From positions 63,612,001 through 63,676,000 of the forward strand of contig OX597818.1 of assembly GCA_951406725.2 (NCBI GenBank): a stretch of 64,000 bases of DNA, in the 5' to 3' direction. The notes under the pieces were generated by a model, which had not been told where the DNA came from, did no database searches, and saw only the letters and a list, made by a program, of their open reading frames with translations. Of this stretch, positions 1 through 64,000 are shown one piece after another. The translations under genes were made by a program, and so were the position numbers. The stretch comes from Octopus vulgaris (Eukaryota). Every line of letters starts with the position of its first letter. Within the stretch, counting starts at the first letter, position 1.

Positions 1-2101
1 TACACATGACCAACGGAAAACGATATTCAATTTAAATTTGCGTGTGTCTTAGAGCACGGTATAATTTCTTCACTAATCTATCAATCATTAACGAATCCCA
101 ACGACGCTCCGTCATTTCACGTATCCTACCCATATAATTAGAAATAGTGAATTAATATTCATCTCTATAGAATTTGTAGTAACATCTAGTTGCGTATAAC
201 CCTATATTAATTGGAATTTAGAATAGCATCGATATGATTTTCCCAAAAAAAATTATATATTTTGAAATAATTAACATCATGGGACATCTCTCAAAACAAT
301 GCGTACATTTTGCGGTTTCTATTTAGAATTAATATCGTTGCATGTACTCCGTTAATGACCATCAGTGAAAGAAATAACAAGTTTCACTTTCTCCCCTCGG
401 AAAATATAGCGTAATATCCCGCAGGTTTCTCTATTATTTCTCCTAAATGATTTGTATCTTAAAATTAAAATGCAAAATATTTATAAAACTTGTCAAATAT
501 ACTCCCAGAAGGAAATACATACAGGTAGGTACACTGTTACAGAAATAACGAGAAATGATGAAATATCTGAGAATGAGAATCTAATCATTCGTCTTCTAGC
601 CATTTGAACATCAACATTTATTTCAGCAACATATTACCAATATATCTTTTCTTTTATGTTTTGTGGTGGATATGTTGATAGCCTCATTAATTATTCATAT
701 ATTATACAGATCTAAGCTTGAATCAAAATTTCTCCGCATAATTTCAACTATTTTGCATCAATTATCTTGCATTCGCTAAAAGATTCTAATATTTCTCTTC
801 ACTTCAATGTAGAGTTTCTGTTACAACAAACAATACTGCGGTGGATACGAGAAAAGATCTCATATTGGCTTCTATTTTGTGTTTTTGTGGACGAGACCAA
901 GGAAGGATTAAATTACGTGATTTGGGACTCTCGGCTTCTGTGGATGGCAGGAATTTTTTTACCCTGTTACTAACAACAGTGTATTTTCAACCACAAGCTA
1001 ACATGAGAGTTATTTTCATGGTATCTACTGCAGTGTAACTTGTTCGAATGGAATATGCACTTTTAACTGGAGATAAAAATTACCGCTTGTTACACTGCCC
1101 CTGTTGCTAATATATATTGTTACTAATGTGTTCCCTGTAAGTTTCAAGTTGCATATAATATTGATGTATGAGTGTTATAAGAGGAACGTCAAATATTTTA
1201 ACGGTGCAAACTTTTTTCAAAAAAACACACTCACACTCAAATTCAAGTGTGCATATAGGGACATACAGCTTTGAAAACAAACATATTGAATATAGACAGT
1301 GAGTAAATATTAAATCTGTGCTTAGAAAGTTCCTGTTTTAATCATAACCGTGTGATAAGACCTTGGATTATCTGGAATTATTGGATACATATTCAGAATT
1401 TCAATAAAACGCAATTTATCAGAATCCCAATTCACAGGTTCTTTGCATTCAAAAAGACCAGTTGAACCAATATATAAATATTTTATATAATGTGTTGTTT
1501 GAAGGCATGAAATATCTCCCAATTCTATGGTATAACAATCTATGATATATTTCAGTTCGAAGCACGCCTACATAATATGTAAGAGATAATTAACGAATAC
1601 TATTCTCGGTGGCATCTTACAGAAAATATTTTCAATATTTTGGAACACATACGAGAAGATAACTTAGGCACCAATGTAATTTATGAAATATTAAATATAA
1701 TGAAAATATATTCTTCACTCGATTTAAAATAGAATTATTTAAGTGAAGCGAGAATCAGAAAATACTTAAGCAAAAATTTAAAATTCAACACAAATATATT
1801 TACGCTGCACAGAATCCGTTTTGATATTACGGTTGATATAGTATTTGAAGATAATGTTTGTTCTCTAATATACATCTGTAATCTAATTATAAATTTTACT
1901 TTCTGATGGTGGTTGTATGCTTCAAATATGCAAATATATTATACCCATTTCTTGAGGACATCTTATTTAGGAAACGAAAACGGAAAACATAACAAAAAAA
2001 AATTATCATTTGTATTATACCGGAAAAATATGTTTGATATGCTACAATACATGTTTATGGAGAAATTCTTTAAAGGTATTTCTTTTCTTTTTTCTTTTTT
2101 C

Positions 2102-2465
2102 TTTTACTTGTTTCAGTCATTTGACTGCGGCCATGCTGGAGCACCGCCTTTAGTCGAGCAAATCGACCCCGGGACTTATTCTTTGTAAGCCTAGTACTTA
2201 TTCTATCGGTCTCTTTTTGCCGAACCGCTAAGTGACGGGGACGTAAACACACCAGCATCGATTGTCAAGCAATGCTGGGGGGACAAACACAGACACACAA
2301 ACACACACACATACATATATATACATATATACGACAGGCTCCTTTCAGTTTCCGTCTACCAAATCCACTCACAGAAGACACTTGCCCAAGATGCCACGCA
2401 GTGGGACTGAACCCGGAACCATGTGGTTAGTTAGCAAGCTACTTACACAGCCAATCCTGCGCCTA
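2102..2465 (-). mobile_element. tRNA-headed SINE, family A (abundant octopus-type), with internal deletion
   Basis: Near-identical to the copies at 5197-5599 and 57312-57727. On minus: tRNA-like head with B-box-like GGTTCAGTCCC, CORE-like CTTGGGCAAGT, internal (TA)/(TG) tract and tail ...ATGACTGAAACAAGTAAAAG. Confidence 0.9.
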
Positions 2466-2607
2466 TGGATAGAAATCTACTTAAAATACCTAAATTGGAA
2501 CACAAAACTGAAGGAAATAGGCTAACGAGTAAAGAGACTCTTAGTTCTTAAATAGCTATGTGACTGCAACAAGAAAGTTTCTTTCCGGGCAAGGTTTTTT
2601 TTCTGTT

Positions 2608-2838
2608 TTATGGAAGACCAGCGGCCGGTCATGCATGCCAGCCTCCTCTATCTACATCACTAATGTTCTCGAACGGAAAAGGAAAGGCCGATACAACCTG
2701 GCCCCACTGACGTCGCAACTCATTTTTACAGTTGAGTGAACTGAAGGAACAGAAAATAAAGTGTCTAGCTCAAGAATACAACTCACATCCCGGGCCGGGA
2801 ATCGAACTCACTACAACATGACTGTCAACCCGACACTG
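2608..2838 (-). mobile_element. decayed tRNA-headed SINE (family B-like)
   Basis: Minus strand reads GTGAGTTCGATTCCCGGCCCGG (B box) then TTCTTGAGCTAGACACTTTATTTTC, resembling the copy at 4609-4865. Confidence 0.65.
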
Positions 2839-3100
2839 TGTGCGAACATAAAGAAGGATGCCATGCCCCATTGTGTAAACTTTTGCCTGCCTCCGGATGC
2901 ATGTCACGCGTCAACCTTATATTTCTGATTTCGCACCTGTCAGTGTTTCCTATATGTTTATATCCATAAAAACGCTTCAGAGTCTATTGTATTTAACCAA
3001 GCTCGTAATAGAAAGTTTTCTAGTGCGATTCGAGAAAACCAAAGCGAAATCACGTGGTTGACAAGGCGCTTACATATCTCTAATCTCATACGAAGTTGAA

Positions 3101-3241
3101 ATGATTAATATGATTAATATGAATAATGAATAATGAATAATGAATAGTAATGAATAGTAATGAATAATAGTAATGAATAATAATGAATAATGAATAATGA
3201 ATAATTAATATGAATAATGAATAAGGATTAATATGAATAAA
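3101..3241. repeat. minisatellite of ATGAATA / ATGATTAAT units
   Basis: Direct reading: atgaataatgaataatgaata... with atgaatagta variants. Confidence 0.9.
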
Positions 3242-3593
3242 TGTAGAAGTCTAATACAGATTTCTAATGTTGCAGTTTAATCCCTGGCCGGGTGGATAGT
3301 GCACTTTCGTAACGAAGAAATCGCTTCTGCTCATCTTTGTAATCTGGTCTCTCACATCTGAATCATGCATAAAGTCTTTAAAAATAGCATGCGTTTAGGA
3401 TTTCACTGAGTTGTAGACATCATTGCTTATTCCTAGAAGGGGAAGAGTAACATAAAAGTACCTCACGTATTAATATTATTCTGCTTGTTTCCACATTTCT
3501 GTTGTAAGCAAGCACTTCTGCGAAATTTCAATCATAGAAATTCGTTACGTCACTTCTGACGGCTGACTTCATGCCCATACGGGCACTCTCTTG

Positions 3594-3642
<49 letters not shown>

Positions 3643-3989
3643 GCAAACACCCACAAGTGCTCACACGTACGTAGCGTGAGGGAGGAAAGACGAAGCTGAG
3701 ATCAATTGTAATCTGCAGCCCTGCAACTGATGGCTTGCGGCGATCTCCGATCGAAACGGAATAACGAATGTGATTTATTTTTCAATTGACTAAATACAGC
3801 CTCTCTATAGATGTCGATTCACTGGAGAAACTCTATAACACATTTGTCAGACAGCGTGTTCCCAATATTTTCTCGGGGTTGGAGCTCACAAAAATATCCC
3901 ATAAGCATTTACAAAATAAGGCCTGTGTGTGTTAGATTGTTTCAAGCCATTCCCATGTACATACTTGTACTTGTACGTGTTGCGACATT

Positions 3990-4340
3990 CACCTTGGGCG
4001 GGTTGAGTGGGCTTCTTCTATTCATGGAAAAAGTTTCGTGGGAATATGTGGATTTCACAGGCGGTCCCCAACAATCCCGCATGTGGAGACATCCTGTTTG
4101 CCGCAGATTGTCCGCATACGCTTCTGCTCATCTTAGTAATCTGGTCTCTCACATACGCTGGGACAGAACGACCGAGGAGCCGCCGGTTGCCGAAGCAGAC
4201 ACTCCGAGGATTTTCACCGTCTGCCGGGTTGTGGCCCTAATACCACTCGGTGTCCGACCAATCCGCCTTGGGTGGCCCTACCAGGAACCGAAGTTCTCGA
4301 CGGCATAGCTCTGACACTATCCGTTGCGAGCGTCCCATCA
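3990..4340 (-). mobile_element. probable RTE-clade LINE 5' UTR fragment
   Basis: GC-rich island. Minus strand AGAGCTATGCCGTCGAGAACTTCGGTTCCTGGTAGGGCCACCCAAGGCGGA resembles the motif GAGCTATG...CCTGGTAGGGTCACCCA, which I recall from RTE/Expander 5' UTRs. No ORF recognised. Confidence 0.55.
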
Positions 4341-4608
4341 ATTTACTTCTAATGTTAAAGTAGCATTGTGATGTAGCTATGAATTCATCACAAAATAATA
4401 TCGAAAATAACAACAAAAGAAGAATGTTATCATAACATTTAAACAACTCGCAGAGAAATGGCTCTACGAATGCCAGACAAACCATCAATATAAAAACAAA
4501 TTTCAGTCAATAACTTCGCCATTTTATTTTCACATATATGTGAAAAAAAGCTAAACTTAATGACATAAACTCGTCGCATAATATATGTTCCGTAATATAT
4601 GTTCCAGT

Positions 4609-4865
4609 GGAGGCGCGTGGCTTAGTGGTTAGGGTGTCAGCATCATGATCGTAAGTTTGTGGTTTCGATTCATGGACCGGGCGACGCGTTGTGTTCTTGA
4701 GCAAAAGACTTCATTTCACGTTGCTCCAAACCACTCAGCTGGCGAAAATGAGTAACGATTCGATGGACTGGCGTCCCGTTCAGCTGGGGAGCACATACGC
4801 CTTTGAAACTGGGAAACCGGGCCCATGAGCCTGGCTTGGCTTTAAAAAGGGCGCATTTATTTTTA
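4609..4865 (+). mobile_element. tRNA-headed SINE, family B
   Basis: A box TGGCTTAGTGG, B-box-like GTTTCGATTC, CORE-like TTCTTGAGCAAAAGACTTCATTTCAC and AT-rich tail. Confidence 0.85.
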
Positions 4866-5196
4866 TTATTTAATATATGCTCAACGTTAATTTTTAAAAC
4901 GCACCGCTATTAGAAGGCGAAGGAGTAATACAACACTTGCAGGTTTACGAGGACTAATGAAAATTACATTTACAAGAGACACCTCAAATTGGTGTCTTAC
5001 TGTATTTAAAGCGTTTACCACGATCATAAATCACAGAATATATGATTACAGTAACAAAAGCATGATAATCCTTTATTTCAAATTGAAATAATTCTTGATG
5101 CACACTCCAAAGAGATTATTTCCATCTTGTCTGTATTCTCTTATATTTACAAGGATTTCGTAATTAGACAATCACAAAAGTGTTTACTCTTTTACT

Positions 5197-5599
5197 CTTT
5201 TACTTGTTTCAGTCATTTGACTGCGGCCATGCTGGAGCACCGCCTTTTAATCGAGCAACTCGACCCCAGGACTTATTCTTTTGTAAGCCCAGTACTTATT
5301 CTATCGGTATCTTTTGCCGAACCGCTAAGTGACGGGGACATAAACACACCAGCATCGGTTGTCAAGCAATGATAGGGGGACAAACACAGACACACAAACG
5401 CACACACGCATATATATATATATATATACATATATACGACGGGCTTCTTTCAGTTTCCGTCGACCAAATCCACTCACAAGGCATTGGTCGGCCCGGGGCT
5501 ATAGCAGAAGACACTTGCCCAAGATGCCACGCAGTGGGACTGAACCCGGAACCATGTGGTTGGTTAGCAAGCTACTTACCACACAGCCACTCCTGCGCC
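5197..5599 (-). mobile_element. full-length SINE family A
   Basis: Minus strand starts AGGCGCAGGAGTGGCTGTGTGGTAAGTAGCTTGC; collinear with 57312-57727. Confidence 0.92.
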
Positions 5600-6136
5600 T
5601 TCTATTTCTGCGTTTCTATATTTTGATTTATTATCGCACTTTGTTTGGGCTGATAGACTGAAAGAAATATCATTACTGGAAATTTATATAGCATTTGAGT
5701 ATATGATACGCTTGTTATTTTGTCAGCGGGTAATCCCCTAGCATCAATGCTGATGTTAGAAATAATGTGGAATTCTTATTGTTTTCAATTTCTATTTATA
5801 CATATGCTAGCGGTAAGGTACCGAGGCATATCCTTATAATGTTTGTAATTTGTCAGCGGAAAATTGGATACGAGTAGGATTAATAACGAGCAATACATTT
5901 ACTTAGTAAACATCACAATCTAAAATGCATTCTGTGTGTGTGTGGTGCGCATTGGGCTGAGGAAACAGAAAACATTTGATCGACAATATTAGTGGCTGGT
6001 TCATGTTACGACAACAAACACTCCACGAAACTTACATAATGTTAAATCTCTTTAGATATATGTTTTTCATATTTTGTGCATGCTGCCATTCTACAAAAGA
6101 ATTTGACATGAAAATTCTATAACAAATCACTCTTTT

Positions 6137-6360
6137 ACATTATTTACATTATTTACATTTGACGGATATTTGTCCTCAACTTGCTTGTTTTTAACAGAAC
6201 GTTTCGGCTGATATACCCTCCTGCCTTCATCATGATCAAGGCTGGAGGGTATATCAGCCCAAACGTTGTGTTAACAACAAACAAGTTGAGGACAAATATT
6301 CGTCAATTGTACATACTGTAAATATTGTACATAATTCCTCGTCTCTTAAATATAGAACTT
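6137..6360. repeat. spacerless palindrome of a hammerhead-bearing PLE-type tail (family H1)
   Basis: Arms mirror around 6232/6233 (TCA|TGA) out to about 6137/6328. Each arm carries TGATGA-AGGCTG...CAGCC-GAAACGTT, with point mutations. Confidence 0.85.
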
Positions 6361-6424
6361 TAAAATCATAGTTATATGTTCGTACTTGACGGAATTCGGA
6401 CAATTATGACATTGACATTCTTAC

Positions 6425-6563
6425 GTTATTTATATTATTTACATTATTTACATTTGACAGATATTTGTCCACATCTTGTTTGTTGTTAATATCCGTCAAA
6501 TATAAATTATGTAAATAACGAAAATAATATATATAATTCCTCATCCTTATATATAGAACTGTA
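6425..6563. repeat. second inverted pair of H1 tail fragments
   Basis: tttacatttgacagatatttgtcc...gttaa is joined to tatccgtcaaatataaa...tatagaactgta, the reverse complement of the same tail. Confidence 0.7.
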
Positions 6564-6957
6564 TTGACATTTTTAGTGTAACGTCTGCTAGGCGCCATCT
6601 TCTCTGAAAAAATCTCAGAGACTAAATGATATCTGTTTAAAATATATCATTCCCATCATCCAAAGACAGTAGATACTATGATATATTTTCACCAAACTAG
6701 TGAAACTAAAGCAAGCAACTTGCTACATTGGATTGATGCTTACCGTAAACAGTAGAAAGTGTTCTCTGTACAGTGAATATTTAACGAAAATAATTTTCAT
6801 CCTCAAAAAGATGGCGGATACCTTATATACAAAGTATAACAATTAACACTTATATCCTGTCTGTAGGTTGCATAGAATATTATTGAACTTAACGCAGGCC
6901 ACGCCATCTAGTATATGGATTTGAATTTTGCATCAGTACATTTTATCATATAGACTT

Positions 6958-7202
6958 TTATTCTTTTATTCGTTTCAGTCATTTGACTGCGGTCATGCTG
7001 GAGCACCGCCTTTTAGTCGAGTATATCGATCTCAGGATTTATTCTTTTTAAGCCTAGCATTTATTCTATCAGACGTTTTTATGCCAAACTGCTAAGATAC
7101 AGGGACGTAAACACACCACCATCAGATGTCAAGCGTTGTTGGTTGACAAACACAGATACACACACACACGCACGCACACACAGACACACAGACACACACA
7201 CA

Positions 7203-7245
<43 letters not shown>
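6958..7245 (-). mobile_element. SINE family A, 3' half, ending in (CA)n/(TA)n
   Basis: tttcagtcatttgactgcggtcatgctggagcaccgcc... matches the family A tail. Confidence 0.85.
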
Positions 7246-7255
<10 letters not shown>

Positions 7256-7259
<4 letters not shown>

Positions 7260-8113
7260 CAGAATTGAACAGCCGAAATTTGCTATGATGATTCGGTGTC
7301 TGACTGAAGATTGAAGGCTTCGAATGATTTGTCTGTGTTCCGTGTTCGTCCCTTCCTGTATTTCACGTTCATTATATATAAAAACATTCATTCTTATATT
7401 ATTGCGGCGTTACGTGCACCCCCCCCCCGTTTGTTTGTCCAATTTTAAACCCTGCACGACTTCTATACACACTGTCTTTTACTACCCGCCATTGCTTCTT
7501 CACCAAACTTTTTGGCGCCCTCCGATTCTTCCCCTCTCTTCCTCCCATCCTCCTCCCCTCTTCCTCCCATCCTCCTTAATCCCTTCTTTCTCCTTTTCTC
7601 TTGGTCACTGATTCTGTCCCCTGCCTTCCACCCTCTTTGATTCCCTCTCTCTCTGTCTCTCTTTCTCTCTCTCCTGCGACCTGCTGCTTCTTAAACCATT
7701 CTGTTGGCCTTCGTATCTCGACCAACATGTGTCCCCGCTACCGAAACGGTAATTATTTCTACGCCAGCTATGTTGTTGTTGTGTTTTTGTCTCATTTGGT
7801 CTAAAGTCGTATGACAACCACCGTTATATATATTTTGTTTATTCATTACTGTTTTCAATTTCGTTTTCGTCTCTTGTATTCACATCCGTCTTGTGCGTTC
7901 ACATTCCTGTCTTCTACCAAGAAATCTAATGCTTACAGCTTAGTTTTTTTTCTTGGGGCTGGCCGAGTTGGAGCAAATATCAGAATTGAACAGCCGAAAT
8001 TTGCTATGATGATTCGGTGTCTGACTGAAGATTGAAGGCTTCGAATGATTTGTCTGTGTTCCGTGTTCGTCCCTTCCTGTATTTCACGTTCATTATATAT
8101 AAAAACATTCATT

Positions 8114-8120
<7 letters not shown>
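7256..8120 (+). mobile_element. non-coding 721-bp unit plus identical 144-bp terminal redundancy (partial tandem), inserted in (TA)n; PLE-type non-autonomous element
   Basis: 7256-7399 is identical to 7977-8120 (offset 721). (TA)n flanks both ends; a related copy lies at 27091-27862 on minus. Strand inferred from the RNA structure. Confidence 0.8.
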
Positions 8121-8173
<53 letters not shown>

Positions 8174-8177
<4 letters not shown>

Positions 8178-8380
8178 ATCCAAACAAGAAAGCACAAAAA
8201 AATCACAACGCGAGGGTGTGGAACAAATATATCATTATTGGACGGTCAGGAAAAAAAGAAAGAAGGAGGGTTTAACATTTCGAGCGGAGCTCTTCGTCGG
8301 AAACATAGGAGAGGGAAAGATCCAGAGAAGGGAATACAGAGGAAAAAAACCGACAACGGTACACACGCGGTCACATACAT
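8174..8380 (-). mobile_element. PLE-type terminal fragment (family H2) with minimal hammerhead at 8270-8304
   Basis: Minus: GUUU-CCGACGA-A-GAGC-UCC-GCUC-GAAA-UG-UU-AAAC. Homologous to 27901-28100; abuts (TA)n. Confidence 0.75.
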
Positions 8381-8507
8381 ACATACGACGGGCTTCTTTC
8401 AGTTTCCGTCTATTAAATCTTTGGTCGGCCCGAAGCTATAGTAGAAGAATGCCACACTGTGGGACTGAACCCGGAACCACGTGGTTGGTAAGCAACCACT
8501 CCTGCCA
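8380..8507 (-). mobile_element. SINE family A 5' part, with deletions
   Basis: cgacgggcttctttcagtttccgtc...gggactgaacccggaaccac matches the family A head. Confidence 0.8.
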
Positions 8508-9963
8508 TTATTTTTTGAAGAAGAATAGAGGGGGATATAATTTAGTTTACAATAATAAACATTATATATTTAATATATGAGTATTATATGTTTAAATTTA
8601 TTTGTTTTGTAATTATCGTTTGAAATGTATTGAATTCTTCATTGAAAATAACGATATGCATGCAGGCCTATCGAAGAGAAGCTGGCGTTAACACAATTAC
8701 ATTTTATATAGAAAAAACATCCGATAGAATTTTTTGATGTTTTGTAATATATAAACTTTGAGAAACAAACTATAAGAAGATACATAGGCTGTGGTATTCC
8801 CGATCACAACTTCATAAAGCATAATTATTAGGACTTGTAATGTTGGGTATGGCTTCTATAAAGGGCTAATGGGAGGAAATCCTTTTAAATGTGGTGAAAT
8901 TTGTACCGAAATTGCTTTTTGAAGGAAATGATAAGCATTTGCCCACAGGATAAATTTTAACTATTGTCGAAATTTTAAAGCCAAATACTATATATTTTTT
9001 TAAGACGGAGACAATATATTTTAAAACATACCATCAGAACACAAGCTAAATAAGATATTAGAAAATGAATATTGGCTATTTTGTTACATCTTAAGAAATG
9101 TTATATATTGAAATATTAATTAGAAATATAGACGGTATTACTAACTTAGATATTCGATTAATTTTTTAATTAGAAACTGATATCAAAATAATTTAGCATT
9201 GTAATTCATATGCAAATTGAAAGTTATGGGGGTGGAGTTTAAACCATTTGTCATTTATACTGATTAATGGCAATATATGATATAAGCAAGTATTTATACA
9301 GTTTTGGCGAAACAATTTAATCATAAATTTATATTCAGTGGAGTTGACAACAAAATGACAGAGCATGGCGAACGACTGAATTTCATATCTAAACCAGTAC
9401 GTTATGTATATCACAATACAGTCAAAACAAATGTGAGTGGTTTAGTATGTCATTTATACAGAGTAGTTTCAGAAACCTTCAAAAAATGAAATATTAGTGG
9501 GTAGACTTAAAATAATTTTATCTTTGGAAAACGTTAAAATATTGATATATATGAATCCATAATATACATCAATATCAATAAAATGGCAATAGGTCAGTTA
9601 CAACTTAGTTAAAAATTGTAATAAATAATACTGTTAAAAGAACAGAAGAAAATGTTGATATTGTTAGCAAAATTTGTAGTTTAAAAACGCACAATTTTAC
9701 TAAACACTAAATATATAATGGATTAAAATAATACAATCAGTTATGAAGGATATTTTGGAAAAATAAAATACATTCATGACTAAAAGTTGTTTCTAGGGGA
9801 TGGTCGAGAGATGGGGTTAATATTAACGCATAAACTTTGAATTTACATTTACATAGAATATAGCAAAAGTTTGGAGAAATGTGTTATCCAATGGCTAATT
9901 CAGTTAATACAGTTCTATATTTAAGAGATGAGAAATTATGCATTATTTACATTATATATATAC

Positions 9964-10044
<81 letters not shown>

Positions 10045-10277
10045 TATACATTAAATTAGAGATAAAACCACTATTAGGCAAATCAAACAGTGAAAACATA
10101 AAATTAAAAATAAGTAATATAATATACAAAATATATAAAATATAACAATTTTAAATTTAAATTATTAATTTATATTTATAATTTTTTATATCTTTTGAAT
10201 ATCTAAAAAAATTTAATTAATAAATTTTTAAACATTTAAAAAAAATATATAACTATCAAAAAGTATTAAAAAGTTTA

Positions 10278-10322
<45 letters not shown>

Positions 10323-11052
10323 TAGTACTTTTTACATTTTTATACATCAAACATAAGAACTATATCAAACTCTTTTTTTGTTCCACAAGTCAAATATTCT
10401 CCGGCTTTAACACATATCACATTTTCTTTTTATCTCAGGTGTATATAGTGAATTCCAAACTGTTACACGCATTTACCAATCTATTATATATGTTTAGCAA
10501 GTTTTACTGCTTGGAGATTCTGCAGTGGATGAAGGGCAGGTTCTTCTCTCAGAGCGAAATCATAAAAATATACGACAAGACGATGTGTTGTTCATTATAA
10601 AGATTCCAATACGATTGTCACAAGCAGAATATAAATTTATATAATCAAGAAAATGGTAATTTTAATTCTATCTTCAGATCATGGAAGCATTCTGCACAGA
10701 TACGACATCACTACATCTAGTAAGCAGATTGTGAATTCAAGGCTCTTTTAAAATCAGAGAGAGATGATTAATAATAAGCTATCGTACTGAAATTGTAAAA
10801 ATATTAAATTAAGTATAAATTGATGTAGAACGGTTTTCCAATTATTTTGAAGATTTCGTAATTATTATAAACTTCCCTGAGATTTTGGTGTAAAAGAAAA
10901 GAAGCATATATAATAAAAATGGAGGAAGAGAAAGTTGAAATATTGCCCGTTTGCAAAACGATTTCATATTTGAATAATTGCATATTCCCGCTTAATTATG
11001 TAATGGATGTAAACTATTGAGGTGGATATTAGTGCTTGAAAGTACTTCCCAT

Positions 11053-11132
11053 AACGTGCGTACTTGAAAACGTGTGTACTTGAAAACGTGCGTACTTGAA
11101 AACGTGTGTACTTGAAAACGTGTGTACTTAAA
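11053..11132. repeat. 16-bp tandem repeat AACGTGYGTACTTGAA x5
   Basis: Copies start at 11053, 11069, 11085, 11101 and 11117. Confidence 0.95.
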
Positions 11133-12378
11133 AACCTGTAGTAAATCGCGTAATCGTATGTATTAATGTCATTGGTTTAGAGAAGGTAAAACGCATACAC
11201 ACAGTTTAGCAAGATGCCACAATGTTTCTATGGTAAATTGAAAACCTCTCGATATAAAAGGTTGCACTTTTAAATTTAAGTTCTCTATAATTCTATTATG
11301 TATGCCCCGATCGATTTGTAATAGTTTGATTAATAAAATTTAAATATTCACGTGGATTAGTGTTGTAACTAAATTGTTTACCTTTTAAAGAATTAATGCA
11401 TTACTTTATTTGCATTGTGTTTAAGTGGACAAAATTGAATATAAAATTTTTAAACTGTTTCACATTATATTCATAATGCATACTACATAATTTCAATACA
11501 CTTTCGCTGGGGTATAAATTACTGCCAGATATAAATCTTTGATTATGAAATTGCATAAGTAAAATCTTTTTGTATCAATCTAAAAAAAATTATCCGCAGA
11601 TCATATTAAATTATGAAAAGAAATTAAACAATATAAAGAAAAATATATGTATGCACGTTTCTATATAACTTTTAGCGAATAACATAATGGTACATTACAT
11701 TGCCCATTTATCAAATACATGAAGTATATTACACGATATTAATATACATTATAGAATGTGGACATTGAATACAAATTTATTTAAATACAGTTCTTAATGT
11801 ATGAAAATATGTGCAAATTAGGGAGCATTTACCCAAATATAAATGTGTTGAACACAATCATAATCAAAGCAAATGAAAACATCCTCAAACCCAAATACAA
11901 GTGCAAGCATATGCTCACTCACTCCCTTATTCTCTCTCTCTCTCTCCCTCTCTCCCTCTCATATACAGTGGCACTTAAAAACATCCGTATATATAATGAG
12001 ACTAAACTATAAGTCGGTAACAACGTACACTCAAAAAAATGCATTGCATTTTCCATATCTATCTATCTATGTGTCTTTTATACTATCCGTCTTTTTATCC
12101 ATTTGTCCATCTTTCCATCCATATATATATATTAGAAAATGCTAAAATAATTTCATAAAGCGTTTCAGTACCGGATTCAGTCATTGAGACATTTTCAACT
12201 GTAAGTATGGAAAACAATTGTATTTTGGAAACATTCAAAGAAAAGATTTTAAAAAGAATATTTGTGTAGTATTCAAACATAATGGGCATTTTCCTGTGTT
12301 CGGCCTGTCTCTGTCCCTCTTGGTTAGTCTTGTGGGCTCGAGGACATTGTGAATTCTTGGCAGGAAAGAAGAAGGAGA

Positions 12379-12409
<31 letters not shown>

Positions 12410-12442
12410 AGAAGAAGAAGAAGAAGAAGAAGAAGAAAACGT

Positions 12443-12792
12443 AAAAGGAGGAGAAGGAGGAGAAGAATGCAAGGGTACAATGATAGTAGTGAGATGGTAA
12501 ATGGTCAAGTGACCTGCAAGTGAGGTGTGGATGTAGTAGTGATTGGATTCTTGAGACATCTCTTGAATATTTTGTTTATAAAATTTGCGTAGGTGTTATT
12601 CTAAACAACAATAGTGGCAAGGATAGGAAGAAGAAGAAGAAGAAGAAGAAGAAGAAGAAGAAGAAGAAGAAGAAGAAGAAGAAGAAGAAGAAGAAGAAGA
12701 AGAAACAGAACTCACTTTCAGGGCACTTGACCATTTAACATCTTACTACTATCATGACACTCCCGCATTCTTCTTCTTCTCCTCCTCCTTTT
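12443..12792. repeat. imperfect inverted repeat (arms 12443-12524 / 12711-12792) around (GAA)n
   Basis: gaagaatgc...atgatagtagtgagatggtaaatggtcaagtgacctgcaagtgag versus ctcactttcagggcacttgaccatttaacatcttactactatcat...gcattcttc. Confidence 0.85.
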
Positions 12793-14212
12793 CTTTTTTT
12801 CCTTCCCTGTGTCTGCAGAAACTTAAGAAAAGCCGATAGAAATCATATATAAAGCCATATCTTCAAATATATCTATGACCAAAATTTTCTCCAGAACTGC
12901 ATCACTAATCCCTTAGCTATGATTGAACCAACGTAGAGGACATCTCTTTAATGCGTAACCTACCTTAAAGTAGCATGTATTCGTTAACATTTTGACGTAG
13001 ATTAACTGTCGAAGGCGAATCCTTAAATCAAGTGACATGTGGCAGCCAATATTCTGCATATTAAATAGATTCCATTTTGAGTGTTCGGCACATACATCTC
13101 AATAACTTCTTTGCGATAAATCTTTAGCAATAATAACAAAATCTACAAAGCTATACAGATAATAATCATCTCATACTAGCAAAAAAAGTGCTGAGATGTC
13201 GAAATCTTCCCTTTCTGATAAAGTATTCCCAGGGTTTCACTTGTCTTATAAATTTTGTATATGACATTTAAATGGTTGCTATTAAGGAGAACGGGATGTC
13301 AGTTTTGATTGACTAATGCCAGTTGTTATGTCGACAGGCGCTGCAGCATAATTTCATCAAGTACGGATATTTTTTGTTATTGCTTCCATATAATGCATCT
13401 TAAGTATAGGCATTTTTATTACATTAATATTGCCGTAAATGTTCCTGTCAGAACACATCATTTGATCTATAAAGAACCCCCTGTGTCATTGGCTGGTGAA
13501 GTTTATTTTGTTGGTGTCTTCTTTTCTTTCAAACTAAACTTATACAAATTCACATAAAACGAGATCGTATATTTCCATTTTTATAACGAACTACGCGACA
13601 ATGTTAGACTAATCCAGACAATTGAATTGAAAGTCGGTGTATATAATGCTTACATATTTTATAGTAAATTTTCAATGTATAATAGACAGATATTTCGAAA
13701 CACATAAAACAAACAGCAAATATTACAACGTGTTTAGTTCATTGTTCCAAATTACCTTTACATAAAGTTACCCTTTAAATTGTACATTGAAAGGTATTTA
13801 TAGTTTAAACTCTTTTATACTTAGAAATGTATCGGAGCATCATGGCTTCGTTAAATTATACATTGTTTATCATATGCATATAGTTTAAAAGCCATAAATA
13901 GCAAAAATAGTAGTAATTGGCATTTAGTAGTGACAATTGCTGTCTTCCACATGAATTCCTTTTATGGAGCTCTGTAACCCCCCTTTACCCCATTTCTATA
14001 ATTAGAGCATCTTTATTGCTTCCTTCGACTTAGTTCTCACTCTCACAACCTTACAGCAGTTTGGAACAACCAAATCTTAGTCAGTCAGTTGAGGGACTCC
14101 ACTACCTCATATGTTCTTGAAATTTAAATCTACATATTTGTCTATATATCTACCCTCTCTATAATGTTGACACTTGATTTGAAAATGTTTGTTTAATGGA
14201 AAACCTCTATAA

Positions 14213-14298
14213 TTGGCTGATGAGTACTCAGCATCTTAAATCTGTTGTAATACTTACAACATTCAAAAAAATGATGTAGTATGAAACGATCGTACCAA
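14213..14298 (+). ncRNA. type I hammerhead ribozyme, intact core (family H3)
   Basis: Stem I UUGG/CCAA; CUGAUGA 14217-14223; 59-nt stem II (GUACU/AGUAU base, UGUUGUAA/UUACAACA apex); GAAA 14283-14286; palindromic ACGAUCGU; GUA site, cleavage after 14294. Lies about 135 bp upstream of (TA)n. Confidence 0.88.
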
Positions 14299-14429
14299 AT
14301 TACCGGAGTCATTCTTGTTGCTCATTCTGATTATAATCACCCCACGGATTTTTATGGATAACACCATACAAGATTCTGGTGCATCGAAATTAAGTACCAT
14401 ATTCATTTGAATCTAAATTTTTTGCTGAA

Positions 14430-14481
<52 letters not shown>

Positions 14482-14579
14482 CATCACGTATTAAAGATAG
14501 TTGTGTATATTTATGAGCATTTAGCATTTGTACTACTTGCTCGGATTCATTTGCAAATATAATGATTTTATAATACTTA

Positions 14580-14620
<41 letters not shown>

Positions 14621-15008
14621 GGAGATGTTATGCAACATATTTCCACTAAACAAATCTTTACATTTATTAACGAGACGATGAAAACAAGTGAGATCTTCAT
14701 TATTTTTTCTTGGAATGTTAACCAATATTCTGTACAGAATACAGTGTCTTAATATCTCACAAATGTAACTACACCGCATTATAATAACTTTTGTTCATCT
14801 TTAGTTTAACGATTTTCTGATACAACTTTTGGTAGAACGATAGGAAGAGCTGAGTATTGTTTCAACATACCCATTGCAAATTAACTTCGCAATTATACTC
14901 AACAAAATGTTCAGCTAATCTTAATGCATATGTAATATGTAGTCTATGTATATATGTATGTATGTATGTATATATATATATATATATCTGTCTGTCTATC
15001 TCTGTCTG

Positions 15009-15060
<52 letters not shown>

Positions 15061-15061
<1 letters not shown>

Positions 15062-15392
15062 TGAGTAGGCTATCTCATTCAAATGGTCCTTGAATAGGGG
15101 TTGATTAAGGATGCTGAACAAAACACCAATGAATCCCTCTCAATACATGGCTATGATGATTTTCTACTACTTCTGCTCATGATCAGAGATACACATATTG
15201 TCATCCAACAAGGGACATGCTCAACTACTTACGCTCAACCAACTGACAAGCAAATTCGTAGCATTGAGCAGAATATTTGCTTTAGACCATATTTTATACT
15301 AAGACGAAGCAATGTACATGATAACACTTCCAATCAGTTAAGATCAATATTTATGTGGGACACTGCCTGGTAGTGCATCGGGGTATTGAATT
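15061..15392. mobile_element. partial copy of unclassified interspersed repeat (homologous to 15700-16043)
   Basis: Shares ctacttctgctc.tgatcagagat.cacatat...atgataacacttccaatcagttaagat with the next copy; flanked by (TATC)n and (CTT)n. Confidence 0.75.
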
Positions 15393-15401
15393 ATTCTTAA
15401 T

Positions 15402-15493
15402 CTTCTTCTTCTTCTTCTTCTTCTTCTTCTTCTTCTTCTTCTTCTTCTTCTTCTTCTTCTTCTTCTTCTTCTTCTTCTTCTTCTTCTTCTTCT
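15402..15493. repeat. (CTT)n microsatellite
   Basis: Direct reading. Confidence 0.98.
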
Positions 15494-15517
15494 TTTTCTT
15501 GGTATTATTATTGAGTG

Positions 15518-16043
15518 AGAGAGCAGAGCATGCCATCAAATTTACACTGGGGTAAACTATACGAAGCCCAATATAGCCATCATGACTACACGTATGATAA
15601 GAGTACACCAGGCACATGCATCACAACCATATGTGCGCGACATGGTGATCTCATATCAAGATAAACAGCGCATAAACTTGCAGGTGAGGCCCAGTTAGAA
15701 TTTTCTTCACGTTGAGTAACCCATCCATCTCAAAAGGTCCCTGTATAAGTGTTGTTTAAGGATGTCGAACGAACCACCCATGTTTCCAAAGGTGAATTAT
15801 TCAAACCTCCGAAAATCCCTCTCAACACAAGGCTATGATGCTCCCCCACTACTTCTGCTCGTGATCAGAGATGCACATATCGTCAGCCACTAAGGGACAT
15901 GGTCAACTGGTTAAGGTCAAACAACTGAAAAGCAAATCTGTAGTATTGAGCAGAATATTTGCTGTAGCCCATATTTTATACAAAGACAAAACAATGGACA
16001 TGATAACACTTCCAATCAGTTAAGATAAGCCATGAAAGCCACT
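15518..16043. mobile_element. unclassified ~520-bp interspersed repeat between trinucleotide tracts
   Basis: Second, longer copy of 15061-15392; no ORF recognised. Confidence 0.7.
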
Positions 16044-16063
16044 ATAATTGTTGTTGTTCTTGC

Positions 16064-16124
<61 letters not shown>

Positions 16125-16144
16125 ATTATTGACTTTATTATTAT

Positions 16145-16360
16145 TTTCTCTTTATCACAGGTTTTGTCGGAGATCCTAGATTCTTAACTGCGTAGTGGGC
16201 TTACTACATGCAGCCAACTGTACCATGCTATTCCTTCTTTCCAGCTAACCAGTATCCGATTTTCTTGGCCGTGCCAAGGAGGCGAACCTTTTGCAACAGT
16301 TCTGGGCACACTATTCCAGTTTCCTTCATATTGCTCTTGATGCCTTCTGATATTGTTTAG
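16145..16360 (-). mobile_element. R4/Dong-clade non-LTR 3' fragment with (TAA)n tail
   Basis: Minus frame TISEGIKSNMKETGIVCPELLQKVRLLGTAKKIG matches the LQK..LLGTA.I C-terminus of RLE-type elements; (TAA)n tail at 16064-16143. Confidence 0.7.
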
Positions 16361-16427
16361 ATACTGTTGCGGAAGTTAAAGACTTTGTGTCTAAGAAGAA
16401 ACTAGTTCCATTATATATATATATATA

Positions 16428-16875
16428 TCTCTTATTATAAAAGGCAGATTTTATCTGCCTCCCTTTGGGAGTTATACAAATCTACAATATAGGATTTCTT
16501 CAATTACAATTTACCTAGCATTTTTAAGAGTACAATGCATCGCGTCATGCCAGGTCCAGTTTTTAAAATTTAAACTCCAATTAAGCAAAATTTACAGAAA
16601 ACTCACATTCTGGTGTGTGTGTCAAATGCTTTTCTTAGTCTGGTTTACACCACACGCAAACGCACACACACAGTGGGCAACGAATAAAGTGAAACTAGAT
16701 GTAATATCTGTTTCTCTCTATCACGCTGATAGATACATGAGTAAAATGTATGGGAAGCTAACACATAAGTGTGAGTGAAAATGTTCTTAGAAGAGAGTAA
16801 ATAGCCAGAGATAGTGATTTGAGGAAGACTTTACATTAAATAACCGTAGTGGCTTGTGTTAGTAATAAAGTAAAC
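16428..16875 (+). mobile_element. possible non-autonomous Helitron 5' part
   Basis: Starts A|TCTCTTATTATAAAA after (TA)n, followed by hairpin AGGCAGAT-TTT-ATCTGCCT; no 3' CTRR end found. Confidence 0.4.
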
Positions 16876-16973
16876 ATACACTCATACATACATACACACA
16901 CACACATACATACATACACACACACATACATGCATACACACATACATACATACATACATATACATACATACAT

Positions 16974-17004
<31 letters not shown>

Positions 17005-17234
17005 TACACACACACACATTATTGAAGCTTGAGAACAATCAGATACATTTGCAACACATCTGTTGAAAATATTATTGTTCACACACATACATATACATAT
17101 ATACATACAGACAGACAGATAGACACACACACACACACACATGATCCAGCATGGCCACAACCTCAAGGCTGAAACATATAAAAGAATAACAAAATATAAA
17201 TGTGTGCATATGTGTGTGAGAGAGAGTGTGTGTG

Positions 17235-17266
<32 letters not shown>

Positions 17267-17283
17267 TGTATGTATATATATAT

Positions 17284-17715
17284 AATAATGCGGTTTTTTC
17301 AACAGCTTGAACTAAAAGTCAGAGGGGAATGGGATAAACTACTTATATTAACTTGCTATAAAAGCAGGTAGTAATTTTATCTTGTCCTTATTCATAGTGC
17401 AAGTTTTGAAGAGTGCATTTCGATTTTAACAGCTATTTTTTTCAAAGCTATATTGGAACAGCCTAGAAGACGAGCCTCATCCTGAAAAATCTGTAGAACT
17501 CGACAAGGACATCCTGAAAACCCTGGTGGAACAAAATCTCATCGTAACTGTTGAGGAACTAGCAGAGAAGCTTGGATTTGGTCATTCAACCGTTCATTGA
17601 GACCTGTGTGCTATCGGAAAAGTCAGCAAATTGGGTCAATGGGTTCCTCACGAACTTTCCGAGTCTAATTGCATGCAGAGAGTGAATGTATGCTTTTCTT
17701 TGCTGTCACATCTCA
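17284..17715 (+). mobile_element. mariner transposon remnant (TIR remnant plus N-terminal transposase pseudogene)
   Basis: aataatgcggtttttt TIR-like end. The frame from 17460 reads SLEDEPHPEKSVELDKDILKTLVEQNLIVTVEELAEKLGFGHSTVH*DLCAIGKVSKLGQWVPHELSE, with WVPHEL at 17640-17657. Confidence 0.92.
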
Positions 17716-17735
17716 CCACTACTGCGCTATGTATA

Positions 17736-18371
17736 TCTATATATATAAAACTGTAGTTGTGTGAGTGTCTGTCCCCTTCGATTTAGATTCCTAACTACTC
17801 CCACATTTTGCGGTGCAGTTTAACCAAATTCGGGTAGCTTATAGTCGTGATTCATATCGAGCCCGTCTGAGTATTAGCGCGTGTCTATAATGAGTCTACG
17901 ATTTTAAAAATAATTTAACATCATTTTTTATTCCATTTTAATGCATAATTTTTCGTGTGTCGATGGCGGCGGAGTTGGCGTCCACGCTCACACCTGCACC
18001 TGTGGGGAAGGGAGTGTAAGGAAATCAACGTCGTAATGCGTTGTCAAAGAGACCAGCGTTCTTTTAGAACAACGACTTCATGGCTTGAAGACACCAAAAC
18101 AGAAATGGCTAAGAAAGCGTCTACATGAGTCTACGATTTAAAAAAAAATTGCCATCGTTTTTTTTCCATTTTAATGCATTTTTCCGCTATTATATAAGGG
18201 AAGTAACTCTCTAAAAATGTCTACGATGAGTCAACGATTTTTCAAAAAATTTACCATCATATTTTTTCCATTTTTAATGCATTTTTTGCTATTTTTTGGC
18301 TATAACTCTCTAAAAATGCTTATATAGTTATTTCCCTTACAAACCCGAGCAACGCCGGGCGATACTGCTTG
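17736..18371 (+). mobile_element. non-autonomous Helitron
   Basis: 5' A|TCTATATATATAAAA; subterminal GC hairpin CCCGAGCAACGCCGGG at 18344-18359; 3' CTTG|T (CTAG variant); three internal ~60-bp subrepeats at about 17881, 18118 and 18218. Confidence 0.8.
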
Positions 18372-18372
18372 T

Positions 18373-18426
<54 letters not shown>

Positions 18427-18747
18427 TTATGCTATAGTGCTTTGTGAGAAATCTGTTAAGGTTCGCTTGTCCGTATATTCTTGTATCTGTTATTTTCTTG
18501 TATGTGTAATCTTTAGTTTTCCGAATGGGGGTTTTAACTCTTATTTATAGCGGTTAGAGAGTTTAATGTGTCTTTTGATTAATAAAATCAAAGGACACAT
18601 TTAATATTATAGCTATTTTACGCTGATTTAGCTATGCAACCATCTTTATTTATATTGTTGTTATTATGAACTATTTGTATTGACTTTGATAATAATACCA
18701 ATATTAATATCTATATAAATATTCGATTCTGCAATCTTTTACTGCTG

Positions 18748-18814
<67 letters not shown>

Positions 18815-18816
<2 letters not shown>

Positions 18817-18970
18817 ATGGGCTTCTTTCGGTTTCCGCCTAACAAAACTACTCACAAGGACGTTTCAGGCCCGAGGGTGTAGTACAAGACACCGAAGATG
18901 TCACACAGTGTGACTGAAGCCGATACCCTGCGGTTGTTAAGCAACCTACTTACCGCACACCCTTTCCTGC
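18815..18970 (-). mobile_element. decayed SINE family A head
   Basis: gatgggcttctttcggtttccg...actcacaagg...agcaacctacttaccgcac. Confidence 0.7.
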
Positions 18971-18979
18971 ATGAGTTTA

Positions 18980-19037
<58 letters not shown>

Positions 19038-19658
19038 CGTGTGATTTTGTATACACACAGATATATGTGCTCGAATGTTTGTAAGTATGATAACCGAATC
19101 TATTAATATCATGAAGCAGAAAGAAATATTACACAAGCATAAAGGACATCCAATGCAAGAATATCGTCATGCTTAGAGAGTATCGAAAAAGAAAATAATG
19201 GAAATTAGGGGACATAACATATCCTATGAAATTATGAGTTCTAGATAATATTCCTAACAGCTGAAGGTAGAAACCTGGCATGATTTCCCTTTTGAAAATG
19301 ATAACAATCTTCTACAGTGGGATAAGTAATGAAAAACCGTATGCGATCTTCAAATAGAACCACTAAATAAGAAAGACATAAACTTAAAGAAATTAAAAAA
19401 AGAAGAAGGAAGAACGGAAAAAGAACAGTTAGATACGGAATCGTAAAACAAAATAAAGGTACATTCAGGCTCAATGGACTTCCTGGATGCGGATGTGAAG
19501 AACAATAGGACTGGAATTAATCAAGTGAACTCTGCAGTCTCCACACTATCCACAAGGAATCTTTGTATTTTCTTAAACATCTTTGCATAGGACATTTGGA
19601 TATTAGCAAACTGCGTGGAATTAAATGTGTGTGTATGTGTGTGTGTGTGTGAGTATAA

Positions 19659-19702
<44 letters not shown>

Positions 19703-20509
19703 CTAGCTATAGAGAGAAAGAGAGATACAAATATACATAAACATATATTTGAATACACTACAAATATTAATAGAATAGATAACATGAACGCACAAGTAAA
19801 TAGAAATGAAATTAATCTTAGATACAGATATCCTATACAATTAATTGCACCCGATATCAAAGAATCCCAAAGGCAATTGACCATGTGATCCTTGCTAAAT
19901 CAAAAAGAATCCATCATTAAGACAAGCAGCTAAGTGTTTTGAAGGAAACAAACATCTTGGCTCCAACCGGATATGAATCTACAGATAACTTTGTATTGGC
20001 AAATGAGAATCTAATACAACCAAACAAGAATAAAAGTAGAAGGCGCGTTGGTGGTAAATGCAGAGGAAAGTACTCGCTGCCAATTGCGGGAATTCATTAG
20101 GAAATGTGAAAAAGAAAACTAACACCTCACGATATCAATGGAACAAGCGTCCAAGCGATAGTTTATTGTTGCAAAACAGAAACAAACGAAACTACTTAGA
20201 TATGGTGAAGTGCCAAATTATTTCCTTTAATAGCTTACACCTTGCTGCAGAGATATCAAAACAGTTGCTGAATGAGCCAAAAACAACAGTTGGACCGTTC
20301 AATAAGTAGGAAAAAAATATTAGTAAATGAGAAAACATAATAGCTCCAAAACATTGTGTACACCTATAAACCTTTTGCCAAATTTATTCAGAGTTATTTT
20401 TCCTGAATCATATTAGGAAACATAATTGTTTAACAACAGTGCAATACGACATATTTCGAGAAATATGAATGGTATCTACGGGAACATGATATCCATTTCT
20501 TCTCTAGGA

Positions 20510-21052
20510 ACAAATCCCGAAATTTTGGGAGAGAAGCCAGTCGATTAAATCGACCCAAGTACGCATCGACTCCCAAAGAATGAAAGGCAAAGTCGACCTC
20601 GGCGGAATTTGAACTAAGAACGTAATGACAGACGAAATACCTATTTCTTTACTACCCACAAGGGGCTAAACACAGAGGGGACAAACAAGGACAGATAAGC
20701 GGATTAAGCCGATTATATCGACGCCAGTGCGTAACTGGTACTTATTTAATCGACCCCGAAAGGATGAAAGGCAAAGTTGACCTCGGCGGAATTTGAACTA
20801 AGAACATAGCGGCAGACGAAATACCTATTTCTTTATTACCCACAAGGGGCTAAACATAGAGGGGACAAACAAGGGCAGACATAGGTATTAAGTCGATTAC
20901 ATCAACCCCAGTGCGTAAGTGGTACTTAATTTATCGACCCCGTAAGAATGAAATGTAAAGTTGACCTCGGTGGAATTTGAACTCAGAACGTAACGGCAGA
21001 CGAAATACCGCTAAGCATTTCGCCCGGCGTGCTAACGTCCCTGCCAGATCGC
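20510..21052 (-). mobile_element. tRNA-headed SINE family C (Meta/MESC-like core), tandem trimer with 184-bp period
   Basis: gacgaaatacc recurs at 20631, 20815 and 20999. Minus-strand core CTTTCATCCTTTCGGGGTCGATTAAATAAGTACCAG; head present only on the first unit; monomer at 62422-62625. Confidence 0.85.
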
Positions 21053-21329
21053 CAACTTTACGCGAATCTGATATTGCCAAAGATATGTGATGATCAAAAA
21101 ATATCAGAAGAAAGGAAATCTATACACTTTTTCTCTGCGGTTTGGAAGTGTTCGACTTCCAAACGTGACCTCGATCGTATCTACTCACAAATACCCATGT
21201 ATGTTGAAGTGACTGTCAGTCATTGAGTTAGGATCGAAAGAAATTATTTTGTGGACAACTGTCAGTAATAACATTGTCGTTGTCAAGGAGACTTAGTTAC
21301 ATCCTGCTTCCTCTCAGCCTCTTTACTCT

Positions 21330-21375
<46 letters not shown>

Positions 21376-22180
21376 TCGTTTTGTTTTGCTTCTTTATTGA
21401 TTTGATCAAAGTTTGAGAGTTCCTTTCTCTTATTTCCTAAAACTTCCTGAATATTCAATTTCCATGTTTCTTGCTTGAAATTTCATATTTCGGCATAAAC
21501 AGACTTAAATCTATACCACTTTACTTTTTGTAACCAGTGTGGCTGTTGCTTATAATATCTCATTATTCACTTGTTGATGCCTCTATCTATAAACTTAGGT
21601 GCAATTACCAGCTTTGTGAATTTTATAACCGTCGGCATTTTGTTGTTGGCAGATGCAAACATCTGCTCAGATGAGAATCTATTGTGCATTATTCTTCAAT
21701 TATACTTAATCTTATAGTGCCCCTATCATAATTTGCCACTTCAGATTTTTCACTTGAATCTTTCCTAACAACACTTCTGTTAAAATTTTAATTGTGTTGT
21801 TTCGTTTTTCATTATTGTGTTCATACCTCGATAAACTTCAATGGCCCTATCTTCTATAGCACGCAATAGCTTTATTTTCTTTGTTTGTTCCTGGAGTATT
21901 TTATTGTTTTTTTTTGTCTTTAATCGTTTTGAGATCGTAATGCAGTCTGTCTGCAATCATCTTCTATTTCAGTTTGCGATATTTCGTTCGCTTAGAGAAC
22001 ATATTTCCATAATTTGTCAAACAATTCAGCCAGACGTTAGTGATACGCTCCAGCCCTGGGGTCTTCCATTTCGAGGGGGAGAGGGGGGAGAAGGAAGGAG
22101 AGGAGAAGAATTATTATCATTATTATCATTATTATCATTATTATTATTATTATCATCATCATCATCATCATCATCATCAT

Positions 22181-24254
22181 AGATGTCGCACAGTATACAA
22201 TATTGTGTGGTGCTGATTGAATAAACTGTGTTCATCGGAGCTTTGAAGTGTTTGTCGTTTCACAACTAGGACTTCAGACTGAAAGTACTTTACTCAATAT
22301 GCATGCAGATCGAAGTAATGCCGAATTTTAGAATACACCTAAATTGTAGGGATTTCTAAAGTTTTCCGATGTTTCTTCTCAGCTTAGGTGGTATTGAACC
22401 AAATTCTCCGATGACAATCGGGATAACCTTTATATTTGACTCTCGTGGCTGCCACATTTCAGCCATCTCAATTCTCAGGTCTCTATATTTATCAATCTTT
22501 TCTCTTTCTTTCATGATGGTATTGTGATATCCTGGCACTGCCACGTCAGTTATTAGGTACCCTTGTTTTCCCTTCTAAATGTTACCCTGCCCTGCCTTCT
22601 GTGCTCTAATACCTTTTCTGTCTGGAAGTGAAAGTCGCAGAGGATTCTTGCTTTCCTCTTGTCGTCTATTACTTACGGTGTATGTTAGTACCAAACACCC
22701 GAAACCTCATATACTTACGGCCATTGGGTTATTTGGGCTAACTTGTGGTGTCTACGCATGTGCTCTTTCCGCGCAAGACTTCCACAAGTACTAAGAATAT
22801 GAGCCATTCTTTCGGCCCTCATTCCCAAACATTCTGCAGAGGTCCGTTGCACTTGTGTGGTATATATTCTTTTTCACTAAGTTGGAATACAATGCCTGGT
22901 CCTGGGCAGCGATGTTTAGGCTAGCGGTATTCTTTTTAAGTCACTCTCGTTAAGCCGCTTCCATGATCATTGCTGCTCTTTTAATTTATTGGTTTCGCGA
23001 TGGAATTGACCATGTAATTCCGTACAGATTAGGGCTTCTTCTCATTCATTGGATGTTCTTGTTCAAAATTCATGAGCACTTTCAAGTTCATTTTTGTTAC
23101 ATCCTTCTACATTAGCAGCATTCTGTAGTGGGTCTCAATTATTGTTTACCAAATATTTTGCCATGTTTAAACTTTCACAGTTAATGCACTCTTTTACACT
23201 AATCATCCCACGTCCACCTGTAGCCCTCTCCATGTAGAGCCTCTGTACATGCGCCTTAGGGTGGAGTGCACCATACGTTGTCATTGTCTTTCGGATTGTG
23301 CGATCGAATTGGTTAATCTCCGCTTGTGTCCATTTCAAAATAGGTGAATTATAGTGGACTACAGTAGCCGCCCATATGATGGCTGTTACAAGGTTCCTTG
23401 TGTTGAGCTTTGATTTCAAGAGAAGTTTGAGGCGCTTGAAATATGCAATGGTGACCTTGTCTTTAATTTCTCTGTTCAAGATATTGTCCACCTCCAGGGT
23501 CCCAAGGTACTTGTACGCATCATCATTCGGGTCTATTATTTCTCCGTTTGGCAATTCTATGCCGCTACAATTTACTCTTTTCGTCCGCTTCAAAGTAAGC
23601 ACCGCACCCTTTAAGATACCCAATTCCATCTCTATATCCTTGCTGCACATATGCACAGTCTCAACCAGCCTCTCCATTTAAAGCCGTGTTTTTGCGGAGT
23701 TTAAAATCATCCATGAAGAGAAAGTGGTTCAGACGTGGCCCATTCCTTCTCAGCTCATAGTGGGCGTCGAGTTTGCGTAAGACTACAGAAAGTGGGATCA
23801 AGACTTTAACAAATAACAGAGGTTAACAAGAGTCTCCATGGAAGATACTTCTTTTGATTGTTACTTCGGTTACATTCTGGTTGTTACAAGACGTGTTTTC
23901 TAACTAGGCATGCAGTCCTTCATCAGTGCACACACTTTCTCAGCTCTTCCAAACATGCCGAGTGTTTCCAAAATCCACGAATGCGGCCACATGTCGTAAG
24001 ATTTTTTATATTATCCAAGCTATGTATTAAATTTTTCGTACTGTTTACAATTCTTCATTATAACCTTGTCTATCACAAGGTGGTCCCTGGTGCCCTTGGA
24101 TCCTTTCTGTTTTACTAGCAATAGATTGTTTTCCGCAAGGGGGCTTCTCGTTAATAATTTCCATAAGAGGTTAAGACAAACACAGTGTCGGTAATTGCCA
24201 ACCTCATTGCCCTTCGACATTGCCCTTCATTAACAATATTGGTTTTCTATTTTG

Positions 24255-24255
<1 letters not shown>
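22181..24255 (-). mobile_element. 5'-truncated, frameshifted R4/Dong-clade non-LTR retrotransposon (RT plus restriction-like endonuclease)
   Basis: RT motifs GNYRHCVCLNLLWKLLT, KGTRDHLVID, NHFLFMDDFK (23700-23729), YKYLG, RLYMERATGGRG, AAQDQAL. RLE region ILCDFHFQTEKVLEHRR...DVAVPG...EREKIDKYRDL...IPIVIGEFGS. Flanked by (TCA)n/(TTA)n at both ends. Confidence 0.93.

Positions 24256-24330
<75 letters not shown>
24256..24330. repeat. (TCA)n microsatellite at the 5' junction of the R4/Dong element
   Basis: Direct reading. Confidence 0.97.
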
Positions 24331-25510
24331 TATTTTTAATATTAGTATCACCATCAAAATTATTATCATTATAATTAGTAGTAGTAGTAGCTGTAGCAGC
24401 AGAGGGAGCTGCAGCCGTAGTAGTTGTAGTAGTAGTACTAGTAGCAGTATATACAGTAGTACTAGTCATATTTGTAGGTTGAATATAAAATTTAATTCTT
24501 TCTTGCTGTTATTGCTATTAATAATAAACAACCGATATACAAAAAAAAAAGCTCTGAGCATCTGCAAAGAGTTGGCTAGCTTAATGCTTTTTTATTGACT
24601 AGTTATATACACCATATTCTCTAACAAAGTGTTTTACGATAATAGAAACATGTAACAATAATCGTACAACCATGGAAATTTTAAAAATATGACCATCGTT
24701 AAAAGCGTATTTTAAAAACCAATTGTTTCTTACCGCAATTATCAATTTATTGGCACAGTCTTTGTCTGTGCTGTGTACGAGATGTGAGGAACACTTTATT
24801 ATGTTTACAACGAATATATCTTATTTCATTATAAAACTTAATCCATTTCTAATGTCATTTTTCATCACAACATTTCCATATAGTCGCCACTCTGGTTTCC
24901 AATTATTACCAATAGAATCGAAGTTGTTCCTATTTGTTGCAAATTTATCATGTACACAATTATTTCAATCAATCTACTGGATAATATAATATCATGCATA
25001 TACATTTCACTTATTTTTCTATTATTAATTGAAGGTTATGTTACGATGTATTTAAGCGCTGAATGCGTTATCTTGCTTTGCGTCAATGACTTACTCATTA
25101 ATTCGAAGTGAAGTGGCTCCAAGCAACGATTTTCTATAATAGCGAAATACCGTGAATAACAAAGATATGGTAGCGGATGAGGAATTATGAATTATGACGG
25201 AACCTATATCTTGATCTTACTTTTCTCACCGATAATTATTTTAGAAGTACAGTCTGATTGTATTATCTTTTTCAACGTGGCACTGGGTAGTGTAATGCCT
25301 ATTTATAAAACGAAATACAGTACCATTAACTTCTAATTCCGTATTCAGTGTATTGCCGGGTATTGTTTTCACCAATATAAGCTTCTAGGAATATTATCGT
25401 TAATCAGCTGAGACACAATACGTACATACATGAACGCATGCAGTCATACATTCATACTCACATACGTATACATATATACATACATGTATATACGTATGTA
25501 TGTATCAATG

Positions 25511-25545
<35 letters not shown>

Positions 25546-25668
25546 ATAAAAACGTATGTATTTTTATGCATAAATATACGTATGTATATCAATGCTTGTG
25601 TATTTCCATCTATGCATGAATATATTGATTCTGGGTTAGAATTAAACAGCGGAAAGAGCAATTTTATA

Positions 25669-26276
<608 letters not shown>

Positions 26277-26688
26277 TACGTCTTTCGGTGCATTTTATAC
26301 AGTTTCTATGTTCTATTTATCCTCAATATTTCCAGTACAGACCATAACTTTCGATAAATAATATATATTCTTCTTAAGCTTACATTCATGGAATATGACG
26401 TATAAATTCTTACTTTAAATATTAATATTTGTAAGTTAATACTAAATGTTATTATAAAATTTTATAATGTTACATTGAATATGAGTTACATTAATTATAA
26501 GTTACGTTAAATACATTCCCAATGCTGTTTATAAATACCGCAAGGGTCATGTTTACAGATGCCATACAGAAAAAATTTCAGTACTTGAAAAGGAATATGA
26601 TTTTATATTCTTATGTGGTTTCAAGCCACCATTAATTATTGCCGTTGTTATAAAGCTATTTGTAGTGTCACGCTAGAACAAAAGAGCA

Positions 26689-26748
<60 letters not shown>

Positions 26749-26858
26749 AATCAGTACAGATAAAGGGTGAAATATAATTGATTTAATAAAATCAACAAAT
26801 TTCACCAAGTAATATTTTCGTATGGAAAAGGACCATATTCGGTAAAATTATATCTAAT

Positions 26859-27058
26859 TATAACAATGAGGGTCTTTGCAACAAGTTGCTAGACCACATA
26901 CCGAAAGTATTAGAAATAGCAGCCAGAGGACTATTATTTCTTTGTTGTCGATGGGGACATATTTTTTCTAGTAAAAGAAATAATAGTCCTCTGGCTGCTA
27001 TTTCTAATACTTTCGGTATGTGGTCTAGCAACTTGTTGCAAAGACCCTCATTGTTATA
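26859..27058. repeat. perfect 85-bp inverted repeat with 30-bp spacer, between (TA)n tracts
   Basis: 26859-26943 is the exact reverse complement of 26974-27058. Confidence 0.95.
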
Positions 27059-27059
27059 G

Positions 27060-27090
<31 letters not shown>

Positions 27091-27092
<2 letters not shown>

Positions 27093-27859
27093 TAAACAGT
27101 AAAAATAATTACAGACATGGACAAGAACATGAAACGCCACAGAGAAGACACAAGAACCACAGGACGGGACATTCGAAGCCCTCAATCATCAGTCAAGAAC
27201 CAGATCATCTTAGCAATTTCGGCTGATTAATCTTGAGATTGCTCCGATATGGGCAGCCCGCCAAGGGAAATCTAAGCCAAGCGCATTAGATCCCCTGGAA
27301 GAAAGCTTCGAATGTATACAACACGAGGACGGAAAACGAACGAAGTACACGAACAAAAATACAGAATACGTGACACCAATAAGAATACAAAAACGTAAAA
27401 ACAATAACGGTAAAAATAAAAAATAAACAACAAAACAAAACCAGGACGTAGGACAAGGGTCTTTCGACAGGACGAATTGAGTATGGGGCTGGCTTATGAA
27501 GTTGTGCCTAATGGCCGCAGGGAGACGAACAAATACGTGTTGCTTCGGCGGCTGCTGGAACGAAAAGAGCGCTCAACAGCGGCTAGCGGTCACGTGAGAA
27601 CAAAAGACAGGAGAAAGGGACAGATGAAAAGAGAGAGAAGGTGGACGAGGGAGGAGAAGAAAGAGACAGATCGAGGGGGCTGGAGGTGAGAGAGATAGAG
27701 AAACGTAGAAGGGGGGGAAGACGTTTGGAGAGGGAAAGAAAGGAAGGGGAATAAGGGAGGAGAGAGAGAGAGAGAAAGAGACAGATTAAGAGTCGTATCA
27801 ATGCTTGAGAAAAAATATACTTATCGTATAAGGACAATTGTGGATACGTAGCCGCCGAT

Positions 27860-27862
<3 letters not shown>
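27091..27862 (-). mobile_element. ~770-bp non-coding element, diverged relative of 7256-8120, in (TA)n
   Basis: Minus strand starts TCGGCGGCTACGT (cf. TGCGGCGTTACGT at 7403), has a pyrimidine-rich body and shares the block TCTAATGC...GGCTG...CAGCCGAAA...TGACTGAnGATTGARGGCTTCGAATG. Confidence 0.75.
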
Positions 27863-27896
<34 letters not shown>

Positions 27897-27900
27897 TAAT

Positions 27901-28100
27901 GTTAATCCAAACAAGAAAACACAGAAAAAAAGAAAAAAAAAGGAGAAAAAAAACACAGCAACGCAGGACGTGGAACAATTAAAGTATTATTGACGCTCAG
28001 GAAAGAAGGGAAGGATAGTCTAACGTTTCGAGCGGAGCTCGTCGTCGGAAACAAGGAGAAGGAAAGATCCCAAAGAGGGAAGACAGAGGAGAAAATATTT
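27901..28100 (-). mobile_element. PLE-type terminal fragment family H2 with minimal hammerhead at 28018-28052
   Basis: Minus: GUUU-CCGACGA-C-GAGC-UCC-GCUC-GAAA-CG-UU-AGAC; homologous to 8174-8380. Confidence 0.75.
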
Positions 28101-28132
28101 GAGCTGGTGGTGCTTAAGATATAAAAATATAC

Positions 28133-28163
<31 letters not shown>

Positions 28164-29985
28164 CATATATAGCGTGTAGAAATCGAAAATATACGATTGG
28201 CGTTGTTTTCCATTGGTCAAATGAGTTCCATGCCGTGTTTAAATTTCAGAAACAAGAAACTGATATTTAGCGTAATTTTTCTTTTCAAAATGATTATGTA
28301 TATAAGTGTTAATGTATATTTGAAAATTAAACTGCAACATAAATTTGCTTATTTTTGAAAATCAAATACAGTGCATTAAACTGAAGTTACACTAGTAAAT
28401 AAACATTCACAGATTAATAATATTTTTGAGCATCGAATTTTCTACATCAACAATGAGAAAGATGTATTTATTACAAGAGGGACAATCAAGGGTGATTATT
28501 GGTTTCATTTTGGTGCTATTTTAATTGCATAATTGACGTTGACACTTATGCGTAGATAAGAAGCACCAAATTCATCAGATTTTCGGGAACACAAGAGATG
28601 AAATGAATAACCTCTGTTTCGAGACCGACTAAGCGTTTTGAACAAATTTATATAATTGGAAACTGCCTAACGTATATCGTATATATATTGTAATTAGTTG
28701 GAGTCTTGCTGGACATGTTTCACATGCGATATGTAACAGATTGACTATGAACTGCTCTACTGCATCTTAAACTAATTCAAAGTGTAGGTTGTTCATTTAA
28801 ACAAACAAATGGACTCCCATATCGAAACCGAGATGTAAGTCAATCATCAACGTATGTACAACCAAAATCAATGTGGCATATTATAGAAACGAGTACTAAC
28901 GAAAAGAGAGGCAAAGATGAGTAGTAACGGTTAGGTCGACTTTTGAATGAAAGAGAAACAAATATACAAAATACGCAGTTAAAATTATTTATGATGTAAG
29001 TATTATATTAGTTTTGCATTGCACAGGTACTGAGATAGCAGTCAAAACTGCAAATAAATCTTCACAGTCAACACCACACCATTGTTCAGTTAACAATCAA
29101 TTTAGAAGCATATATACATGTTATAGTATATAGCAGTACATAAACCACATGAAAATAACGTTGAAAGTATCAAAATGTAATGGGATGAATTTGAAAACAC
29201 TGTGTATGAATTATTACTGAGGTTATACCACAAACATCAATAGCAAGATCACAGATATTCCTGGTATAATTTATATCGAACACTTCATATTGTAAATAAA
29301 TTGCAGGCGCACAGAAACGTGTCGTGTCCAGAGAGACTTAGACAGACAGAAGCCGGATAGAATAGTGTAGAAGCACACAGAAGTAGTGAGTGATGAGTCT
29401 GTGCCTATGTACAAATATCTTTTACTCACGCACACTGCGCGTATGGGCATAAATGTATTTGCTTATATATTTGTAGATACATAACTATATAGAGACATGC
29501 TTGTATACGTCTGGGTGTGTGTGTTTCTGTGTGTGCCAAAGTGGATATGTGCATATACATATAGATATATCGATGTGTATGAAGTGTAAATTTTAATATC
29601 TACGCATAGTTGAAGAGTTTTATTTGAAATGAATTCAGTTTTATGTGAGAACAATAGAAATGCTTTTACTTTAATTACTATCGATCGATAGTTAAATCTG
29701 TCTGAACTAAATAAGAATGCGATATTTATTTCACAGGAAAATATATATTGCGACTAAACGCCATCCTCTACAACATGTAGATTGTCATTGTTTAATTATT
29801 GAAGAAGTAATATACATACCTGTGTGTGTGTGTGTGTGCATGTGTATGCGTGTCTGTGTGTGTACATCAACTTATAGATGTACCTGAAGAAGCACATTCA
29901 TTTGTATATGTATGGGTATATATATATATGTATGGACACATTCAAACATATACCACTAGACATGAAGGTTTTCACGTATGCATAC

Positions 29986-30040
<55 letters not shown>

Positions 30041-31083
30041 TATAATATTTATATATACATTTATACATATATATATGTATATATATATGTATGTATATAT
30101 ATATGTATATATATATATATATATATATACATACACACATATATATAGGTGTATAACTACATATACACATATAAATATGTACAGATATGAGCAGACATGT
30201 TCACACTCAAGAATACTCATATACAGACACAGACACAAACACACGTATACACTCACATACACACGGACACACACACACGCACTCATACACTGCAACACAC
30301 GAATAAATATATATATCAATGGAATCATAGACTTATTTTGAAAACTTAATTTTTGCTGAAATGGAAATTTTCTAAATGCGATGCGAAGGAACTGACAGCT
30401 TTATGAAGAGAATTATGCGTTTAAATGTATATAATTATATCGACCTGGAAATAATATTCTAAATATGGAAATATGAATGAAAATCATTTAAGTGATTTAA
30501 CCACATATCAGAAAATATAAATGGTGTCAATATGCATATTTCTTCCATTTTATTCAATGTGCAATGCGATAATAATTTTATGTGTTAGTTTGGGAAAGGA
30601 AATATTTAATCTATGAAATATTACTTCTGTTGTAAATTCGTCACAAAACGTATCAAGAGATCCCTTAGAATATATTATAAAGCTTGCCATACAAGCACAA
30701 CTTATTATCCTCAATGAATATAATACCCACTTTTAACTTACTGCAACAATAGCAGTCGGTGAAGTGCCAGGAGCAAGTATTGTTTGAAATATCTAATATG
30801 AAGACTTCAGTGTACCATTTCCAAGTGTTATTATGACATTTTTGTAATTGAAATAACACAAAGTAGCTCAGCAACTGAAATATTGGTGGACATTCTGAGA
30901 TATGAACGCAATATACATAGACTATCTATATGAAAACACATGGGTATTTCTCTAATATCTATACACTTGTCAACCGCCACTTTTACTATGCATTTTCCAT
31001 GAATTAATGCATCTACTGCTTACTCTTGTCCCTAGAATATCTTAATATATTTAATTATTGAAGATTATAACAGTTTACCTCTA

Positions 31084-31260
31084 TATGTAAGAGACGAGGA
31101 ATTCTGTACTTTATTTACATTATTTACATTTGACGGATATTTGTCCTCATCTCTTTGTCGTTAACGCAACGTTTCGGCTGATATACTCTCTTGGGTTCAT
31201 CAGGTGTCTGGGTGCAAATTTCGAACCAGGGTTCTGATTTCTAAAGTATTTTTCGATGTA
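31084..31260 (-). mobile_element. H1-family tail with hammerhead at 31163-31208 (stem II decayed)
   Basis: Minus: GACAC-CUGAUGA-A-CCCAA...CAGCC-GAAA-CG-UU-GCGUU. Confidence 0.8.
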
Positions 31261-31282
31261 AATAATGTATTCTAAGAGTTGG

Positions 31283-31600
31283 TGCGTAGGTGGCTTGTTT
31301 AGTAGTTAGCGTATTGCATTCATAATCACATGGTAATGAGTTCGATTTACGGACCGCGCAGCGTGATATTTTGTTGGGCAAAAGACTTCATTTTATAATT
31401 GTTGGAGTTCCCTCAGCAGTAAATGTGACGGGTGACGGAATAGCCTTTTGATCTCAATGGATAGTTGTCTTGCTCTCCTAGCCAGAAGGCCGGCGTCCGC
31501 CGAAAGCTAAATCAATGCGAAGGGCATTGTGAACAGCGATGTATAACAAAATCTGATATTCTGGTCGATTTCGGGATATCACGGTATCGTGTAACCGTTT
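31283..31600 (+). mobile_element. decayed tRNA-headed SINE sharing its tail with 45553-45850
   Basis: B-box-like GAGTTCGATTT; tail aatgcgaagggcattgtgaacagcgatgtataacaaaatctgata. Confidence 0.65.
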
Positions 31601-32452
31601 ATAACAGTGGCCAGGGGATATGTCATATACGAATGTATGATGAAAAATTCACGGCTCGGGGTAAAAGAAAATACAAAAGGATCAGCTAATTATGATTTTA
31701 TCCAGCATATTTCCTTCTCTGAATCATGCACTTATTGCTGCGGTCATTCGGGTTTCTAATCCCTATAAAAGAACTCGGAAGTTTGGGCCTACAACCAGGC
31801 CTTTTGAGATACCCTTAACACCGGGTACTTTTCAGCACCGTCTCGTAGATCGTTGTCCCAGAAATGTAGAAGAGATGTTCTAGGTTGTAATTTTTACAGT
31901 TCCAAATTGATCTCCCTGGTAAAAAAACAGTAACTTTATTTCTTACAGGCTTAAACATTATCAAGAATCAAAACGGTTTCTTATCTATGTGTGGTTGGAG
32001 ATATTCACGGCTATCTAAATTTAACTCAGAAGGCTGGCATGTTAATTAGGTTGCATTTGACTGAAATGCTGATAAAGAAACGTACTAGTTAATTTCATGT
32101 TTAAGGAATATTCTGGGATGTATAATTAAATAATTATCATTACATGGCATGTTGCGACATGCTCAAGAATACATATGAAGATTTAAATAAGTAAGACGAC
32201 AGTTAATGTACAATAAGTTGCATTGACATAAGACTTTCGTATTTTCATTCCTCATAAAGAATTAAGCTGATGTTGCATTTAGCAAAACTAAAAATAGAAT
32301 GACATTGCCTTAAACATACAGAAAGATGTGTCTACCGTTATATGTATCAGGCTAAATTTTATGCAAGTTGAGAAGTTTGCGGCAAGTTAATCAAACATGT
32401 TGAAATGCGTATCTCTGCACTATTTAATTTCCCCTCTGTAAACATACATACG

Positions 32453-32498
<46 letters not shown>

Positions 32499-32612
32499 CA
32501 CATATATATATATATGCATATATATATATATATGCATATATATTATATACATATATATATATACATTTTTGCATATATATTAGGGTATAATACAGTTAAG
32601 TATGTATATCAT

Positions 32613-33472
32613 CACGTGGTCTGACCAATACTATACGGACGGTTGCCATAGTAATGAAGCGAAACACGCAGAGTTAAGCAGCTTGGCACAGATTTATCTG
32701 GAATGCTGCTGTGCATGGGCACTATGTTGTAACGTTGTTGCTCACTTCCGCAGCTTTCAGCAGTGTTTGGAAAGAGCGTGTGAAGTGTGTGATCGGCGCA
32801 TTGACCATGAGAGAGAAAGCTGAGCAGAAAATCTGCATCAAATTTTGCTTGGTGATATCTGCTCAGAGGCCTACGTAAAGTTATCAAAGATTTTTCATCT
32901 TTGTCGTCATAATCAAGAGTGATCTTGTGCACCTGAAAACCGAGTGTCTTCTCGGACAGCTGAAAGCAGTTGTGGCACAAACTTGGCTCATGCCCAAATC
33001 TTCAGAGATAATGGAATGAACTGAATTATAACTAATCCACAATCCTCTGACATCTCACAGAATTCCACGATTTACCCTCGCAGCTGCACGTACATGTGCA
33101 CTATTTTTTTTCAGTTTTACTGGTTGTGGGTCTCCCGGAACCTTCGTCATTATCAACATTCTTTCGGCCATACTGGAAACATCTGAACCAGTCCTACACT
33201 AGTGTGCAGCTCATACACTATTCTACGTGCATTTTCTACAACTTTGTGTAAACCTCTAAGCAGGTAATACCATGACAAATTTCTCTGTGATGGTCAATGC
33301 AAAGGTCACACGCTACACACGTTCCTTCCCAGCACTGCTGTAAACAGCGGAAGTAAGCTAGAACACTAAAACTTAGTGCTTATGTACAGCAGAATACACG
33401 GTCAATCTGTGCTAAGTTGATTCACGCTTCGTTACTATGAGAACAGTCCAGATTTTTATTGATCAGACATTC
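32613..33472 (-). mobile_element. non-autonomous mariner derivative with ~270-bp inverted 5' ends
   Basis: Termini GTCTGACCAATA / TATTGATCAGAC. Minus frames WFRCFQYGRKNVDNDEGSGRPTTSKTEKN, SVHSIISEDLGM and AKFVPQLLS. The plus-strand arm restarts MREKAEQKICIKFC at about 32808. Confidence 0.88.
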
Positions 33473-33583
33473 ACACACACTCGCATATATCTGTGTATCT
33501 GCGTGCAAAATATGTGTATGAATATATGTACACACACGTATATACAAATCTATGCATATACATATATATATATATATCAATAA

Positions 33584-33687
33584 ATGGTGTTTTTTTATTT
33601 TTTATTTTTTATTTTCCATATACCCCTTTTTATTAAAATTTACTTTCAATTTAGCATTCTGCCTTATTATAATTTTTCCTCTCCTAA
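33584..33687. repeat. ~105-bp (TA)n-associated repeat, near-identical to 36038-36142
   Basis: ttttccatatacccctttttattaaaatttactttcaat.tagcattctgccttattataatttttcctctcctaa occurs in both. Confidence 0.85.
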
Positions 33688-33720
33688 CTTATATATGTGT
33701 ATATTCGCATAAACACACAC

Positions 33721-33755
<35 letters not shown>

Positions 33756-34231
33756 TACGTATAAATTTACGCGTATGTATATATATATATATATATATGC
33801 ATGTATATACATAAATACATATACATATATATATATACATATATACATACAGACACGCATTCACACACATACACGCACACAAATGCACATAAATATATGT
33901 ATGTAGTCGACTGTTGTTATTGTAAGTCCTAACTCTCCTTAAAGTAAATACCACAAGGTATAATACCCCAACTACAGCGGGAAAAGCTAGCCACTGGATT
34001 TGGTAGAACATAGACGATGAGTGATGGCTAGAATATAGATCGATATTCGATAACCAGTTGATCAGGCAAGAGGGGGCTCATATCAGTGGGGTGTGGTAAT
34101 GATGCCGTCGTGGGGGTAGGCCCCAACATGGTGTGCATTCTCTCCTAATGAGACCATACATCTGCTGACGTCCGGTATACAGAGCTTTCGACTGGTTGCA
34201 CTTCCATGAGCAAGTTGTTGGCAAAATATGT

Positions 34232-34397
34232 CTGTGTTTGTCAAACCACGTCGATTGACAACCGATATTGGTGTGTCTACGTCCCCATAACCAGCGGTTC
34301 CGCAAAAGAGGCCGATAGAATAACTCTAGGATTACAAAGAATAAGTTATGGGGTCGATTTATTCGATTGTAGGCGGTGCTTCAGCATGGCCGCAGTA
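34232..34397 (+). mobile_element. SINE family A 3' fragment
   Basis: ttgacaaccgatattggtgtgtctacgtcccc...aggcggtgcttcagcatggccgcag. Confidence 0.8.
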
Positions 34398-34508
34398 AAA
34401 AAAAAACAATATATATATATATATACACACACACACATATATATATATATAGAGAGAGAGACACACACACACACATATATACATATATATATATATATGT
34501 ATATATAT

Positions 34509-34549
<41 letters not shown>

Positions 34550-34550
34550 A

Positions 34551-34600
<50 letters not shown>

Positions 34601-34601
34601 G

Positions 34602-34662
<61 letters not shown>

Positions 34663-35358
34663 GTGTGTGTGTGTGGTGTTTCTACGTGTGTGTAGATATC
34701 ATTGATCAGACAAATTCATCTTAAACAGTTTGTGGTTATTTATTACGCAGAAATACATTTATTTCTAAACAATTTTTCTTTCATTAAATGCGACATCACG
34801 TAATTTCATTTGCTGCAGATCGTTTTCCATTCGTTTTCGCTTACACGTTGCTATGATTCCCTACCTGCCCTTGATCAAAAGATTCAAGCGTGTTTTCGTT
34901 GCAATCTATTTGCCATGTTGTCGTTTGTCGAAACATATATACTCTACACCACTCCTGCTCTCCTTACAAACATGTTTGACGGATACGTATAATGATTCTT
35001 AATGATGTTAGCGTTAAAGATTTGCCTTTTTGAAACAACGTGATGTTTTGTTTACGGTCATGCTATATGACTGACATAAAGGCTGAATTATATTCAATTC
35101 ACTCCACGGCGACTTTGTCATGAGCAGAACACTGGGTAACTATTATTTCTAAAATAAAGAAGAGCCACATTAGGAACTGACAGTTAACCAACACGACAAC
35201 TACACTTTCCACAGCTAATTCAAGTATTTTCATGAATTCCATTGCCATTTGGTTCCACGTCTAATTACGCTGCGTGACACCTTGCGTAAGTATTTTCTAT
35301 TATAGCCTCGGGCCGACCAAAAGGCATGTGAGTGGATTTGGCAGACGGAGTGTATATA

Positions 35359-35422
<64 letters not shown>

Positions 35423-35425
35423 GCC

Positions 35426-35476
35426 AGCTTCCTGAAGATTTCATCTGAATGAAACAGTTCTAGTCCTGTAGAAGCT
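35426..35476 (+). ncRNA. type I hammerhead ribozyme (family H4, copy 1)
   Basis: Stem I AGCUUC/GAAGCU; CUGAAGA 35432-35438; short stem II UUC/GAA with a U.U base; GAAA 35451-35454; stem III ACAG/CUGU; GUA site, cleavage after 35470. Confidence 0.88.
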
Positions 35477-35586
35477 CCTATAAAATAAATGACTTTACTC
35501 TGCAATGTATTGAGTACCTTATTTACTGTGGTTAACCCCGACTCAACCCGGGACCTACATATATTTATATATATAAGATTGGCGTC

Positions 35587-35656
35587 CCTGCTGATGAGAG
35601 CTCCGCATAACAAATTATTTTACTTGCTAATATAGAGTTAGAAACCATGGTCCATG
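35587..35656 (+). ncRNA. type I hammerhead ribozyme (family H5)
   Basis: CUGAUGA 35591-35597; 43-nt stem II with AGCUC/GAGUU base; GAAA 35641-35644; palindromic ACCAUGGU; GUC site, cleavage after 35652. Stem I CCUG/CAUG has one mismatch. Confidence 0.72.
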
Positions 35657-35871
35657 AAATAGATGGTAAATGTTTTTATATTTCATTCCCTTCGAAATTT
35701 ATCCATAATAGTGTTTTGGATTTGGCTACTCCTTCTAGCGTGGTCGGTCACCTCTTATGTGCTTAAATGTACATTGTATTTATATGAAGGATATATAGTC
35801 TATTGACTAATTTTCTACATGATAGGACACTAGTAGTAAAAAAATCCCCAAATGTTTTCTTACCCTGATAT

Positions 35872-35908
<37 letters not shown>

Positions 35909-35909
35909 T

Positions 35910-35958
35910 GCTTCCTGATGATTTCTTTTGAATGAAACAGTTCTAGTCCTGTAGAAGC
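35910..35958 (+). ncRNA. type I hammerhead ribozyme (family H4, copy 2), isolated between (TA)n tracts
   Basis: Stem I GCUUC/GAAGC; CUGAUGA 35915-35921; GAAA 35934-35937; ACAG/CUGU; GUA site, cleavage after 35953. Confidence 0.88.
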
Positions 35959-35970
35959 TCCTTCTATATA

Positions 35971-36033
<63 letters not shown>

Positions 36034-36168
36034 TACATGGTGTTTTTTTCATTTTTTATTTTTTTATTTTCCATATACCCCTTTTTATTAAAATTTACTT
36101 TCAATATAGCATTCTGCCTTATTATAATTTTTCCTCTCCTAAATTATATATATATATACATATATATT

Positions 36169-36216
<48 letters not shown>

Positions 36217-36704
36217 TGTTGTTATTTGTGTACCCATCATCACTTGAGAACAGATTTGTGTGTGTTTACCTCCCCGTAGACCTATAGAACAAGCAACAGG
36301 CTTGTCCATTTCTCCCACGAAGAGGTGGTGCTCCAGCATGGCCACAGTGAAATGAATGAAAGAAGTAAAAGAATAGTAGAATAAAAGAATTCTTTCTCAA
36401 ATTTATCCCCCTAAAAGCAGTGTTACGAGTACGTGTATTAGATTTTGGCCGGTGGTTGTCTACAATGCAAATGGTGATTATGGTTCTTGTCATTATACAT
36501 GTTACTTCACTTTTCCTCATTTTATGCCAGGCTAATGATACGACCTTTCGTCTACAACTCTTTAGAATATTCCAAACTTGGTGCCAAACGATGTAAATGC
36601 TTCTTTGTGCTGTGAAAGCATATGTAGAATGATTAACAGCTAGGGTTCCCTAGAGAGGCATTCCTCAGAGAAATAGTGATCGGGTGTATTTCTGAAAAGT
36701 TGCA

Positions 36705-36771
36705 TCTTCTTCTTCTTCTTCTTCTTCTTCTTCTTCTTCTTCTTCTTCTTCTTCTTCTTCTTCTTCTTCTT

Positions 36772-36802
<31 letters not shown>

Positions 36803-36951
36803 TTCTTCTTCTTCTTCTTCTTCTTCTTCTTCTTCTTCTTCTTCTTCTTCTTCTTCTTCTTCTTCTTCTTCTTTACCTTCAAATAATAATGATATAACAA
36901 TAGTGGAAACGCTCGAAGTTTGCATTGAAATATTAATAAATCCTTTCCATG

Positions 36952-37032
<81 letters not shown>

Positions 37033-37047
37033 CATTATTATTATCAT
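36705..37047. repeat. (CTT)n and (ATT)n microsatellites
   Basis: Direct reading. Confidence 0.97.
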
Positions 37048-37199
37048 ATTTATCCTACATTATATCTGCGCGGCTCTGAGCAATCCCCGCAAAACCATTA
37101 TTTCCAATCGGGAACATGAGGCTGTAGCCGGCATAATAATATAAGACGGTTTACATTCATATTCAAGAACGTTTGTATATATATATATATATTTATATA

Positions 37200-37757
37200 T
37201 ATGGTGGCTGCCCCCTCGTTATAGAGTATGGCCATTTCACGAAGCTCAATCAATGTTGTTATCGTGAAATGCCCGTGCAAGAAAATTTTTTTTGAAAGTG
37301 AGGAAATGCTGTGCACTGAGTCAATCCCACTCACTAAGCAACAGCACCCATAATCCGAAAAGAAGAACAAGTCAACATCATCGGTAACCACTGACCCGCA
37401 GGTTTTTATGTCGGAGTTATCCCAGCTACCTGAGTTACCTTTTCCTAGAAGGATACCCTAACAAAAGCTAGGAGTCCTTCACTCCCAAAGGTTTAACCGC
37501 GCGATCGGGTATTCAGTCCGGTTATTTGGATGTCACCGCGCATGATACATCCTTAAGACATTTATTTGATGGCCGTTGACTCTCAAGAGTTGCTCCGCCC
37601 TTTGACGGGTTTTGTTTTTCCTCCCGCAGGGTGTCCAATAAACACCCTCCTCACCAAGCAAGCTTGGTGGGGTTGCCGGATTAGTCGCCGATGACCCGAC
37701 CATGCAACAGGTTGTACTCGGTTACATGTTACCAGTAGCACTCGAAAGTGACCTGAC
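37200..37757 (-). mobile_element. GC-richer non-coding interspersed repeat between (TA)n tracts, possibly RTE-derived
   Basis: Sharp composition boundaries and several hairpins (CACCAAGC/GCTTGGTG, GGGTGTCCAATAAACACCC). Family assignment is tentative. Confidence 0.45.
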
Positions 37758-37763
37758 ATATAT

Positions 37764-37851
<88 letters not shown>

Positions 37852-39866
37852 TTATACATTTATATATATATAAATGACTGATTTCTTGCCATTGGATCAT
37901 GTATATATATATATGTGTGTATATATATACTTGTGTGTGTGTGTGTGTGTTTTTGTGTATCTTTGTTTATTTGTCATTACCTTTTGACTAGCAGTGTTGC
38001 TATGTTTGCATCCCCGGCACTTGACTGAAGCGATTTAAACAAGTAAAAGATGAATGATAAACGATCAAAGAATAATATAGAGTTAACAGAAAATCTAAAA
38101 TATAGTAAATGTTTACAAGATCCAAATTCTGTCAAAAACTCTGTAATTAAACGGAGTATATTTTATATAAATAGTTTCATTTTAATAGAGCAAACGTTTT
38201 AAATTATAAATTTGCTACTTTGCCGTCAGCAAAAGACAAGGTTCGAACAAGTAATATTTATCAAGATTTAGAAGACAGGCAATTGACTTTTTTACATTTT
38301 TTGTGTGAAATCTAATCTACAATATCACTACAAGAGACTTTAATCTGAGTGTAATAAAAGGATGTACGAAAATGTTCCTCACAATTACAAAAGAGCTGTA
38401 AGCCAAGGTGGCTTTAAAATTTCGATTAATTAAATACATGATGCATAGAAAATTTGTTCTAAAGATAACTCTCAAGTGTTTACCTCTTTCACTAGTGCTT
38501 TCTCGTCAAGACTAAAGTAATGCAGGAGAAAATTATGTGAGGAATTAAAAGAAACCGTCTATCATGGGATCCACAGTAATAAAAGCTTATTGAATAGAGA
38601 ATTGTTGAGGAAGTCGAGCAGTAGTACACGAATATGAAAGTTATTTTATTCAAAGGATCCAGTATTTCAAACCCAAGTAAATGCAATTAGAATTCCACGA
38701 CCACATTTCCAATTGGCTGCATTTACTAAAGCATATGCAGCAGTACATGAGGTAGAACTCAACTGAAAAACTTCCTTCATTGTAAGTAAATACATTTCTG
38801 TATACACACGCACGCACTAACATACATACAGGCATAAGACTAATTCACAGACTGTCTTAAAGAGAGGAGTAATGCCACTGACGATGTTGCGAATAGCAAC
38901 GAAATGAATTTGATAAACAAACAATCGTTTAATAGTTTAAGAATCATACCAAGCAAGTTATCGATTAGTTTGTTGGTTAGTATTTAAAACTGTCCAGCAG
39001 TAAAGTTATATTCAACCAGTACTTGATATTATTAAATTTGTAATGACCCTCTCAATCAACAAACTATATATGAAATCGATTTCAAAATATATGAATTATT
39101 ATGGAATATTGGATTTAAAGGATTACCTTTGGAATACTTATTTGACAAGAATTAGAAATCAATCACTAAGATGACCGTATCGATCAAATTATTATTATTT
39201 CTATGCATAACAAGGAATAATTAGCGTGAAAAATTGTCAAATTTTCTTTCATATTAGGCATCGTTATTGGTCCTTAGTAACTGTGTCTGCTAAGAGGTAT
39301 TTTTTTCATATTTAAGATTAATAGATAAATATCAAACTTCGAGAGATGCTTGATTGAATGAAATCCAGAGAAGACAGACTCGTAAATATTTAAGAATGAT
39401 GTATGTCCTCGCAGACGTAAGTTAATCTTTAATAAATAGATTTTTTTATAATCAGTTAGTGAAGTATACAAAATTGATTCGGAAATAAATTTCGTAAATA
39501 TCGTTCTTATTAGTCTCCACATTAGCTTTCTACGTACTGAAGCAGAAATTTAATCGGAATTCTCGAATTAAGAAAGTCACTGATCTTATATTAACCTAGA
39601 TATTTGACTCAAATGAAGGGGAAGAAACTGAACGGAAAATACTAGATGAATAATTTAAATTATCTTTGCAAATTCATTGACGTCTGGAATAGTATCTTAT
39701 TTCATTGGTTTTAGATAAAATTATTTTCTCGGTAACTTATATATGTGTGAAATGAGAGAAAAGATATGGCTGATATATGCTAAAGTAATGTAGATATTAA
39801 TACAAAAAGCATACTTTCATATGCCTGCACAAAGCTGTCAGAGGTACGTAATATAATATCATATCA

Positions 39867-39954
<88 letters not shown>

Positions 39955-39970
39955 AACCTATCTATCTATC
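39867..39970. repeat. (ATCT)n microsatellite
   Basis: Direct reading. Confidence 0.97.
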
Positions 39971-39982
39971 TCTCTCTGTCTT

Positions 39983-40016
<34 letters not shown>

Positions 40017-40038
40017 AATATATATCTGTGTGAATATA

Positions 40039-40079
<41 letters not shown>

Positions 40080-40488
40080 GTATGTATGTATATAACGGTA
40101 CAAATCTCCCAGAAATGACTGCTTCTCTTGCTTTAGACCAGGCATACGTTAGCTGGAATCAATGTTCATGCCTCTTGCCCATCTATATTAGCCTCCACTA
40201 CTTTGTCTGTCGCGGATATATCGATGTCATTATGGAGAAACACGTAAATTCATACACCAGCAAATTGGCGAATTATTACGACATGACTATGTATATAGAA
40301 AAATAGAAAAAAAAAAAAGAAACACACACACTTAAACATAAATATATATATATGAAACTATAAAAAGGACATGCGCATATATAGAAATGAATATAAAGAT
40401 ATGGGACCGCGTATCCTCACGCATACAAATATATACGTTTCTTCTGAAATCACTATTCTATGAGGGTTTTTGGGAGGCGCATATATAC

Positions 40489-40546
<58 letters not shown>

Positions 40547-43500
40547 AGGAAGCATTCTTATCTTTTTCTATAATTATTTGCCACTATATTCATGATAATC
40601 ACTCAGACATGACATGAGTGTACGTCCATGTATGGTTGTTTATATGTGCATATGTGTAATAATCTATCATATATATATATATATATATATATCACATATG
40701 TGTTCATATATACATATATGTAATGTCTATACATGTATTGCATATATAATATATATATATTGATATACATTGCATATACATGTATATACATATATACACA
40801 TATATACATGCAAAAACATACGCATGTACATATATATAGAGAGAGATAAAGAGAGATAGGTAGATACATATATAGATGCAAACATATTATACCCATTCCA
40901 CAAGTTCTCCCAGTTCCTTAATTTTTTTTTACTTCACAAACTAGGAACGCTTTATGATAGATGAGAGAATGAATTCATAATTCTATATTTGTAATAAGTT
41001 TACGTTTACCAACACATATTTTTTTGTACAGCATACGTGATTTGTTAATTGATTGATTAGCATCTATGGTGCAATATGTTTCAATCAAAACAGATTCTAA
41101 AAACGTCATGAACTCACAGTACCACAAGATTATATTGTGGTTTTTTATAACGTCTGGGATTTTTAAAGAAGATACCATTATACTAGCTAAACTGTACTAT
41201 ATACTACTACCTAATCTATAGTACATCTTACTACCTAAACAGAGATGTTTCTAATGCATACTAAGCCACGTCAAGTGTGAAATAGAGTATATTTTACATA
41301 CCTTGTTTGTATAAAGTGGTTCAATATTCAGGTTGGAACTAAATGGCAAAACAAAATATCAATCAATGTCATTTACCGATGTACAACTACCTGCTAACTA
41401 TTAAAGCAATTAAGAGAAAGAGAGAGACAAACCCTTACATAGAACCCCAGTAAAAGCTTCACAATTAGACATATCTAACTCTCCTATTTTTAACTGCTTA
41501 CACTTTGCACTCACCTTATTTCCAAGATATTATATTATTGATCTAAGACACATTTATTATATCAGATATTGCATATGCCGTCCTCATGGCAAGTTCCATT
41601 ACTAACAGTATTTATTTGTAGGAAAATGATTTTATTAATTTGGCGAATTTCGATTGGAGACCATCGTATTCAAATAAGGATATAATCAGAGTTGTACATG
41701 CTGTGTAGAAGTTCTGATTTTCATATTGTGTTGGAGCATCTGTAATTACATTGCAGAAAATGTATTTCAAGTGTCTACGAGTCGAAGTCTTTTGAATTTC
41801 ATTTCTACATATATCCATCATTTCATTGCACAAGTGCGATTTGTTCAAAATGACATTGTATCCGTCACCATATTGGGGTCTTGCGATGGAAAATATGACA
41901 TCTCAAGATGTAAGGAAACCTTACTAATTTTGAGAGCACGAAATAATTTATACGTAGCATATTATACATGAATCTCATTCAGAATGTAATAGACATGAAA
42001 AGTGTAAAATTGAATCTTTACTCAAAATCACAATTTATATTTCTTCTATGCATACTATATGGAAAATGCTTAAATATGAATGTAATGTGTTGAATGAGTA
42101 GATTGATCAGGTGTTCTTCAATGTCTGTGCTCTAAGATATAACAGATAAAATGGTATAGCGTATAAAAATACATGCATGTGATAGTGTAATATAATATCA
42201 TTTACGTAATTTGCAACCCTGTAATACATATTATGTTGCATATATATAATGTGTAATTACATTTGATACATTGATAGATTCGGTCGAAATTAAATCATAT
42301 ATTTTCTATATAAAATAGATATGTTGCTGAAATTTGTTGATACGCTTCCCAACTTATATGAATTACATTGTTGATTTTCCTCTGATGTTAATATTTTAAG
42401 CAATTGCTACGATTTTTTTCGCTTGTTCTATATTTGAAGTATTTTATAAACTTAAATAATGGTTATACATTTCGTTTTTGGATTTGGATTACAAGATTCT
42501 TTATATGAGTTCGTGTGTTGAAGCATAATAAGGCACAAAAAGAAAATGATTCTCCCCAGACACAACAGAATGGTTATACAATTTAGCGAAATTATGCCCC
42601 ACAGCACGGTAAAAAAGATATTTAGCCTATTCAAAGCATGCATGTTATATACAAACACTTACAGCAATTTACGTAAATAGATATATATTTTTATCTTATT
42701 CAAACACACACGTATATCTATACATACGTACAGATTGCACTTATGTACGAACATACATACATGCATACACAAACATAGGCAAACATTGGCACCCGTACAC
42801 ACATACGCATCTATATATAAGGCGAGAGAGGCGACAAAGACAGAGACAGAAACAGAAAAAGCGTTTCACATTTCACTTCATTTTAATATATCACCTGAAG
42901 ATCTACTGATCATATGATATCGATACTGTTGACTATTTTCAAATTAGGTTTGTTCTTCTTTGCATGATTTTTAAGTCGAAGATTACTCAGTTGATTAGAT
43001 TTGCTAGAAAAATACAACCGAATACGTTTAATGAGGTAGAATTGCTGTGTTGCTTGTTGCTTCTTTTGACATTGATGTAGTAATTTGTCTCATCCACTCC
43101 TCTCTACCGCATATTATTACTCGTCATTATCGATTTCATCCTCAACGCTGAATGAAATAACTAAATCCAATTTCACAACGATTACTAACAAAAAAACAAA
43201 ATATTGTTTTAATGCATCATTTCAATTCTATTTGTAAACTTGTAAATGCAATGAAATTTTAATACCAATCACGGAGACCGTGTAAAACAGTAATGTGTAT
43301 GCTATCAATTAAGAATGTCATGTTATAAAGTCTGTTTCATAAACTGTATTATAAATGAAATTTTATGTTATAGTGTGAAAATGATATCCATCGATTTTAA
43401 AATCCATGAAGGAATTCAAATCATGATTTTAAAAAATAAACACAAATAAATCAATGTCGTTTATAGAAATATTCCCTGTATTAATTATTATTGTTACCTG

Positions 43501-45552
43501 AGATTTGATTTAAAGCTTTATTGATATCCTTATTCTGAGCGTTTTGACAATACACGGTCTTTAATATGTTTGCGCAAAATGTTTGGTTTAATAATTAAAA
43601 ACCTATTTACATTGAATTGATGTCGGTCCCCTATAAAATCATACCTCGATTAGTTTGTGCTGGTATATCCTTACTGGCTGGAGTGCTACCCATTTAAGAT
43701 GGCTATATATGAGTAGATCGAGTGGCCTCAATATATGTGTGGTTTCATCTTGTCCGGGGAACCTATCCTGCAATTTACAGTAGAAAACAAAATGGAACAA
43801 ACGCGTATATCAATCGGTTCGCCCAACGTAGTTACAATTTAGATATAACACTGCTCTGGAGTGTTTGTGTATAGTTCGGCCCCTACTCGGAGCTGATACA
43901 TAAAGGATATGTATGGTTGATTTAAGATAACTTCACTTTCTATCTAGGACCCAGTAGAAATGTTTTAAACATTTCTATTGTACGATTTATGCATTTAACA
44001 TGAATTTTTCTAGTCTACGGGGAAAAGGCATTTTTTATTATAAACACTGGTATATTAATAAGGTAATATAATATCTGCAAATGCTCGACTAAATGAAAGC
44101 TAATAAATTGTACTTATCCGTTTTAACTGCTAAAAATACATCGGCTGTCATGTCGAATGCAGATTGTGTTTTAAGTTATCGATTTTTATTGGAACATGCC
44201 CGTCCCTCCTTATATTCAAAACTCATTTTAAGTGATTATTGTTGATATAACTTACAAATTTATTTAGAAATAGAACATAATAGATTAAAACAAAATTCAT
44301 TGCAGATGGATACTGAGATCCTTCAGCCGTAAGAAAAATTATATCATGATACTGTTAAGTAAGACGTTTATTGTTATTCGTCTGGATTTGTGTTTCGATC
44401 TGTGATCACCGACGCCCGTCAAATTGGTGGCGGGATTTGAAGGAATTTAGAACCACTCCACAGATGAGATTGATTCGGTGCAACAGATAACTTTCTGGTA
44501 GAAGATTAAAGAACTGATGCTCCATTCTCAAGAGAGAAAGTAAGAAATATATGCAGTGATATACAAATCGAAGTTTCTGGAGGTCTAGCTCCCATCTTTA
44601 GAAATGATAGCTATAGCAAGAGCTGAAGTGGACGGTACTTCACAGTACCAAAGATCCCGACCACTCAATCTAGAATATGAACACATAACACTGAAGTTTA
44701 AATAATGAAAAGCATTATTGAGGACAAATATTTCATTGAGAAATCATCAACAGTGACAACTACTTGGTAGTGAACGATTTATTCACGCCGATAAACTAGT
44801 CACAATCCGCGACATTGTTGCACAAACGGTATGTAGAAATATTACGTGATAGAAGAAGTAATGATATTCTTAACATATGAAAAATGTACAAAATTTGTTC
44901 CATCACATTCGACGTTCTATTTCTAATGATGAAATGAGAAGCCATTTTGCTCTGCAAGAATTTTTGGGAGACAATGAAAATATTTTCTTCTCATCTGTCA
45001 ACAGAAGATTAAATTTCATCCCGTGGAATGGTATCACTATTCTTAACGGTGTCTCAACACCTAGGAATTTCATAAAATTTTACAAGCATGGGAATAGAAA
45101 GAAATTAGAGATAGTGGCAATAGCCTGAGATGTGAATTATAAACGGCGGTACACAGAAAGCCTAGAGAAGTCATTAGTAAGAATTGAGCGAAAAAATCGA
45201 CATTCATAAGAACCAAACGCATATTTGGAAATTATGAAAACATTTTAAAAATTCATTTTTATCTACAGTCACCAATTCACCGTGTAGCTGAGATTTGACG
45301 GGTTCCGACTACGATATCTACGGTCTACAGGATCAAACATGTTTGGCACAAATGGTTGATGACGGAAAATTAACGGAAATGGATGTAAAAGAACAAAAGA
45401 AAACAGTAAAAGAGTGCATACCTAGAAAGTGTGATATAAGAGAATGTATGTTTGTACGTACGTACGTATCTATATGTGTTTATGTGAGTATCTCTCTCAG
45501 TTTCTCTCTCTCTCTCTCATTCCATATATATATATATATACATATATCACCG

Positions 45553-45850
45553 TGCTATCAGGCTATCAGATGTTGCTACACATCGTTGGTCACAATGCGC
45601 TTCGCATTGTTTTAGCCTTCAAATGACACCACCCCGCCGGCTAAGCGAGCAGGCCAACAGAAGAAAGAGTGAGAGAATGTTGCGACGAAAGAGTACAGCA
45701 GGGATCGCCCCCACCCCTACCGGAGCCTCGTGGAGCTTTAGGTGTTTTCGCTCAATAAACACTCACAACGCCCGGTCTGGGAATCGAAACTGCGAATCTA
45801 CAACCGCGTGTCTGCTGCCCTGACCACTGGGACATTGCACCGTCCACGCA
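45553..45850 (-). mobile_element. tRNA-headed SINE
   Basis: Minus: TGTCCCAGTGGTCAGGGCAG (A-box-like) ... GTTTCGATTCCCAGACCGGGCG (B box); tail shared with 31283-31600. Confidence 0.8.
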
Positions 45851-45881
45851 CGTATAAACACACACACACACACACACAAAC

Positions 45882-45948
<67 letters not shown>

Positions 45949-46552
45949 TTCATACATTTGTGTATGTGTGTATAATTTTATGCGCGGTCGTATGTCTCCG
46001 CACATGGATAACGATTTGTCAATTCTATACTACGACTACATTATTAAAAAAATTGAACGCCTGATTTTTACACTAATTCGCTCCCGTTCAAATATGTTGC
46101 ACTCTGTTGTACATTATATCTTCAGCTGCAATGAATGATTAAATATATTTACTTGCCAACAATTTGAGAATTAATATCCCACCATTTACATTTACATGCT
46201 TTTCTACCAGTGCACCAGAATATTGGAATTATTTAATAAGGCGGCGCCAGATTTGCGTTCGTTGAATACATGTACTTGCATATCGATATTTAATTGATAT
46301 TAATTTACAAACGCTGCTATTACAGAATTTTTTCTAGATTTTTCTAACTGCGCAATCGAGAGAGCTTCAACAGCGATACAAATTATGCTAAAAATAGAGA
46401 AAGAGTCATCGGAACAAAACAATATTTTCAAAATGTGTAAAACATAGCAAAAAAGATCCGTGACTATAAAAATAAACAAACAAACAATGATGATGACGAT
46501 GGTGACGATGATGTCTATGTTGATGATGATATTATTTCTTCTTCTTCATCTT

Positions 46553-46653
<101 letters not shown>

Positions 46654-46710
46654 GTTTGTGGATAGGTTTCGGAGCTCTGAATTTTCCTTCTTACATCTTA
46701 AAAGTCCCCC

Positions 46711-46772
<62 letters not shown>

Positions 46773-46797
46773 GTTATTGTTATTATTATTATTAATA

Positions 46798-46862
<65 letters not shown>

Positions 46863-46885
46863 CATCATTATTATTATTATTATTA

Positions 46886-47213
46886 TTCTATGTTTGACTT
46901 TTGCTTTATATTTGTACTAGCTGGCTCCAAGTCTCACCTAGAGGCCCCAAGAGACAACAGGTTGGAAGTTCATGTTGTTGTAATACCTAGTGTGCCATAT
47001 ATTTCTTTTTGTGTTGTACTAGTGAGTGTCTTACAAAAAAACGAAAATTATGTTTGTTTTAAACCTTGAGATTACATAGAAATTATTTTGCGTAGGATAT
47101 GAGCAGTTCCCATGAGCACTATCTTTTGAATTTCTGCCATTTTGGGGTTTCCTGGTATCTGAGTTAGGGAGCAATCAGTCCCTTTTGCTATCATTCCTAG
47201 GGCACCTATGACA
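46886..47213 (-). mobile_element. R4/Dong-clade 3' fragment with long (TAA)n tail
   Basis: Minus frame VIGALGMIAKGTDCSLTQIPGNPKMAEIQKIVLMGTAHILRKIISM* (stop 47072-47074), then a 3' UTR and (TAA)n at 46712-46886. The 5' junction abuts (TTC)n. Confidence 0.88.
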
Positions 47214-47595
47214 AGAAGAAGAAGAAGGAGAAGAAGAAGAAGAAGAGAAAGAAGAAGAAAGAGAAGAAGAAGCAGAAGAAGCAGAAGAAGAAGAAGAAGA
47301 AGAAGAAGAAGAAGAAGAAGAAGAAGAAGAAGAAGAAGAAGAAGAAGAAGAAGAAGAAGAAGAAGAAGAAGAAATATAGAATGATGGCCAAACTTGTGTT
47401 TATATACAATGGTTTCACAGATTACAGTGAATTACATCTATATTTAAAGGAGATAAAGTAAGTTAATATCTTTCTGAAAAGAGAGAGAATTAATTGGGAA
47501 TGCAACGAAGTTAATTCTATCTCACTCAATATAAACTACATAAAACATGAATAGGAAAATGACGTTATATGAAAGGAAGCTAAAACATTTTGGTT

Positions 47596-47860
47596 CAGGC
47601 GTGGGCAAGTGGTAAGAAGCTTACTTTCCTACTACATGGCTCTGGGTCCAGTTCCATAGCGTGGAACTTTTGGACAGTGTCTTATACAATAGCCATATGC
47701 AGATCAATGCCTTGTGAGTTGATTTGGTAGACGGGAACTGAAAGTGGCCTTTGGTGAGTGTGTGTGTGTGTGTATTTGTGTCTGCGTTTGTCTCCAAACA
47801 CGACTTGGCAACCGGTGTTTGGGTGTGTATGTCTCCCTAACCTAGCGATTTGCAGAACGC
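47596..47860 (+). mobile_element. decayed SINE family A
   Basis: gtggtaagaagcttac...ccttgtgagttgatttggtagacgggaactgaaag. Confidence 0.75.
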
Positions 47861-47880
47861 TCTGATTGTACTGAGTTTAT

Positions 47881-47976
<96 letters not shown>

Positions 47977-47984
47977 GTAGTAGT

Positions 47985-48569
47985 AACAGAAAAGAGGAAT
48001 TTCGGCTGTCCCCCACGTGGTGGATTGTAATGTATATAAGAAAAATAAAAGCGGAACATACGCACACTTACATGGTTATAGTATAATTTTTAATGTATCG
48101 ACCGGTTTTGCAATCGCTATTCATGATACGATGTTTAATTTATATGAAAATATAGTTTTTCTTAAAAAGAAAATGGGTCTATGCTGTTTATAATGAGATT
48201 CACGAGTGAATGATTCTACAAGTTGATAAGTAAAGGGAGGTAATTGGCTGTTATTATTGTTATTGTTGCCTGTAAGGGAGGTAACTGTTTAGGTATTGGG
48301 TGGGGGAAAATATGTGTACAGAAAGGAGACAAGTTTAAAAAAAAGGGGGCCTTGTTTAGTAGGGGATTTATGTACAGTGATGTAATATGTAAAAATATAT
48401 AAAAATTGGTTATGCGTGCTTATTAAGACGCGTTTTGTATTTTTCAATGAAAAAAGTTTCTTTATTTAAGCGTTCTAGTTGAGAGATTGTGTCTTTGCAC
48501 TGGTAGAAAGGGAAAACTGGGAAATTTGGTTTGATGTTACCTGCACATTTTTCTATGTGTTCACTAAGA

Positions 48570-48571
<2 letters not shown>
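47985..48571 (-). mobile_element. Penelope-like element 3' end: C-terminus of the GIY-YIG-type ORF plus pLTR with decayed hammerhead
   Basis: Minus 48571-48410 reads PLSEHIEKCAGNIKPNFPVFPFYQCKDTISQLERLNKETFFIEKYKTRLNKHA*, fitting the H...R...E..FI......LN pattern. Hammerhead remnant at 48095-48129; truncated at (TA)n. Confidence 0.8.
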
Positions 48572-48627
<56 letters not shown>

Positions 48628-49023
48628 TGTACTGTGTAATGTTTTTGTTCTATAGCGATGTGTGTAGATAATTGCATATTATTGCTGGTGTTAAATATGC
48701 TAACGGTTGCATTCAAACGAACCCTATCAACCGTAATTAATTTAAACGCAATTTAGGGAGCAGTATTCATGTTACGATGGATGATTCGTTTGTTTGCTCA
48801 AACATTTCCAATGTACAATGTGATGAAATTTAGTCCTTGTGTCATGAAAGGGTGCATTAGGAATCATGGATCTAAGGAGATATTTTGATACTATGATTAA
48901 TTCTAATCCTAATTTATATGTTATGTCTATTTCGCGTGCAACTTTAGTATCAAATGGGATGAATGCGCGACACCAAACCACGATGGCGATCGAGTAGGTT
49001 ATCTAGATTTGAGGTCGAAATGG

Positions 49024-49110
49024 TAATGAAGACTGGAGAGTATATCAGCCGAAACGATGAGGACAAATATCCGCCAAATGTAAGTCCTCATCTCTTAAAT
49101 ATTGAACTGT
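49024..49110 (+). mobile_element. deleted H1-family tail fragment
   Basis: aatgaagactggagagtatatcagccgaaacg...gaggacaaatatccg...cctcatctcttaaatattgaactgt. Confidence 0.7.
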
Positions 49111-49998
49111 TTAAAGTATTATCAACGTTATATTCCTTTGTAGTATAGAAACAATGCCTGTAATTATTGTGGAAGGTAGATAGTCAATTGCTAGGACATA
49201 AAGAAGCAAACACTACTTACTGCATTGTAAATTCCGTCTCAGCACACTTTCAAATAACAACGCAAAAACGGATGAATTGCCGCTAAACATTTCGCCAGGT
49301 AAACTGATGATTATGCTAGCTCGCCGCCATATTTATCAGCATTAAACTCTATTATATCTACGGATAATTACACACAAATGCACAACATAGATACAGCTTA
49401 TGGGGATATAATTTGAGATTCACAAAACAAATAAATATATTAACTAAAAATGTATGTATTGCAGCGAAGCTTCGCCGAGTATAACGAGAAACATTAAAAT
49501 TTGAAGTACATGCAGTTTTTAATTATATAATGTCTACACTTCACTTGGATTAAGGATTCATTTCAAAATCAATAGAATAACAGCTGTTGTATCGATTTTA
49601 ACTGCGGGGATTCATATGAATCTCATAAAAGATTAAGAGATATTGCAATGAATAAATGATGTTTGTTATGCATTTCAATAAAATTTTCAATGCCACTTCA
49701 TACAAAACATCATCAAAACTAAAATGCAAACTTAGGGCGCTTTCAACTGTGAGGTATAGAATGCTGGGGCGAGCATTTGTTATTTCTTTCTATTATTTTG
49801 TAATATATTTTCGTGAAGACACGTGTTCACTTAGATATGATGTTGGGTTCACTGTCAGAAAGACATCGATTTCGTTCCTGTCATGGTGGCGCGGTATATC
49901 CTAGAGAAAGGCGTATTATCTCATGATACTCTCCGCTGAAAATGATGATTTAAATAGGCTTCCATTGAGTTGTCATGTCATGTTTGTCTGTGTGTTTT

Positions 49999-50176
<178 letters not shown>

Positions 50177-50638
50177 TGTCATTACATAATACAACACCAT
50201 CATCTGGAACATAACTGACAACTCCCAATGGATTTCATTGGAAATGGCTGTTGATTATAAGCTGCGTAAAATCTTAAAAAGAAAAATAACAATAAATATA
50301 GATAACTATCTCACCACCCCTCTGTGTTCAACCTCACCATTATCCTCTTCTACTCTCTAAATTATAATAGGCTTAATAAGATATGCAATATTTTCTAAAT
50401 TCATTCTGTCACAAATATAACATAAAGAAACACTGTATTTATTTTGGTTCCTGGTACTGATATAAAGTTTCTAAGAATGGTGTATCTTCCATGTTGGAAA
50501 TCTATATGGACAACTACTCTGTCTTTTTCTTTTTTTAAAGTGATGCAATATGTTCATTGATCGATTAAATGGAGCCGCTTATAACGCCTTTAATGCTAAT
50601 GCACGGACACACGGAAATCTTTGTAACTTGTTTGGCTT

Positions 50639-50687
<49 letters not shown>

Positions 50688-51354
50688 CACACACACACGT
50701 ATGTATCTATGACATGCTTTTTGTCAGTTTTTGTCGACCAAACCACTCACACAACCCGGGTCACCTTGAGGTCGTACTGGAAGGTATTAGTCCGTGGCTC
50801 CACGCATTCGGATTAAACATGTTCTTTTGTGACTGGAAGCAAACGACTTACTTCTTAGTCACGCATACGCCAATAATATATATATGTGTATATATATGTA
50901 TATCAAACTAAAGTCATTGAACAAGCAAATACAAAGTCAACATAATTCGAACATTTAATTATAGAATAAACATATAACCCGCAAGATGGAACAAAATTCA
51001 TCTGTACAGCACGTAATAATAATAATAATATATGGTATGGTGCGAGAAAAATTCTTATCATTAAAAATTTAGAATTAATATTTTAGCGATTCAAAGAGAA
51101 TACATTTATAAAAGACGTAGAAAGTAAAATATAATATAAGTAATATATAAAAATATATAGGTATATAAAAATATAGGCATATAAAAATATATAAATATAT
51201 ATAAAACATATATAAATATATATACATATAGGAGCATATAAAAAAATATAATATATATATATATATATATCGTGTAAATAAAGTAAAATAATGTTCATCG
51301 TTTAGAAATCCTAATCAGGTAAAATAAGCCATATATATAAGAAGGAAATGTTTA

Positions 51355-51439
51355 CTTATCCCTATGGCCATTTCAGGGGTGTATTATGTTTAAAGCACTA
51401 GGGTGCATTCAGATAATACCTCCTTCGTCAGGGGAAAAA
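51355..51439 (-). ncRNA. type I hammerhead ribozyme, intact core (family H6)
   Basis: Minus: UUUUUCCC-CUGACGA (51431-51425), 50-nt stem II (AGG.G GUAUUAU/AUAAUAC..CCU, apex GCAC/GUGC), GAAA (51374-51371), UGGCCA-UA-GGGAUAAG. Palindromic AUGGCCAU; AUA site. Confidence 0.85.
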
Positions 51440-51531
51440 ATATATATAAACGCAAAGATAGCCATCACGCACCAGGCCCGTACGGTGTATATATACACAC
51501 ATATATGTATATGTGTGTATATATATATATG

Positions 51532-51609
<78 letters not shown>

Positions 51610-51665
51610 ATTATAAGAAGGACTTGGCTTCCACCTCACCACGCACTAAAAATTAGATGTTAAAA

Positions 51666-51980
51666 CAAAAGACACCATTATCACTATAAATTCTCCGTGA
51701 AAAACACAACATAATAGGCTAGGAGAAGAAAGAAAATGAATTGAGACTTTGGATAACCGTGTATATGATCGTGTCTCGGGCTTAAAATAATGAAATCTTT
51801 ACCTTTTTGCCTTCATCAGTATGGGTTTACCGACGCTTATGCAGGCAAAAAAGGTAATGATTTTTAAGCCCGAAACACGATCATATACACGGTTACCAGA
51901 GACTTAATGAATTTTCTTTCTTCTCCTAGCCTATTATGTGTTTTTCTCGGATAATTTATAGTGGTAATATTGTCCTTTGA
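51666..51980. repeat. imperfect ~150-bp inverted repeat with hammerhead-like cores facing outward from the centre
   Basis: Arms 51666-51819 / 51837-51980. Minus arm CTGATGA-AGGC...GCCC-GAGAC; plus arm CTTATGC-AGGC...GCCC-GAAAC. Confidence 0.8.
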
Positions 51981-53021
51981 AGTCAGTGTTCCAGGTATGA
52001 AAGGTTGCGCATTGCAGCACGCTGTAAAAACTATTAAGGATGTTTCACTAGAATCATTTTTTGGTAGCTATTTGCAGGTGCTTTATTTGGAATTTGTTCG
52101 GGATATTCGTCGATGACCCTTTATAATCTTAAGAGATATATTTCTTCATGTATGTGTCTTGGCACGATGTAAGATAGATGAGGGTCAGTTGAGGCGAAAT
52201 AATTCTATCTTTCTTGTAATTCTCTGTCGGACTGTAATCACACCCACTCAGGTATAGCAGTATATTTCGCGAGAAAAGTATGACCACACATTCTTTCCTT
52301 ATACTGAAACACACTGACAGTATTGGAAATGACTACTACATACCACTCGTCACGTGGGAGGGGTGTACCATTATTACTATTATCATCATAGCAGTCGTAG
52401 AATTATATCGTGACTCGATATATTTTTTCTAGTGAACAGAAAGATACAAATGATTTTACGCTCACGCGACGTTGTAGACAAAAACGTGTGAGCTTCTGGA
52501 GACGATCTCAATAATCAAAACCTGTAATACAGTCTATGTTCTTTGAGATTAATCTCTAGGTGCTTTAGTGATTTATAATATTTCGTTTAATATAGGGAGG
52601 CCACATATGGTATACTAAAATTTCTATACACCTGAGTCTCCTCAATTACGTTTCTCTATACGAGAATTATAATAATGTTCCTCATTATATAATTTTCTAG
52701 TGTAATTAGCGCATGAAACACAAACACACATACACATATATCCTGGATGCGATTCATTATGAGCCTTGAACATTAAAAAAAAAATTAGATACTATTCCCC
52801 AAAAAGCAACACCAGCAGATCACACACACAATGCATTCTGTCCTTTGGGATTAATCTGAAGCGCATTGACGGATTTCACTCCCACTTGACATTCGACACT
52901 CTCAACAGAGGACTTCTACATAAGAATATTGAGTGAGATTTATAGATAGACTTGGGAAATGAAGATTTGAATGAATTTTGGTCAATAATATTTGCATTAT
53001 GGCTAGCTGAATATAACATCA

Positions 53022-53022
53022 C

Positions 53023-53112
<90 letters not shown>

Positions 53113-53128
53113 TATCATCATCATCATC
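53022..53128. repeat. (CAT)n microsatellite
   Basis: Direct reading. Confidence 0.97.
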
Positions 53129-54939
53129 AGCAGCATCACCAAGTAGTCTTAATGAAATCAACGATACGTATATATTAACGACATATTTCCTGCTTTCAAC
53201 TTTCAATTAACTCTATGAAGAGTCCGATTTTCCATTATTATTCTTTTTTATTTTTGTCAATTGGAGCGTTGAATATTTTCTCATAAATTATATGAATATC
53301 TGTATCTTGGTAAGCCATAAATCCTTCAGTTATTTATTTCCAGACAGGAAAGAAATATGTACGATATATGCAAATATTTGTTATCGATCGCTTGTCACAG
53401 TTATTATGTGCAGACGATATCGAAGTATGTTTCAACAATACCTATTCGGGATATGAGTAAAGCGGCTGGTTTCGCGTTTCAGTTCGAAGAGTATAAACCT
53501 GGAATAATTCATATTCGAATAATGGTGGAACGATTATATTCATGATATTTATTAGTTAGGACTTGTTCATCACTAATTGATTGAGCACCAGACGCATTTA
53601 AGTGGTTTGCATTACAATCAGAAATTTAGATTTTCAGAAACCAATAATTTAGAGACGAAAAAAATATCACATATAAAAATCCTGCCAAATGCTTCTGACG
53701 GTGCTTGAGAATGTGTCATATTAGCAAACGAAATCGGATAATATTTTCAGTTTTGTGTTTCTTGCTAAATCGATGATGAACTCTTAGAGAAAGTTTAAAT
53801 ATAGGAATCGGCTAAATATGTTATCCATTATTGCTGGATGAGAAGGAAAATAATACAATCCGAAACCACGTGATTTTGAATTAGAAATTGACATTGATAA
53901 TGTAGTTGCATAGACATTTCAAATGACATTAATTCGAATTTCTTTAACAATAAGTAAATAATAAAAAATTGCAAATGCATACATCTTATTCCGCTTCTCT
54001 ATAGATCCTAAAATAAATTTTCTCGTATGAATCTTTGTTCAGGTTATCAAACTTCCAGTTAATATTTCCCATGAATAAATAAAAAGAAAGAAACTGTTTC
54101 TGATCCAGTGATATTTTCTGTAAAAGAGGAGAGAACAATTTTTGAAGGAATTTTATTTAATATGTTGCACTTTACGTTGAGATGCCTAAGGAAATTTAAG
54201 AATATAGTAGTAGATTATCATTTGGCATTGTATTTGGTAATCAAATATATTATTAAAGGGTAAATGTACAGAATAATGTTATGTCCTGAATTATGACGTA
54301 CATATATGTATTATCTGCGAACGAATTGGTGAGATGTTTAAAGCCTAGGCTCTGACCCGAGGATATATTCCGAGGACGGATTCCGCATCCGATTATTTTA
54401 GATGGAGTGGAGTTCATATAATGCAAATAATTTACTGTCGAATGTTTCTCCACAGATATACTATACTCTCATTATAGTATATCAATCTATAAATATTGTT
54501 ATATTTATTATCATTTCCCATTCATTCCAGATGCACTCAATATAGTTTATGTGATGATAGTAAATGCGTTGGCAGAATAAAGCAGCCGCGTTGCAATTAT
54601 TTGCAAATTTATTATGGAACATTTTTCAGTCGCCATTGAATACACAAACAGTTGAGTGATGACAACATTTGCCAAAGGTGCTCATTTCATTATATAACTT
54701 AATCTATTTCACAGTTTATTTTCGAGACATTAGTATTAAATTTATAGGAGATTAGGTAAGATTTCCCCTACGGGGACAGTGATAACAGTAGGTTAATCGT
54801 GAAGATTGTTTTAAACGTAAATTACACTATTCAAACGACATAATACTTAATTCTTGCAGAAAGGCACACGACGCATTTTTATCTTCTTATCATTTACTGG
54901 TTTCAGCGAAAGCTTGGGATCATGCTGGGGTGCCGTCTA

Positions 54940-55276
54940 GCAGTTTCCTTTTTGCACAGTTTTCATGAATTAGCGAGTTGGACGGAGCCGCTCAGCGTCG
55001 TGGTTCCTATCACAATGTGAAACCATGTGATATATAAGATAAAAATTTCCTCATCCGTTCTTTGAAGACATCCATATCTGCACCTGGCAAATCTCTGAGG
55101 TTATTTGGCAGAATGTCAAATACTTGTGGACCCTTGAAACACAAACCGTTACAGTGCTGGGTCCATATTTGAGATGGAGTAAGTAGGATCTTTGTTATTA
55201 TACAGTGCCGTCTAGTTACATTGTTGGTACACCTTTCATTTCCTAAGATGGGAGCAACAACTTCCAGGATCTTCTA
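54940..55276 (-). mobile_element. CR1/L2-group LINE ORF2 C-terminal fragment
   Basis: Open minus frame KILEVVAPILGNERCTNNVTRRHCIITKILLTPSQIWTQHCNGLCFKGPQVFDILPNNLRDLPGADMDVFKERMRKFLS...AAPSNSL, resembling the F.LP......FK..L.KFL end of CR1-type ORF2. Confidence 0.78.
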
Positions 55277-56517
55277 CAACGACTATTTAAGCAGGAGAAT
55301 TAACACATTCTTCCTTTCCTCTTCCTTCTCGCTTACACTGAGAAACACTGCAAGCTGGCAGCTCATAGCGGACTTTAGTTCCGCTCTAACTTAAACTGTT
55401 ATCTGCACAGGTAATGAACCTCACGTGAACGGAGCCATAACGGACCACGCGCTGCCAAAAAGATGGTCACTGGGAGCAAGCCACATGAACGAGAACTAAA
55501 ATAGATATACGACTATTGAATTGCGCTGCGCTTGTAAGCTTCTTCTTCGAGTTCCAGATCCTTAAGACTAAAGAAATAATTATAATGGGAGAAGTAGATC
55601 ATCGACAGGTATCGCAAGATTTCAATTCCATTATAACCGTAATGATTTTCCTGTGTAGCTATAGAGTACGTTGTAAGGCAATACAGATTCAAACAGAAAT
55701 CCGTTTTATGACCATTGTGAAACGAGGCGCGAAATTTCAACCTTTTCACTGTTTAAAACATTTGATTTAATTTGTGCATATCTTTCAAAATGTGACATAT
55801 TCTTCATTCGGAACCATGGTAACAGTGAGAGAATTAATTCATCTTTATCTGGTCTTCAAAAACAGTTCCTGAAAATCTTCGGTTACTAAATTTGTGGTCA
55901 TGCCATTTGAATAAATCAAATGTCATATATTCACAATTAAGTACTTTCGCTTTACAGTGTATCGCATGATGATATCTCAAAGGCTTTGTTGCAGATCTTC
56001 ACACAATTAGATGAATACATCAACATCCATCGTAACTCAAAAACATCTATTATCTCAACAATTAAAACATTCCACTCACGGCTCAGCATGTGATTAAAAT
56101 ATGACGCATTCGCCAAACACAATAGAACAATGCACATCAGCGATCACAATACAAACTAAAAATATTGACATCATATATTAATTACAAATGTAAATAATCC
56201 TCAATAATGATATATGATACAGCGATAGTATTTAATTGATCGTAGCGTTTTCTTCACATCTCACATTGTAATTGAATTTTATAAATGGGTTACATCAAAT
56301 GCCAATATCACAGTGTATTTAAAAGGATAATATAAAGGTTTCAAGAATTCATGTTCTTTTGTGTTTCAGACAATCTACTAAGAATTAATACCTTATAAAC
56401 CAGTAATCGTAAACGATATTCGATGAGAAAATTCAGATAAAAACACTGTCGCATTATGAATCAATTATATCAGGAAGGAAATCTGATTACTGTATATACG
56501 TATATGAGCATACATAC

Positions 56518-56570
<53 letters not shown>

Positions 56571-56589
56571 CATATGTATATGTATATGT

Positions 56590-56675
<86 letters not shown>

Positions 56676-57311
56676 ACATATATATATAGGTAGACAGATA
56701 GATACATTTACACATACATACACACACATATCGACACATATTTATATATCTTGTACATGTCTCTGACTGAACTACAGTTAAGCCGGGGCAGTACCTTGAT
56801 GGGTGTAAATCAACACCTCTCCCCACAGTAGATATATTAAAACCTGTTATTTAGCAATATGTTGCTCCAAATCCAAATCGCAAATTTTCTGGGATATAAA
56901 CAATTTAATGCCATTCGTCTCGTTGTGGCCGGTACAAAGAGACAAAGTTATACACCAGATCACACGCATACATACACACAAATGCGATCACGCACACACA
57001 CAGATTGGCTTCATTCAGTTCGTTTCTATCAAACCCACTCACAATGCTCCGGTCGGCTCAGTGCTAGAATAGAAAACACCTACCCAGGGTTCTGTTCAGT
57101 ATAACTGAACGAGCAACAATATGATTGAAAAGCAAATATGTTTATATATTGTAACCTTAAATTTCGAAGCCGTTGCTCTAATGCCATTTACAATGCTTTT
57201 CTTATCTGTTTTAACTAAGCGTTGATATATAAAATCGTTACGCGGATATTGTTTTTGTACGATGCAATTCTCTAGAGTCCCACATGTTACTGAGAGTGTT
57301 ATTATAAGAAA

Positions 57312-57472
57312 CAGGAGTGGCTGTGTGGTAAGTAGCTTGCTAACCAACCACATGGTTCCGGGTTCAGTCCCACTGCGTGGCATCTTGGGCAAGTGTCTTC
57401 TGCTATAGCCCCGGGCCGACAAACGCCTTGTGAGTGGATTTGGTAGACGGAAACTGAAAGAAGCGTGTCGTA

Positions 57473-57527
<55 letters not shown>

Positions 57528-57727
57528 TTGTGTGTCTGCGTTTGTCCCACTAGCATTGATTGACAACCGATGCTGGTGTGTTTACGTCCCCGTCACTTAG
57601 CCGTTCGGCAAAAGAGACCGATAGAATAAGTACTAGGCTTACAAAGAATAAGTCCCGGGGTCGATTTGCTCGAATAAAGGCGGTGCTCCAGCATGGCCGC
57701 AGTCAAATGACTGAAACAAGTAAAAGA
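57312..57727 (+). mobile_element. full-length SINE family A
   Basis: caggagtggctgtgtggtaagtagcttgc...aaatgactgaaacaagtaaaag; reverse complement of 5197-5599. Confidence 0.92.
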
Positions 57728-59493
57728 TTATATGAATGTTATTATTATTTCTGTGAAGGCGCCAATTACATTTAGCATCGTTTATACCAGATATAGACGC
57801 ATAATTTTAGCGGAGAGAACTTGTTATTTTTTGCTAGAGTAATTAAAAGTACATTTATTATTAAAACATTATTTAAATGTTTCAGAATAATGCAATTTCT
57901 CCCCACAGTGATAAAATGAACTGGAATAAACATTCAGTGCTAAACGAGTACAGAATATATTACAAACGAAATTTAAGAAAAAATTTACAGACGCAAATAT
58001 TCTGGTCGCAAGAAATCTATAAATGATGATATACTTTCAGAATGAAGATGAACGATCGTATGTTTACATTTTTATTCACGTTCAAATGAAGGCCTAGCTG
58101 AAGGGAACCTTACAAAACGATATGACACATATAATTACCTGCTGTGCTATAAATACGAATAGATAAATCAATTGAATGCTAAAGAAATCCTTATAATGTA
58201 ACGTGTACTTAACGCAATGCATGTCATAACGCGTGCAAATGTATTATGAGAATCAATGCATACTCATTATGAAAGAGATCAGTATATTGGCAAAATGTAA
58301 TAGAGGACACCACATCTTACATTGCATTAGGCTTAAACAATCCAGAATCTCAAGAAACGTTTTTAGAAATAAAGTAAAACGAAAAAAATCCTGATTATTA
58401 ATAACAAGGTCCAGGGCTGTTAATACACGAAGAAACCACAAGTGAGAAATCTTATATTTTAATGGCATGATGAATATGCATTTACACTTAGAATATATTG
58501 CTGAGCAGCACCAAAGAGAAAGTGAAAGTAGGTGGTAAAATATATGTGAAAATATATACCTGATATGCATTATTACACAAGGGAACGAAACTGAGAGACG
58601 ATTAATATATAAATGATGCTAATACGATTACAGGATTATAAAAGAAACACAAGTCATCTTACCAAGAAAAGCTGTTAGTTCATTACCGATGCTATAAATT
58701 TCAAATTTGTAAAATGTCTTATGGTGATATTGAACACACATATTACAAAATCCTGCTGCTCTAAGTTTGTAACCTCATAATCTCACACAATTTCATCCAG
58801 AAAAATGTCATTTTGAAAATTTAAATACCATTGGTATACTTATTGTTTCAGACAGGATGAAATATAAAATAAAAGCAAAAACAAAACACAAGGATAAAAG
58901 CGATTGAACTATGAGACAATAGTGCTGTTAGAATACAGAAGCATACATATGCATGAATATCCGCATGTATGAGTAATCTTCAATATTCCTCCTAACAGAC
59001 ATAGTGAATGGTTTCGCAAAAATATTAAAACATGCAATGTACAGATTACGATGATGAAAAATATATGGAAGCTGTCCATACGCCTGTCACACTATTAGTC
59101 TCGAGGAAGACATTATGTCTTATCTTTATCAATATTTTCACATCAGATATCTATGAACGTAGAGCACTGTCTCTGCAATAATTACATTATCACTCTTATC
59201 TGTTACTCATTTTCATTTTATATTACGTATATATCTAAATTCATAAAATGTTGCATAAAACGTGCGCAATATATATATATACACATACACATGAATATAT
59301 AGAGAAATATATACACAGATGAATACAAAAATATGAAAATGCAAGCTGCTCGCATTCTAAGATCTAGTTTGTTTTTTTAAATTAGTTCAAGACTTTCTGT
59401 AAAAATACCTTTTACTTTTCTATATATAAGTATTACAATGCATGTTGTAGTGTGTAAAGAATCCGTACACATACTCCACAAATGCTCACAGAA

Positions 59494-59551
<58 letters not shown>

Positions 59552-59571
59552 TGGGAGAGATATATAGATGA

Positions 59572-59621
<50 letters not shown>

Positions 59622-60165
59622 CAAATATATGCATACATATACACACACAAAGACACAGATACACACTAACTCACACACACTCACACATACAAATATATTT
59701 ATATGCATATATATATGTATATATATATATGTATATATATATATGTATGTATATATATGTATATATACAGATATATATGTATATATATATGTATGCATAT
59801 GTATTTAAATATATGTATATATGTGTAGTGTATATATATGTATATATGTGTGTATATATATGACAGATGCGGTGAAGAGTATCGAGTATATGTTTGAAAA
59901 TATAGGTCATTCGATTGCATGAATCTCTCTAGACTGCGCTGATTGAAATATATAGAATATTCCATTAAACCACATATTTTTCACAACAACCAATTCTCCA
60001 AACTTTTTGGTTTTGACGTCAGAGACTGGTAACTTATTATATTATCGGTTGAATTTCTTTTTAGTTCAGTTCATAGAAATTTCAATTCTGTATGTCTTCC
60101 AGAATAGATAGTGATACGTCGTTTTCTAGTTTGACTATGAATAAGAAATACCGGCACTACAGAAT

Positions 60166-60235
<70 letters not shown>

Positions 60236-60446
60236 TTAGAAGATTTGGAGATGATGTACAGGTATTTTATATTAGAAGAAATGAGGTACTCAGAAATTCG
60301 GATGGTTTTACATTTAAATATATTTATTTGTGTATTACATGTTTTTATACATCATACATCATATATCATATATCATACATTAGCGCTTTCGTCCATTCTG
60401 GTGGAGTGTTCGTGGAAAACGTTTGACCATTTTATAGTGTTATTGA

Positions 60447-60520
<74 letters not shown>

Positions 60521-61325
60521 CAGTTTGTATGTATAAATGCAGAGGGACACAGAGAGGGAAGATGGAGGGAAAGAATGTGTGGTAGGGGAGTGAGAGAGCA
60601 ATGGTGAGGGGAAGGGTGTACCAATGTTGGGAACGTGAAGGGATTTCCAAATTTAATTTAAAGTGACGACTGAATTTCACATTTCAAATGATTCTTACAT
60701 TACAAGTGCATGTAATCGCATATAATTATCTTCACTGAAAGAAATATTCCTTATGATTTAAACCCTCATATTTATATCCAGATGGCTGGTTCTATTGGAC
60801 ACTTTCATTTGTTTCCTAGTAAATACTACGATATATGTACTTGGTTAATAGTATACATATTTTCATTCTGCTGGTACTATTTCACTCATCGAAGATATAT
60901 TGTATTTTCAGTAATAATCGGTAATGTTTGCTGCGAGGGTTTTTGTTAAATCTACATATTTAATGTACATCAGTTATATTATATTTGCGTCATCAGTAGC
61001 CTTCAGCTACGCCGAGGCATTGCCTTGAAATGTTCACTGGGACACACCAACACCAGTACTTCTTTTATTATGTTTAGTATTCCTTCTATCGCCGCTTTTG
61101 TTATCAAGTGATCATGAACAAATGATGTGAGTAGTAGCATCGGATAAACAGTATCACACAAATACAAATACACTAACACTCAAAGGCACACACACATAAA
61201 AACACGCACACACACGCACCCTCCCATATATATATGATACATATGTGGAAAATCGGTGTGTGTTTGTAGCGTTGTTAGCTAACTTCTCCTACATCACTTC
61301 ATTGATTTTGATGACACTTGACATG

Positions 61326-62237
61326 TGAGTAGAAGTCATGTCTGGAAACCTCGTGACATATTTAGATTGTTGAAAAAAGTGGATAATACGAATCCTGCAA
61401 GGAATCTTTATCTCTACCTCCTATAACTATTCTTTGAACACCTAAGGGAAATAACCCATAACACCTGCACAATATATATTTTTAAACAATCAAGGGAAGT
61501 AACACATATCACCTGCACTTACAGTTGTTAGTTTTTAGCGAAGCGATCAATACTTGATTCTCACGATCATCGGACCTAATTCTGCATTTCAATACTCACA
61601 GTTATCAACTGCTAAACCTTATTATTGCACTTCTTTGATGCATGTACACCTTCAATGCCCATAACTCCGATAATTTTGCATTTTTCGATATCAGTACATA
61701 CATACAGTAAATTCATACTCTGAATGATTAAAATTCTTAGAAAATGAAACCAACCTACCACACCACATTCAGCTGAGACACCTTGTATCACTTATACTTA
61801 TTTTACAATTCATAATATTTTTTGTTATTTACAATTCATACAACATTTTCATGAATCTAATTGAGTCATCGAATTTAGAAATATTTTACAAGTTTCATTG
61901 TTTATGTTCAATTGCTTTGAATATTGATTTTTTCGTGTGACCAATTTCTAATTTTTGAAGACAATATCACTTGTATACCTTATTTGTTACTTGAGAAGAA
62001 CTCAAGTCTGGAAGCCTCGGGACATACTTGGATTGTTGAAAAAAAACCGATAATAGAGCCCCGCCAATGGATCCTTCTATCAACTACATATTTTATTTAA
62101 GCAAACCAAGGCAAATAACGCATACCTCCAGTAGTTTTTAGCGAAGCGATGAACATTTGATTCTCACGATCAGTAGACCTAACTATGCATTTCACTACTC
62201 AGTTTTGAACTGCTAAACATTATTATTGCACTTCCTT
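61326..62237. repeat. diverged direct repeat (61326-61637 and 61992-62237)
   Basis: Shared gtctggaa.cctcg.gacata.tt.gattgttgaaaaaa and tagtttttagcgaagcgat...ttgattctcacgatca...aactgctaaac.ttattattgcacttc. Confidence 0.85.
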
Positions 62238-62367
62238 AAACATTAAAGACTTCATTCATACATTTCTATGCATACATACTGTTTTGAATGCTCATTACTC
62301 TGATTAGTCTGCATTTTTACAATTACACTTTTTCATTGACAGTAGATAATTACCGGGTACACCAGCT

Positions 62368-62421
<54 letters not shown>

Positions 62422-62625
62422 CGCGGCGAGCTGGCAGAAACGTTAGCATGCCAGGCGAAATGCTTAGCGGTATTTCATCTGTCTTTACGCTCTGAATTCA
62501 AATTCCGCCGAGGTCGAATTTGCCTCTCATTCTTTCGGGGTCGATAAACTAAGTATCAGTTGCGTGCTGGGGTCGATCTTATCGACTGAGCCTCCTCCCC
62601 CAAAATTCCGCACCTATGCCTCGAG
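62422..62625 (+). mobile_element. SINE family C monomer
   Basis: gcggcgagctggcagaaacgttagc...ttcaaattccgccgaggtcg...ctttcggggtcgataaactaagtatcag. Confidence 0.88.
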
Positions 62626-64000
62626 AAGGAAACGTATATATATATGTAAATAGAGACAGAGAGCGATACATCGAGAAATGATAAGAGAAAGAGAGAGATA
62701 CATCGAGAATTGATAAGAGAGAGAGAGAAGAGACACTTCTGTCCACCAAAATCATGCACCATATAGTGGCTCGTCTGCAGTGTATATGCTGGCTGAGGCT
62801 GAGATACAGTTAAAATGAACTCGAACACGCATGATTGCAAATAAATCTTGGTAACCACACAGACCTGGTGATGCATTTTGTAATTTATTTTTCTTTAGCT
62901 AATTGGCCTTACACATCTATAATCTATATCCATACTGTCATTTGATAAATTGACTTTGTACGCGTGCTTGTATGATGAATTTATTTTGTGTTGCAATATT
63001 AGCTAGTAGCCTCAAGATAATTTTAAAATTCAGTTTAAATAACCTTCATTTGAATACGTTTCAATATCATTACTCTTATATATATATTCACGATGCCGTA
63101 TTTGCTAGGTGTAGATGTTCTTAAATTTCGAGAATTCGTACGATTCTTATTTGAAAACATATGTTTTTAATTTTTCTTTATCAGTTCAAAATGAATATAT
63201 ATTCTCTAACGACGAGTAATATGATTATGAAAAATATTTACAAATATTTGCTAAACTTTTTAAGCTATAATTTAATTGTTGTGGCTTCTCTTTTAGCTTA
63301 TATTAACGAAATCAGTTGGCAAAATAGAGAAATTATGTTCTCAAACAGATTAACCTAATCCAATTCATCACGATATCATGGATATTTGCATTTGTTAATT
63401 GGCTGTCTGGTATTTTGTATAGAAAAAAATCAGTTGTACTTAAATACCATTATATCTTCATAATTCAGAATTATTCAATTGAAGTAAAATAAATGTAGGA
63501 GAAAGATTAGAGCAATGAAATTATGTATTATGGATCTTGCTTTCATTTTTTTGCATCATATCAGTTTACGTGAAAACATCTAATGCATATTAACATTATT
63601 TGTTTCCTTTTTCAGCAAATAATTGCTAATAATGTTATTATTTAAATTATTTTTATTGCAGCATCCTTTAACTAAGGTATGTTTCGCTTTTTACGTTCGG
63701 AAGAAATGACGGTTGTCTAATCCTGTAATAAATATATAAACTGTAAACGTGATATCTAAGATGTGGGTTGAACAATGTATTCTATCATCGAAGTAAACGA
63801 GCAATAGGGCAGAAGGTGTCAAGCCGAGTTGTAATGTGACACAGCAAAGGTGTGGGGCCAAAACAATATGTAGTATGCTATGAACTTGAAAAACTTTTCG
63901 ACTCGGAAACACGCCATTAGCGCAGCTGTGATGGGCTGAAAACAAATGGAAAAACGGAACACACATAATCATATCATAGAGGTTGACATTAAAAGTATGT

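Follow-up and report, generated by a model that had tools for sequence, protein, structure and literature searches.

The window, that is, the whole stretch of DNA analysed here (64,000 nucleotides), holds non-coding, tandem, (TA)n-targeting elements of 720-770 bp belonging to two families, A and B, and near their 3' ends lies a motif whose pairing and conserved residues point to a hammerhead ribozyme with a rearranged order of strands. Its parts, with the elements that carry them, are as follows.

7256..7399, + strand: 5'-truncated, pLTR-like partial copy of 144 bp, identical to 7977-8120 and directly preceding the next monomer
7400..8120, + strand: full family A monomer, 721 bp, non-coding, with a pyrimidine-rich body and a fixed 3' end abutting (TA)n
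7902..8047, + strand: whole predicted ribozyme domain, copy 1
7902..7914, + strand: 5' strand of the outer helix P0, pairing with 8034-8047 (found in the MFE fold; helices 1-2 of the covariation test)
7917..7956, + strand: inserted hairpin Pa, directly 5' of G10.1 (inner arm is helix 3 of the covariation test)
7957..7961, + strand: 5' strand of stem II, with G10.1 at 7957, remote from A9 (helix 4)
7963..7969, + strand: 5' strand of the stem I-II interaction helix, pairing with 8011-8017 (helix 5)
7972..7984, + strand: block S, comprising a stem III strand to U16.1 (7978), A17 (7979) and the stem I 5' strand (7980-7984)
7991..8005, + strand: block G, comprising the stem II 3' strand to C11.1 (7995), G12-A13-A14 (7996-7998), A15.1 (7999) and a stem III strand
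8011..8031, + strand: 3' segment, comprising the 3' strand of the I-II helix (8011-8017), the stem I 3' strand (8020-8024) and CUGAnGA, C3 to A9 (8025-8031)
8034..8047, + strand: 3' strand of P0, two nucleotides past A9
27090..27860, - strand: full family B monomer, ~770 bp, flanked by (TA)n tracts
27170..27314, - strand: predicted ribozyme domain, copy 2, with C17 at 27237, predicted cut at 27237/27236 and core at 27192-27186

Pairing and covariation give the 5' to 3' order as P0 strand, hairpin, stem II 5' strand, I-II strand, block S, short linker, block G, I-II partner, stem I strand, CUGAnGA and P0 partner. Stem II (7957-7961/7991-7995, 5 bp) is followed by GAAA at 7996-7999. Stem III, in which A15.1 (7999) pairs with U16.1 (7978), has 7 bp in copy 1 (7972-7978/7999-8005) and 6 bp in copy 2 (27243-27238/27217-27212), and stem I (7980-7984/8020-8024) shows a compensatory indel in copy 2 too. 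A fourth helix, the stem I-II helix, joins the flanks of stems II and I. The core is interrupted between A9 and G10.1, with the 5' strand of stem II placed upstream and CUGAnGA last, and the gap is bridged by the outer helix, which in copy 2 consists of 14 uninterrupted bp, and by the hairpin. MFE folding, which yields nested helices only, recovered the outer helix, hairpin and stem II of copy 1 unaided, with z-scores of -1.56 for copy 1 (weak), -3.65 for copy 2 and +0.95 (no signal) for an example of family N, described below.

Several of these parts had been described in a sequence-only reading of the two elements. Its stem 1, in which two A-U pairs become G-C and one becomes G.U between the copies, is hairpin Pa, found with arms at 7917-7924/7949-7956 in copy 1 and 27298-27291/27268-27261 in copy 2 and with a 4-bp inner cap (7926-7929/7940-7943). 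Its stem 2, GGCUG/CAGCC followed by GAA, is stem II; the pairing is the same in both window copies, and the invariance claimed for it gives way among aligned relatives, where 8 of 34 copies carry C-G for U-A. The loop pseudoknot with its compensatory indel (7 bp versus 6 bp) was recovered as stem III with the cleavage triplet, and the conserved 3' word UGACUGAnGAUUGARGGCUUCGAAUG, present in both copies, consists of the stem I 3' strand, CUGAnGA and one arm of the outer helix. Three helices (outer helix, stem I and stem I-II helix) had been overlooked. The remainder of the elements is indeed more diverged: global alignment of the two monomers gives 74% identity over the motif and 78% over the core, versus 56% upstream and 53% downstream. 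The statement that the fold does not fit the hammerhead is right for the canonical topologies, none of which applies because the strand order is non-circular and the CUGAnGA block is interrupted, and wrong for the catalytic core, which is that of a hammerhead.

Every canonical hammerhead core position (CUGAnGA, GAAA, U-H site, G10.1-C11.1) is present in both window copies, stems I-III and the stem I-II helix all occur in non-circular order, and CUGAnGA, at 8025-8031 and 27192-27186, is preceded by stem I. GAAA is invariant in 34/34 aligned copies, the U16.1-A15.1 pair is kept in 33/34, and G-C at 10.1-11.1 in 33/34 and in 22/23 copies of family F. Cleavage triplets seen are AUA, AUC, GUC, GUU and GUA, all with H at 17, and a viroid hammerhead is active with either AUA or AUC (PMC1636495). 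The stem I-II helix, as in hammerheads, comprises 6-7 bp, 87-88% paired and with double changes. A search for stem II variants with a base other than C before C11.1 returned truncated or decayed copies only.

The order of S, G and then CUGAnGA matches none of types I, II and III (CGS, GSC, SCG). Rfam gave no family at gathering score in the window; the sole kind of match at E<=5 within 5900-8600 was a weak, chance-level snoRNA hit of 17 bits. Type SGC would have the stem II strand directly after CUGAnGA, where it does not lie here, and type CSG an intact block C at the 5' side followed by S and G, where block C is represented by its stem II half alone. Because block C is split, the motif belongs to neither class, and it becomes type CSG only after a circular permutation inside the core. 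By its predicted strand order the motif is outside all six published hammerhead permutations, and we are confident that it represents a new architectural variant, well supported as a structure and probably active. Since some Naiad elements carry SECIS, such a reading of the 3' word was considered by eye; it was dropped because no ORF is present in the elements and because stem I strand, core and outer helix account for the word.

Evidence for the fold comes from a MAFFT alignment of 34 hand-picked, near-complete copies that includes old, decayed ones. Across 38 pairs in seven helices, 91.5% of cells are paired (87-95% in each helix), 13/38 pairs show double changes, and 0/500 shuffles reach this level, in a control that ignores the relatedness of the copies. 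The outer arms of the hairpin were left out of the pair count because the alignment is gapped there. Sliding the helix partners lowers pairing to 22-48%. Stem II, the helix that places G10.1 far from A9, is 95% paired (95.3%), with double changes in 4/5 pairs. A predicted swap of stem III from A-U to G-C on both sides has 183 matches in the genome versus 0 in the control, and in the swapped copies both strands of stems I and II are altered too. Two copies in the alignment came from a set of loci (L145, L146, L151, L154, L157, L164, L166-L173, L176, L177) that hold older, diverged subfamilies or decayed copies with the same core words.

The sequence-only reading had rested on two copies. A single pattern from GAAA to CUGAnGA has 3,060 matches across the genome (2.8 Gb) versus 0 in the reversed control, and the window itself contains a third, 5'-truncated copy at 7256-7399. 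A structural descriptor written without stem letters hits the window exactly twice (64 kb, both strands) and a reversed control of 1.92 Mb not at all; on 895 kb of loci it gives 57 distinct hits, 56 of which fall into three sequence groups that share the topology (families A-E, family F and family N), while one AT-rich hit lies outside them. Family F (1,204 matches; loci L055, L127, L366-L395, L464-L553) is tandem and (TA)n-associated and has different stem letters, with the outer helix and hairpin also present; 23 of its copies are 93.3% paired, with 10/34 pairs double-changed and 0/500 shuffles as high. Family N (406 matches; loci L216-L235, L396-L445) consists of old Naiad 3' ends matching published octopus Naiads. 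In 14/30 of its loci the motif lies 0.5-1.4 kb downstream of C-terminal remnants of a Naiad RT on the same strand, and locus L232 starts at the predicted cut. At one locus the remnants upstream are presumably those of DKA, YIDD and thumb. No outer helix is evident in family N, and since several published Naiads also have no obvious one, this bridge is not universal. Six pattern matches occurred in viral contigs, none of them with the stems by eye. The earlier suggestion of a selected RNA fold, possibly an undescribed ribozyme, is thus upheld by covariation and by reuse of the fold in other sequence families.

The elements themselves look like mobile DNA. At 30 loci, copies of family A are 96-100% identical, end at a common 3' end with varying 5' truncation points, adjoin (TA)n and form head-to-tail arrays with a unit of ~700-720 bp; the family is very young. 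Family B monomers behave in the same way (tandem, (TA)n-associated), and inverted 5'-truncated copies were also found. Insertion at (TA)n, partial tandem copies and inverted 5'-truncated copies are structural marks of Penelope-like elements (PMC8557442), and the window elements show all three, as Naiads do, although these insertion traits also occur in PLE clades beyond Naiad and the window elements have no ORF with an N-terminal GIY-YIG and a C-terminal RT. Contigs of 748 nt, about one monomer long, from runs X1 and X17 align to window 7780-8105. In the X1 contig the end runs on into the start, as expected of a circle and of a tandem DNA array alike, and the element is present, as contigs only, in runs coded as four organisms; that any of these contigs are RNA is a guess.

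Other structured repeats lie nearby. A near-perfect palindrome of 220 bp (26849-27068) adjoins copy 2. Another repeat, which flanks both studied elements across the (TA)n tract, carries minimal hammerhead cores resembling type I at 8300 (-) and 28048 (-); position 4 of these cores is C, and A9 is followed by one additional base. At 6136-6329 a palindromic repeat carries one decayed minimal hammerhead per strand (6232 +, 6233 -), again with one extra base after A9 and with the stem II letters of family A, which could reflect a link or convergence.

Published Naiads extend the comparison to other animals. The last 300-520 nt of 52 of 54 consensi, plus motif matches further in, were compared by eye in the supplementary material available for PMC8557442. 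Seven Naiads show the split order with clean helices (Naiad-3_Chem, Amil, Anas, Plae, EuTe, Obim and Ovul), EuTe with the outer helix and hairpin as well; in Aacu it is accompanied by substitutions, and Bfor is a probable further case in which stem I is short. Carriers of the split order, judged in this way, include corals, a hydrozoan, an acanthocephalan, a clam shrimp and octopuses, and their stem letters are unrelated. By eye, six nematode Naiads (1-3_Nbra, Hcon, Hpol, Asuum) have intact CSG hammerheads and two spider Naiads a tentative S-G-C order; no hammerhead was recognised in the 3' stretches of the remaining consensi. The paper flags 10 'HHR_core' and 8 'HHR_half_core' entries, the latter label being given to octopus and squid Naiads, and concludes that Naiads are without canonical hammerheads (PMC8557442); it does not assemble the split fold. 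The motif is strongly linked to Naiad retrotransposons and appears to be the ribozyme that they were thought to lack. Among the bivalve and hemichordate consensi, oyster and hemichordate ends appear to have a further conserved structured motif in common, while mussel and clam ends look twister-like, both judged by eye.

An autonomous partner was sought in the octopus genome in 20 upstream stretches of family N and in two protein searches, which gave broken remnants only; with regard to an intact Naiad ORF, the 109 hits of one search contained no open frame above 263 aa and the 33 hits of the other none above 206 aa. These broken hits agree with the view that cephalopod Naiads have long been inactive (PMC8557442). 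Stop-free fragments of a Penelope-like RT that does not look like Naiad lie beside motif copies at L082 and L088, and this PLE clade is a candidate mobiliser of the young families.

If the motif cuts RNA at the predicted site, truncated copies might be expected to start there. The 5' ends of copies were mapped after sampling through exact anchors downstream of the ribozyme, in listing order among the first 100 matches listed per search. For family C (95 instances of 1,505 matches, 19 of them censored because the element continues upstream), 33/75 at-risk copies among the matches listed end in the bin from -3 to +20 around the cut versus 36/430 in 13 other bins (p = 6e-13), with 4/81 in the bin just downstream and 4/40 in that just upstream. 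As this bin was chosen on family C, only families A and F are independent tests. Among the matches listed for family A (67 instances of 354, 22 censored), 9/56 end in the bin versus 22/580 elsewhere (p = 7e-4), with 1/47 just upstream and 5/61 in the downstream bin, the last difference not being significant (p = 0.26). Family F (90 instances of 722), which is GC-rich at the cut, gave 18/80 versus 19/390 (p = 3e-6) and 5/61 in the bin just upstream, again among the matches listed. The partial copy at 7256-7399 likewise starts at the predicted cut, within 3 nt of a TA microhomology. Such microhomology was considered as the cause of the peak and rejected: TA-like words at -77/-79 draw few ends (2/28 in their own bin, among the matches listed), and GC-rich family F has the same peak, although the linker of families A-C is AT-rich.

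We put the probability at roughly 80% that the motif, as predicted from its sequence, is a full hammerhead core in non-circular order, split at A9/G10.1, which likely self-cleaves at 7979/7980 and so processes the RNA of a non-autonomous, probably Naiad-derived Penelope-like element. By stacking, the outer helix and hairpin would hold A9 beside G10.1, at the only place in the core where a bulged insert is known to be accepted. An extra base, A10, lies between A9 and G10.1 in the CChMVd hammerhead (PMC3705267), and one is conserved between 9 and 10.1 in the minimal hammerheads of PLEs (PMC4209133). Inserts reported there by Eckert et al. 2023 reach at most 1-2 nt (PMC10085705), and in the literature examined no natural hammerhead with a backbone break or a multi-helix insert at A9/G10.1 was found documented. 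Self-cleavage of head-to-tail transcripts would release unit-length RNA, its ends clamped by several helices and joinable into circles. A Penelope-like RT/endonuclease acting in trans may then nick (TA)n and prime on the short UA tract where two units meet, ~140 nt past the cut, so that target-primed reverse transcription would run off at or just before the cut 5' end. The outcome would be solo copies of 140 nt, or a monomer with a 140-nt partial copy as in the window.

The peak of 5' ends bears directly on the first alternative, a non-catalytic or barely active fold of hammerhead ancestry kept for RT/endonuclease recognition or RNA protection, with ends piling up where RT stalls in the pseudoknot. 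Ends are spread from +0 to +20, inside the knotted region, rather than on one base, and with a spread of ~20 nt stalling may account for them; the core is discontinuous, and cleavage itself is a prediction. Set against this, the non-pairing catalytic residues (CUGAnGA, GAAA, a base other than G at 17) are kept while stem letters turn over in three genomic groups and several phyla, and among the matches listed the end rate falls just upstream of the cut (4/40, 1/47, 5/61) with no rise at the 3' side of those helices that RT would encounter first. We therefore consider a silent fold improbable, and the pure RT-recognition or stability element offered by the sequence-only reading is a minor rival to a ribozyme. 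Cutting might alternatively be confined to multimers, if the active ribozyme formed between tandem units, with CUGAnGA of unit n and blocks S and G of unit n+1 making a type-CSG hammerhead whose ~600-nt loop is closed by the outer helix at A9/G10.1. Units do lie head to tail, both assemblies are identical in a circular monomer, and dimer-only activity has been proposed for other PLE hammerheads (PMC4209133); yet a single unit contains all the strands in 146 nt, where they would pair locally as they are transcribed, and long autonomous Naiads have this order at just one 3' end, which makes assembly across units quite unlikely. An intact type-SGC hammerhead that takes its stem II from GGCU five bases after CUGAnGA, leaving the upstream strand and outer helix as an off-state switch, is very unlikely and was rejected on pairing and descriptor counts, for the 4-bp alternative pairing, although possible in families A-C, is formed in 76.5% of cells without covariation (458/500 shuffles as high) against 95.3% with double changes for the upstream strand, and a contiguous stem II (at least 4 bp, 0-2 nt after A9) occurs in only 2/57 distinct descriptor hits.

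The split hammerhead favoured here shares much with the permuted forms of Eckert et al., who define blocks C, G and S and assume that blocks cannot be interrupted (PMC10085705). Those authors list 583 SGC, 2 CSG and 1 GCS sequences, almost only from metatranscriptomes; SGC and CSG permutations cleave in vitro, and the rates of permuted hammerheads are 0.004-0.19 per min (PMC10085705). Like SGC and CSG, the octopus motif has a reversed cyclic order of blocks, a pseudoknotted core, a fourth helix joining stems I and II, and a short linker between stem I and stem II (6 nt in the window motif, 3-4 nt in family F). Unlike them, it has block C broken at A9/G10.1, with the outer helix and hairpin inserted, and exists in thousands of copies in an animal genome. 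With Naiads (Craig et al. 2021, PMC8557442) it shares (TA)n targets, pLTR and inverted 5'-truncated copies and, as judged by eye at the 3' ends of several Naiads, the split topology; unlike published octopus Naiads, the window elements are non-coding and only 720-770 bp long, so that the topology is common and the sequence is not. Non-LTR retrozymes (bioRxiv 10.64898/2026.07.22.740005) are also non-coding, head-to-tail units with a hammerhead each and are non-autonomous PLE derivatives. Their hammerheads and the minimal ones of PLEs are type I, with a weak palindromic stem III, and need dimers, whereas the window motif is not of type I: its stem III is complete, its strands are in non-circular order and its core is split. 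The split-core variant was not seen in the available parts of PMC3088659, PMC10162972 and PMC13725137, and no description of a split block C or of permuted hammerheads in Naiads was found in the largely open-access literature searched.

Taken further, the motif is likely to be a seventh natural hammerhead architecture, with a core broken at A9/G10.1 and rebuilt by a helical junction, that would serve as the standard 3' ribozyme of many Naiads from cnidarians to crustaceans and octopuses. Together with the CSG forms of nematodes, non-circular permutations would then be common among animal genomes, circular permutation within tandem repeats would convert one form into another, and the octopus elements would form a class of Naiad-derived retrozymes with thousands of copies. 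The scheme of six permutations assumes that CUGAnGA and the stem II strand are contiguous, an assumption that the motif breaks with the backing of covariation and independent families. If true, a hammerhead that accepts helices at A9/G10.1 would offer RNA engineers a new insertion point. Statistics of 5' ends would provide a genomic readout of the cut sites in such RNAs, and the descriptor can be applied to all animal genomes. Non-circular hammerheads, known almost only from metatranscriptomes and, for CSG, from two sequences, now appear abundant in animal genomes, and the idea of these ribozymes as dispensable passengers is weakened. The motif would also answer why Naiads, among the most abundant retrotransposons of invertebrates, seemed to be without the hammerhead of other Penelope-like elements.

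Follow-up and report, generated by a model that had tools for sequence, protein, structure and literature searches.

Three type I hammerhead motifs on the plus strand, two belonging to one repeat family (H4a and H4b) and one to another (H5), very probably stem from separate insertions of 5′-truncated Penelope-like element (PLE) ends into a (TA)n target. Together with a fourth insert, the modules that carry them form a stack (35426-36142) that sits in the TA/TG tract found within a single old SINE-like copy.

Three hammerhead motifs within a SINE-internal TA tract

An initial annotation had placed three plus-strand hammerheads here, with cuts after 35470, 35652, and 35953, and the letters confirm them; the spacings of 182, 301, and 483 nt that it claimed follow from the three cut sites.

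H4a core, plus strand: CUGAAGA at 35432, GAAA at 35451, cut after 35470 (GUA)
H5 core, plus strand: CUGAUGA at 35591, GAAA at 35641, cut after 35652 (GUC)
H4b core, plus strand: CUGAUGA at 35915, GAAA at 35934, cut after 35953 (GUA)

Each motif combines CUGANGA, GAAA, and an NUH triplet; GUA occurs in natural hammerheads and is slower than GUC (PMC1636495; this and the papers below are cited for their accessible sections). The motifs are real and far beyond chance, because none of 300 shuffles reaches the observed counts. In the window (the whole 64-kb stretch of DNA analyzed), a strict descriptor finds four motifs against a shuffle mean of 0.003 (0/300 reach four), a loose descriptor finds five against 0.057 (0/300 reach five), and a descriptor admitting minimal forms finds seven in 64 kb against 0.07 (200 shuffles), a hammerhead density of about one per 9 kb. 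That the three are chance matches in AT-rich DNA would agree with the lack of an Rfam hammerhead match at the stack, whether at gathering score or at E up to 10 (window and two sub-stretches), and with local folds at the motifs that are no better than those of shuffles. Against this stand the shuffle counts, and also the H5 relatives, in which alternative stem II letters still pair and position 35655 carries G, keeping the helices in the family (unphased); we regard a chance origin as vanishingly improbable. Uniform placement would put three of five sites within 535 bp with a P of 0.002 (0.0005 when the same strand is included), so the cluster needs a cause.

Stem I, for which at least four contiguous pairs were sought, has six in H4a and five in H4b. 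Stem II of both H4 copies consists of three pairs behind a U.U, and stem III of H4a is 3 bp long with an 8-nt near-palindromic loop, the 14-nt stem III region of H4 being self-complementary at 10/14 positions. H5 has a 6-nt perfectly palindromic stem III, a stem II of five pairs behind a G.A, a long loop II, and a stem I with two contiguous pairs (four of the first six positions pair). This stem is broken by T at 35655; G, found in 69,193 of 71,208 (97%) of the family depth in sequencing run X1 (see below), would restore a four-pair stem I. G10.1-C11.1 is absent in all three motifs (U.U in H4a, G.A in H5, U.U in H4b), whose best stem II register has a mismatch there and no bulged base after A9. 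In secondary-structure energies, which leave out the tertiary core and cannot settle ribozyme activity, the forced H5 hammerhead fold stands at -0.3 against a minimum of -11.1 kcal/mol, and the local active monomer fold takes a predicted share of 0.001 for H4a and 0.05 for H4b. For this copy of H5, with its broken stem I, no cleavage is predicted, and the 182- and 301-nt products both require an H5 cut.

The modules and their host repeat are arranged as follows:

35245-35349, plus strand: 5′ half of the host SINE-like repeat, an old copy with decayed head, 76-77% identical to siblings (compared at 57312-57737, plus, and 5183-5600, minus)
35353-35422, unstranded: (TA)n/(TG) tract, left part of the host's internal microsatellite
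35426-35558, plus strand: H4a module, ~133-bp copy of a high-copy dispersed repeat, delimited by depth and by loose ends before 35426 and behind 35559
35426-35476, plus strand: H4a type I hammerhead
35559-35576, unstranded: TA tract between H4a and H5, 18 nt
35577-35867, plus strand: H5 module, ~290-bp copy from another, less abundant dispersed family that has several subfamilies, delimited by depth, pieces, and joints
35585-35658, plus strand: H5 hammerhead
35868-35909, unstranded: TA tract between H5 and H4b, 42 nt
35910-35973, plus strand: H4b, 64-bp H4-family fragment with hammerhead, truncated at either end; over 53 nt it shares 94% identity with H4a
35974-36030, unstranded: TA tract after H4b
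36031-36142, unstranded: fourth insert, in which no hammerhead was found, with a twin at ~33577-33687, insert and twin each having TA on both sides
36140-36219, unstranded: TA then TG, right part of the host microsatellite
36215-36390, plus strand: 3′ half of the host SINE-like repeat, pieces 71% and 85% identical to the sibling 3′ half

The H4a module begins within stem I and ends at TA, and no second H5 copy was found in the window. TA-rich tracts do separate the hammerheads, as first described, but they measure only 18 and 42 nt, and the remainder of the intervening DNA is the bodies of two repeats. Every module of the stack is bounded by TA on both sides, inside the SINE-internal tract. 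The host repeat is ~430 bp long, SINE-like, and has an internal TA/TG tract; the label refers to a tRNA-type head. ARAGORN finds no tRNA genes in the window. Five host copies in the window have both halves, separated by gaps of 38, 44, and 65 nt in three of them, 865 nt here, and 1,227 nt in the fifth. The fifth (6955-8495, minus) is likewise filled by TA-bounded inserts, namely, a minimal-hammerhead insert at 8348-8183, a TA tract, and an element whose two 135-nt repeats are identical. Because this second split copy is filled alike, inserts have stacked up in this tract more than once within the window, although nesting alone does not tell whether the inserts arrived one by one. Pol III read-through from the host repeat was also considered and appears improbable: its head is decayed in the alignment, and T-runs follow.

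H4 and H5 as separate dispersed families

We compared contigs of sequencing runs X1, X4, X5, and X9 (of 24 listed; three organism labels) with 35423-35870 at 80% likeness; the stretch compared ended at 35870, so that H4b lay outside. The summed depths are not copy numbers, being inflated by overlapping contigs (up to ~31-fold by our reasoning), and are used for orders of magnitude and ratios only: in X1 they are 0.12 to 1.9 million over H4 (1.9 million at 35453-67), 34,000 over the bin of the TA junction, 816 at 35588-602 where the H5 core starts, 340,000 at 35663-77, and ~200 at the H5 end. The locus-exact contig has a depth of 39.8 in X1, and the depth shapes of X4, X5, and X9 are the same as that of X1. 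The depth at the H5 start is ~1/2,350 of that at the H4 core in X1 and 1/3,440 in X4, from which it follows that copies of H4 are almost never accompanied by this H5 end, bearing in mind that diverged H5 subfamilies escape the comparison. We infer at least thousands of H4 copies and hundreds of H5 copies.

Individual contig pieces and joints give further detail. Among the 32 pieces shown of 9,081, 14 begin at 35562-35587, and none has H4 (up to 35558) running into H5 (from 35577), in a setting where contigs break at repeats. In two H5 pieces on the plus strand, the 75 and 138 letters further upstream do not match H4, and an H4-H5 joint or a go-back joint is seen in 0/11 joints. Loose ends of the H4 family reach a few bases further upstream, which would lengthen stem I, extend beyond the point where H4b meets TA, and end in CA as well as TA. 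H4 and H5 are two unrelated, widely scattered repeat families. They could be solo relatives of retrozymes that are tandem elsewhere, but nothing in the runs points to this.

Of 50 difference rows, 40 are shown; in these, H5 departs from >70% of the X1 depth at 13 positions, including 35655, and H4a differs from the family majority at three, none of them within the ribozyme. With 13 departures from the family majority, stem I among them, we read this H5 as a decayed copy. In X9, possibly an RNA run, the contigs of the family have a DNA-like profile and none of the eight pieces shown is locus-exact, which speaks neither for nor against expression. Locus-exact contigs covering 35684-35788 are present in X1 and X4, two runs with different organism labels; the run data suggest either that the H5 insertion is old or that the X1 and X4 labels are close.

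These comparisons also bear on whether the host has co-opted the stack to cut or end a plus-strand transcript. The H4a ribozyme has the major form of its family (no difference row is shown in 35426-35478), an AATAAA comes after H4a, and the locus-exact H5 stretch recurs under two organism labels, all of which would be compatible with a retained function. However, the AATAAA belongs to the H4 family sequence, the 13 shown differences of H5 are such as neutral decay would give, and a Pfam search of 150 frames revealed no host gene in the window. Co-option therefore seems to us highly improbable.

Partial tandems, retrozymes, and circular RNAs

The two H4 copies might be thought to derive from one partial-tandem PLE insertion (a pLTR pair) that was later split by H5 and trimmed at its 3′ end. 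They are of the same family and strand, lie 484 bp apart, and both start within stem I, and partial tandems are the normal form of PLEs (PMC8557442). H4a and H4b differ at 3/52 ribozyme positions (N7 and two in loop II) and by a 3-nt indel, and the 53 nt that they share (94%) are the only shared stretch within the stack. A pLTR-type pair would be abutting and identical; here an indel, TA, and H5 intervene. At one site where H4a and H4b differ (A/T), both forms are present among the family loose ends. The three ribozyme differences all fall at structurally free positions, as expected for separate source lineages (a post hoc argument), TA flanks both H4 copies, the shorter copy is the downstream one, and go-back joints are absent from the 11 joints.

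A useful comparison is the TA-flanked element at 7260-8115 (plus), whose direct repeats (7260-7394 and 7981-8115; 721 bp apart) are identical at 135/135 positions, with no TA between units; each repeat has a half-core (CUGAAGA), with GAAU in place of GAAA after it. The element is a classic partial-tandem (pLTR-like) insertion and makes a stronger retrozyme-like candidate than the H4-H5-H4 stack. A related stretch lies at 27170-27303. Because a single partial-tandem insertion should start out identical and abutting, two insertions fit H4a and H4b better, and we consider the split tandem unlikely.

The initial annotation had also raised a composite mobile RNA, or retrozyme-like cassette. In such a reading, double cleavage at the H4 motifs would free a 483-nt RNA that is circularized and reinserted as non-LTR retrozymes are. 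Two same-family hammerheads with intact cores do flank 483 nt of 31% GC (35471-35953), a length within the 51-972 bp range of retrozyme units (bioRxiv 10.64898/2026.07.22.740005). The GC value lies below the retrozyme limit (<45-50%), which is uninformative in a window of ~33% GC (26-41% per 2 kb across its 64 kb). The proposed H4-H4 dimer through the near-palindromic stem III can be drawn and, over 35423-35975, is favored by ~4 kcal/mol relative to two monomers, but takes a share of only ~1e-5 of the predicted ensemble (no tertiary energy included). The predicted circles, for which high self-pairing would be expected, are no better than 60 shuffles each (z of -0.24, -1.3, and -1.08), and in the accessible part of bioRxiv 10.64898/2026.07.22.740005, eight of nine predicted retrozyme dimers were uncleaved. 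Non-LTR retrozymes are defined by the tandem repetition of a single unit that carries a hammerhead. The stack lacks this: among the 119 tandem-repeat (TRF) rows of the window, none has a period of 182, 301, or 483 bp. With no tandem unit, with H5-start depths in X1 and X4 that are the small fractions of H4-core depth given above, with no H4-H5 link among the contig pieces and joints shown, and with circles lacking a special predicted fold, the composite cassette is not supported, and we judge it very unlikely. A 184-bp tandem repeat at 20565-21009 has 2.4 copies with 88% matches, and the hammerhead descriptors find none inside it.

Quite unlikely, too, is that TA stacking serves as a cradle of retrozymes, with the locus giving rise to a newborn 483-nt circle of two families and an abundant H4 variant working with U10.1.U11.1. 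Here, two same-family hammerhead ends in one TA tract would bracket whatever lies between; the H4-H4 dimer, functioning with U10.1.U11.1 and a 14-nt imperfect palindrome, would excise the bracketed chimera, and this would be circularized and open to reinsertion. If true, it would be a way in which new ribozyme-flanked circular RNAs arise from unrelated parts.

Known retrozymes resemble the stack in part. Non-LTR retrozymes (PMC7229834; bioRxiv 10.64898/2026.07.22.740005) likewise have type I hammerheads hundreds of bases apart on one strand, low GC, and a likely derivation from PLEs, and solo monomers are described for their families too (same sources). They are tandems of one unit (PMC7229834), whereas the stack consists of unrelated modules of two families split by TA. 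Plant LTR retrozymes also have two hammerheads flanking a noncoding stretch, but, in the material available to us, these are type III hammerheads within LTRs, accompanied by PBS/PPT and high GC, unlike the type I motifs, 53 shared nt, and 31% GC of the stack.

Probable Penelope-like ends and the setting of the window

Separate insertions of 5′-truncated Penelope-like ends, the other explanation offered at first (as stacked independent PLE insertions), are supported by the nesting in the SINE-internal TA tract and by the separate depth profiles. We propose that an autonomous PLE (with RT and a GIY-YIG endonuclease preferring (TA)n) would have mobilized ribozyme-bearing 3′ ends in trans, and that H4 and H5 ends would have been copied by target-primed reverse transcription. 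Each insertion would have left TA on both sides, and this renewal of the target is the proposed cause of the clustering. The shared strand of the three hammerheads would then be a 1-in-4 coincidence in a symmetric target, and the hammerheads would be passengers. Should a plus-strand transcript run through the locus, slow cleavage at the two H4 motifs, perhaps by a dimer, might release a 483-nt piece.

A TA tract lies within 230 nt downstream of 5/5 cut sites (three of which are this cluster), compared to 24% of random positions. The cut sites of H4a and H5 are 89 and 216 nt before the closing TA, and the modules are 5′-truncated dispersed copies. Minimal hammerheads occur in PLE terminal repeats, mostly as single motifs that probably derive from truncated PLEs (PMC4209133). 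A preference for (TA)n and heavy 5′ truncation characterize several PLE clades (PMC8557442), and PLEs tend to insert into or beside earlier copies (PMC6765202). One octopus genome has 190 Penelope-like families over 6.8% of its length; the word "ribozyme" is absent from the accessible text of that report (PMC13282606).

In its type I cores, short stem I, dimerizable palindromic stem III (a perfect 6 nt in H5 and 10/14 in H4), A/U-rich 3′ flank, many families per genome, and mostly single truncated copies, the stack is like the PLE minimal hammerheads (PMC4209133). It departs from them in that none of the three motifs has G10.1-C11.1, reported as highly conserved there, or the bulged, unpaired base after A9; in the 3-bp stem II and 14-nt imperfect palindrome of H4; and in the parent ORF, none having been found. 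The PLE hammerhead monomer tested in that study did not cleave, and dimers cleaved weakly in vitro (PMC4209133). As in Neptune, Hydra, and Naiad elements, the modules sit in a microsatellite with strong 5′ truncation, and the hammerheads are near the 3′ end as in Hydra and other canonical clades; Naiads, unlike the stack, are without canonical hammerheads (PMC8557442). The proposed PLE origin of H4 and H5 is drawn from anatomy and published systems, and the stack would work like a graveyard of PLE ends.

The window reads as repeat-rich noncoding animal DNA, with repeats that may resemble those of octopus. At gathering score, no Rfam family matches in the whole window. Pfam finds no RT or GIY-YIG frame in 150 of the 188 low-repeat frames (out of 414 frames of at least 55 aa), and its two weak matches are both below cutoff. 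Neither H4 nor H5 could be connected to a parent-element ORF in the window frames or searched contig collections, and H4 patterns have 0 matches in metagenome, viral, and prokaryote genome contigs. Two motifs searched for are absent from the accessible part of the PMC8557442 supplement, and the families were not found in the searched parts of supplements or in the accessible literature on hammerheads with Penelope and octopus or cephalopods; they may already be in the repeat library of PMC13282606 or in the supplements of PMC4209133 and bioRxiv 10.64898/2026.07.22.740005. The locus is probably ordinary and, as read here, adds another nest of PLE-type ends within a microsatellite and is of little consequence. 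Of modest value are two hammerhead-bearing repeat families that Rfam misses and that have nonconsensus 10.1/11.1 positions, along with the caution that, where animal genomes are rich in repeats, hammerheads lying close together are not necessarily parts of a retrozyme.

Other hammerheads are scattered through the window. Those at 8300 (minus) and 28048 (minus) belong to a minimal family with a CCGACGA core (C in place of U4), each ending at TA; the family has the bulged base after A9 and G10.1-C11.1, and its inserts lie at 8348-8183, with a twin near 27933-28095. Hammerheads at 14217 (plus) and 51431 (minus) have a long loop II and a 6-nt palindromic stem III, with TA 137 and 93 nt past the cut. 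Counting H4 and a loose end of the H5 family, U replaces C at 11.1 in four families. A further repeat family with a hammerhead-like core occurs at 6134-6362, 6426-6526, 31080-31256, and 49042-49083, and includes an inverted head-to-head pair at ~6214/6251. At 23138-23800 (minus), a 180-aa open frame with upstream sequence has no Pfam match and resembles what we take to be an RT remnant of a non-LTR retrotransposon; a hammerhead-like core lies just upstream at 23926 (minus). Short MITE-like elements with inverted ends are present at 26859-27058, adjoining a TA tract, and at 51666-51979.
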